NCBI GenBank assembly: GCA_012026655.1
Contig: JAAILG010000791.1
Span: 1 to 64,000 of the forward strand
Direction of reading: 5' to 3'
Length of the DNA stretch: 64,000 nt
Source of the DNA: Hydrolagus affinis
Lineage: Eukaryota
The notes under the pieces were generated by a model. That model saw only the letters and a list, made by a program, of their open reading frames with translations. It did no database searches and was not told where the DNA came from. Positions 1 through 64,000 of this stretch are shown here, one piece after another; the first letter of the stretch is position 1, and each line of letters opens with the position of its first letter. The position numbers and the translations under genes were made by a program.

Positions 1-147
1 AAAGGTACAGCTGGGTGTCATCCGCATACATGTGGAAGTTTACCCCGTGTTTGCGGATGACATCGCCCAGAGGGAGCGTGTAAAGGGTGAAAAGAAGGGG
101 GCCGAGGACAGAGCCCTGAGGGACGCCGTGGGAAACTGTGCGGGGGT
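1..147 (-). mobile_element. L2-clade LINE ORF2 reverse-transcriptase fragment, 5'-truncated, continues off the window edge
   Basis: Minus strand translates [48 protein letters not shown], containing the RT motifs GVPQGS and YADD with no stops. Confidence 0.92.
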
Positions 148-559
148 AGTCTTGATTTAGAGTTGAAATCTGTGGAGAGTGCCACAACATAGTTTAGCTG
201 ATAGCTAAACATCTTCTGAACATCTTCACAAGGCTCTGCTGTGTATGCTAGAACTGAAAGTCTTGCCAGAAGAGTACATTCTTCCTTAACAGCAGAAATA
301 GCAGCTCTGGGTCTCTGGAGTGGATCAGCCTCTGATTCCATCAAGTCAGTGACCCTTGATATGATTCATTTAGTCAGTTTCATTCTGTTCTGCTCAGTGG
401 CGTTTGAGGAAGGAATTTGATATTGTCTTCATCCATCTTTCCCCACACTAAATGTGCTCTGTTCCATGAGCAATAGAGCACTGTTATTCTTGGGAAGATT
501 GGAGGAGTCCATTGCTCATTTTCCCTTCAATTAGACTGGGGCAGGAGAAGAGAAGAACA

Positions 560-620
560 AAACAACAACAAGTTGCACTTATATAGCACCCTCAATGCAG
601 AGTAGCGTCTAAGAGTGCTT
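560..620 (-). mobile_element. L2-type 3' tail fragment
   Basis: (aac)n followed by ttgcacttatatagcacc, the reverse complement of the gcgctatataaatgcaa(gtt)n tail seen repeatedly in this window. Confidence 0.55.
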
Positions 621-1951
621 AGAGCCTCTGCGAAGATGAAAGTTTTCAATGGGGAATAAACTTAAAATTTGGGGCAGAGGAGTACCTGGATAAATAATGA
701 ATGGAACTAGAATTTACATTTGAACTTTGTTCAAGCACTATGAGACGCTACCCCATATGAAGGGTATAAATTCAGGTTGTTGTTATAAGTGTTGAGCAAA
801 TATATTTAGGCACATCTTGTAATGTTCAGACAGAACAGTGAATCAAATAACTAAATGGTGGAAAGGTCTGTTCAGTTATCCCTTTAATGACACCCGAGAC
901 AGCAGTTTCTCATGCAAGAGTTCAGTACAAAATATGGGGAAGCATTTCACCTGGGTCCAGATTGACTTTTTTTTAAGTTGTTTTTGTTTTTAAGAACAGA
1001 GCATCCAGAACTTGGGAAATTGTCGAATTCAGTCTTAACTTTCAAGTCTGATTTCTGTATTTCTTAAAATGTCTTACAGCAAACCCTCTTTAACATTAAG
1101 GCTGTATTCAAGAGTTTGTCAGATTCCAAACCTTCTGAAACATTCCATAAGTAGAGAAACAAGACTTGGGTGGAATTTCCTAGAGGGGCAAACAGGAATG
1201 ATTCATCAAAAAAACTATATCCAAGAGAAGTCTGAGGTCATTGTCTACTGGCTATTGAAATTAAACCGATGAAACTAATTTTGGTTGAGATGAGCAGCTG
1301 TCAATAAGCAGGCATGTATTTCCATCTGTGTCAGGTGTCAGACTATTCCAGCACCACTGTGTCAATAGCTGTTCCCTCGTGCCAGTTATCACACATGTAA
1401 TGCACTTTAGGAGACGAGAAATCAATGTCGGTTCTAAAAGGTAAGTGCAAATTTGGTGTGATGCAGATTCAAAACCCCAGCAGTGATTCAAAGACTTCCT
1501 CAATCTGGCACAGTGAAGCAGGAAGTGACATCAGAGGGAGCCAAATGATCTAGAAATCAGCCATTGTTTTAAAGTTAAACACCGGCTGGCCAGACTAATG
1601 AAGGAAGACCCAGTTCAGTGAACAAGAGATTCCGATTAAGTTTAATTTCAATCTCACAGTGCAATCATATGCTGGCATTTTTCAGCACCTAAATTTTTGG
1701 GTAAATGCCGATACCAGCATTGTAATTTAATGAATAAGCTATCTTCTACTTGCGGGATTCAAATGGAGTCAAGATCGATACCTGGTCAATGTGAAGTCCA
1801 GCTAGGTACAAATACCAGATATCCGGAGTCCGGTGAGTCAGGGTTTTACTGGAATAAATGATAATGCTTGCATTTGGAATAGTGCCTTTCACGTCCGCAG
1901 GACATTCAAAAGCACTCTGCAATGACTGTGTTTTGTGTGCAAACATGGATC

Positions 1952-1998
1952 ATTTGTGTGCAATTGCCCTGCTGAAAGCAGGGCAATTGCACACAAAT
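1952..1998. repeat. Perfect 22-bp inverted repeat with 3-nt loop
   Basis: ATTTGTGTGCAATTGCCCTGCT-gaa-AGCAGGGCAATTGCACACAAAT. Confidence 0.95.
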
Positions 1999-3894
1999 AT
2001 ACACACAATATACACACTCACTGAATGGAATCTACGGTGCAACTATGTTCTCAGCAAGTTTGGCTATAATGAAAGTGCCATATAGTTTGGCTGAACTTCA
2101 GTAAATGTACATCATCAGCACAGACTATAGGGGATGTAGGTCTTTGCTACAATTTTTTTTTAACCCCTCATCAAATTAGACATTTAAACCTTTTTTTTCA
2201 TATTTATGAACAATTGAACAATTGAATCAGTTTTCATGTACATAAAAAACAGTGATGTCTGCAGTTGCTCTATCAAACTAATATATGCAGAAACAAAACC
2301 ATACAATGGAACAAATGACTGAGGTTAAGACAAATATTCTCCCAATTTCACAGGACAAATAAGCAGTGCACTGATTTGAAGCAGATATTCTTTCACACTG
2401 ACTTAACAGGTTAGGAAAATTCTGCGTTTGGAACAAATCTTTCCGCAAACTCCTGAAAGCATCTTGTGCAGATGTAACAAACAAATCTAACCGAAGGCTT
2501 CATTCTCCGCTCTCTGCATTCAGGACCAACACAACCATTTCCTGCTCATTAGCTAATCGCCTCACAGTATTTCCATCGCACAAGGCTGCACTTCCGTGAC
2601 TGACAATCATGCAGCTCCATTTTCGGCCACACTGGGAATTTATCTAAGCAGTGTCCACATCAGACCGAATGAAGTCCTTCCATGCATCTCGTGTCTGGTC
2701 TGCTCTGCCTCCCTTTTGTTTGCCTGTCACCATTGAGCCCTGACTCTGGATACTGCGCATTGAATAAATTTGTGTCCCGCAAATGAGTAAATGGAAGCTT
2801 TGGAGTGAGAGTACAAACAAGATCCAGAGGCAGCAGCACCTATATCTTGGCAGGCTTCCACATGCACTGCCCTTTGGCAGATTCTGTCTGACAGCCAGTG
2901 CTCTGATTGATAAGAAGCAACTTTCCAATGCAGCACTTAAAATGAACAGGCTATTTGTGAGAGTATTTCGTGAAAAACAAAAAGACAGCTTGCATTTCAT
3001 TCTGAATAGGCCTGAACGGAAGAAGGTTTAAAAGCATTTATTTCCAGGATTCCTCACTGATCTCTAAATGTTATGTTGCAGTCAATACTTCCTCGGGATT
3101 TCTTTCCCTCTTTTACTGCACAGTGATTATATACCAAAATATATATATCTAATTAAGTCTGTGGAGTGAAATTCCCCGAAGGTTCTAGACCCAGAATCTC
3201 TGTGCATTTCTCAGATGGTGCCTGCCAACCCACACACTGCAGCCACAACACTAATATTGTAGCAACATTTCTGACCCGAGTGAACACACACTTTTACTAC
3301 CGATATAAATGTGCTGTTTGACTTGATAATGCTAATGGCAGCAGTAGCTGATTTTAACTTGGCAATCACATAACAGGTCTGAATTTCTTCACAGCTAACA
3401 TTTTTAAGGCAGATGTTGACAACTGAAAACAATGTTCGGTGAAACTCAGGGAAATGAAGTGCAAGGTGGCGAGGGCAGCTGTACAATCCCTAAATGAGTC
3501 AGCTTAGTAACTAACTTCATTATAAATGAGCTACTATAGATTGCTCCTTTTTAAAAAAAAAATGTTCCCACCTGAAATTTCAGGTTTGCAAACTTCCGGG
3601 TGCAGATAAGATGCTGTCTCTGCAAGACATACCAGGGTAACAGAATGAAACAACACTGCAATCCTTTCCATGTTACTTTATGGAGAGGTTTATATTTACA
3701 GTACAGTCAAAAGCTTTAGCTGTTGAAATGAACACGGACAAGTATTTAAGTGAACTGACTCATTCATTACTGCCATTGCTGCCATCAATAGCATTGGATG
3801 ACCCTTAACCGCTCATCGTGCCCATCTTTTAGCCCACCAATGTTCCTTTCACTGAATCTCCTTCATTGTCCTTCATGTCAAAGTCACCCCCCCA

Positions 3895-4343
3895 CCAACC
3901 GGTTAAGGCTGAAAGGCAGAAAGTGAGGACCCTATCAAGGTTCTAGGAAGAGGGGGAAGGGGTAAAGGCAGAGGTGTGGGAATTGGGACGGACACAGTCT
4001 AGGGCACCGTTTACCACAGCAGATGGGAACTCTCCATTGAGGAAAAAAGAGGACATTTGGGATGCTCTGGTGTGAAAAGTGGCATCATCAGAACAGATGC
4101 GGTGGAGGCGGAGGCGGAGGAACTGGGAAACGGTAATGAGGTCTTTGCAGGAGTTGGGGTGGGAGGAGCTGTACTGCAAATAGCTGTGGGAGTTAGTGAG
4201 CTTGTAAAATATATCTGCTGATAATCTGTGGTCTGAGATGCAAATGGTGGAGTCGAGGAAGGGAAGAGTCAGAGATGATCCATGTGAATTTTATGGAGGT
4301 GAAAGGTGGAAGTGAAATTGATAAATTGTTCCAATTCGCTCCG
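3895..4343 (-). mobile_element. Penelope-like retroelement RT/thumb fragment, frameshifted
   Basis: Minus frames give ELEQFINFTSTFH / IKFTWIISDSSLP / YSSSHPNSCKD..SQFLRLR..RICSDDATFHTRASQMSSFFLN.EFPSAVVNGAL, matching the PLE motif Y.SSHP..CK..IP.SQFLRLRRICS. Confidence 0.88.
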
Positions 4344-5039
4344 CACCCCCCAGTCAAAGGGCTTAGGGTGTGGAACAAAGCAACACATATTCTTAACAAA
4401 ACACTCATCTTTGATGTTAGGTTTTGTGAACACGCCTTCCACTTTGTAACTCACTGGTGATTGCAGATGCATTAAAACAAAGTGCCGAGAGGTGGAGGAA
4501 AGGTATGGATAAGTACAGTCGATTGTACCCTGCGTTGCTACGATGACATTCTTTCTGGAAATGGATCTTCCAAGTACTGTATACCCCTGCCTCAAAACAT
4601 TGTCAAAACATCAACAAGGCGAGGCTTATTTCAATACTGTGCTGCTCTAAGCATTCTGCTTCAATAAGTTTTCCATAGCCTTGGCATTTATACTTATTAA
4701 GCTTCTTCAGACCAGCAGTGCAATGCACATTATGCCACCCAATATCAACTTTTAGTTTTAGGTTCTTTGATGCTCTGAATCACTGTTAATGGAGGTTTTG
4801 TGATAGAATTCTGTCCTTTACCTGATTTCTATTCATCAATTTACCACATTTCATTCATGACAGGTCAGATATTACTACAGTATGCATCTCATTTACACAC
4901 ACGCGCACACATACACTCACACAAATATAAATCATTTTGGAGCCTTATTTTATTTTAGAAAGCACACATTTATAGCATCCCTTTTTTCTTTTCAAAATAT
5001 ATTGCCCCCATTCATTTCTGCATCAAGAATCGTAAGACT

Positions 5040-5410
5040 CCCCTGTTTCCAAATCAAAAGCTTCTTTTGATTTGATCTGCATTTCGTTATCCAAAACATG
5101 CAATGCAAATACGCCCCAGATCATGAATATTTAATTGTACCCAGTCTGCGTGTGGATCTGTTTTAGACCCTATTAGACATAATTAGACATCACACGGCAG
5201 ACACAGAAAGCTGCTTCAAAATGTAACAAATCGGGCTGGTTCAGACATCTCACCGTGAAAACATCACAACAGTGGTGGCTTTGCAGATCGCTGGCAAGCA
5301 CTCCAAAACTCATTTCTCCCTATTAGACTTGAACAATTATTTCCAACTTGTTGCTGAAGCTGATGAATATACATTTTGCTCATTTGAAATGATGGGGAAG
5401 GAGAAGCAAA
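5040..5410. promoter_or_regulatory. Candidate conserved non-coding element / enhancer-like block
   Basis: TE-free with retained CpGs; octamer ATGCAAAT (5103-5110), several TAAT homeodomain cores, and an 11-bp perfect inverted repeat (5050-5074). Conservation not tested. Confidence 0.3.
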
Positions 5411-5552
5411 TATAATAGAGAAAACAGACATTTATTTTTTTAATTAAAATTCACTCACACAAACTCCAATTTCTTCTGTCTTCGGCTCTGAACAACTTAT
5501 CGAACTGCCCTGTTCTAAATGGCTACAGAGACAAGGTTGACTGCTCATGCCA

Positions 5553-5775
5553 TTACATAGAATGATACAGTGCTGAATAGGCCATTGGGCCCAACACCAG
5601 TGTTTCTAATACACATGAGTCTCCACCCCTCCTATTCCCCTCTCTTCCCTTTTCCCTCATGAATGCATCAAGTTTCCTATTAAATATATTGATGCTTTTT
5701 TGCTTCAACCCTCACTTCTGGCAGTGAGTTCTACATTCTTGCTACCCTCCGCATGAAGAAATTCCTAAACTGGAT
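5553..5775 (-). mobile_element. CR1-clade LINE 3' end, old
   Basis: catagaatgatacagtgctgaataggccattgggccc ... ctggcagtgagttctacattcttgctaccctccgcatgaagaaa resembles the reverse complement of the CR1 ORF2 end plus 3' UTR. Confidence 0.65.
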
Positions 5776-6088
5776 CTACTTATAGATAGGTACTGATAGG
5801 TAAGATTGGTGATAAACATGCCAAATTCATTTCTGTCCAGTAGATTTCAATAACGAATTCCAGCTTGTTGCTGAACTCTGTTATGACAGAATACTTGGTA
5901 TCATGGAAAGAAAAGCTGCTTCGGGCTGTGTACCATGCTGAAAATTTCCATTGACCTCATTGTCAGCTGCCCTTGGATCAGTGCTGAGCTCTATACCGCA
6001 TTGATAACCTTGTGAAGGCGCACAGAGGGCACTGCAGGAGATCACAAGTCAACAGGACAGTCCACAGATGAGAACCATCCACATATAT

Positions 6089-6267
6089 ATTGATCATTGA
6101 ATCCACGACTGTTTGTGGGACACTGCAGTACACAATTAACTGCTGCTTTTCGACCCAAAAATATACAGTCCATTCACTTTACAATCAGTATATTCTATGA
6201 AGCGATTTGAGATGTCCCAAAGATGTGATAAGGCACAATATCAAATGCAAGGATTATTATTACTATT
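6089..6267 (+). mobile_element. Young SINE, 3' half
   Basis: aatccacgactgtttgtgggacactgc...ttcactttaca...atcaaatgcaaggattattatt matches the full-length copy at 20286. Confidence 0.9.
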
Positions 6268-6600
6268 AACCAAGGCTTCATTCAGCTTCATCCACTGGCA
6301 TTTGTTGAAGCAATAGAAAACCCTCCCCACCCACTTCCATTTGCTTGCTCGGGAGGCAAGACTCCTGTAAAGTCCTGTTGATCATGGTTAGAGCACTCGC
6401 TTTGTAAGTGAGAGACCTGGGTTCAATCCCAGGCAGGGCAAAAATTTATAATAATAGGTTTCCTTATTCCACACACCTAATAATAATCTTTCCAACAAAA
6501 AGATTGATCATCTCAATCCACAACTGTTTGTGGGGCACTGCTGTGCACAATTGGCTGCTGCTTTTGCCCACAAAATGTACAGTCAATTCACTTTACAGTA

Positions 6601-7227
6601 CAGGTACCCCGCCCCCAAACCGCGTTTTTTTCTACTGCAAATTTCACTTATCCACAGTTGTCTCGCTGCGACAACCCTTGCCAACCATGGCAATGGGTTT
6701 TGCGTATCCACAGGTTTTAACACTAACACTAGCGTTTGGTGCTAGGACTCAGTTGCATCAACCAGCCACGATGTCGCTTTGCGCTAGCATTTGGCGCGAG
6801 TACCCAGTTGCGATGTCGCAATCAATCAGCCACGATGTCGCTTCTCCACATCCACCCTCCTCAGTGTCACCCACCACACCACCTTCTTCACATCCATCCC
6901 GCTCAGTGTCACCCACTACACCATCTTTTCCACATCCACCCCCTTCGGTGTCACCACCACACCACCTTCTCCTCATCCACCCCCCTCACACTCATCAGTG
7001 ATTTATGATCTGGAGGAGGAGGCAGAGGAAGAGGGTGCGCAGGGCCTCACTTTCATGTAACAGCACGTAACAACCACCATCATCATCATCATTAGGATTT
7101 AGGTAAATAACATGAATTTTTTTGTGTTTAGTTCAAGGACAAGCAAGCTTACTCCCCCTATCCCCATGTTTCCCATAGGGTCCTGCAGTTTCCAACCGTG
7201 GTCCCCCACAGTTGGGGAGAGTACCTG
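6601..7227 (+). mobile_element. Non-autonomous Tigger/pogo-type DNA transposon (627 bp)
   Basis: Ends are TA|CAGGTACCCCGCCCCCAAACCGCG and CACAGTTGGGGAGAGTACCTG|TA: imperfect TIRs with a TA target duplication, sitting at a TA of the host SINE. Confidence 0.8.
6841..6988 (+). repeat. ~42-bp minisatellite, ~3.5 copies, inside the Tigger-like element
   Basis: Unit is approximately cttctccacatccaccctcctcagtgtcacccaccacaccac. Confidence 0.85.
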
Positions 7228-7637
7228 TATATTCTTGTATATTCTGTGAAGCACTTTGAGATGTCTGGAAGATATGAAAAACACAATGTCAAATGCAAGA
7301 ATTATTATTATAAGATCCAAGATACAATGATTGCTGAATCACTGTGGTCATTAAGTCTTCAAAATGGGATTTCCCATAATAAAGACTGGTTGAAGAGATC
7401 ACTACTTTCAGCATGAAGCTTAAAATAGGTCTCTTGTTAATTATTTATGCTCCTTGTGCACTTCTGAAAACACGGCGCTTCCTTCTGCTGCTGTCCAGAG
7501 TGAATACCATCAGTGCTGGGCCTAAAAGCCAAACACATGGACTGTTTGATGCAGATAGACCTCTGCATACATACTGCATTTACTGTATATGTATATAAAT
7601 ATAGAGAGTATTTATGTACACATTTAATCAATATTGG

Positions 7638-7712
7638 TAATACTTGCACTTGATATGGCGCTTTGTCACATCTTCGAGACATCTCAAAGCACTTCACAAA
7701 TATACTGTAAAA
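7638..7712 (-). mobile_element. SINE tail fragment
   Basis: taatacttgcacttgatatggcgctt...tctcaaagcacttcacaaatatactgtaaa. Confidence 0.8.
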
Positions 7713-9849
7713 TCAAACCAGAAAGATACATTTTATGGAAACTACAATCGAGTGGTACAGAAAATGATTGTCACGTTTGTTTTTACCCGATTAGATGCTT
7801 CAAATGAAACGTTACCTGATAAAGTAATTCCGTGGCATGTTTAATGTTGAGAATTTCTCGGAGGCAATGCATTTCCCCAAAAACAAAAAAACTTGGAACC
7901 AGACAGGAAGCTTCTTTTATCAGGCTGAACCATTGATTTTCAGCCCCAAAATGGTGTCACTTCCAATTAAACAACTGCATACATTACTCTATGCCTTAAG
8001 TATATGCGCATCCAAAGAATGAAGGCAGTCGTTTGTGCAGTGGAATATTTCAGAAGCATATTCATTTTGTTTACATAAGTATGAAGTGAAAACACTTTGC
8101 ATTCACACCGCCCTCGTGAAGTGTCGTGGCAGCAGAAGGAGCAGTGGCCTGCACCCACTAAATCCAGTGGAAATCTTATTATAGACAAACAGGCAAAGGT
8201 TCAGAGGGTTAGAGGAATCATTCTTTATCCTCCACCACCCATCTTCTCAGCCAGTTACAATTTAGAAGATTCCACAAATGTAACCATTATTAATTTCCTG
8301 AAGGAGCAGTCTTGCTGCTGCAAAGCCCTGGAGTATGACAAACATGGACTGCCATCTGTTATTTTCTTCCAAAAGCAGTGGCTTCCCACTGCTGAATTGT
8401 TGATATTGCCCAGGTGATGGCAGCTGCCACAGTACAAACTGGCAGCCAGCCCCTATCAATGCTTTCCATCCTACCCCCTGCATAATGAATGGATTGCTAA
8501 GAACTCCGTTGCAGCGCTTAACATATTACAGTCCAATAAGCTTTTCATGAAATTATAGTAAATGAAAGTAAGTGTCAGCGAGTCTCCTTGGGGAGAGTGT
8601 TCACACTGCTGCTGAAATACTCATTTTCCTGAACCATCTGTCAGGAGTACCTCAGCCGAGGGTGTTTGTCAACCCTCACCTGGTCTAGAAATGGTATGGA
8701 AAGCAAACCCCAACATGCAGTGCAAAATTTAATCCATTCTAAATACTGTAGTTATTTATCACAAATGAATCTTGGGGTTTGTCAGGCGTTGGATACGCTA
8801 GTTGTAATATCTGATACATCATCAATTACAGGCTGATGGTGTTAGCGTTTCATTGTAATATTTACCTCCTAATTTTGCATAACTTGCTGCAGAAAGTGAG
8901 GACTTAATTAAATATAAGTAAATTTACGCAACGGTTTTCGCATTTAATGATAAGCAAAAACTAATTAATCTTAGATATGAATGAATATACTTAAACCTGC
9001 TCACAGTACTCAAAAGCCTTTGGCAATGGCAGCAGCAATTTCGCATATCATAAAATGAGCAAAGGTTTTATTTGACTTTTTTTAAAAAAAACGTGAATGA
9101 CAATGAAATGTTATTTGGTTGTGTATTTGAAAGCCTTCGGGGCCAACTTCCCTGGAGATTTAATTTCTCTTCAGAATTGTGGGTTAAAAGTTTCATTATT
9201 GCTTTTCTTTGTAACATGTATTTTGAAATGTGCCTGCTTTGCAATAGGAGGCAGGGCTGTAATTCTTAAGGCCTGAGTCTAGCACACTTAACATAATGAA
9301 ACCTCATTGTGTTTTTCACCCCAGTGTTATGTTGCACTTTAGGATAGCCTTGGTTGTTGTGAAATCTCAAATACTCCAGTATCTTGTGTAAAATTAATCT
9401 TTTGTTTAGGTTAATACCAGCAGAATGGGTCCATTTGTTTCTGCGGCACATCCATCACGGACCAGTTAATGGTTTTTAACACTGTGGTCAAGATGACAAA
9501 AATACACAATGTTGTTGAGAAGTTCAGATCATTGTGAAATGTATTTGATGAAGGTTGGAACCTTGAGTGCACATTCTTCAGATACAGGGAGATGAGAGCT
9601 ATGTCAAGTTAGTTAATCCCACACAGAACGGGGTTTAGCTGAGGAAGAGACAGGTCATTTCTCTGCAAATCGATCACAAGGACAGCTTCCCCTAATTCCC
9701 GGTGCGATGAAATGGATTGTGTAAGAACCGTGTACTGAAAAGCCTGAAAATCTCACATCTTGCAAATCTCGAAAGATATAGTGGGGATCTATGTACACAT
9801 TTTAACTGCAAAGGGAACAGGTCGAGAAATGCAAAGGCATTGTGGAATC

Positions 9850-10060
9850 AAATAGATTAATGATTATAGGGCTGAGTGAAATGAAATGGGCCCATGTTTA
9901 TAAAGGAGGATATTGATCGACTGAAAATTGCGCTAAAAGCTTAAGGAGGCTTTCAGTTTGTCTCAGTCGCGGAACTTTCATTAAGGAGAAGGTTAATGTG
10001 AAACACTTTACTTTCACCAGTGTCACTTTGTGACAGGCTCTTTCATTGTATAGAAATCTT
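9850..10060. promoter_or_regulatory. Candidate conserved non-coding element
   Basis: TE-free with retained CpGs, multiple TAAT/ATTA sites, TGACAG (TALE/Meis-type) and CATTGT (Sox-type). Conservation not tested. Confidence 0.25.
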
Positions 10061-10136
10061 CAGTTGAAGGAGACCCCCACAGAAAAGATACACGTATACA
10101 TGACCATAGCTACATGGTCAAATAATACCTTGACAT

Positions 10137-10252
10137 ATTTAACATCCACCTGAACAGGGACAGATGGAATCGGAGTTTAATGTCTCATCTGAAGAACAGT
10201 ATCTCCAATAATGCAGCACTCCTCGAACACTGCAGTGAAAGTGTCAATCTCT
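10137..10252 (-). mobile_element. Old DeuSINE central-domain fragment
   Basis: Reverse complement resembles gacact..cagtgcagt..gaggagtgctgcatt..ggag....tt cagatgagacattaaa...caggtggatgttaaa, also seen in the copy at 42497. Confidence 0.7.
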
Positions 10253-10334
10253 TTTGGGAGCTAAAAGTCATTCATTTAGAGAAGCCACTTTGGGAGGATG
10301 CTAATGCCAGACATAGCACTATTTGAAAAAAAAT

Positions 10335-10505
10335 CAGTTATTCATTTTCATGGCTGTTAGTGGAACATTGCTGTGTGCAATTATGCTCCTGTATTTGCCT
10401 ACACTACACAGTTATTCCATTTCACAGGAAATCCAGTGTAGTGCTTTGAGATGTCCTTTTGATGTGATCAGCAGCTACACCAAATGCAAGAATTATATAT
10501 ATTAT
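10335..10505 (+). mobile_element. Old DeuSINE 3' portion
   Basis: gctgttagtggaacattgctgtgtgcaatt...gtgctttgagatgtcc...aaatgcaagaattat. Confidence 0.7.
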
Positions 10506-10867
10506 CGTTACAACCTTTTCTTGTTTGCAGCTCTCCACCAAATTATATCAGCATCAAAGAAACAGTGGGGTGGAATAAAGCTGAGATTAAATATATATCA
10601 TCAGTGGTTCAACAGCAGGGGGAGCAGTAAACATTTGGCAATTAAATAGGGTTGCATTTACCATCTTAAAATTTCAGACAATCATTTCAAAAAAGGACCT
10701 GGTATTTACCAACTGCCAAAAAATTGTTCCTATTAATGTAGTATTCAAAATTAACTTTACACTCCCAATCATTGAGATTTACAAGGATAATTTACATTTG
10801 CATCAGTTATCACTAATAAAATGCTCCAAAGCTTTAATTCAATGTGCAACGGCCTCAGGATAAGCAG

Positions 10868-10967
10868 NNNNNNNNNNNNNNNNNNNNNNNNNNNNNNNNN
10901 NNNNNNNNNNNNNNNNNNNNNNNNNNNNNNNNNNNNNNNNNNNNNNNNNNNNNNNNNNNNNNNNNNN
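10868..10967. other. Assembly gap (100 N)
   Basis: Run of N. Confidence 1.
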
Positions 10968-11217
10968 TTGACTGTATATATTTGTGGGCGAATTGCGGCA
11001 GCCAATTGCGCACAGCAGTGTCCCACACACAGTCGTGGATTGAAATGACCAATTTTATTATTGTGGTTTTTTTGGAGGGATTATTATTAGGCATGTGGAG
11101 TAAGGAAACTTGCCCAAGGTTTCGCCCTGACCTGCCTGTATTCGAACACAGGTCTCCCCAGCTTGGTCTCCCCAGCTTGCAAGACAAGTGCTCCAACCAC
11201 TAAGCCACAGGAGCTCC
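10968..11217 (-). mobile_element. Young SINE, tail lost in the gap; 14-bp tandem duplication in the head (11151-11178)
   Basis: Reverse complement of the 20286 family; ggtctccccagctt occurs twice. Confidence 0.9.
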
Positions 11218-13122
11218 ACGCGTAGGAGAAGTTCCTTGCTCAAGTGTCGTCTCTTTGTTCCACAGTGCAACAACTTGTGCACCTGAGGTTTGTTTTCTAC
11301 ACAATGAATAATGGAAGTGTGCATCTGCTATACTATACCAGATATCCACTAAGCAAAATGCAAAATCGACTTTTACGAATGACTCTTACCCAAATAGTAT
11401 GTGTACCAACTGCTGGATGAGCTACAAATTGTACCTGAGGGTTAATACTCCTCTCCTCGATGATTTCTAACTCTTGGGGATTTAATATCCTGATCTGATG
11501 AAAGTACCTACTGTATAATCTTTTTGAATCATTGGCCAGGCAGAGGTTTCAGTGGAGTATGATAATGGTTATCTTCTGAGCACACATGTATGTTGAAAAT
11601 TTAAATACTGACATGATTTAATCCATCATTGGCCAATTCATTTTGAATGTAATTTGTATGCTAAACCATTTTTAAAACCACTACCGGGATGGAATTGTAT
11701 TGGGAACTTAGTACTGCAAATCAGCTCGGGACATGTTGACAAAAGTATTGCAAAATGGTAACCGTCTGGTTGAAGTAGCACCATTTGCTGTATTTAGCTT
11801 TCTCACTGCAGTTATGTGATAACATTACATTAAACTGGCCAAGTCGCCCACAGCTCAGTAAGACTTTATTTAGTGAGAGTAGCTGAGCTGTGCAGATGAG
11901 AAGACCCATGCCCCTCTCTCCACCCCTTCATTCCCAGTAAACATCTTAGATGCAAGTCTCAAACATGAAAATAAACGGAGTCACTTAAAAGAAGATGATG
12001 ATAGATCACTGGTTAAAGTGACTGGTTGCCCAAATTAACTCAGAATGCCTGGCATTGCTCTTCTAAGGAGTAACATTTCGAAGTGTGCTGAATTGGGTAA
12101 ACTGTTAAATCAGTTTTAACTTTGAAGCCCGTTTTCTGTAGTTCTTAAAAGATCTTTGCACAAAAAAAGTTTTAAAATTAAAGCATATTAAAGACAAATG
12201 ACAGGTGAGAGTGAATTTCAAATCTGGACCCAGGTGGATGTTTTACTCTGGTGTGTTTTTTAAAAAAAACACAGGTCAGGTTCAATGAGCCATATGGCTG
12301 CTTCTTACTTATTCAGGCACTCATACTTTATTCCACCAGTTCACAAAAATAGAACAAGCACAAGTACATGATAGCTGCAACATTCCGCCCCCAAATTGAA
12401 CTATCAATTTCAAGTGCTTTGTAGCAATCTTAGAGATAAGACGATCAGATTCATTTAAAACTGAATCGCCAGCTACTTTTTGATGCAATCTGCAGCATTT
12501 TGCAGCCTTTTATCCTTTCCGCTATTTCAAGATGGGCAGGCTTCAACTTGGACGACAATGTCTTCAGAGGAATCAGGAACAGGGACATGTCTCTGCCAAG
12601 TTTTATTTGGTCTATTTACCACTCACTACCTGTTTTGAAGCAGCTTCAGAATCTGTAAAATGAAAACCTTTACCAATGGAGAAAACTTCTGACACAGCAG
12701 TGAGAGGGCCATCACCTGAGCCAGGCTGACACCATTCTGTGTACTTTTATTCACACGAACCAGAAGAGCATTGTAACCATTACTAGCTCTGTTCTTTGGA
12801 CTGGGTGAGGGTGGTGAGGAATCAGAGGTCTATTAAGGCTCTTATTTCAGGGTAAAATCAGCATCGAAGCAATGGCTCACAAAATGTTTCACAAAACTAT
12901 GGAATTTAGATAAAGCTTTTTGGCCCATTAAATTGACTCCATTCACAAATCATGAAAAACCTATTGATTAAAACAATTGATTCAATTGCATCTATTTGAA
13001 TTCTGTGCAGGGGAGCAATGTCACTGGTTGATTCAATGAGAAAGACAGCAGTGTAAACAATTAGCAATGCAAACATAAATACAAGCCAATGCCCTCTGGA
13101 ATGCAGTTTGTTTGAACCAATA

Positions 13123-14438
13123 CAGGTAGCCCCCGCTTAACGAACGCCCTGTTAACAAAACTTCACTATAACAAGGGTTTCTATTTGTACCACCCTATGT
13201 GCTTAGCAAAGGCTGCGCTCGCTATAACAAAAGTTTAAATCTCAGCATGCCACCTAATCCAAGAGAAAGCGCGTGCAGGATGGGAGGAGGATCTTAAGCG
13301 GCAGGATGCTAGGCAACCACATGACGCTACTCTGAAAAAGCTGGCGTCGACTTTTGCTGCTAGCAACGACTTTTGCTGCTAGCAATGGGTGGCTTGATCG
13401 TTTTCTAAAGCGATACAAGCTACATTCTATCAAAATGTGCGGGGAAGCTGCTAGTGCGAATGTTGCTGCTGTTGAACATTATCTAGAAGAACTTAGAAAA
13501 ATCATTAAGGAGGGAGGTTATACACCGTAAGAAATTTTCAACTTCGATGAAACAGGGCTTAATTGGAAGAAGTTACTTGAGAAGACCTACATCTCCATAA
13601 ATGAGAAATCAGCCCCTGGATTGAAAGCTGCAAAGGATCGCCCAACTGTTGTTCTTGGGGGTAATGCATCTGGTGACTTTAAATTAAAACCGTGTTTCAT
13701 TTACCGTTCTGAAAACCCTTGAGCATTAAAAGGCTTGTCAAAAGAGTCTCTTCCTGTTTATTATAAGTCTAATGCCAAGGTTTTCAAAGACAGCGATCCT
13801 GAAATGGATCGCAAGCATTAAGGTTGCCCGTGACATCGAGCAAACTATTCGTTGGTACCAAGAATTGCATGATGAAAAGAAGAAAAACTGTTGACAGTCT
13901 TCTATCGATAGTTTCCTTAAACCAACATCGTCCAAAGAACCAGTACCAAGTACGTCCGCTGACTATACAGAACCTATTGCTTTTCTCACCAGATTCTCCC
14001 AATTCTCCAGCCTCCTCCTCCTCCCTCTCCTCCTCCAGCAACAATTAAAATGAAGACCCACTCTCTACTCCTCACCTCATCTTATTATGGGAAGTATGGG
14101 AACTTTCGTTTCGTTACTGTATTGTGTTGAAAATTTACTAAATAAAATATTGTTCAGGTTAACAAAACAAACATTTTCATCTTGTATTCTTTCATCTTTT
14201 CACTTGTAATTAAAGTACAGTACAGCATTGCAGCCTTCAATAGCAGTTCTACCTACCTTATGCCGTCGCTGGCACACCGCAAATGTTAGCGCTAGATGCT
14301 AGGCACTACTGGGGATGAAACAGATTTTTTTCATATATGGAAACATAGTAAGGACCTCCCTCCCGCCTGCTTAACAAAATTTTCTCTTAACGAGGAGTTT
14401 TGAAGTCCCTAACCCCTTCGTTAGGGGGGGGTTACCTG
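13123..14438 (+). mobile_element. Tigger/pogo DNA transposon, internally deleted, both TIRs present
   Basis: Left end TA|CAGGTAGCCCCCGCTTAACGAA, right end TTCGTTAGGGGGGGGTTACCTG|TA; contains a transposase remnant. Confidence 0.93.
13371..13779 (+). pseudogene. Tigger (CENP-B/pogo family) transposase remnant
   Basis: FAASNGWLDRFLKRYKLHSIKMCGEAASA...IIKEGGYTP*EIFNFDETGLNWKK...APGLKAAKDRPTVVLGGNASGDFKLKPCFIYRSENP*ALKG. Stops at 13528 and 13720; 19-bp tandem duplication at 13348-13385. Confidence 0.93.
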
Positions 14439-14487
14439 TATAGGTTTGTGATTTTGAACATGGTACATTGTTGAAGATATCGTCCAT

Positions 14488-14790
14488 GAGTCCAGGAGCT
14501 CAGTGATTACATCACTCGTCTTACAAGCGGGAGACCTGGGTTCAATTCCATGCAGGGTGAAACCTTGGGCAACTTTTCTTACTCCACACGCCTAATAATA
14601 ATCCCTAAAAAAAAAAAAAATCCGTGACTGTTTGTGGGACGCTGCTGTGTGCAATTGGCTGCCACATTTTACCCACTTATATACAGTCAATTCACTTTAC
14701 AGTATATTCTGTGAAGTATATTCTAGACGGTTGAGACGTCTAGAAGATGTGAAAAGCTCTACAACAAATGCAAGGATTATTATTATTATT
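14488..14790 (+). mobile_element. Young SINE, near full length
   Basis: Pol III A-box agctcagtg and B-box ggttcaattcc, anticodon-like cttacaa, body, and (att)n tail. Confidence 0.92.
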
Positions 14791-16171
14791 ATATAGCTCT
14801 AGAAAAAACGATTTTACAAGTCTGACTTACTAAATTGGGGCTTTTGCTTATTAAAAAATGTACAAATATATGATTAAAAAAACTATTCATGTATTGCTAT
14901 TGGCTGCCCTCCCCACCCCTTTCCGCACCACCCAATAGGAGTTGTCAATTTTGCTTTTTTTTGCAGTGTCAAGACAGGCTGACGTCTCAACACTTGTGCT
15001 CAATATTTTCAGCAGAGCACTACACGTCTCGTAAGAGATGCTGATGAGCTGACAGCCTTTGAATTCTGTTTTATATTCACAAAAAAAGCAACATTTTCAA
15101 AGTAATATTTATAAAATTCCTAAAATGGGGATTCACCTCTGATTTCCTTTTTTCAACATTACAGTGTAGTGGTTCGACTGGTTCTACTGATTGGATCACT
15201 TCAATCGTTATAGACAGCCAGACAGCATGGAAAGATTGTTATGACATTTGAAGCAACAGTCCATTTAAGAAAAAAGGCAACACCTTTGAAAAGAAGATGA
15301 CTGAAGACAACATTGTCTTAGCTAAATGCATGGTCTCAACAGAATGAGACCTTGCTGAGTTGGTGACAACACATGAACACTAACACATGGGCTCCAAAGG
15401 CTATATGAGCAGTGTGTGTGGATTGTTTTCAACCGAGCTACTGCCGATTAGTGTCTTAGTGTCTAAGTGTCTAAGTTTTACCAATTAATTGATGTGTCAT
15501 TCTGGACGGATGTCTTTAAGAGCATCTTAACATGTTCTTTACTTCAGCTGATAATGTATGTGTGTTAGCCTAACTCAATCGGTAGCAGTCTGCTTTCCAT
15601 GTCCATAGTTCGCAAAATATGGTACAGCACTTTAAATTTTGCTTGGTCTATTTGCATGTTAAACCCAGTGTTCTACATAGAGGAAGGGTCTATATCCATC
15701 ACTTAATATACACGTACCATTCAGCTCCTTCTAGCATACAAGAAGCCAATAAACCAAACTAACAACAGGTTTTGATAATATGGAAAATTCTGCCATATTT
15801 GCAACATTTCACACTTCACATCATATGCTTGATTTGCATACATTTATTTACATGTTGTTTTGCTGCTCCTATTAGGATTTTGATTGTTAACCATTAAAAT
15901 CATTAACAGATGATGTTAACTACATTATCTCAAAGAAGGGGCTGACATTGATTCCCCAGTAAGAAACTGCTGTTTATCATTCAGTGTTGATGACAACATT
16001 GGTGAAAGTAAGCAGGGTCTCTCTGGAGCTGAGCTGGCTCCAAGATGATGTGCTTGGAAATAAATTGTTGAGATCATATCTCCTGGTTCCTGCATCAGGC
16101 AACATTTCAAAACAGAGCTGATGAACACTCTGCCAGCCTTGTTCATCCGCAAGAGCAAATCGTTTGATTTT

Positions 16172-16318
16172 ATAATAATAATAATCCTTGCATTTGATAT
16201 AGCACTTTTCACATCTTCTGGACGTTTCAAAGTGTTTCACAGTGTGATTTGACTGTACATTTTTTGTAGGCGAAAGGCAGCAGACAGATGCACACTGCAG
16301 TGTCCCACAAACAGTCGT
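16172..16318 (-). mobile_element. Young SINE, 3' half
   Basis: (aat)n ccttgcatttgatatagc...gtgtcccacaaacagtcg. Confidence 0.88.
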
Positions 16319-19095
16319 CTATATTTTTATAGAGCCTTTCAAAGTAAAGTGCATCATCCCACAAAACTGACTGGGAGCCTGTTAGATTTAAATCAAATTG
16401 TAAGTTTGTTATGTACCAGGATGTTATGTTTGGGGGTCACTGAGCATTTACTCTTGTTCATAATTTTTTAAATATTTATATCAATTATGGAGAAAGTAGC
16501 TTTTCATTAGTTGAGCCTTGGTTTTCTTCAAATAAATAAACAGAACTCTTGCCGTCTAAAAATGTTTTACACGATTGCAATATCATACAATGCAAGTAGA
16601 ACTATGGTTGGACACAATGTATCAAGTCAAAGCTTTGCAATTTCCCAGCAAGATATATAGGTTGTATCTAAGTGCTTTCAGACAGCCTCCTGATGTGAAA
16701 GGCGTTATATGAAATACAAAGATTATTATTTATTTAAAGGTAACAGTACCCATCAAAGAAAAATATATGGCTAATGTAATGCATATATCCTGACTGAGCT
16801 TTTAACAGCAAACTCCAGAGAGATTAATTGGATATCTAAACCATTCAATAATATGCAGACCAGTTATAGAGAATAATCAAAATTATTGATTGGAACAAAA
16901 GTGCAAGTTCAATAACGTTTAAGAAGTATTTAAAGATATTGTGACAAAGGTCTATTTTGCCAACAAGTTAAATTGAGGTGGGAGATTGGGAGTGGGTAAA
17001 GAGAGGGGGTGAGGGAAAGAGAAAACAGGTCGGAGAGATGAGGAAAGATGCAAATAAACTATTTGCAGGTCAAATGTATGTCATTGTAGACACAAGCTGT
17101 CTGCTCGGCACCACCTGCAAACAAATACTTCCATCAGTATAGCTACCAGCACCGACCTATACTGTGAAAGGCTTCAAGGATGTTCAGCCAAAGAGCAGTG
17201 ATCAAAGCCGTTACTCTCACTGCATAATCAATTCATCTTTACAAGATGAACAGGGAAGGTGAATCAACTATGTAACAGAGACCCCCCACTTGGCTTGCTA
17301 TATTTTCTTTGCTACTGAAACATTTTTTAAAACAAAATCAGAAAATAAGCTGGTAAACATTTCACTGTGTTTAAAAAAAAGGGAAATAAGTATTGATAAA
17401 TTAATTTGCATGCTAAATGTTACTGCTTATGGCAGCAGCAGCTCACCTACAATACTTGGAGCATGGAGGCAGATAAACCTGATGTGCATTTAAAGTAACA
17501 TTGCATCTGTAGCATGCATCTGTGATGTCCATCTGCGATAGCCGAGCAGTTCAAATCAAATATTCAAAAGTGGACATTAAAAGACATGATCGGAATATTT
17601 CCTGGGACAAGCCTGGAGAAGGATAAACTAACAATGTTGAACACATCCACTATTATTGACTCCCTTTGGTGTCATCACCATTGGCGTCTTTATTGGAGTT
17701 TATTCAAAGCAGATTCAGGGCGTAGCAAAGACATCACAGCAGTAGCATATAATAAATGGCTTCAGGTGACAGGGTTCAAAAAGGAACACAGCATTTTTGC
17801 ATTTTTCCTTATTTAATTACCATTAATTTCGACTGTCAAAGCATCATATTAAAAACACAATTTTTTTGATAAAAAAAACTATCTGCTCTACAGATTTTGA
17901 TCACCTTTGAACTCAATCTAGGTTTAATTAAATAAGCCCGATGAGCACCAAAAATAAATAGAAGAAAGCAAAAAAAATTATTTTAAAATTGAAAACAAAA
18001 AGGGGGCTTTTTTAAAAAAAATAAAAAATCTTAACAGATTTATTTCAACGTGTAAATGGATTAAGAAAGAAAAGGATAAAACTACAAATTGTTCAGCACT
18101 AATTGCTCACTTTGAAACCTGACTGCAGTTTAGTAAAGATGTTTCCCCCAGCCAGGGCCTCACTCGGGTCAATGTATCAAGAACAGGCAGAAGCTGAAAA
18201 AGAAGACACCATTTTGTACTTGTCTCACTGCTTTGTTAATATGAGTCTGTCTTACAGGATAGAAAAACACATTAATTTAGTAAAATATGATGGGCCTTCT
18301 TCTGCCCAGAGATTTAAAGACCCTTGCTCTAAACAGACTCCATTCACTTGGCTTTGGTGATTCTGCTGTTCAGGATGATCCAGAGCTACAGTCATTTTAA
18401 TTTGAAAGTACTGACGACCAGTCAGTACCAGCCTGCAGCTTGTGCCTCAGTATCAGTACTATCAGTGCACCAACAAAACAAGACTCCTTTCAACAATAAG
18501 GCGAGCAACTCCAACTGCTCATTGGCAAGGATACAGTTTTGAAGGTTGAAGGTCATAAGTAGGTTTACCCGTTGTGCTTTGGCCTCCCACAAAACCACAT
18601 GAGGCGTGTGATTGTTATGCTGCATGGTATGAACAAGGGAACAGAAGCTTACAACAGTTCAAGTTGGGATTGAAAATGGCTTGCCTTGCAGCAAAACATA
18701 ATCACATCACTGGTTCCTTTAGCATTCTGCGAGTTCTGCTGAGCGATGGGGAAAAAAAAATCCCAGCTATTTCTATAAATTGTATGAGTAAGTAATTCGA
18801 GCCCTAATAAAAGGTCAGGCGTCCCAGAGGACATTACTGCATTTCAAAGAACAACCTCATACTTCACTTGAAGGAATAAACGGTGCAGATTAGGGACTCC
18901 TGCCAAGATCGAATAGTTAACAGTATAATTGCCGGTGTGTCAATTACAACAACAACTGTAAGAAAACTAGAACATACATGTGAAAATGTTGTGTCCGAAG
19001 GAATGTAAATATTCAGAAACCTATCTGGGTCCAGGTCAAAAATGTACTAAAAAGGTACAAAAACCACCCTGTGACTGAACAATACCACCTGTTAC

Positions 19096-19225
19096 CTGAT
19101 TTCTTTATCCCAGTCGTGCTCTACATGAGAACCAAGATCGTGAATGGGCTAACTCATCTCTCCTGGGCCAATGTAAAGCTGGCATTATCAGGTGCTCTCT
19201 CTGTGGATTGCAACAGGAATATGGT
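19096..19225 (-). other. Candidate non-coding exon (130 nt)
   Basis: Acceptor ccttttcttgtttctattccag and donor CAG|gtaaca; stop codons in all three frames. Confidence 0.2.
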
Positions 19226-19874
19226 CTGGAATAGAAACAAGAAAAGGATACAAGAAGTAAGAGTACCAGCAAATCCCTATCACTGCTAACATTTTTATAA
19301 AACCACATTTCTTCAAAGCACCACAGCGTCAAAAACACAACCAAGGAGTAAGTTCCGAAATGTCAAAATGAACCATTTCTGGAAAAAAATAGGATGAGAT
19401 TCTCCTTTAAAAGCAACCCTGAGAAGATTTTGCTTTGATCTTTTTGGCCCGGAGCCCTGATCAAATCATCAAAAAATTGATGCTGACAAATTTAATACTA
19501 CTGTACTTGTAACATTCACAAAGTGCCTGAGGTACTTAATGCATATATATGCTGACAATTTCAGTGTAATTGCATAATATAGAGCATTATCCGATCCTAC
19601 ATCAGCTGTCAATGTCACAGTTTCATTGGAGAAATTTCCATGGATCAAGTACTCGATCTAAATGGAAGATGGAAAACACTTAACCACCCAAGTTTAACAC
19701 CACCAGCCACCAGAAATTCATCTATGAAATAGGAAGAGAGCAAATACATTTACCAGGGGGGGAAAAACAATATCCATGCTGTTTCAGTAAATTACGTCAA
19801 TATGGATGGTTATAGTTTCAAGGTGTGCTAAACCAGTATCTCTCCAAAGCACTCGAGGATTGCAAAACATCACA

Positions 19875-20028
19875 CTGGCTGTGGGACTTTGCTATATGCA
19901 ACTTGGCTGCCACATTCGCCAACTAAACCATTTAATCTCTACACTTTACAGTGTATCCTATGAAGCACTTTGAGATGTCTACTCAATGTGAAAGGCACGA
20001 CATCAAACACAAACACATTATTGTAATA
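19875..20028 (+). mobile_element. Old SINE 3' portion
   Basis: ggctgtgggactttgctatatgcaacttggctgccacatt...gaagcactttgagatgtc. Confidence 0.75.
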
Positions 20029-20285
20029 AATAGGACCCGATTCCAAAGCAGAAGCAAGCAAGTTCATTCTAACCTTGGGATCCATCCGATAAGATTGTTG
20101 GGATGTGGAGTCATCACCACAAGTGGCTTTTGAAGCTGGATTATTCAGAATCATTCAGAAGGGTACCAGATAATTATCCAATATTAAGTGATGTGGGAAA
20201 GAGCTGGAAAGTAAAAAGATGTAGAAAAATGGCAAGCGGTGGCTGAAATCTTGTATGCTTCTATGCAAGAAGAAATAATTTATGT

Positions 20286-20590
20286 GGAGTCCTGTAGCTC
20301 AGTGTTTAGAGCACTTGCCTTACAAGCAAAAGACCTGGGTTCAATTCCAGGCAGGGTAAAATCTTGGGCAAATTTCCTTACTCTACACACCTAATTATGA
20401 TCCCTCAAAAAACCCAATAATAAATTGGTCATTTCAATCCTCAACTGTTTGTGGAACACTGCTGTGAGCAACTGGCTACCATGTTTCACCCACGTAGTCA
20501 ATTCACTTTACAGTACATTCTGTGAAGTGCTTTGAGACGTCCAGAAGACATGAAAAGCTTTATATCAAATGCAAGGATTATTAATATTAA
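20286..20590 (+). mobile_element. Young tRNA-derived SINE, full length (reference copy)
   Basis: ggagtcctgtagctcagtgtttagagcacttgccttacaagc...gggttcaattcc head (tRNA-Val(TAC)-like), A-rich linker, Deu-type ctgtttgtgg..gctgtg.gcaa.tggct segment, and L2-like tail gctttgagacgtc...atcaaatgcaaggattatt. Confidence 0.93.
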
Positions 20591-20802
20591 TAAACCAACA
20601 CATCCGCATAAAATCAAGTCAGTTCTCACAGCTGGATGGAAAGATAACACATTTAGCATGAAGTATTTATGAAAACCCTTTAACAATGTTATAATGGCAT
20701 TGGGAGTTGCAAGCAAAGCAATGCCACTGCTAGTAATATAAACAACTGTACAACAAGTCTCACTCCAACAAATAGCTGCCCGAATCTACTGGCCTTCTGT
20801 TC

Positions 20803-20870
20803 TCAGCATCTTGGGACGTCCTCCCCGATGTGAAAGGCGCTCTACAAATGTAATTTTGTTGTTGCTGTTC
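20803..20870 (+). mobile_element. L2 3' tail fragment
   Basis: ttgggacgtcctccccgatgtgaaaggcgctctacaaatgtaattttgttgttg; same type as 39703, 57470 and 58425. Confidence 0.7.
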
Positions 20871-21589
20871 TGCACACAATCTGAATACAAGATCAGCATG
20901 TACTGCCCTGAAAACTGGGTAGCTTTTTGGATAAATAATTTATTTCCCCCAACGCCTCCTTCTGTGTCGCACAAATGATAATTCAGTTTGTTCTCACTTC
21001 TTTAGCTGATCGGACCTCCTCTTCAAGCATAGTCACCTTCTCTTCAGAAAGTTACAGAAAAATCAAAACTAAGTTGTTTTTACAACACAATAACTTTTTG
21101 AGCTTTTTGTGCTTCAAATGCTTTGAGATGTCCTCCAAACATGAAAGGAGCTACACAAGTGTAAAAAAATTAATATGGTATGTTTCGCAATTTAAAATTT
21201 CACAATTATTCACCTTTAACCTCCATAACTTTTAAATTTGTTTTCTTTCTTTTCTTCGCCTCACATTGATGAATAAACAGATAGGTCACGTGGCCCTAAG
21301 GCTTCTGCTAATTTCATTCTTGCTTAGCTCCTCACACCTCTACACATTGAGGGACCGTGAATTTGGGAAATTACATCTGGAGGCCAGCTCCCAAATAATC
21401 TTTGAACACACAGGAAGACAAGCTTTCACTTTATTTCAAACACATCTGGTGTATTCAGTGCCAAACTCTGCATGCGATTCGGAAATATTGGCCACAATCC
21501 AGTCTCTTGTTATAATATTTATTAAGAAACATCCAGGTAGATTACTGAGAGTTATTCTTAATTTATAATTGCTGTTGATCACATTGGTT

Positions 21590-21975
21590 TTAGCCTGGCT
21601 CAATTGGTAGCAATATCACCTTATAAGGTTGTGGGTTCAAGCCCCGCATTGAATTTGAACTCCCAAGTCAGAGGAGTGCATTGATAGAGGTGCAATCCTT
21701 GAAACATTAAACTGGAGTCCAATGAAGGTGTCTGTGAAGGTGGACATTACAGATCCCATGGCACTATTAGAAAAGAGAAGGGAGTTTCTCCTGGTGTCTG
21801 GTCAATAAAACCCTAAATAATATTAATCATTCACTCCACAGCTGTGTGTGAGACATTGTTGACTTGCATGGAGTCACGTCACCACGCTCTACAGTAATAT
21901 GCCCTCAACCACTTTAAGATTTCCTCCCAACATGAAAATTACTATATCAAATGGAAGGATTGTTATAGATTAATA
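21590..21975 (+). mobile_element. Old DeuSINE (SacSINE1/AmnSINE1-like), near full length
   Basis: tRNA head ggctcaattggtagc..ggttgtgggttcaagccc; Deu domain aggtggacattacagatcccatggcactatt..agaagggagtttctcctggtgtc; tail. Confidence 0.78.
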
Positions 21976-22015
21976 TTAATGCTAAAATTTAAAAGCAAGT
22001 AAGTTGGTTTCAATT

Positions 22016-22225
22016 ATACACAGCACCAAAACAGGCTGTTTGACCCAACTAGTCTGTGTCATTGTTTATTCTCAACACAAGCCCCCATGCCTCTTTTTCT
22101 CCACTCCTCACTCCCCACTTGATGCATCAAGTTCCCTCTTAAATACATTGATGCTTTATGCCTGAACTACAGTGAATTCCACATTCTCCTCAGTCTATGC
22201 ATGAAGACGTTCCTCCTAAACTCTA
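22016..22225 (-). mobile_element. CR1 3' end, old
   Basis: Similar to 5553-5775 (gatgcatcaagttccctcttaaatacattgatgc...gaattccacattct). Confidence 0.62.
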
Positions 22226-24248
22226 ATAAGATCAGTAAGATAAGACCACTCCAATAAGACCACTCACTACATTGTAACTTCTTAAAAATATTGCAACTTT
22301 ATGGTTGAATGATCTGCTAACACTCACTGTCTGAAGATTCCCACATAAGAACAGACATTTGAGTAACGTGCCAGAGGAGGTTGGGAAGGGGACTGTCAGA
22401 AAAAGGTTGCTCATGCCTATGAAACCGCTAATCAAGTCAGCATCCTCGGGAGATTGGAAGATTAGAGGAAAAACAAAACAATCATGTCCTGATGGAGAAA
22501 AGGCGCAAACCTCTCCTGTCACCCCAACAAAAACTTTCTCAAACCACCATCAGTTACATATGTATAATATGGGATGATTCAATCCTAATTTTGCCTAAAA
22601 ATGAGTACAATTACTATTATACAAAAACCCTGTGAGGAGCTTTGGGACATCTTTTCAATGTGAAAGGGGCTATGTCAAAAACAGGGATTATTATTAATTT
22701 TTTGCACTACAATCCATTACAGACTTCCTTTGTCGTCGCAATAACTCCTCTTACAAGTGTTTATTTGGGAAGGAGTGTGCGCAAGATCCAAGAAATATTT
22801 GTGATGCTAGAGTTAAGTGGAGTTTTCACTAACATGGAGCCTATGTGCAAAGCAACTCCGACCCACATTCCTATGTCACTACCTCAGGCATCTGTCAAAA
22901 AGAAAGGAAACCTACTTTCAGTATGTAACAATTCAAGCAGAATCACTGACAGTACACAAAAAAAGCAGCGGGCACTGTGTTTTCTCATTAACTGTAGCAC
23001 AGCCTTGACCCAATTAAACTCCATAGACTGTGGCGGATGTATAATAACAGATGGCCAACAGTGAAATACAAGGTAGTTACACAGATCAAGAGGTTCAGAT
23101 AACCTTGTAAATCATGAGACCATAGCTGAAGTGCTTTACTACTTCATGTAAAACCACACGATTTCTGCAAGACCCTGGCAGCTTACTTCTATTTTGCTGA
23201 ATATAATGCATTGATATCTGTTGTGGTTGTTAAAAAGCTTCGGGGGCAAAAAAAAGATCAGTACTTGCTGCGTTGAGTGAGCAAGGCTGTCCTCAAACTG
23301 AGAGGTCATTGGCATATCATTCAATATAAATAACTAGAATGATGTCTTGAACAGTAAATGCAAGTATTATCACTAATATTGAGAAGCATTTTTTCAGGTT
23401 GTAATACCACAACAGGCTGCACACTGTTGAGTTGTGAGGAATAATACCCTGGTTTGTGTTAAAAATTTGTTAAGTTTATTTCAGGTACAGAGTGCTGACT
23501 TAACGATAGCCTGCAGCTCTGTTATTCCAGGTCACCAATTAAATGAACACTCCAAGGACCTTTCACAGAAGCTGGATTTACAATGCTTTGCACACACATT
23601 GGAAAGTATTGTGGGACAAAAGTTCAATGGGTCCAACTTACACTGATAGGTAAATGAAGTGATTTGTTGCTGCCATTCTCCAAGATAAACTGGTCCACGC
23701 AATTTAAGCAGCCCATGTTTAATTCCAGAAACTTTGCTGAGTTTATAATCGTAGTCAGAGTGACACCAGGAGTACTGATTCAGCCTCAGGACCCTGTGTT
23801 ATGGAAGGAAAAATCAAGTAGGAGTCACACTCTTGAACACAATCCAGTTACCACTGATGGAAAGAGTGTACATGTGGTCCACTGCAGTCTTTTCCACAGT
23901 CAAATTGATTGCTAATACTTACCGTTTAGGATCATACCTGAAGAATGACCATATAGTGGTATATAAGATATCAGATAGTGGCAGACACCTGTGAAAGCAT
24001 GTCCCAGAACATCAGTATCCTCAGGTGAGAAGGATGGAAAACAGTTTTACAAAAAACGGAGTAATACAGAGATTATTGAATTTGGAACCAGCACTGCAGT
24101 GAAAGGGTAACACTCAACATGAGAGTAAACACAGAGCACCAGATAATTAAGCAGTGGATTGTAAAAGTCTATCTACAGCTTGTAGGAAGCAGATAAGAGG
24201 TTCCATAATCGTGCTAATCTTATAGCTGTTCTGTCTTTGCAGACTTAC

Positions 24249-24454
24249 AACATTTGTAATGACAGGGTGTCCCTTAACATAACATTTCAAAACATTATCA
24301 GCAATAATATAATCTAAGCGCTCTTTTTCTGGTGGTCGAAGAACTCGAGTAAGATAGCACAGGCTTGCTTTCAAATGGTCAAGAGTTAAAATTCCAGTTC
24401 AAACAGACATTTTAGATTGTTTGTTGTCGTTGCAAAAGCTTTTCTAGTTCCCAC
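24249..24454 (-). other. Candidate exon (206 nt); no frame is open end to end
   Basis: Acceptor ctgttttattcaccag and donor GTT|gtaagt. Confidence 0.2.
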
Positions 24455-24707
24455 CTGGTGAATAAAACAGTGCATTGATTCAGAGCATTGTAACCTGCCA
24501 AATGAACAGAAACCAGTCATCGCAGAGCACTGATACCACCCATGGAGAGACCAGATCCTTCTGATCCAACAGATCTGAGAAGTTTCCTTACTCCATACAA
24601 CTCTGATTACCTAGGAGTTAGTTAGAACCCTGTTGTTAGCCGATTGACAGATCAGTTTCTGGAGGCAATAATCCGTCTCCCCAAAATGCAAAAAATATAT
24701 ATTTTTA

Positions 24708-24887
24708 ATTTGGTGACTTGATCCATGACTGTTTGTGGGACACTGCTGTGCGCAATTGGCTGCCGCGTTTCTCCCACAAAGTGTACAGTCAGTTCACATT
24801 AAACTGTATTCTGTGAAGTGGTTTGAGATGTTTGGACAATGTGATAAGGCGCTATATCAAATACAATAATTATTATTATATTATAAT
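24708..24887 (+). mobile_element. Young SINE, 3' half
   Basis: Matches the reference copy from aatttggt..atccatgactgtttgtggga onward. Confidence 0.9.
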
Positions 24888-25802
24888 AAAGTATCTGTGT
24901 GTTTGACTTTTAAGGTGAAAAAAACCTTTTCACCTTTCCAAAGATACATATTCTAACATCTACAAAAAAGCCTTTTTGTCTATTTCCAATGCAGAATGTT
25001 TCAATGTTCAACACCATAAAATGTAGAGCTCAACCACAGGCTGTTCTCGAACAAGCATTGACTTTTGGTAAAAAGTGATAGCTCCAATTTTGATCCTTCA
25101 ACCTTTATCAACATTCTTTTCCTCACTATCTTCTCTAATCTTAAGTGGAATGCAAACATGTCCTCTATTGCACACAATGCCTCTCAAGAATCTCGGTTTG
25201 TTCTTTTGGGCCAAACATCTCTTAATTCCTTCCCCTAAACATCTCTTAATTCCCTATCAGGGTCCTTGCTAAATGCTCAGAAGTCTTCACAGTGGTTATT
25301 ATTTATTTATAAAGCAAAACAACGGCAGTTTGTATGATGAAGAAAGAAACAAAGTTCGAAAGTTCGAAGAAGAAAGTCGAATCTGCAGAACACTCTGAGA
25401 AGTGAATATATAGTAGTCTTAATATGATTGAAGAATAGATACTGTACATACATCGAGAGAGGGAGAAAATTCCACCTTGATCCCAACTTGAATAGATTGA
25501 GGAGCAGTTACTCCCTGGCAAACTGACATCATTACTCCCTGAAAAATTGAGATATGTAGAAGATGTAAAAATCGCTATATCAAATGCAAGGATTATTATT
25601 ATTGTTCTAATAAATCAAAAATCAACCCACAAATGCTTTGCTGCAATATTAGATTAGAGCGAGGGGAATAATAGCAGATTTGTGCTGTTTTATTAGCATG
25701 GGGGTCTGAAAATGTGTGCACCTACTTAAAACACAAAATAGTCTGATACTGTACTATGTTTCATTGTTAAAAATGAGGAATAGAATACAATGATTGCAAT
25801 GT

Positions 25803-26086
25803 TAATAATAATAATAATAATCCTTGCATTTGATATAGCGGTTTTCACGTCTTCCAGAGATCTCAAAATGCTTCACAGAATATACTGTAAAGTGAATTTA
25901 CTATATATTTGTGGACGTAACGCGGTAGCCAATTACGCATAGCAGTGTACGATAAACAGTTGTGGATTGAAATAACTGATTTTTTATTGTTTTCTTTTGA
26001 GGGATTATTAGCAGACATGTGGAGTAAGGAAACTTGCCCAAGGTTTTGCCATGCCGGGAATCAAACCCACTGAGCTACAGGAATCC
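25803..26086 (-). mobile_element. Young SINE with a deletion in the head
   Basis: Reverse complement of the reference copy, ending cactgagctacagga. Confidence 0.9.
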
Positions 26087-27807
26087 CGGATGATGGAAAA
26101 TAATGGAATGATGGAAAATAACTATGTGTTTATACACAGTCAATCCATGTTACTCTATATACAGTATTGTAAAGCACTTTTTACGCATTTCAATGACATG
26201 AAAGGTGAATATCAAATGCAAGGCTTATTATTGTCTTAAAAAGTTTGACTGAGACTCATGAAAGTTACCATAGTTCTGTGACGATGGTTGTGCCAGATTG
26301 ATTTTGCCATGACCCTTTCATCATGGAAATGGAACATTAACAGTTTGAAGTTGATGAAGGTTGAATTAAATTTGAATGGTAATTGGGCTGGCAGATTGTA
26401 CTAACTGCAACAAATGTGCACAATGCTAAGGCATTGTAAATGTCACTGATGTTCACACCCTGCTATGTCACCCTGCTTTGCATCTGTATCTCGTTCTTGT
26501 TCATTATAACTGCATCTACTAATGAATTTGTTGGTTAGTCCTGCTTAGAAATAACATGCGCTCTGCCAACATCAAAACTAAAATAACATTTGGAGCAATA
26601 AAGTGAAGCAGAGCTGAGATGAAAGCTACTTTCTGCTTTCAGCTGATTCCAACAAACCCTCTGAGCTATTGCATTAGGTTAGTTTGCATTTGTTTGTAAA
26701 ATTCTCTCAGTAAGTCCAAAGGTCAGTGAACAAAAGGAAATGGTGAAGGTAAGTAATCCCTATTGTTAAAACCTGCAATAAATGCCAATTCAGCACTGAA
26801 CAGCAAAGAACAAGAACACATGAAATACAGTATGCCTCAATAGAATGTATGTTACTGAAGCCAAAGCCTCATAAGATCCCATTGGTTAGTAAGCAGTGGA
26901 ACAATAACTTTTTAAAGGTAGGTTTAAGGCATTTTCAATAAGAAAGTAAGTTCCTCCAGTTAAGTTTAATTGGAGATACAGTATCAGCAATTACAATAAA
27001 GAATAATTCTGAATTTGTTCCAGAATCAGCTTCACATCTGCATCTGTTGTTTGTTCCCAAAGAATGAAACTACACACACAAAAAAACATTCAGAGCAAAA
27101 GGAGCAAGATACTGTATTAGGGAAACAGAATGCTGGAAGTGTGTTGCAAGATAATGACAAACTTGATGGCTTTGATGCTGTGAACAGTTCCATCATCATT
27201 CAGATCTCAAAGAATGAATCCAAGAACAGCCTCACAAAAATAGATTTAATATGTCCACTGTATGTCACCATTTTCCTGTAACTGGCCTATTTTATGTTTT
27301 ACCCTGGATCGTTCAAACCACAAAGTGCATGTATCTTATGACCCAAAATGTGATGCTCTCCAATTTACATAGGATCAACAACAACTTGTATTTATATAGC
27401 GCCCCTCACGTGGGTAATGGAGATGAAGAAAGGTGGTCCTGGTCAGGAACTGGATGTGGAGAAGGAATGATAGTTTTGGGTGAAACCTGAGTCTTCTGAT
27501 TTCATGCATATTCCTTTTATAATAGTAAAATTGGGAACCATCAAACCTTACTGAAATATGGAGAGAGCAATAGAAAATTGCATTTGTATATCACCCTTCA
27601 CATAAAACATCTTGAAGCTATTCACAACATGTTATTGATCAGTTAATTACGCAGACAAACTCAGCTGTTGATCTGCAACACTAACATTCCATAACCAACA
27701 ATGAGACAAATAGCAGTTAATTTGAATATCGAGGTACATTTTGATTAGGAGGAGAATATAAGACAAAGGTGAGCATTGATGGGATCATGGATAAAGCTGT
27801 ATCTTAA

Positions 27808-28101
27808 ATAATAATAATATTTGTGTTTGATATAGTGCCTTATCATGTCATGAGATGTCTCAAAGCACTTCACAGGACATATTGTAAAGTACTGTGTGTT
27901 TTGTGGGTGAAACGTGGCAGCCAATTGCGCACATCAATGTCCCACATTATTACCCATGGAAAGTAATCCACCAATCGACCAACAACCAGGTTCCTTCTAA
28001 CTGCTCGGAAAATAGAGGTGTGTGGAGTAAAGAAACTTGCCTAAGATTTCTCCCCACCCGGGAATTGAATGTGGGTCCTCTCACTTGCGAGCGAGTGTTC
28101 T
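27808..28101 (-). mobile_element. SINE, variant subfamily
   Basis: Tail, body and head are recognisable; the central linker differs from the reference copy. Confidence 0.82.
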
Positions 28102-28144
28102 AAATAAATATAAATAATCCTTGCAATGGATTCCAGACCAGGAG

Positions 28145-28378
28145 CGCGCTGGTTCAAAATCTGATCCTCTTGAGTTTGCCAAAGGAAGGTTAATTGACCC
28201 TAGTAGAGGTAGGGGATAGAGAAAAGGAGCCAGAGCTTGAGCTCCTGTTCTCTCTTTAGCACCCTCCACTGGCAGTCGGGTGAGTAAGGATCAGGCTGAG
28301 TTATGACACCCTCTACAGTCCAGTCAGTGGCTCTTCTGACATTCATTGCCAAAGCTCACACGTAAACAATGGCCCGTA
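28145..28378 (+). mobile_element. Ancient SINE-like repeat; related copy at about 45925-46140
   Basis: Both copies share blocks gtgag..a.gatcag and gaca.tca.tg.caagctcaca.gt.aa. Confidence 0.4.
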
Positions 28379-29917
28379 GAACCACAATTCAACAAGAGGA
28401 AGCCAGATGAGAAGCAGAAAGAGACATATACAGCACCAATGTCAAGAACATTATCAAAATAACTGGGCGCACTAAATTCAAAGGAAAAAAACAGATATAA
28501 ACCAAGACGACCAAGAGAAAGGTTCTTAAGATAGCAATGGTGGAGAAATCAGGCAGCTAACCTGTGACTGCAATATTGAAGAAAATGAAAATAAGAAAGA
28601 GAAAATTAAATATATTTGAGTAAAAATAGGGAAAATTAATTAATGGATACCTAGCAATGAATACAAAGCAATGAAAGACAATCAAGATGCATGAATACAG
28701 TAATGCCAAATTATAATTAGATTATATTACAGCCATGAAATCGTTCCTTCATATTAGTCAAGATTTTTGTCTTTGCATGGGAGGGAGATTGTCTTTGGTC
28801 AATTTATTGTGCTGCAGCTGGCTGGAGCATACAGTATATTCTTTGATGCCCAATGATGTTAGGATGACAATGATTGATGATTGTAATGTCATCCATGCAG
28901 ATTTCTTACACAGAGTTACATTGCAGTCAATTAAAGGAAGGCTCCACGTCTGTAATTCTTGGGTTGATTGTCTGCTGGTTATTCTTTGTAGTTACATCCG
29001 GGAAACAGGAACAAATATCAGTCAGCTTGTGTTGTTACTACAATCAACTGATGGTTATTAAGATTCTTCTTAAAAATCCAATTGTATCAAACAAAAGGTC
29101 AAATGGTTGTAACTGTGTCTCTGATCAGATTATTAAGTGATGTTTGATAACTTGATTGTTTAACTAGCTGCACTTCATACACAGAGCACTTTCTTTTAGT
29201 TCCCTTTCCCTTGTGTTTAGGGGCCGAGTGTTTCTAATTTTACATGCAGAATGTAATGAGTGAACATCATTTGACAGTGATGTGTAGAACTGGTTAATGA
29301 CAAGTGTCTATTTCCACCTCAAACATTTAAAATCTCATTTATTTTCAATGAGACATGTGAATTCTCTCAGAATATTTCCTCTCATGTATTGCTGTGGACT
29401 TGCAGTCCTCTATCCTACTATTTTTCCCATAAAATCTCATAATTGGCATTGATTTGATCTTGGTAACTTTGCAGTACAAAACCACTCATTCCAAAACTAG
29501 CCCAGTTGTTGAGAGCTGCCTAGTGGTGTGTACTGTGTGTGACACCTCCTTAAAAAAAGCATTTCATCAGCTACCAAGCTACAAATCTGTCAGTGAATGA
29601 AGGGAGCTCAAATTCTCTGCTATAGCTTGTCAGATCAACGTCATCTGTATATTATTGGTTAAACATTTGTAAGACTGACCTGTTAAATGATGGACTGTAC
29701 ATTCAATCAGATGAAAATATGTGATTTTCAATACTTTAGTGTTATTAATGCGCTTCATGTCCAATGGAGTTTAACAATGGACGTATGCCACATTGAGCTT
29801 CATGCGGAGCAGGAATTATGTGTAGAACTCGAAAATCAGGTGTATGTTGTTAACATTCTCAAAGAGCTGCTTGCACAATGCATCCGTAAATAACAGGGCT
29901 CGCGGAAAAAATCACTC

Positions 29918-29967
29918 TGTGAACTACTGCAATCGTGTTGGCTTTTGACACGATTGAAGTAGTCACA
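29918..29967. repeat. Imperfect ~22-bp hairpin
   Basis: TGTGAACTACTGCAATCGTGTTG-gcttt-TGACACGATTGAAGTAGTCACA. Confidence 0.85.
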
Positions 29968-30492
29968 ATTTGCTGATAATTGTAAAAGATAATACTGTAA
30001 AAAAGTTCATTTCAAAAAGTAATGGCCTGGTACTCATTTAACTATTCTTATAAAGTGCTGTGACCACAAGTCCCCAGAATAGTACCAGAATATTAGCTTA
30101 CATGCAAGCTGCTTAATTTACATGAAATCATAAATGTGTTGCTCATCAATAAAATAAGCAACGCCATGATAATATATTTGGTTTCATATTTTTATAGGAC
30201 ACACAAGATGTCCAAAGCTCCGAGGGTTTTTCAGAACACAAAGAAGTAGTTAAACAAAAGGAGCAATGCAGTAGTAGTCATTATTCAAGTTCAGTTTGGG
30301 GTAGCATTTTTCTCTCTTAAATTTTATCCTTTTTAGCTCGCTGATCTGTGCACAGCTTTTTTTCCCCACTCACAGCATAGTGGTATGTAGTCAATCCAGA
30401 GCAGTTATTTAACCAAATTGGTCAAATTTGATGAGGATGGATACCACTGTCCTTGGAGCAACCATCTACTTCCAAAAGTAGATATTAGGAGA

Positions 30493-30696
30493 TAACAATA
30501 ATCCTTGCATTTGATATACTGTAGCACTTTATCGTGTTTGAGACATCTCAAAGTGATTCACAGAATATACTGCAAAGTGAATTGACTGTATATTTTGTGG
30601 GCAAAGCGCAGAAGCGCACATTTCACCCTGCGGGAATCAAACCCAGGTCTCTCACTTGCAAGGTGAGTCCTCTGACTACCGAGTTACAGGACTCCA
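30493..30696 (-). mobile_element. Young SINE, internally deleted
   Basis: Tail and head are present; the central linker is missing. Confidence 0.85.
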
Positions 30697-30841
30697 GATG
30701 CTCTTCAAATGGGACAATTCAGGCAATGTTCAGTGTTTCCAATTAGTGCAATTATAATTGCAAAACGTCCCTATAATACAGCAAATACAATTGAACAACA
30801 AGCAGCCCAGAAATTAAATTTGCACTTTTCCATCCTCATTG

Positions 30842-31031
30842 AAAAAAACCACAATAATAAAAAAATTGGTCATTTCAATCCATGACTGTTTGTGGGACAC
30901 TGATGTGAACAATTGGCTGCCACGTTTGGCCCACAAAAATAGAGTCAATTCACTTTACAGTATATTCTATGAAGTGCTTTGAGTCGATAAGATGTGAAAA
31001 GCGTGTATCAAATGCAAGGATTATTATTATT
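30842..31031 (+). mobile_element. Young SINE, 5'-truncated
   Basis: Begins at the A-rich linker and runs to the (att)n tail. Confidence 0.9.
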
Positions 31032-31169
31032 AAAAATGAGATGCACTAGCTTCAAGTTTAGAACATGGGAATCTAAGTGGAATGGGTTGTTTTGTGTAGC
31101 TTCGTGCATGAGATATGATGACAACAATGTACATAGGAAATGATGGTTATCAGCAGATATGGGAAACAA

Positions 31170-31388
31170 AGAGGCTTAAATTCCGAAAGGGATCTAGGCA
31201 ATGAGATGAGTTTCAACACCTTGAAAGCCATTTCTCGTAAAGTTGGTCAAACATGTGGGAGAAGGCAATATAGGGGCATTGAAGGGAGAGATAGGTTTTG
31301 GAGGGGTAGATATGTAGAATAAAACATCAACCCTGACTATTTGAGCTGAATGGCCTGTTATGGTTGAATAGTCTGTGCAATTCTTCAG
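31170..31388 (+). mobile_element. CR1 3' end, old
   Basis: gactatttgagctgaatggcctgtt...tctgtgcaattct resembles the CR1 terminal gggccgaatggcct motif. Confidence 0.5.
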
Positions 31389-31837
31389 ATGCATTTAATC
31401 ACAAATCAAAATAAGTCATTTCACCTTGTGCAGAATGCTAATGAGGCCTCATTTGGAATATTAAGCAATACCAAAGCCACGCACATTGGTGGCATGGAAG
31501 ATAATTTCCCAATCCATTCCCATAGAAATGTATAGGACTGGGAAAGACCATCACAGTTTATCTGACTAGCTCCAAATTAAAAGCATATTATTATTAATAA
31601 TCATTATTTAGGTTCGCTTTTCATGTTACAGAGGTTTTCAGGACAGCACACACAGAAACAGCAGAAGTGACTTACCCTATGGTAAGTGGTGGTGAATGGG
31701 GCGACAGCAGCAATTTTCTATTGCACTGCTCCCAACAGAGGCATCACTATCATATCAAGCCAACATAAGATGAAGGCTCTCAGCCATGACTGCTCTAAGT
31801 TAGCTCAGGTCAGTTCTTTGAATCACAGCAAGAGGCT

Positions 31838-31954
31838 ATAATAATAGAATAATAATCCTTGCATTTGATATAGCTCCTTATCATATCATTGAGACGTCCC
31901 AAAGCGCTTCATAGAATAAACTGTAAAATTGAATTGACTGTATTTTGTGGGCGA
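31838..31954 (-). mobile_element. SINE tail fragment
   Basis: ataatccttgcatttgatatagc...gaattgactgtattttgtgggcgaa. Confidence 0.85.
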
Positions 31955-34019
31955 ATATTACTGTCTGACCCTTGTATTTAAAGTGCTGTTTTTGTAACTT
32001 TGTCTTTTTTGTTGTATTAGTTTATTTTAAAATAAAGTAGAAATTTTACATGGAAGTTGAATCTGCCGGCAGTTGCTCTGTTGGTGTCAAAGGAAAAAGA
32101 CAGCAAGTTAAACATCGTAGGGCTGAACAATAATGAAAATGTTGCAGTATCTTAGGTTTCGACATCTGTCACATTTGCTACTCTAAGTCAATGAATTTTA
32201 GTTTGAAACTGCGATAATGAGAATATATTTGCACAAGTAAAATAGAGAAAAGGGGTGTGACCATTGTAAACATGCGAATGAATAATGCAGTAGCTCAGAA
32301 CACAGTATGGTATGCTTACAACCCAGGCAAATAGGTGTTCTTTTTGGCAGCTGTTAAAGGTCCCCAATAAAATGAGTTAAGGCAACATTAACTCAGTTCT
32401 CAAAGACAGCAAAAACACTGCTTATAATCTGGCAGTCTTACTAATGACTTGTGGGAGAAATGAGAAACGTCACATTAGTGTGGTTAAGGTGACCTGATGA
32501 GGCTTGGGTTAATACATTATTGGAATGGTGTGAAGGGAAGCTTAAATTCATTGTACTTGTTCAGTTCCTGACCTTTAAGTGCCTGATGCTGACACCTGGT
32601 GAAAAGGTCAACATTATAACATTCCACAAAATTAATATAAACATAAATTCACCTCTTTATGTTGCGAGTATCTAGTTGGAACACTTTTACTTTCAGTGTT
32701 AATATTGTAGTTGAATGTCAGCTCTCAGCGTTACTAGATTTCAGACCAAGAGAGAGTCCAATAAGCTGTGCCGTAAACAGCATTGTGAAAGAAAGGTCAG
32801 ATAAGGTTGCTTTCATGACATACCACTTAAAGAACTTACAAAATGCAACCTACACAGCAACAACAACTTGCACTTGTCCTTCACTCCCTCTCTTGTCAAT
32901 AACCAACAGAAAGCACACAAGGGTTTCCATTCTGTCAAATAACTTGGCCACTAATTTATAAATCTCACCCCTCCCATAAAAAGCTGCAGTTGCTCACTGG
33001 AATGTTCAAAGATAAACCTCAATCGGTGACTCCAATGTTGATGCAGAAATGATCCCAATTTATTAACAATGCATAACTAGTTTGGTAAACAAAAAAAGCT
33101 TTGAGAAACATATTGTCATGCAGTGTGTTACCAGATTGCTCTCTCTGCTTCCGATAAGATTATTATTTTCATGTTTTTGACCTTATTGTAATCTTTGTTC
33201 ATCTTTGCCTGTTTATAGACTCAATTTTACAGTGTGGATCCTTTCTCACTCAATGTTTTGCTTTGACCAGCAAAAACAAATACTTCCACTAGAGTGATTG
33301 TTATTTGGGTTGGTAATGCTTCCTGGTGAGAGTAATGTTAAGTTTTAAACAAGTTCAATGTTGTGCACAGAGAAAGAAGGACTGTAAGAACATCACAAGC
33401 CAGGGATGTGCCAACCTAGAACAAGGCAGCAAACATCTCTGCAAGTCTTGTTGACACTGCCTCTTCTATCTATAATTGCTATGTTGTCTACTCTCAATTA
33501 CTTGCCTATAATTTAAGTCAAACTCTCAATGTGCCCTGCTCATAGGGCTAAGTGTTTGAGTATATGTATCCCTTAGTTTCAAGGTCAACCCTAGCCAGTC
33601 CTAACTTCAGATATTCCAACCTGAAAGCAAATCAAAGTCTGGATACCACAGGTATACCTTCTCAACAGAGGTACTCTTGGTAGTTGATACAACCGAGATA
33701 TCTCTGGAAAAATAAATCAGAATAAAAACAGATAGGGAGTACTATCATATGAAATGGCACCAACTCATTAGAATTTAAAGCCAATTTTTTTTCACTATTA
33801 AGAGGAGATTCTCCCAACTGCATTACAAGTCTCATGGTCTTAGCAGAATAGCGGCACATTCCTCCTGTGGAGTACTTTTCTATGTTGTAAGCTAATGGAG
33901 GAGAATACATTGCTTCAAAGTGTTTCTTTTAACATAAGAGAGAAGATCTATGTCTCATGCTTTTACCAGCTACTACAGTTCCCAGTTGCAGGGGCTGGCT
34001 GGTTAAAATACTTTGCACA

Positions 34020-34300
34020 GCTTTGAAAAGGTCAATGAGGACAACTTATATAGGGCCTCCAGGGCTTCCATATGGCTTTGTGCTGCCATTAAAATTAACA
34101 CACAGATAATACATCTTAAAGTCTTGGAAACCAAAGGAATTTCCTTTAACAGAGATTTATTTGATTGTAATGACTTTAAAGCATTTAATCATCTAAAAAA
34201 AGTTCATATTTTGACAAAAAAATCTTTTTTTAAATACTTACAGATCAGGCATGTGTTAAGTGCTCTGCCTTTAGGGCTCATATTCCTAACAAGAGTTTAT
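34020..34300 (+). mobile_element. L1-clade LINE ORF2 C-terminal fossil
   Basis: KVLETKGISFNRDLFDCNDFKAFNHLKKVHILTKKSFFKYLQIRHVL resembles the fish L1 motif W..KGI....DLF....SF..L..K..L....FFRYLQIR.F. Confidence 0.6.
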
Positions 34301-34448
34301 TTAACTCTTTAAGAAGAAAATATTCAGAAACCTGATAGCATCATATATGTTCCCTTATAACTGTATTTTGCCTCAATGCTTCTTTGGTGAATGATTTGTT
34401 CATCAATTGGATTAGAAAATCTCTTGACCAGTCACACTGATTATAAAA

Positions 34449-34528
34449 AAAAACTAGTGGTTTGCTCGTCAGGTATACACTGAAATGTAAAAACTCAGTG
34501 GTTTGCTCGTCAGGTATACACTGAATTG
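34449..34528 (+). repeat. ~41-bp tandem duplication
   Basis: aaaaact(c)agtggtttgctcgtcaggtatacactgaa occurs twice. Confidence 0.9.
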
Positions 34529-34869
34529 ATCCAATTTATAATCAGCCAAAGAGCATAAGGCACTATAGTGTGGATCAAAGATATCAGATTATAAGGATGA
34601 TAAGTTCTGAAGGTCTCCTGGGGAAAGAGGAAATCGTGTTACTGGAGTTGATCCGAGACAGAATTATTTGGATCAAGGTGTCTTTCCAATCATTGTTCAA
34701 ACAATGCAATTTGCAGTCCAATTCCCAACTATCTTACTGAACCAAAAAACAATGAAACACATGTAATCAGGTTTTTGTGCAACAATCTAAGGTTCATAGG
34801 ATGCTTGGCTCTATTCCTAAATCAGTTCAGTTCAGATCCCCCAATGTCATACTCAACCTGTATAGTGTT

Positions 34870-35565
34870 CTGGTCTGGCCACTTATTGAGTACTGAATGC
34901 AGTTCCGGTTGCCAGGACATAAGTGTCTGAAATGACAATGTAGAGGAGAATTTGATCCCTAGAGAAATTAGTTTTAAAAAAATTATTAGACAAACTCGGG
35001 GTTTTCACTCTTGATTGGAGATATCTTAGAGAGAATTTACAGAGGTTTTACAGAGCCTTACTGAGATGATAGCCATAGAGAGCTATGTATATACTGTATA
35101 TAATATATATGTACTGGGACACTACCCTGTGTGATGAGCCTTACAAGCGAGAGACCTGGGTTCAATTCCAGGCAGGGCGAAACCTTGGGTAAGTTTCCTT
35201 ACTACACACTCCTAATAATAATCCCTCAAAAAAAAATTCTCACTTCAACCTACGACTGATTGTGGGGCACTGCTGTGCACAATTTGCTGCTGCGTTTCAC
35301 CACATGTATATAGTCAATTCACTTTACAATATATTTCTGTGAAGCACTTTGAGACGTCTAGAAGACGTGCAAAGCACTATATCAAATGCAACGATTATTA
35401 TTAGGTGTGTAAATTTCAAATGAGATTAATATGTAAATGCAGAATAGTACTTCTTGATGTACTAAGACCATACTGTACAAAAAAAAATGTAGATTTAGAG
35501 TTGCAAAAGCCAATTTCAGGATAAATATCAGGAAGATTGTTTTTACCTAGAAGAGGTGGAAGCCA
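34870..35565 (+). mobile_element. Old CR1 ORF2 fragments interrupted by a SINE
   Basis: ggccacttattgagtactgaatgcagttccggttgcca (RP.LEYC.QFW.P-like), ttttcactcttg..agatatcttagagagaattt (FSLE.RRLRGDL-like), atcaggaag..tttttacctag (IRK.FFT-like). Confidence 0.5.
35136..35402 (+). mobile_element. Young SINE, slightly 5'-truncated
   Basis: gccttacaagcgagagacctgggttcaattcc through to the tail. Confidence 0.9.
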
Positions 35566-36261
35566 GGATACTGACCTTAATATATATTTTTTAAAAGCCT
35601 GATACTCTGATGAGATGTCTGTAGGATGGATATCGGTAGGATAAAATCAAAGGGGGGATGGAGTGGGGGGTGGGGGTAAAGGGTCTTCTTCGTTGAAATG
35701 AATTGTGATCTTATGATGTAAACACCCCTATTAATGTTGCCAAGGCATACTATGTAGGCAACTAGTCTTAAACAACTGACACATTTGGAAAGTTTCACAG
35801 TTTACTTGGGCTCTCAAATGAGATGCATATGGCCTAAAGTTTAATCAATCAGTGCAGTATCAGAAGAAACCAAGTGGCACTCCATTCACTGCCATTTAGT
35901 TCCAGCCAGTACCTTTCCTCCAATGAGCATGGTTTGGAAAATAGCTTGCTGAGGTCCTCTCCCTAAGTCAATAAAACCTGAATTAATATGATAAGCACAA
36001 CAGCAAACTTCATTTGAATGAGTACAAATGCTGACTTTCAAAATTAATGCTGTTGCATTGTTCCAGAATACGGTAAATTATCAACCGAGTCAACCACCGC
36101 ATTTTCTCTCTCGTGCTTATAATGGTAAAGGGCATGAATCTAAGCCGAAAATTTTCACTGGGAAACTCTTGGCATTTTGCAATTTGAAATGGCTCTGCAG
36201 AGCTCACCAGAAAAATCAAATTCCAAAATGCCAAGAGTTTTCTGCATTCCAAGAAACCATA

Positions 36262-36585
36262 ATAAGGGCACTCGCATTGAAGGTTTACAGACATATTGGT
36301 TTTGTAGACTGGTCTGACAATCACTGTTCTCTGAGGTTCAGAATTAATAAGCAGATGTTGTGCAACCTATATGAGGAATTAAAGGAGGATTTTGAATCTC
36401 ATGTACCAACAAATTAAACTGCCGTGCAGAGAATATAATCCATGTGCTCACGTTCTTTACATACATCTGTCAAACACTGGTCAGTGCATTTGTGGGCATC
36501 CATCAGGCTGAAACAGTAAACAATGTGTTCGACACTTTGCCAGAGTCTCAAGGTGTCGTGCCTAGTAATATAATATTTAATTTGG
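36262..36585 (+). pseudogene. PIF/Harbinger (HARBI1-like) transposase N-terminal fossil, frameshifted
   Basis: RALALKVYRHIGFVDWSDNHCSLRFRINKQMLCNLYEELKEDFES, then IIHVLTFFTYICQTLVSAFVGIHQA, then KQCVRHFARVSRCRA. Colinear with the Harbinger pattern VYR.R....LSDE.C..RFR..K.....L...L..DL / AL.FFA.GSFQ...GD..GISQ.S.SRC. Confidence 0.62.
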
Positions 36586-36700
36586 GGGAAATTAATTTTA
36601 TACACAATCCTATTTAAAGAGAGTTTCTATGAAGCTCTCGTAGAACTCCTTTATGTACTGAAGAGTTAAGAAAATAGGTGTAGCCTCATCATGTCAACCA

Positions 36701-36813
36701 ATAATAACGATAATCCTTGCATATGATATAGTGCCTTATCATATCTTCAAATCGTCTTTACAAAGCCCTTTACAGAATGTATTGTAAATGAAATTGCACT
36801 ATATTTTGCGGGC
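36701..36813 (-). mobile_element. SINE tail fragment
   Basis: ataatccttgcatatgatatagtgcctt... Confidence 0.8.
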
Positions 36814-37240
36814 ATAAGACATCTCTTTGGATCATATTTCCTTACAGTTCGTGACATCAGTATTATTTTAGTCTAATTTCAAAACCTTTTCTTCCTCGAT
36901 GAATTGATTTCATTACTAAAATGTGAATCTAGCTCCTGCTAATACCTGGGTGGCAGATACTTTCAATGTAATTTTGTTGTTGTTGTATAATATGCAGTTC
37001 CTTCATCTCATTTTTGCACCGTTTAAGAGTGCCCTAGTCTATTCTGTGCTGATAGTGATATTGAAGAGGGTGCGCACAATACTGGGGTGTCACTTCCTTG
37101 CTTTGTGTCACCTGAAGTTCACCTGCTGATGTTATCATATTGATAGCTTGTGTGTGTGTGAATATGTTTTCCTCTCTTTTGCATTGCCATCACAATGTTT
37201 GCATTTTCCCCTCCCCATTCTCTCCATCCCTCTCTTTCAG

Positions 37241-37317
37241 CTGGTGACCCATTTTGGGTAGAGTTCCACAGAAATCAGCTATCCTCCGGTGCCTTGCCAA
37301 GTGGCCATTCGTCGTGA
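37241..37317 (+). other. Candidate terminal or poison exon start (3' end uncertain)
   Basis: ~35-nt polypyrimidine tract ending ctttcag|CTG. The phase-1 frame reads GDPFWVEFHRNQLSSGALPSGHSS*; the other two frames stop within 7 codons. Confidence 0.3.
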
Positions 37318-38580
37318 CTAGGGGCCTGAACAATTCCTGTCAGCAGACAATTGGAATGTGAGGAGAGAGCCTCACCACCAGTCTGAATCCCCTCCTCATT
37401 CATCTCACATGTAACAGCAACCAACAGCAACCAACACTCAGTGGTCAGCAAAACATGAGCCGTAACCACACATGTCTTCGCATAGAAGGTTGCAGAGAAG
37501 AAATATTACAAAGCAAAGTCTACTCATTTCACTGTGGTAAAGACTGACACAGTACTTAATTTAAAAAACTTGTAATCTGATCATCTGAAATGCAATGAAA
37601 CCACTTACTAATTTTTTTTCCAGTTTGTAAGAATGAATATCGGTCTATCATGATTTGTAGATGACCTAGTATCTAATACTTCCAATGGTCAAACCTTTTT
37701 ATTTCTGTGCTTTATATTTTCCCACAGCCAATGGTGATATAGCAGAGGGAAAGATGTTCTTCTCTGATGACCCTATGGATGTCCGTGGGTCCATTCAGTT
37801 TTAAACTAACACTGAGATTTAGCTCCACTAAGTCCTGTAAGTTAAACCCGTGCTAAATGAGAAGCCAGCAGCAATAGAACCATCGGCAGAAAACGTTAGC
37901 CTGACCCAGCTCTCTGCACACAAATTAAAGCTCAGAGTGACAGATATTTCTGTTTCTCCCCTTTCCCATCACCGGACGGCTTCAATCTTGATCCGTTCAA
38001 CTCAGCTAAAGATTTGATTGTGATGCTTGGCAAGGGATGTGCTACAATCATATCATTAACTGTAGAGAACTGAATTCTGCCAACAAAAGGATTCTCTGTA
38101 TTCCCTTTAAGGATTTCTGTCCACTGTTACTAGGTTGCCTAGGTGACAAAACACACTTTTATATTTGAATGCAGGTTCTCTCTCGACTTCATCAGATCTA
38201 ACGCATAACACAGTGCTTTGCAGAAATTCTCAGCTACCAACAGCAGCTGCTGAAACTCATTAACTTTTTTTCTCCAGGTTACTACCTGAACAGTCTGGAA
38301 GCCAAGGCAACGTGAAATATTCTGATCATCAGTAAATTCCTTTTTACAACCCCTGCTGGTCTGCAGCACCCTGATCTATTAATGATTGTTGTGCCTGAAG
38401 GATGTAAATCGACCTTTTGATAGAAAGCATTGAAGATTGCTCTATATCAAAGTTCTATTGCATAACATTGTGGCTTTTGCTTTTCATTTGAAAGGTGAAT
38501 TTCAATCAAATACCCACTAATCAAATACCTACTAACAGGTGATGGGATTCACTTGCAGCACTGCCTTTGGATCACAACAT

Positions 38581-38629
38581 AAAGAAGGTTCTGACGAAGG
38601 GTCGTGGACCTGAAACGTTGACTCACTTT
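38581..38629 (+). ncRNA. Minimal type I hammerhead ribozyme motif (PLE-associated)
   Basis: GGUU-CUGACGA-A-GGGUC(gug)GACCU-GAAA-CG-UU-GACU: both catalytic boxes intact, 5-bp stem II, palindromic ACGU in place of stem III, wobble-rich stem I. Confidence 0.6.
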
Positions 38630-38689
38630 CCTTTCTCAATAGATGCTGCCTGACCTGCTGGGTGTTCCCAGTGATTTCTGTTTTTGTTG
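38591..38689 (+). mobile_element. Penelope-derived 3'-end insertion (99 bp) with 12-bp TSD
   Basis: ATAAAGAAGGTT at 38579-38590 and 38690-38701; the insert ctgacgaagggtc..gacctgaaacgttgact...agatgctgcctgacctgctg..ttcccag..atttctgttttt resembles chondrichthyan PLE termini. Confidence 0.8.
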
Positions 38690-39467
38690 ATAAAGAAGGT
38701 TGTATTGTTTTAAACATGAGAAAGTTCAGGGAGCCAGAATAGAAATGATTCCTGGCAGCTGCGCCAGCAAATAATATATTTCTGAGGTTGCCCATTGTTG
38801 CATGACCTTGACGCACATATTACTATGACTGGTCACATGGCCCAATGACAGTTAAAGAAGTCAGAACCATTTTCAAAGGAGCAGTCTGCCACAGTAAACA
38901 TTTGCCACATACGATAAAAGATGGTCCATCCCTCCCCAGATTAACTAAAAGAGAATTAAACCTTTTTTGGAAAAAACATTGATATTTTTTGTTGAAAATC
39001 AGGGAATAAAAATGAGCCATCAATCATCCATTAGACAAAGCCCACAGCCTGACCTTTACAATCTTTCATTGAATCTTTCCCATTTGGATTAGGTGACAGC
39101 CGGATGTCTGCTGTACAGATGAAAACTGCTACAATTTTGATAATCCTTCATGAGAATACTATTGTTGAACAGTAAGGATAAATGTAACATAACTGAAAAT
39201 TTTCAGAGGATTCAACAAACAGCATACAATGCAACCGAAAGCACTAGGCAATAATGCATAGAAAGGTGCAGACTTATCAATGGTGAATTTGGCTTAAAGT
39301 AAAGCTAAGTGAAAAAACAAACAACAGAATCTTAAAAAGTACATTACAACAAGGTGTGTGTGCCAGCCAAATCACTCACAATGTACACAATGTTTTCTCC
39401 AGGATCTACTGGACATAACTAAAGGTCACAAAACATAATTTCTGTTAAGATTAGCATATATCATATA

Positions 39468-39532
39468 CAACAACAACACAATTACACTTTTTTAGTGCCT
39501 TTCACGTCAGGAGGACTTCCCAAGGCGCTACA
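39468..39532 (-). mobile_element. L2 3' tail fragment
   Basis: (caa)n aattacac...gcctttcacgtcaggaggacttcccaaggcgct. Confidence 0.7.
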
Positions 39533-39702
39533 TAATATATCATGAGAGAGATAGATAAATATTAAGAGGGCAATCTTATTATGATGTGGTTGTCTACATC
39601 CAATATCTCACCAAATGTATTCTTAGTAAAGCGTGAAAAATTGTTGTCGCAAACAGCATTCTTTGTGTGTTCTGTACATATGCACAGGAAATGCTGCTGC
39701 AT

Positions 39703-39865
39703 TCTCCTCTTCGACCGAGCCTTCAGTCATCCTCCTACCCGTACTCTCGACGCTCTCTACCCCTCCTGACCCCAACCACCAATTTGGGTGCGGATCCCTG
39801 ACTGTCGGACGCATTAGGAGATTCCTCCTGACGTGGAAGTACAAATGCAATTCGGTGTTGTTGCT
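39703..39865 (+). mobile_element. L2 3' end (ORF2 C-terminus plus 3' UTR)
   Basis: LLFDRAFSHP, then gcattaggagattcctcctgacgtggaag..caaatgcaattcggtgttgttg. Confidence 0.65.
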
Positions 39866-41716
39866 GAGCACAAGAAGCACAGCTGACATCAATCACTTCA
39901 CATGTGTACATATTTTCACGTCCAAATACACTAACAATTTGACATCCTCTGACGCAACAGACGCTATATCAATTGCAAGGGTTCTTATTACTTTCACTAC
40001 AATTATATGAGCAGATTTTACCTACAAACAGCAGACACAGTCAACGAGTAAAGTCAGAAAATAAAGTTCCATTTGGATCTTGGAAACAACTGCACAGCAG
40101 GACCCCACACCGGGTCACCGGGATATAAACACATTGTCTGTGCAGCCATGTTAATGGAGTCTAACAGTAGCCTCTCAATGTTTATTTAACAGGTTACTAT
40201 TTTTGAAATTACAGTATACTCTACTTGTTGTATCAATTCAAAGTAAAATTTTCACAAATGTAACCAGAGAATAAGATATGGTGAGTCCACATAAAAACAC
40301 CCACTAGGACAAAGCTAATTTGTTTTAAAATGTGCTTATTTAGGATTTAATACAATATAATAGAGCTGTTTAAGGTTGCTAAAACAGTAGTCTGACATTT
40401 ACTGTGGTTGGACTGTTAGGTACTGAATAATGAGGTGTTAAACTGACTAATTTTGATTTACATTTAATAGAATAGCATTTACAAAGGAACGATTGTAACC
40501 ATTAATCTGCTGTCTGAATGCAAATTGTGTGTACAGACCGCAAAACCATGAAGTTATGGCATGTTTATATTGTAAAGGTGCAACCTCTTAAAGCATTATG
40601 GTATTCCCAGTAGCATTTCTTCTGGAACCACTTACCACTGTGTCCAGTGTTGGGTCTGGAGACCACAGGATCTGGGACAGCAAGGCACATTCTATTGCCA
40701 TGAGGTATGTTGATTGCAATATTTTTTCAGAATGGGGTGGAGCATCAATCTAATACAATGGTACAACATACATTTATATAGGTCCTTTCCTAAAGGCTCC
40801 TATGCAAAACAGATGAAGACATAAGGATCTTATTGCAGATTCTACTAACCATGTGTAAAAGCGTGTGTACAGAGGGAATTACAGGTGTCCTTAATCATGT
40901 AATTAACTCATAAAGCTTTACAGAAAATTACATGTGTGAAGATACCAGTAATTCCTTTTGTACTTAAATTTATACATAGTTTGTCCAACCTATAAACCAG
41001 ATCGCATTGAGTTCACCTCAACATTTATACCAATCCTTTCTAAAAACACTGTCCCAAAAATCGCAAATACACATTAAATAAATGATCCCGGGTGTTTCCT
41101 ATGATTGTGAGAAAGCACCAGATGAGTTAAATTGATCATTGTTTTTACTTCTGCGCAGTTCTATATCAACGTGCCACTTATTAAGTGAAGCTGTAACAGA
41201 ATTATTTACAGCTAACTTTTAAAGTCTTTAGAACCCTTTATTATTGTCAGTATTATCCAGAGAGAATAGGGACAAAATAACATCATATTCAAAGCTTTCA
41301 TCTTCTGTAAATGTGTTTAATATACATTTATATCAGTTTCATAAGTCTCCTTGGAGCATATTTGCACAGTATCCTTCATTTCCTCGTTCTGATAGCATTG
41401 ATCAATTGCATATAAGAGCCTTGATGAGTGTTAAGGGTGTGCGGAATGTTGAGGTTCTGTTGTTACCTGAGGTGGTGGTTTAAAACACTGATTTGTTTAT
41501 TTTTCAGTGGGGAGAATTAACGGGAGCAGCGGGGATGGGTAATTCGACTTTGGTGATGTTTTCAGCTGTGATTCAAGATGAAACACAAATGACTATCTAA
41601 TGCAGCTGAGCCCCTCTTCAGATTAGTAGTCAGAATCATTTCTGTGCAAATGAGATGAGCTCTGTGAGTCCACACAACACCAACTTGCATTTATACATCA
41701 CCTTTCACTATTCTGT

Positions 41717-41816
41717 NNNNNNNNNNNNNNNNNNNNNNNNNNNNNNNNNNNNNNNNNNNNNNNNNNNNNNNNNNNNNNNNNNNNNNNNNNNNNNNNNNNN
41801 NNNNNNNNNNNNNNNN
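41717..41816. other. Assembly gap (100 N)
   Basis: Run of N. Confidence 1.
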
Positions 41817-42100
41817 CATGGAAGCGGGATTAAGGGAAGTGGGGGGGAAAAGATGTCAAGGGGAGGGGTCGGGGCATGGGGAAGGAGAGCAGGAAAGAAA
41901 AGGGGGGAAGAGAGAAGAGGTAGAGAAGGGGAAGAGAAAGTGGGGAAAGGGAGTGAGGGAAGAAGAAGAAGAGGGGGAGGGAAAGGCTAGGGGCATGGGG
42001 GGGGGGAATCAAATAACAACAATAAACAACAACAATAAACAACAAAAGCAAGAATATTAACCATAAAAACAATAACAATCAGCAACCAACAATAATCCAG
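41817..42100 (+). repeat. Purine-rich low-complexity tract followed by an (AAC/AAT)n tract
   Basis: Almost entirely G/A at 41817-42008, then aacaacaataa repeats. Confidence 0.9.
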
Positions 42101-42496
42101 CAACTGCTCATTCTCCCCGCCGCCCTCCCAGATGATCTTCAAAATGGCGGGAAACAGGGCCCAGTGTGACGACGGGCCCGAAAACCGACCGGCTCCTCAG
42201 CTGGTGTACTCGGCGACTTGGGCAACAGTGAAAAGAAGAATGAGAGATTTAAAGATGTTGACCAAAGCCATTGTTGATAAGATAAACTTTTTTTTTAAAA
42301 AAGGAGGGTTTTGAAGGGAGAGAAGGCAAACGTATTATTTTTGATAAATGGTTTGAGCAGGAATTAGGTGGCTCAGGTACAATAGTGGAATGAAAAGAGT
42401 GCAGGAAGCAAAAGGTCATTCATAAGAGCAGAATGCACTAAATGCCTTGATCAGATGATGAGCTGAGCTCATAAGCAATGGATATAAACGTGTGGT

Positions 42497-42944
42497 GTCA
42501 GCCTGGCTTGGTTCATAGCTCTCTTGATTCAAAAAGTTATGGGCTCATGCCCCACATCAGGATGTTGAACTGACGTGTAGGGTGATCTGACACTCTAATA
42601 CAGTCCTGCAGGAGCACTGCATTGTTCGAGGTGCTGTCTTTCAGATTAGGTGTTACACAAAGATCCCTTCCTCTTGTTTAGGTGAACGTTAAAGATCCTA
42701 TGGCACTATTTCATTATAGAAGGGAGTTTCTCCCAGTGTCCTGGCCAACAATCCTTCAGGAAAAAAATGGGCACTTGCTTCATTGCTGTTTGTGGGACAT
42801 CGCTGTGCAAAAATTTGCTGCCACATTTGCCTACAAAATGCATAATCACTGCACTTTGCAATAAATCCTGTGAAGTTCTTTGAGTCATCCTCCCAACATG
42901 ACAGGCACTGTATCAAATGCAAGAATTACTAGTAACTATTATTA
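42497..42944 (+). mobile_element. Old DeuSINE, full length (best copy)
   Basis: gtcagcctggct head; ctgacact..cagt..gcaggagcactgcattgttcgaggtgctgtctttcagat..aggtgaacgttaaagatcctatggcactattt..gaagggagtttctcccagtgtcctggccaa..gctgtttgtgggacatcgctgtgcaaaaatttgctgcc; tail. Confidence 0.85.
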
Positions 42945-43369
42945 TAATAGTCCTTTTTGAAGTATTTAAATCTTTCGCTGGACCGTTAAAAGTTCTTGCA
43001 GCATAAATAAGTTCCAGCTGTTTAAAAATGGTAGTTTAATGTTTCTGTTGATTCTTTTGAAACACAGACCTTGTTTTGTGAACATTTCATTTACAAAACG
43101 GGACAGGTGCATCTTTACATTTGATTGAAGACAAATGTAAACAACATTTCAGATCTCAATGAACCATTCTGTACTGAAGTGTGTTATTACCTTGAATTGT
43201 TTCTATTTGCATGTAATGTCCACTGGATATTTATACTGCGGGAGCTCCAAGGGAAATGAGACAAATGTTATCTTGAAGATAACCCAATTTTTAACCTTTC
43301 CCTATGAGGAGGCCAGAGTCAAATTATTATCAGACCAAAGTAACCATAGATTGAAGTAAGCAGTGATTC

Positions 43370-43560
43370 TGTTAACAACAGGGTTTCTGCATCGCGCTCT
43401 GCACACCACCGATTGCATAGATTTGCAATCGACATATAAATTCCATTAAAATAAAAACAGGTTGCTTAGGTAAAATGAAAATGGCCTTAAAATAATGTGA
43501 AATGAAGATGAATTGATACAAAAGGACAACGCTTCCTTCTGAGCCTGTGATTGTTTGCAC
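43370..43560. promoter_or_regulatory. Candidate conserved non-coding element
   Basis: TE-free with retained CpGs; dyad CGATTGCA-n6-TGCAATCG (43410-43431) and AT-rich homeodomain-type sites. Conservation not tested. Confidence 0.25.
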
Positions 43561-43739
43561 TCCTCTCCCCTCATATCAATCCTGTTTTGTGGAATACCAT
43601 GAACAATTCTATTTTTACGTTCTAGATATTAAATCCTCAGGGTTACTAGCTGGGAGCATTGGGTGCATTTTTTTTTAAATGATGAAACCCAGGTGAATAG
43701 TCAAGATCCATAAGGTGGTACATTACCTACCAAGGCTGA

Positions 43740-44110
43740 AAGAGAGAAGGTATCCTTTCTCCGCTGGGAGCTGGGTTGGAACTTGTCATGACTAATGGGA
43801 TAAAAGTCTTCACTCTCTGGCAGCTATTAAGAATCCTAAATGAAGTAACCATGGCCTGCCTAATTCTGGTTCTTAGTGTGCATGAGTGAGCGGCACAAAA
43901 CTGGCCATAATTCAGTACTAATTGGCACTAACTCTGCACTGAGCACTGACTCAGAAAAGCCATAAGGATAGATGTTGTAAGGAAATGTAAATGTCACACT
44001 AGTGCAATAGCAGAGGTCTTCTGAAAGTGGAATTGTAGAATATTATGGAATAGTGATAAGTAACCTTAACTTTCACCGACTCTACACTTGATTTTATGAT
44101 GCTGTCACTG
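43740..44110 (+). mobile_element. Ancient LF-SINE-like relic
   Basis: Colinear blocks aaagtcttcactctctggcagct / cctaaatgaa / ggttcttagtg / cacaaaac / tactaattggcac recall the LF-SINE body. Confidence 0.45.
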
Positions 44111-46954
44111 AGTACAAATAATATTTACATATTATTGGGAAGAAGTGAACCCTAAGCTGGATTTAAATTTACAATGATTTACATACAAAACTTGAAACTT
44201 GAGCAAGTCTGAGATCATGTAAGGGTTACGGTGTATTTCTAGCTATTGCTCAATTGTCTGGAAGAAACAGTGATCAGACAAGTTAACCAATGCTACGGTC
44301 AGCTGGTTGATGATACAGTTTGATACTACAGATTGGATCATGCACTTGATGGGTTCTTGCTGGAATCCTGAATATATCAGTGACAGGAAAGGTGAGCCTT
44401 GTCACCTTCACAGCTGCTGGAAGGTCATTTTTAACTAAAATGTTCCCTCTCTCTAAATCAGCCTGAAAGGTGTGACATAAGATCTGCGGTTGGATTACTG
44501 ACATTGTATTATTGTAAATATTGCTAGACTGGAAGTGTCAGGAGTTAAAGTGACATCTATATATTCTGCTTAAATGATTTGACATTCTTCTTTTGCCCTT
44601 CCTCTTTTGCTATTTTGTCCTTAAGCTCCACCAAAAACCATTATTTAGATATATGTAAGAGCTTTGTGCAACAGGATTGTGATACAAATGGTTATCTACG
44701 ATTATAATTTCCTACATTCAAATCCAGCCCAATAGAAAAAAACTATTTTATTTAATAAAACTCCTGCCTAGCTGTAGGAGTCTTATCTAAATAGCTTTGA
44801 GCACTTTTAGCCCAGTTTTTTCTGGTGAAAGATGACAGGATTAAAACTGATTTGGCAAAGGTGACAAATAAAATAACTTACATTGGTGCAGTGTGCAATG
44901 TTCTTCTGGGGCTGGAATTCGGCATATTATTGGGAAGAAGTGAACCATAAACTGCATTTGACAGCGCATTACTTCATATGAAAATGCTCAAGTTTGGTCA
45001 AAAGTGGGAACAGTTTCTGTTGCCCATTGCTGGTATCAATGCCTGATCAGCTTTTCACTAAGTAGTGAATGCCTATTATGCATCACATCACCAAAATCAG
45101 TCCAATTTGGGGTAGGCATAATTTCTCCCATTATTTGAAGCTAAATTGTTTCCTGCTTGGTAAATATTGGTCAAGAAATTAGGGTGCATTGCTTAAATGT
45201 TATGTACAAAAAAAAAGCAAACTTGAGAATCAAACAAAATTGCCTTATACACTTGAGCAGCAAAGGGTAAATGAGACTTAAACACTTCAGGCCCAGTACA
45301 TTAATGGCATATTGATAGTCATTCATATAAAGGGGGAAAGTTAATTTTACAAATCTAGCAGGGGGTAAACAACAAATACTTTAAAAAATATATATAAACA
45401 CTGCTTCAGAATGAAGTTTACTTTATGCAAATGCTGTAAAATATAATACTTTAATCACACGTCGAGTTACTTTTATTTGATTTGTTGTACCATGAACTTC
45501 AGCAGGCAAAAGTGAAGACATAGTGTGTTAAAGTAATTTATTGACTTGTACAGTGTACTGAGAATTATAGCTGTGATGTCCCCTTAGTCCTGTAATGCTA
45601 AGCAGTCAGCAATCTATCATCGCGGTCCTTGAGTGCTTACTGTGCTACAATTGCCAGAAGGTGTAATAAAACAAATAATCACAGTCATTTTGTGGTAATA
45701 GCGCTTCTTTGCTGTCTTGTGCAACAAAAATAATCTCTGAACCCTGGAATCATTAAAACACTGAAGAATCTCCATTTAATATTCAAAATATCGCAGCCAG
45801 GTGAGCGATCATTTCCTCATGAGCATTCATACTCAACCAGAATCTCTCCCTCTCCCAGTTCCAATGGAACCCTCATTCACATCTACGTCAACACTAGACT
45901 ATTCAACTACTGATGTTGCTATATGCGCTCAGTTAATCAGGGTGGAATGAGGGCACAACAATTGTCCTCAATACCATTGGGTAGGGACGCAAATAAATAT
46001 CCTGGGTTTGTTTCTTGCTGCTGATGATCACCTGTGACATTGAGTGAGGAAGAGATCAGCTTTGGCCATGGTTCTCCACCCCCACTTCCTGGGTGTGGTA
46101 CCACAATCTATTGACAATCACTGACAAGCTCACATGTTAAAAAAAGACCCTTTGAGCGAGGTACAAGAGAGCAGCTGGCGCCCATGGACCCACACAGAGC
46201 ACAAGTCAGAATGTTCAGGCAAAGGAGATAAAATTAATGCATTAAAGAGACACCACTTTCTTTTACAAGAAAAAAAATAGAAGCCAGTTTTGTACTCATG
46301 TTCAGTAAAAGCTTGGCATTTCTGCAACAGAATGGAATTTTTACAAGTCAACGGTCATTTATTTCACACATGAATGAAAATCTTCTTGAGAAGGGCCAAG
46401 AGGTGCATGAAACTAAGCCAATTTGAATTAAAACTGGAGTTCATTTAAGGGGCTCATGTCTAGTCTGACGACCTTTTCTTTGTTTTTGTCACAGAGAGCA
46501 TCCTCTGATAATTCCTAGTTATGTCTGTCTTCTTCCCCATTGCACTCTTGAGGTCATCTAAGGTCATGTTCAGTCATAGACAAATGCTGACAACCAGTCA
46601 CTTTTGACACTGAAGCAAACAGATCAGAGTGGAAGTAGGAAAATCCAGCCAATGTGGATCACAGACAATCTCATCTATAAAGAACTACCCATCTTGATGG
46701 AGATGTACAGTGATACTTTTTTCACTCCCCTCTATCTACATTTTATCCAGATCACTTATACAAGTAACATCCACAACTGTCATTGAGTTTCTCCTTCAAA
46801 TTCTTTTGAGAAAGCAAATTTGAGCAGAGTAACCCGATCAGCATGCTGAAGGGCAACTGTAGGTCTCAAAGCTGTCTTTTGTGTAGACTAACAATGCTGG
46901 GATCAGAAATCTGAAACCACAACAAAAAGCAGGGTCATTGCACACACCTTGTTT

Positions 46955-47240
46955 TAATAATAATACTAATAATCCGTGCATTTGATATAGTGCTTTTCAC
47001 GTCTTCCAGACTTCTCAAAACGCTTCAAAGAACATACTGTAAAGTGAATTTGTGGGCGAAATGCGTCAGCCAATTGTGCACAGCAGGGTCCCACAAACAG
47101 GCATGGATTGAAGTGACCAATTTATTATTATTTTTTCTCTTGAGGGAATATTATCACGCGTGTCGAGTAAGGAAACTGCCCAAGGTTTCACCCTGCTGGG
47201 AATCAAACCCAGCTAATGAAAGTAGATCGCTCTATTATTG
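46955..47240 (-). mobile_element. Young SINE
   Basis: Reverse complement of the reference copy, with a degraded head. Confidence 0.88.
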
Positions 47241-47604
47241 GGCTCATAAGCGTTCCTGTGGAAAGTAAAGTGCCTATTAAATGGACTCAACGTAAGAAAT
47301 GAATTTCTCCTTTCGTTACGAGAACAAATGCACTAAATAAGAGCAGACAAATGGCCAGTATATGGAGAATAATGGATGCTCTGCTGGGAATTATGAGACC
47401 CATAATTCAAATGAGGCCTAATGACGTCATACACAGTGCAATTGCTACGATTGTAGTTTTGAACATCATCAAATTACCTGATATTGATTCACAGCCTTTG
47501 AATCTCTCTTCATAATGATATTGATTAGTTTATATTAACCACAGTTTATTTGTACACAAGCTGCATTTCCAAAGGTTTTTTAAAAATAAAAATCGGTTAC
47601 GTAC

Positions 47605-47677
47605 CTTTCTGAAAGCTGGAAGGAGAGGAAACAGCAGAATGATATTCCAATGACATGCACAAAGAGGCACAAGACAC
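47605..47677 (-). other. Candidate internal exon (73 nt), host gene unidentified
   Basis: Acceptor ttatttatttgatttccag and donor AAG|gtacgt; open in all three frames (e.g. VSCASLCMSLEYHSAVSSPSSFQK). Confidence 0.35.
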
Positions 47678-47861
47678 CTGGAAATCAAATAAATAAGAAC
47701 ACGTGACTCACGAGGGGCATAATAAGGTTAATTCCTGTTAATTGAATAATAAGGTTTTTAAGCCATGGTTTATGTAGTAATTATATACTACCAATGCATG
47801 TTATAGTGTAGAGGGATTGTGCCAGTAAAACAATACCTCTTACTTTTTCAGGTAAGCAACG

Positions 47862-47966
47862 TAATAATAATAATAATAATCCTTGCATCTGATATAGCAC
47901 TTTTCATGACTTCTAGATGCCTTTCACAGAATATATTGTAAAGTGCCCATTTTGTGGGCAAAATGT
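47862..47966 (-). mobile_element. SINE tail fragment
   Basis: (taa)n tccttgcatctgatatagcactttt... Confidence 0.85.
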
Positions 47967-49669
47967 GAAATGTTTGCTTTGAATATTTGAAAGCATTGGT
48001 ACAAGAGTCATATTATAGTGTGAGTTAACAATTGTCAGATTTATAATTGATAATCATTTTACAAGAAGACACTTTGTCAATATATTCCACCCCATCCCCA
48101 TTTCCTTTCTAAGTCACGAAAGAAACTATACTATATCCTAATATGGAAAGCAAGTTGGTTCATGGTTGTAATCAGCAAAAAGCCTGTAAGTTACATTATT
48201 CTACCTGTCAGTAAGCCTTGCACGTAGAATGTCTGAGTTTTATTTCTTCCCATACCTGCAGCTAACATTTCACATTATCTCTAAAGGTATAATTGAACAT
48301 GATTCTGTTGTTCAATATTTTATTGACAGATACCTCACAGACTGGTGGTGTTATGACAGGGAAGATAATTATTTCATGGCATGATTTTGCAGAGTTGTTG
48401 ATGTCTGTTGGGATTTGTTTTTGCATAAATTAAGATGCAGAATATTTAATCAGTGTCCTGTGGAACTCACGTGACTCGCTCCACTGAGTGAAGTGTGAAA
48501 TAACAGAGCTTTGTGCTTATCATCGAATAAACGGCACTTTATTTTCAACCAACCCATTTCTTCTAACCAGTTTCACATTGAAACTGAATCACGGCACGCA
48601 ATGCAGAATTGAGCTCTGATCTCCGCTTTCTGCATCCATTTCATTTGTGTCAGGAAAAATACTCTATGTGCTCCTGCCAATGTACGTAAATATGTGGTTT
48701 CAAATGAACTGGCAGAACTCTGCGCGTATCCACTGCAGGGATTTTACTGCTTGCCTGCAAAACAGCACCAGCACAATACCCTTGTGTATTAAAACACTCA
48801 TTAATTCTAATCTGTGCTGCAACAAACCACAGCAGTCACAGCCGACTGTCAAGTAACAATCCCAACATTCACTGAGGCCACAGCAAATAGGAATTCTGTA
48901 ATCGAATGTGAACTATGGACTTTGAACAAAGCACGTGTGTTTGCTGACAGAATTATGGAATTTGTTTCAACTGTCTTCCAAAAAGTGATGCATTGCTGTG
49001 ATTGTCCCTACAGATCAAACACCTTCACCCTGCATTAAGTTAATTTTTTGCTAAGAAAAAGTCTTATTGTCATAATTGAATGGATTTAATTGTGCGATGC
49101 CTTCTTTCCTGGTTAAAGCCAACTTGCTGGAGGGCAGCAATAAGGATGCATTCTACCAGTGAAACTGTAATAGAAGGTAACTTGCTGATTTCATTATTTA
49201 CTGAGTACAAATGTTGGCTGCACTGGTAGTGATTGTGCTACAACCGTTCATGCCCAGAGGGACTAATTACTCCATTTATACTAAAACAAGCAAGGAAATA
49301 TTTTCCACAACTTTGCAGTGCCAAGTTTACAGAGAGTAAACCCTAGATATTACACAGATTGATATTTCATTGCGCAAAATAATTACTGATTTTGAATAAT
49401 TGTGACCTGTTTATTCATATCCTTGGCTTATTCTTTCACACAGAAAAAACAAAATATGTTGCATCCTTAGCAGTGTTACAAACTCCAGAAAACAGTCAAC
49501 TCCTGCAGTATAAACATGCCATCAGCAAATGGAGCTGGATGGTGCATTACACCAAAACATTGTCTTTTCATCTCCAGATGTAGTCTCAAATTCAGACAAT
49601 ACAAGTGAAATCGAATGAGTTTTAAGTTATAGCTGTGGAAGGCATCTGTCCACCTGGAGTATTAACTTT

Positions 49670-50110
49670 GTTTCGCTTGGTCAATGCTGGCACTCTCGAG
49701 TTTAAGTCTGCAAATTGTGAGTTTCAGCCCAGCATTAGGACATGCACACATAGGCTGATAGTCTAGTACAGTTCTGGGGGAGCACTGCATCACCTGACGT
49801 GCCATCCCTCAGACAAACCACTAAACCAAGGTCCATCTACCTCTTCAAATGGCTGGAGAGGATGCCTGAACACAATCCAAAAAAGAGGGAGTTTCTTCTA
49901 GTGTATTGGCCAACAATTACCCTACCACCAAATTAGATTGATCATTCACTTCATGGTTATGCGTGAGGCCATGCTGGTAACATAGTGATTGGTTGCTGCA
50001 ATTACCTTCAGATACCAAACAGCTTGCTATACTTTAACTGCAATTACCTGTGAAGCATTTGGAAATGTTTCAATGTGATAGACACTACATCAAATGCAAG
50101 GATTACTATC
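49670..50110 (+). mobile_element. Old DeuSINE
   Basis: Colinear with the 42497 copy (gggagcactgcat, gagggagtttcttctagtgtattggccaac, atcaaatgcaaggatta). Confidence 0.72.
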
Positions 50111-50373
50111 AACAACAACAACTACTTGCACTTACATAGCACCCTCCACACAGGGTAGTGTCTCAGAGCACTGAACAGTGGCAGAGCCTGATTCCGGGCT
50201 GTGGGGAGGGCAGAATACAGTCGAAAAGGAAGGTTTTCAAGAGGGACTTGAAAGTGGAGGAGGCAAAGTAGATTTGTCTGTCATCTGCAGACATGTAGAA
50301 GATTAACCCGTGTCTATGGATGACATCGCCAAGACGCAGCATATATATGAGGAAAAGAAGAGGGCCAAGGATG
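50111..50373 (-). mobile_element. L2 fragment: RT core fused directly to the 3' end
   Basis: ILGPLLFLIYMLRLGDVIHRHGLIFYMSADDRQIYFASSTFKSLLKTFLFDC, followed by 3' UTR and (gtt)n tail. Confidence 0.8.
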
Positions 50374-51019
50374 AGGTACCCTGTTTGTCATTTTGTTTGT
50401 GGGCAGAGTAAAGCGTCCTCACTGTCTATTTCACCAGTCCAGAGTGAAATGTGTACGTGGCCAGGGAATGTAGCAACCAAACTATCTAGCAATGCCATGC
50501 CACAGCAGAAAAGTTCTCAACCTGGGAACAATAACCAACAACAACATAATTAATTAAAACTACAAGAAGTACACATTTCAGAGCTTTCTATCTACAATAG
50601 CAGTTTTATCATTATCTCACTGGTGAAATAATTAAGTGGATTCAGAACGGGGCATTTATTTAAATTCTTAACATGAACTAGTAGCGAAAGTTGGATTATC
50701 AAAAATGGGCAGCTTTGAAGCCCCAAATTCAAAACATATGGAAAGCTTGACCTTAACATCTGATTATGATCCTCCCAGTCAGAATACGACCATTCTAAGG
50801 TATAAGGAAACACAGTACCATTCCTTCACTGCATCACTGGAGCAGCAGATACGAGATGGCATCCAGACCTACGAAAGTCTGATACATCCAATCGACATTC
50901 GCCTGGGAGAAGAGTCATGTTCTGTGCCACTTGATTGCCAGGGTGAAGCTGATGACTCTCAACTCAAATCATGATCTTTTTCTGTACTGTTTTATACAGT
51001 AATGAGCCACTTATCCACA

Positions 51020-51532
51020 TTAATTGGCACTCTCGCCTCTGAGTCAGAAGACTCTGTTTTCAAACTTTACTTTGAGCTCATTGTCTCAGCTGACACTTGA
51101 GTGCAGTGCTGGGGGAGCAACAACACCAATAACTTGGATTTATACAGCACTCTGCACGCTGGACGGCAGTGCATTGTAAAAGGAACTGTCATTCAGATAA
51201 ACCGAGGTCTGGTTTGCCTCTTCATGTGGATTTTAAGGATCCCTTGGCAATAATCAACGAGGTGGTCAAAAGTGGGGGGTGCGCCTTATACGCGAGTGCG
51301 CCTTATACGCGGAGATTTACGGTAATCAAATTTCTCCTTGTGTCCTCTTCAACAATTCTCCAGAGATAATTTGCCATTCATTTCATGGTTGTTTGTGAAA
51401 CATTGTGGTGTGCAAGTTGGCTGCGGCATTCACCCACGATACCAGTCACTACACTTTACAGAAATTCTTTGAGACATTTTTACAACACGATATAGCACGA
51501 AGTCAAAAGGACAACTATATAATATTATTATT
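51020..51532 (+). mobile_element. Old DeuSINE carrying two small nested fragments
   Basis: gcactctcgcctctgagtcagaag head and gctgacacttgagtgcagtgctgggggag; an L2 tail (minus strand) at about 51118-51165 and a DNA-transposon end at 51262-51322. Confidence 0.75.
51262..51322. mobile_element. Orphan Tc1/mariner-pogo-type terminal fragment
   Basis: gtgcgccttatacgcg twice, then gagatttacgg|TA. The reverse complement TA|CCGTAAATCTCCGCGTATAAGGCGCAC is a CCGTA-type TIR. Confidence 0.7.
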
Positions 51533-51559
51533 GTATTGCATTTCACTGAGACACCAGCT

Positions 51560-51851
51560 ATAATAATAATCATAGTCCTTGCATTTGATATAGTGCACTC
51601 TCACAGAGCTTCACACAATTTTCTGTAAAATGAATTGACTGTATGTTTGTGGGTGAAACGCAGCAGCAAACTGCGCACAACAGTGTCCCACAAACAGTCG
51701 TGGATTGAATAATCAATTTATTTTATTTTTTTGAGGGATTATTATTACGTATGTGGAGTATGGAAACTTGCACAAGGTTTTACCCTGCTTGGAATTGAAC
51801 CCAATGCTCTCGCTTGTAAAGCAAGTGCTCTAACCACTCAGCTACAGGACT
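51560..51851 (-). mobile_element. Young SINE, near full length
   Basis: Reverse complement of the reference copy, ending ctctaaccactcagctacaggact. Confidence 0.92.
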
Positions 51852-52128
51852 ATCAGTATCTGCCTTGGAAACTGAGAATTGGAAGTAGCACACTCATATG
51901 AAAAGTTACATTTTGCCCTGTTGGAGTAGATATCTGGAATAGACATTAATCAGAAATAGCTAACACTTTATTAATTGATTTGATTGAAGAGAGATGTACA
52001 AATGTTTGGTTATCAATGGGACTAGAATAGAAGCAACCATATAGACATTGATGAAGATAATCTGACAATCCTTTACAGAAAATAATGGTTCCATGACTGT
52101 TCAGATCATAATAAAGTTTATTATTATC

Positions 52129-52366
52129 AGGCAAGTTTCCTTACTCTACACGCCTAAAAATAATCTGTCCAAAAAAACACAATAATAAAAATTGGTCATT
52201 TTCAATCCATGACTGTTTGTGGGACACTGCTGTGTGCAATTGGCTGCTGCATTTCACCCATAAATATACAGTTAATTCATTTTACAGTATATTCTGTGAA
52301 GCACTTTGATATGTCGATAAGATGTGAAAAGCGCTATGTCAAATGCAAGGATTATTATTATTATTA
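52129..52366 (+). mobile_element. Young SINE, head truncated
   Basis: ggcaagtttccttactctacacgcc through to the (att)n tail. Confidence 0.92.
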
Positions 52367-54034
52367 CAGTATTAAAGTTATCTGAGGAATACAATTGATT
52401 ATGTTCAATGTAAAGAGAGAAAGAGTTTTTCTCTTGTGATACATTTTTTCCTCTTGATATTTTCCTTGCTCAGGAGGTTAAATAAACTGAGATATTCCAC
52501 GACAGCATGTTACATGTGGCCTATCGGCTGAGTGAACAAAATATCCTTGCCATACTTTCTTGAAAAGCCTATTACTGAGTGACAAAAAAACTCTAGATCC
52601 TGCTCCTTTGACAAACAAAATCTGCAAATGGTCCTGTTGTGATGCAAAGGCTTCAGACTCTCTATTTTAAACAAAAATAGGTTTCACCCATAGAGCTACA
52701 CCTGTAACTCTCTGTCTATAGTCCTCTGAAACCATTTGCAGACTTTCCTTTTATCCTTCCAAACTTCTGAAATTTAGGAGCAGTAACATGAAACAGAAAG
52801 CAGCCTTTTTTTTGCAAAAATGTCAAGCTGGGTGGCTGATTAAAAAATGTTTATTGGCAGAATTATGACAGAGCAGTGGATGGTGGAAGGGCACAGGTTA
52901 TATAATACAAGTCAGAAATACTGGAAAAATATTCAGAAGGCCTCGGGCCCCAGGAATGTTGCAGTATAATCTAAATGCCCATGAAATCCATTTATCACTT
53001 TCTCAGCAATGCCAGAAGCTTTAAAAGCTTTGAATTATAGATTTTTGGTTCAGAAACCAATTACTAATGGTAAAATTGTACTAGTTTTATGCTTAAGATA
53101 TAGTCTGAATGCTTATTTATATTTCATGTATTCAAGAGGTAAGCAGCCAATTATGGCTTGACATTATTCAAAAATATATCCCAAGCCCAAGAGATAGAAG
53201 AAGCTACACACACACTATCTTCTAATGTGCCATTGTTTTTCCAAATAATGTTTTTTTAAAAAAGAGAACAGTGGTTATGATTAAAATGTTGAAGAAAATC
53301 ATGGCCCTAGAACCACCTGAAAAAATAATACAGTATATTGCTAATGAACAATTTTAACATCTATTCATAGATGAATTTTTCTGCCCTGTTGCAGGCACAC
53401 CAAGTATTTTTGTATTAAAGTTGCTGCTTTGTACAAATTCTATTGTCCACAGGTTACTGTGTATAAAATATACAAACAAAAAAATTAAACTGCAAACTGT
53501 AATGTAATTATTTTTATGGTGCCTTTGGGCCTCTGAATTCCTCAATCATTCCAATAGCCACTGCAATCCCACTGGAGAGGGTACGAAAGTGTGATTACGG
53601 AAACAGCTTTACGAAAGCCTGTGTTACTCCCAGTAGCACCATATCCACTTGATAGCATCCAAGCGATCTATTCAGGAGAACTTTAAATAGTGCTTCAGCC
53701 ACTCTGGGTCTGGTGACAGAGCACAATAATGACACAGAGTCATGATGGGCTACCACTATAGAAAGGTATTCATTTTAGCTACCACAGTGATGGGTGTGTG
53801 TGCAGGGAACAGGGAGGGGAGTAACATGGTTCATTCAATCAAAAAGAGAGGAAATCGGGGGGGGGTGGGGGCTATCTCCAAGCAGGACTCAGATTGGAGG
53901 ATGGCTGCTGTCTGTGTAATGAAAGTTGGACATGAGCTACCCTCTTCAGGAAAGAAGAGGTAAGTGGAGAAATCAGTGCAAAAAGGTACTGGAGGGGGGA
54001 AAAAAGCATTATTTGTGCATCCTAAATTTCTATT

Positions 54035-54225
54035 AAGAGATCATAATCAAAGGGAGTGTAACAAATGCCCATCTCTAATGTTGAGAAATCGTCAGATTAT
54101 GAATCACTGTGAAATCAATAAGATCATCAGCATCGCAATTAAATTATTATTTATATCTGCGACTTGTGAAACGAGGTGCCAGGTTTTAAATAACATTGAC
54201 ACATACGTGCGAAACTAAATATAAT
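54035..54225. promoter_or_regulatory. Candidate conserved non-coding element
   Basis: TE-free; ATCAAAG (TCF/LEF), ATCAAT (Onecut/Cux-type), AATTAA and retained CpGs. Conservation not tested. Confidence 0.25.
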
Positions 54226-55234
54226 TCCAATTTTTTCAATACTAGGAAACAGTTTTGAATAGTGTTGTTGAAAACATTAATTCGGCTAAATTATCACCAA
54301 GATTTTGGCCAAAGTCACTGTGAGCTCCTGGCTTCATGCGACTTGGAAAGAAGAGTGTTTGAACAAGAACCCATCCACAAGTGACAGAGGTCAGTTAGCA
54401 CAGACAGGAATATAGAGAGGAATTATCATTCTCCTTACCTCAAGCGACTAAAGACCATTGAGATACATCAAGGAGAGATATTAGGAACAATCAGACAAGC
54501 TGTAAAAGCTACTTGGGCACCACCCTTGACAGTAAGATTCAAAGTAAAGCTATTCTTGAAATCACCACAAAAGACGGCCAAGATAAATTGGGAATTTTCT
54601 GAATTCTGTTTGATGCTGTATGAATCTAAAACAGGGGCAATCCCTCAGGAGACAAGTTGTTATCTGGACATCCTACCACTTCCGTCACTCAATGATGATG
54701 TTACAGCCAAGGTCCCTTGTAGGCCCTCACTGGTGGAATTGTGGCTCATAGATGACAAGCATGAGATAAGTCAGATCTCGGCCATATACCTTTTGAGTGG
54801 TTTCATAGAATGATTTGGAAAGAGGACCTAGGCCAACCGTCATCATTTATGCATTGGGAGTAGATCTGAGACTAGACTGCACTATTCTACATCTCCCTGC
54901 AATTTTATGCATGTTCCAGCTGATGCAAAGAACATACTGTATCACCTGCAGGATGTAAAAACTGAATCCAAGTTTAATGACTGTTTAGTGCTGGTGGGGA
55001 TGCTAAAACAAGTGGCTCCACCAAATCCAATCAAGGGATGGCTTCCTTCCAAAACAATCCCCAGCAAGTGGGGCCCCCTCCAGGAAAGAGCAAGATATCT
55101 TCCTTCCCCTCCAAAGGGGCACATGCCATGCACCATACTGGAAATGTATAATTTATTGATATCCTCTCACTCCTTTCTGTATATTTGCATTTACCTTTTA
55201 TTCGATAGCGATAGAAACCTTTACATATACATAA

Positions 55235-55391
55235 AAATCCACGACTGTTTGTGGATCACTGCAATGCGAAATTGGCTGCAACATTTCACCAAACAAAATA
55301 TAAAATCAATTTAGTTTACAGTATATTCTGTGAAGCAGTTTGTGACGTCTCAAAGATGTGAAAAGGCGCTATATCAAATGCAAGGATTATT
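55235..55391 (+). mobile_element. Young SINE, 3' half, followed by (TA)n
   Basis: aatccacgactgtttgtgga...ggcgctatatcaaatgcaaggattatt. Confidence 0.88.
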
Positions 55392-57074
55392 CTATATATA
55401 TATATATAAAAAAGGAAGCTACCACAGTTAAGTTACCCCAGATTCTATAGTAACATGACATCTGGTTGGTTGTGTTTTGCTGGGATCTCAGGGTTCATTC
55501 ATTCTCTTAGATTAGGGACTATTTTTCATTTGTAAAATACTGCATAATCCGTATATTGTAAATTTTTTGGGGCGTGGTGCCAACTAGGATCAGATGGCAA
55601 ATTGTGCAAGACACTCCCATTAACCACTTAATTTTAAATTACAGATATTTTCCATCAGCTTATTAGGATGCATTTGCAACGAGTTACATTCAAACCTTTG
55701 TTAAAAAATCGTAATTTGTCAATTTTTAAAAAATAAAAACCAATGCAAAGATATTTTTGAAATGTACGTATAAAATATAAACAAACATTATTCATTGTAG
55801 AGAAAATGTCCTTGCATTATTCATTAAACAGGGATCAATTTTTACTTACATGTCAACGTCTGCAAACGCAGCATATGGTGTGTTTTACTTAACATAAATT
55901 GAATTCAGTTGTTGCCATTTGCTTTCATGGAAATCACTTACATTTATACGAAGAAGCTTTTATTCTGGGAAGCGCATTTCAAGTTACTGTTCAGCAAGAC
56001 TTAAAAACACGATTGTACTTTATTCTTTGACAGTATATCATCCTTCAATTAGGAAACTCAGCATATGCTCGGAATCACAAACAAGATTTTTTTCTTTCTG
56101 GGCTGATTGAACAACAGTGGAGTCCTACAGTCCCCTGGTGGTGAATCTGGCCTATTACTAATGTTTCTGGCAACAAAACATTTCTACACAACCAACAAGC
56201 ACAAATAATTCAAAATTTATTTGCACTGTTTTATTGAAAGCCAAGAAATCTTCACAAGTGATCCCACAACCTGTTCAAGAACATTTAATTTCTTTAAAAT
56301 GTGTGGATTTTTGGATACATTTTATTATTGATGTCACCAAGCAGGTTACGATATGGGTCATTGTTCAACCTCTCCCAACATAGTGCTTCCTATCATAGTT
56401 CCTCACCAGTGCCAAGGAGAAACTAAACAATTACCGAAACCACCGTGATAAAAATTGTACTTTAAAATCAGCAGCTCAATATTGATAATCATACTGAAAC
56501 TGCCATTGTGGAACATGGGGTTACTTTTGACTTCCTTTAGAAAAAAAATCTTATTCCTTACTGGGATTTACTGAATGAACTATTTTACATTGAATTCAGT
56601 ATTTTTAAAAAACAAATTTACATTCACAAAAGTTATTTGGTTTAAGCAAACAAACTTAAATAAATTAATTGCACATATTTTATCAATCTTTTCCAATATC
56701 TTTCATACAGCGCTATCTACATTACTAAACATCAGCTGCAACCTCAACATGGCTATTGGGGAGTCCAGATATATGCCCTATAACCTCTGTTGAGAAGTAT
56801 ACTGCGAATGCTCCACGGGGATTGAGGGTGAGTGACACGTTTGGTGGAGAGCGAGCAGAATTTTGTAGACTCAGCTACCTTTGTATGATGCCAGAGCCGG
56901 AGATCAACTAAGCAGCTGACACCTTTTGTTTATTAGTGTGGAGAATAAGAATTAAACAAGTGAGGGTGAGAGGCAGGTTGTGACTCACTGGAACAGTTCT
57001 AATATCGCCTGGAAGTAATAATTTCAAACTTGACATTTGATATCTCAATTCTTAATAATGCTGTCTGCAAATGG

Positions 57075-57350
57075 ATGTGTACAACAGCAGATATACTTTA
57101 TGTGGTTAAGTCTTTCCCTTATTCTGTAATGGGAGTGGGGGGGGAACCATTTTGGCCTGACCCCGAGCCATGGGGAGAGGTGACCATCAGTATGGTCGAA
57201 AAGGAAGGCTTTCAGGCAGTATTTGAAAAAGGAGAAGAAAGGGGGCAAGGTGGAGGGATTGAGGAAGAGTGTTCCAGAGCTTTGGGGTGTAGTGACTGAA
57301 AGTGCAACCTCCAATGATGAGGGTGCGAGGGACAAGCAGGAGGCCAGTGC
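57075..57350 (-). mobile_element. L2 ORF2 C-terminus plus 3' UTR
   Basis: TGLLLVPRTLIIGGCTFSHYTPKLWNTLPQSLHLAP / FKYCLKAFLFDHTDGH matches L2 GGRAFS..AP.LWN.LP...FK..LKT.LF. Confidence 0.82.
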
Positions 57351-57469
57351 AAGTCAAGCAGAAGTGGTGGATTGTGGAGTTCGGAGAGATAGGTAGGTGC
57401 CAGAGAGGGGAAGCTTCAATGGGTGGGGCAGGGTCAACAGGGGACAGGCAGTTTTTTACTAGCACAAGA

Positions 57470-57530
57470 ACAACAATAACAAAATTACATGAGCGCCTTT
57501 CATGTTGGGAGGACGTCCCAAGGTGCCAAG
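57470..57530 (-). mobile_element. L2 3' tail fragment
   Basis: acaacaataacaaaattacatgagcgcctttcatgttgggaggacgtcccaaggtgc. Confidence 0.7.
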
Positions 57531-58269
57531 AATATCAATGTGCTCATCTAGGATGAGTTCATGGATTGTAAGGGCTTTATTGGAGTGAAGCGGACATTTT
57601 GGAGGGAAATGCAGATAGGTTTGTTGGGGGTAGGGGGGTCAGCAATCAGCAGGGCAGCATCAGGCAGCAGAAGACAATGGTGGTGGGGGGCGGGGTAGTT
57701 AGAGAGAAGGGATGGGGATCATGGTTTAGGTACCAGATGGAGGGAGGGATGGGGATGCAGGGATCAAGGTGCCACATTACCAAACACTTATAATAATTGT
57801 TCTTCACTTTTCCTATAATGCTTAAAATTTACTGATTTTCTGACAATTCATCTCATCACAAAAATCCACTGAAGCTTTTTTTAAACTCCTACACTCATTT
57901 GTATCACATTTGTATAAGGCTATTATACATTCAATATGCAATATTCCCTCCTACAGGACTTAAAACCTATATTTCTATGGTTCACTCACAGACTTGCAAT
58001 CTAGAGGGTGTCCACAATGTGTCATGTCAACACAAAGCATTGAAGCAACTAACATTGTGAAAGTCTGTTGGAATGTCCCAGCAGCTTTCGCCACCATGTT
58101 TCACAACCATAAATATGTACAACACAGTCGAAAGCTTTTTTGTCTTTTTTTTAATGTTGGTGGGGCCGAGAGGAACATCCATCCTAATCCCAGTTCCCTG
58201 CTGTTTGCTCGTCCCTTCTAATGTCATTCCATTGCATGTGCTTGTTCTTTTTTTCTTCAAAAATGAACT

Positions 58270-58410
58270 GCTCTGATAAGCTTTTCCTCATAGCTACAGT
58301 ATAATGCTTTCATCTCCGGTATCATCCTTGTGAATCTAAGCTTCACTCTTTCCATAACTCTCAGATCTTTTCTATAATGAGTCATCCAAAATTACATAGA
58401 ATATTCCTGC
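58270..58410 (-). mobile_element. CR1 ORF2 fragment, old
   Basis: The reverse complement gaatattctatgtaattttggatgactcattatagaaaagat...agattcacaaggatgataccgga...agctatgaggaaaagctt reads like EY..QFW.PHYRKD...RFTRMIPG...SYEE.L. Confidence 0.65.
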
Positions 58411-58424
58411 TACGAACAACTATA

Positions 58425-58671
58425 ATAACAAAATTACATTTGTATTGCGCCTTTCACATTGCGAGGACGTCCCAAGGCGCTGGAACCAATGTCATCTAAA
58501 TGCATCATCGCTTTCTTGCTTACTGGTAGTTTTGCTATGTGCATATTGGCTGCTGCATTCACCCACAATATACTGTACATAGAAAATCCACTTTACAGTA
58601 TATAACGTGAAGAGACATTTTGATGACATGATAAAGCGCTGTATCAAATGCAAGGATTATTATATTATTAC
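58425..58671. mobile_element. L2 tail (minus, ~58425-58482) and SINE 3' portion (plus, ~58525-58671)
   Basis: Both match the tail motifs seen elsewhere in the window. Confidence 0.72.
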
Positions 58672-59252
58672 TCTTGTATTCACTAGATCCCAAAAGCAAA
58701 CACAACATGGATTTGTATCTAATGTTTTCTGAAGGCAAGTACCATAACCAAAAGTTATAACAGCTTGCTGATGTTATCAATTCTAGGTCTTAAAAGACAA
58801 TTTATTTGTATTGCTTCGAGAACAGAAAACACAGTGTTAAAATTTACCATTTAAATTAACATTTCCAAGCTGTCATCACTTATCTCTGCTTCCCAACTAA
58901 GTACGAAAACACTTTCATTAACCTAAATTATCTAATATGGTAACTAAGTAATGTAGTTTTTAGTATGCATATTCAGAACATACACGGCAGTGTATATTTT
59001 TCATTATATCTGTATCTACTCTAAGAAAATTGTAAACACAAGTTTCTGTGAAGGCAAAAAAGTCACCCAGATTTTTATGAGCTAATCTGACTAATGAAAA
59101 TGAAGCATTCTAATATAGGACAAGTATTACTACTCCTGTAACCAAGATAAATTAAATCCATATGATCAGACATAGAAAATTAGATGCATATCTCAAATCA
59201 AACAGAATTTCTCTGATAGATTGCGCTCATAAATTATTGGCTGTTGCTAATA

Positions 59253-59349
59253 CAATAATAATCCTTGCATTTAATATAATGCCTTATTATGTCTTCGAGA
59301 TATCTCAAAGTGCTTCACAGAATATGCTGTAAAGTGAATTGACTGCATA
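59253..59349 (-). mobile_element. SINE tail fragment
   Basis: aataataatccttgcatttaatat...ctgtaaagtgaattgactg. Confidence 0.85.
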
Positions 59350-59461
59350 TAACCAAAATGGTTAACGGTTATGAATTGGGTCCCAAACCCACAAAAGTGC
59401 AATGTGGCTGAATTGTTGAACCATGTATTGCACTTCTTCTGCCAGTTAATTATTCTTTTCT

Positions 59462-59560
59462 AAAAATAAAAACAGAAACAGGAAAAAATCTACAGCTTCA
59501 TCGGTACCTGCAACAGAATGACAGGTTGGTGTTTGGAATATGACCTTTCCTCAGAACTGA
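59462..59560 (-). mobile_element. Degraded Penelope 3'-end copy with a decayed hammerhead core
   Basis: Reverse complement is cagttCTGAGGAaaggtcatattcCAAAcaccaacctg...tttctgtttttatttt. Confidence 0.5.
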
Positions 59561-62500
59561 AAGTCACGTTATTTTTCTATCAATTCTATCAGGACTGCAT
59601 ATCGTGAACACAAACTTATTTGATGCACATGCCTAATTAAATAATTGTTCAATGGTCAATTTATGTTTTCGAAATGCCAATTGTGGTTTCACTATTGTAC
59701 TGAGCTTTTTATAAAGCAATTTATGTTATGCTGTGAATATATTGGTCACTTTGATACGAGTAGTCGACATTGCTGTGCAATAATCTTTATATTCACATGA
59801 CTAATAAACCCCTGTGATGAATGAAGTAATATATACTGGAACGGGTAACTTAACGAGGCAATGAATGGGTTTTGCTTGCTGAAAAGGCAACTTAGCCTGC
59901 GGGTTTGTAATCTCAAGCGTATGTAAAAGGGTTCTGTAAAGGATATTCTGCACTGTTTTGGATTCATCTTAGATTACTCAGACTTGGGACCAAAAGATTT
60001 GAGAAATCCACTCAGCTACAATCAGCTAAACTGTTTAATACGGTAACTTAGTACTGTAGTTCTTAGTATGCATATTCAGAACATACACGGTAGTGTATAT
60101 TTTTCATTATATCATCTTATGTGGTCAATAAAACAAGTAGAATCTCTTAATAAAGTATCCTCTTTGCGGAGAGGACTTTAGGTTGAATGTCATAAGGAGA
60201 CATATCTGCCAAAACTTGAGAAGATCCACAACAAAAGCATTGTTGATGGGACGATTAAGTTATCTGGCTCATCCATGAGATATGGAGTCGTCGACATCCC
60301 TGTGAGCCAAGTACCAAGTGTGCATTATTGGTGCTTTACCAAATTATGGCAAGCAAATTGATGAAGGAGTAGTTAGGTTGCGATTCTTTCACGTCAAGGG
60401 GGAGCTTTTAAATGGGGACATACTGTTTGAAACTTGGACCCACTTGTATGCAACTGATTCACTCTCTGAAGAAAGCTGGTGGAAACTGACAAAAAGTAGA
60501 CGGAGCAAAGTTGTGTAATATTCAGAGAGATATCCGCTAAAGGTTTCTAATGTTCTGCACAAATACAACATCACGTTGGTGACAGAACCACACACAACAG
60601 CATCAGTGCACACATTATGTCATTGTGGAAGACAATGGTGTCACCGATTCTGGAAATGAACAGTTTAAAATTGTTAAGGCAAATGTTGCACAAAAAGTTG
60701 CACTCCGAATGCCACCAGAAAAAAAAAATCATCCTTTTCTTTATGCAACCAAAACCTGAACCGAGACCCTCTTCGAGAAACAATAGACTCAGATTCTTAG
60801 TTCACTAAAATAAACTGAAAATCCTGATTTCCATTGCTCATTCATAAGCTGCAAAGTACATGATTGTTTGTTTCAAACCAGGTGTTTCTACACCTGATGT
60901 GCAGTACTTGAATTAGCACAGGGATTTGGTTTCTTAGCCACTTCATGTAGTTGCTGACAATGTTTGCGAATTATCGAAAGTAAAAGCTTAATGTGGTGCA
61001 CTGTTCTCAATCTGAGATCATTCAATTTATTTAATTTAACATTACTTTCAAAATGTATTATCTGATCACACTTTTAGTACCGTACAAAACAATTTGTTTC
61101 AGCTGTTGATCTGATTCACCCCAGGGTTTTTTAAATATATGTATTTTTAATCCTCAGACTCCAGAATTCCTTTGCATATACCATTTTAAATGAAAACAGA
61201 CATTGTATAGACTTTGCATTGCATTCCTCAAATACCGATTTACAATAGTATAATAGAAATTGCTAATGTTTTTTGATGTTTTTTGACTGATGTTTATTGA
61301 GGTGAGCATTGGAAATGCCTCCTTGTGTGATGTGGTGGGCACAAAGTTGGTTAAAGTTGCTCCAGTTAGTACATGAAATATATTGACTGTAGATTATAAC
61401 AGATCCAGGTACTAATGCCAGACAGGCTGATTGAACAGCACAAATGTGACTCGATACAGATTCACACAATACCTGGCCTCTGAGGTGAATTTATTTCTAT
61501 CAATATTGAATGCAATGATGCAAATACAATCATTTGTTTCTGTACAAATATCGTGGATTTTTCCCATTTCTTTTAGAGACTGCACAAAAAACTGGTGACA
61601 CCTTGTCAGGGGGTTGGCTGCTATGACAATAAATAGTCTTTAAAGTAAAGGCCACCAATCTTTTACTTTAACAACTGCCTTCTGAGAAATGCAATTAGGA
61701 TTATTTCTTGAAGTGGTCATCCCATTGTCTGAATTGGAATTCAGTAAATCTATGAACGGCATCTCCATGCCTTCACTAAATACAAGTCCTTGTAACATGT
61801 GCCATTTTATCTTGTCCTTAATACATAGCAAATAAAAATTCCTTGAGATTTCACTTCTTCAGTTGTCAAATATAGTGGTGGGGTGGGGGTTTGGAATAAA
61901 GCCCAATGTAACCAAATAACGTAACACATTCCATCACTTCATTATTAACACACAAAATTAATTTGTCCATAAACATCACATATCCAATGATTCATTGTTC
62001 CTCACAGCAGGAATGATGACCCTTTAATGTCCTGTTTACATGGCAGCTGCTAATTCAGTTTTGCACCGATGTTGAGCTGCTTTGAATTGAAACGCACCGT
62101 GTGAACGATGCAAATTTGTTGGTTCCACTGTTGTCGATAAGCACGAATGCCAACCTCCTAATGGTAGTTTTAACTCAACTGTGAAGTAAAATGATGTGTA
62201 GCTGAATGGTGTAAGCAGTCTGCAAATCCCCTCTGGTTTTTATGCTCCATTGTATGCATTGGACTGTAATTCTCTACTGTCTGGTACATGTACTGCTTTA
62301 GGGAGAAGATGTCATGTAAATGCTGAGGGAGATAAAATTCACTTCCGATCAATAGATCTGAACTGACAGCATCAAGTATTCTCAGGTCAATTACAGAATT
62401 GGTTATATCTTGTTTATACTAATATCCTATGTATAGTGCAAGATGTAGCCAAATTATACTTTCATTGAAAGTCAGCAGTCAAAAAACAGTCTTGGAAGTT

Positions 62501-64000
62501 AAAAAAAAAGGAGAGCAAAAAGGAAGATTTTTTAATTCACCTTTTCACCAATATAAATTCTAGGTTAACGTATTCAATTCTTCCTTTCTGCTCTGTTATA
62601 TTTAAGCACTTCGAAACATTTCTTCCTCATGTAAAACAGAATATATGCGCAAATTGTGATTGGAGATGATAAAAACAAGTCATTGGCAGCCAAAAAAAAA
62701 GGATTGTCAGAAGGGGAAAATCAAACAAAACATCCTAGATCTCTCAGCCTTGCAAGCCAAAGTCCCAGTATGGGTAGGGTAGTCAAAGCTGGACAAGCAA
62801 TGAGTTGCTCGTCAGCGTTTAGCGTTTTAATAGGATAAACTTCAGCAGTGCCACAATGCACACTTAGCAAGCCTTGGCTGGTGCCAACCAGTCAGTTAAG
62901 TAGGGTGTAGCCTTTTGGGGGAAGAGACATATACTTGATAACAGGTGAAGGAAACCATATATATGTGGAACTCTCAGTGGTTTAAAACTCGTAAGTATAG
63001 GTAAATGAGATGGATAAGTTTGGGTCTATGCGTGCATCAAGACATCCAGCAGACAATTTTTTAAACCTAGATATATATATTTAAAATAAACTGTTTTACA
63101 AAACATTGTGGTTAAATCTTTTTCAAATCATCTTCAATTCAGCGGTACAAATCGATTAAGCATATATGCCTTGTAAGCAGCGAGAACAAAAGTTGGTAGA
63201 CCCCCCCAAATTCAAAGGAAACTAATTCAAGTTACATTTTCTATTCATAATGCCATCGGAATGGATCTAATGTGATCTGATCAGGAGGTATTTCTACACG
63301 AAGTAACTACTCCCATCAATTCCTACTAACCAGCAATTCTAAAAACAGCAACAAAGAGAAATTGACAAGATACCAAATACCTTCCTTTGGAAGCACCGAG
63401 CAGCTCAGTACAATGTAATTCCCCGTTTAGGCACAAAATGTGCATATTCATGTCTTTTGAATGCAAAAATATAAGAAATGATCACAAGAAAGTTTATGTG
63501 TGATTTCGCTTTCATATCAAAACTCAGAACCAGAGTTAGATTTCAATGGAACAGGAATGTCAAGATAATCGCATTAAAATGTGAGCAAGTTACAATACCA
63601 TGGCTGGGTCACAAGTTGAGTGTACAGGTTGATGACTGCTTAACCTGGGGTGGTTTTCCTCGTTTTTTTTCGGTAAATCCAGTTATTCAGCCAGGAGTAG
63701 AGAACAGGGTGTGACTGATCAAGTGGTTGGCTGATTTATCATCCTCAACACCTGCTTCTCATCAACTCAAGAGAATTGCACTGATGGCAGGGGTGGGGCA
63801 GTTGTGATATCTTCCAGCTGGGTTTGAAAAGGTGGAAATAACATCCACGGTGAATGGGGTGATGTGATGACTCATTTTTCTTTGCAGTGGGAGATTTCTG
63901 GGGTCTAGGGCTAACATGGTTAACGATTTTTGTGGTTACAAATCCATATCCCTCAATTATCTCTATAAATCTGGAGACACACGAAACAAGAAGAATTTTG

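Follow-up and report, generated by a model that had tools for sequence, protein, structure and literature searches.

We analysed a window of 64,000 nucleotides from Hydrolagus affinis (contig JAAILG010000791.1, positions 1 to 64,000 of the forward strand). It carries a short insert with hammerhead-ribozyme boxes, enclosed by a target-site duplication (TSD). Positions marked + or - in the text follow the consensus of the insert's repeat family, in which the A of AGTT is +1. The features of the locus, all on the + strand, are:

38579..38590, +, left TSD copy, 12 bp, an exact repeat (TSDs at other copies are ~10-17 bp)
38587..38590, +, 5' strand of hammerhead stem I, reading GGUU (family consensus AGUU)
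38588..38688, +, solo, tail-less pLTR copy from a Neptune-like Penelope element, covering family +2 to +103 (97/102 consensus positions)
38588..38590, +, GTT microhomology, 3 nt, common to the target and the stem-I 5' strand of the element (consensus AGTT; GTT also ends the right TSD)
38591..38597, +, CUGANGA core box (CUGACGA), conserved in the consensus
38599..38611, +, stem II, GGGUC / GUG loop / GACCU (closing pair G-U here, G-C in the consensus)
38612..38619, +, GAAA box and ACGU palindrome (38615-38618), with cleavage predicted after 38619 (from the sequence and the description in PMC4209133)
38620..38623, +, 3' strand of hammerhead stem I (GACU)
38643..38645, +, likely ORF start codon, at +58 of the family, placed by consensus position
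38689, +, single extra G between the element 3' end and the TSD (consensus +104 is T)
38690..38701, +, right TSD copy, an exact repeat

The 12-bp TSD reported in the first-pass annotation is an exact repeat, 38579-38590 being identical to 38690-38701; two other exact 12-mer pairs spaced 50-300 bp occur in the window, besides a tandem-repeat cluster near 6.8 kb. That annotation had the insert start exactly at CUGACGA, but the match to the consensus begins farther upstream, at +2 (38588), and runs to +103 (38688), with 97 of 102 positions matching, four substitutions and one deletion. Since the consensus reads AGTT and the window matches it from +2, GTT at 38588-38590 belongs to both target and element. 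The element-like stretch is thus 101 bp long and overlaps the left TSD by 3 nt, which upholds the earlier suggestion of microhomology at this 5' junction. G38587, in place of the consensus A+1, is the sole purely host base in stem I.

No second copy of the insert was found within the 64-kb window. Contigs X6 and X11 each contain one insert junction, showing that the insertion is common to those organisms and the window. Contig X13 (~9% diverged) aligns to ~38590 and then stops, which is only suggestive of an empty site. A host gene was sought with Pfam in 28 of the 37 long open frames, a scan that short exons would escape, and no match was returned; the nine other frames comprise two over an N gap and seven more, mostly over SINE copies. 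We also observed a tRNA-headed interspersed repeat of ~300 bp, probably a SINE (6372-6440, 20288-20359, 30623-30693 and 51780-51851, with ~20 related stretches), a 15-bp tandem duplication at 38504-38533, 45 bases upstream of the insert, and an assembly gap near 41700-41800 (200 N in total in the window).

The call of a ribozyme is based on motif and literature descriptor, as an Rfam hammerhead search of the window gave no match in gathering mode or at E up to 10. All of the boxes were read at the positions given earlier: CUGACGA at 38591-38597, GGGUC/GACCU, GAAA, ACGU, GUU ending at 38619, and GACU. Window and consensus both contain the elements of a minimal type I hammerhead (CUGANGA, GAAA, NUH, helices I and II, and a palindromic remnant of helix III). 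In the consensus, AGTT occupies +1 to +4, the conserved box anticipated by the first-pass annotation is present as CTGACGA at +5 to +11, GACT lies at +34 to +37, and cleavage is predicted after +33. A strict full core was found in 25 of 61 copies reaching +5. The minimal type I hammerheads of metazoan Penelope-like elements (PMC4209133) resemble the window copy in their short helix I, the unpaired base before helix II, the palindromic helix III remnant and their occurrence mostly as single dispersed motifs; the window copy differs from those described there by a helix II of 5 bp, two extra wobble pairs and a predicted misfold.

The insert belongs to a large family, with at least 2,946 exact matches in the source genome to a 26-mer downstream of the ribozyme and 2,313 matches to a motif of a sister subfamily. 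Long copies carry a GIY-YIG domain (PF01541) upstream (E 1e-4 and 1e-3), scoring 23.0 bits in L126 (cutoff 22.6) and 19.8 bits, below the cutoff, in L194. In family copies outside the window, a CxxC lies between the two halves of the GIY-YIG domain, in agreement with the CCHH motif of the endonuclease. A reverse transcriptase lies upstream of the endonuclease, with YIDD and DKG motifs and an atlas score of 0.97 to RVT_1 clusters; Pfam and PDB sequence searches with decayed fragments of it returned no match. A C-x4-C-x2-C linker precedes the GIY-YIG domain in L138 and L194 and is decayed in other copies. The pLTR repeat follows the endonuclease in L121-L150 and directly precedes the ORF N-terminus in sister-subfamily copies (L222, L223, L226, L235, L237, L238), so that it flanks the ORF on both sides. 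In L223, the ATG at +58 shares the reading frame of the ORF N-terminus, with one stop between them. Four extension searches recovered no intact full-length element.

This layout is the pLTR arrangement of EN+ Penelope-like elements. The Penelope-like origin proposed earlier is confirmed, and the earlier call of a minimal type I hammerhead was also right. A CX2-5CxxC linker before GIY-YIG is a feature of Neptune and Nematis (PMC8557442), and the CX4CxxC linker therefore points to one of these clades rather than Poseidon, as far as sequence motifs can place the family; Penelope/Poseidon elements have no such linker, whereas the family has one. Neptune-type EN+ elements (PMC8557442) share with the family the order of reverse transcriptase, linker and C-terminal GIY-YIG, the hammerhead pLTR, 5' truncation, inverted partner copies and an optional tail of 30-40 bp. 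Non-LTR retrozymes (bioRxiv 10.64898/2026.07.22.740005) are similar in their origin from Penelope-like pLTRs, their type I hammerhead and the existence of dispersed monomers; however, they are head-to-tail tandem repeats with a hammerhead per unit, whereas the window holds a single TSD-flanked copy and the pairs in the family are mostly head-to-head. The element type is known, and the locus is an ordinary, decayed solo copy of its pLTR.

The first-pass annotation had interpreted the locus differently. There the element lacked its own 5' stem-I strand, and the target site completed or extended stem I to give a host/element chimera able to cleave plus-strand transcripts. A missing strand is contradicted by the consensus: AGTT lies directly 5' of CTGA with per-base support of 0.93-1.0 (28 long copies), and the window matches from +2, so that three of its four stem-I bases are identical to the element's own. 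Flank, fold and stem-I pairing were assessed in a set of 159 copies, which contains the window copy as well as 30 top-scoring loci with a bias towards intact ribozymes; stem I was fully paired (4/4 pairs) in 50 of 66 copies. The extended stem I proposed for the window (4 bp, a mismatch, then 4 bp with wobbles) can be drawn, with wobbles at two of the four inner pairs, but its outer helix is absent from the predicted fold. Among 35 direct copies with junctions at -2 to +6, the window copy is the only one with the 4-bp outer extension, which contributes ~1.6 kcal/mol to the drawn fold, and the host-derived G38587 is able to wobble-pair; yet such a run is found at 3.4% of random window positions. 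Nor do flanks complement the 3' stem-I strand above chance: the duplex test gave p=0.97 against random local DNA, and in-register flank pairs numbered 2.94 versus 2.84 of 8 (p=0.32; both on the 35 direct copies).

Folding predictions likewise argue against a chimeric ribozyme. Stem I has a pairing probability of 0.013 in the window RNA and 0.53-0.57 in the consensus RNA; for stem II the values are 0.19 and 0.79-0.93. The drawn hammerhead (-8.6 kcal/mol) competes with a hairpin of -14.1 kcal/mol (z -0.3), in which the flank and CUGA are paired onto the 3' strand of stem II; the host flank and two changes in the window copy favour this non-ribozyme hairpin. Poor folding is common elsewhere in the family (26 direct copies have a median stem-I pairing of 0.025). 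The window copy is thus predicted, by modelling, to be a poor or dead ribozyme. Published minimal hammerheads were inactive as monomers and weak as dimers (PMC4209133), and Xenopus dimers were inactive in 8 of 9 cases (bioRxiv 10.64898/2026.07.22.740005). RNA run X17 (a related organism, 27% of reads) had zero depth on both flanks, itself weak evidence. We find the chimeric ribozyme unsupported, given the family's own AGTT, the chance-level flank pairing and the predicted misfold, and consider it very improbable.

We mapped copy ends across the family in the first 92 listed of the 2,946 matches, picked by the downstream 26-mer alone. Their 5' ends fell at -2 to +6 in 44 copies and farther upstream in 18, while 30 lay at +10 to +51, some of which are internal deletions and not true ends. 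Hence 44 of the 62 copies reaching +6 end in the hot spot, compared with a loss of ~1% per base on either side (p ~1e-32). The family 5' boundary is real. The first-pass annotation asked whether junctions cluster at CUGANGA; they are indeed non-random, but the hot spot is centred on +1/+2, where stem I starts, and only 7 of the 92 listed copies end at CUGA itself (+5). Ends at the ribozyme cleavage site were rare (1/92 at +34, 5/92 at +34 to +36). By eye, the sister subfamily has the same boundary. A start at +2 is likewise seen in the ORF-bearing copy L223 (duplicated as L238), where the ORF fragment runs directly into a second copy beginning at +1/+2; this second copy extends to ~+100 inside one TSD, as read by eye. 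The arrangement, found at two loci by duplication, has the appearance of a template jump from an RNA 5' end.

At the 3' end, 46 of the 92 listed copies stop at +96 to +110, 38 at +126 to +139 and eight are shorter. The two classes (~+103 and ~+138) differ by ~35 bases, the known optional tail, and agree with the two internal reverse-transcription start sites and the tail described in PMC11167929. A head-to-head partner is present in 46 of the 92, its arm often ending at the same 5' place, and tail and inverted 5' partners are both as known for EN+ Penelope-like elements. TSD calls are incomplete (score of at least 8 in 21/46 inverted and 6/46 direct copies, versus 2/75 mismatched controls). 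In L003, L035, L274 and L284, head-to-head pairs meet at a microhomology of 3-4 bases that lies in or next to the stem-I strands, which is consistent with cDNA self-priming; microhomology at 5' junctions of Penelope-like elements has already been described (PMC3846280). As a separate observation, at least 13 copies (L153, L154, L158-L161, L164-L166, L169, L174, L179, L185) run past the tail into a common stretch of ~1.2 kb. This stretch is a repeat family of its own (1,906 first-look candidates), differs from the sister-subfamily ORF start, and has a textbook-like splice donor and no clear reading frame.

The base before +1 is enriched for a G that is absent from the consensus. Genome-wide, G-AGTT occurs 266 times and W-AGTT (A or T) 248 times, a ratio of 1.07 versus 0.31 expected (~3.5x); G-GTT occurs 191 times against 102 for C-GTT. 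At junctions outside the hot spot, G was present in 14 of 58. In 10 of 17 direct G-AGTT copies, a TSD was called that leaves the G outside; it was the sole added base in two of these, and the bases added between TSD and element numbered 1-4 nt in 7 of 10 cases. Long copies make up 2/40 of the G-AGTT and 2/20 of the G-GTT class, and variant masters or point changes therefore add to the G counts. Four long copies with G at +1 or -1 (L293, L301, L280, L283) hint at variant master elements. An extra G is a mark of full-length L1 insertions (PMC11702581). Full-length L1 copies with a cap-derived G resemble the family in the G added at a run-off 5' junction and in the microhomology at other junctions. 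L1 primes at the RNA 3' end and therefore yields long run-off copies, whereas internal priming in the family would yield ~100-135 bp.

What, then, generates the boundary and its G? Our preferred reading, which we put at roughly two chances in three (about 0.68), is that the window insert is a tail-less pLTR copy with an element-encoded stem I, likely produced by reverse transcriptase running off the capped 5' end of an uncleaved RNA after priming near +103, and joined through the 3-nt microhomology. The element mRNA would start at +1, coinciding with the first base of the ribozyme, where we take a TATA-like CTTAAAAG at ~-30 and a pyrimidine-A initiator-like context at +1 to be promoter-like. 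Reverse transcription primed in the 5' pLTR would produce cDNAs of ~103 or ~138 bases; these would run off the cap, gaining a C and sometimes further bases, and would then be joined to the target directly, via microhomology as in the window copy, or to another cDNA, copied from the opposite strand. Long, variably truncated copies would result when priming occurs in the 3' pLTR. L223, which starts at +2, continues into the ORF and then meets a second copy, fits this run-off model. Penelope pLTRs are known to contain a transcription start (PMC8557442, PMC2377424), and a Penelope-like reverse transcriptase initiates at two positions inside the RNA, downstream of the hammerhead, with cleavage dispensable in vitro (PMC11167929, Frangieh et al.). 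Read starts in RNA runs X17 and X18 did not pile up at +1, an uninformative outcome because these are fragmented single-cell polyA libraries, ill suited to the question. The run-off model does not account neatly for everything: the edge is blurred, with 12 of 159 copies at -1, 3 of 159 at -2 and many at +2 to +5, and inverted copies whose junction lies at +1 show no excess of G at -1 (2/8).

The bases upstream of the boundary also fit another mechanism, copying of 1-2 bases by fold-back along stem I. Here the cDNA 3' end would pair with its own complementary stem-I strand, add 1-2 templated bases and join the target or a partner arm. The G at -1 is the complement of C+38 and the T at -2 that of A+39, and T occupies -2 in 23 of 38 short G-AGTT copies; what survives of the chimera idea is that these two enriched bases would pair in the stem-I register. 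In a sample of 40 G-AGTT copies, two (L274, L284) consist of inverted arms that meet at stem-I microhomology exactly in this manner, the abundance of head-to-head partners noted above is as such a mechanism would have it, and self-priming was proposed in PMC3846280. But extension on this template predicts G at -3, which was seen in only 4/38 short copies and in 0/10 direct TG copies. Moreover, fold-back needs a cDNA that already ends near +1, so it leaves the RNA boundary itself unexplained. We consider it unlikely as the main source of the pattern.

The sequence at the boundary, CCCCAG/TT, also resembles a splice acceptor, a point against the run-off model. The boundary could accordingly be a spliceosomal 3' splice site, with short copies derived from spliced RNA. 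Upstream of +1 there are a pyrimidine-rich tract and motifs that we take, by general consensus, to be branch-point-like and splice-acceptor-like. In Drosophila Penelope, an intron ends at the 5' end of helix I (PMC4209133). Against this explanation, A+1 and G+2 are mostly kept. The copies share no common upstream exon, bases -3 to -7 being mixed, the 1-4 nt additions speak against it, and no RNA joint at the +2/+3 boundary occurs among the joints listed (115 more are unlisted). Splicing is thus somewhat less probable still than fold-back, and the run-off reading remains the one that we favour.

A close published parallel is Poseidon PAc of Anolis (PMC11167929), which also has two 3'-end classes that define the tail, a hammerhead near the ORF start and an uncleaved RNA as the likely template. 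In PAc, however, the start codon lies at stem II, whereas in the family it likely lies at +58, and Poseidon lacks the CX2-5CxxC linker that the family has; no mapped transcription start of PAc was found in the text compared. A fixed 5' boundary aligned with stem I and bearing an extra G was found neither in the passages on Neptune-type elements that we compared nor in the other literature searched, with subscription papers and Repbase notes lying outside its reach; the boundary may already be visible in Fig. S2 of PMC11167929, a map of genomic copy ends.

Taken together, the family-level 5' pattern is a modestly to moderately interesting lead that can be tested. It touches the open question of the role of the hammerhead in Penelope elements and of the RNA that serves as template. 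A broader proposal, to which we give slightly less than even odds, is that transcription starts at the first base of the ribozyme, that the hammerhead would act as a cap-removing switch, and that the thousands of SINE-like inserts of 100-135 bp would be complete run-off copies of capped, uncleaved RNA primed in the 5' pLTR. If so, a template jump at the capped 5' end would also create pLTR tandems. If the hot spot is the capped start, the genomic copies would support, in vivo, the use of uncleaved templates and of internal priming, which have so far been shown in vitro for one element, and would explain the abundance of lone minimal hammerheads in such genomes.
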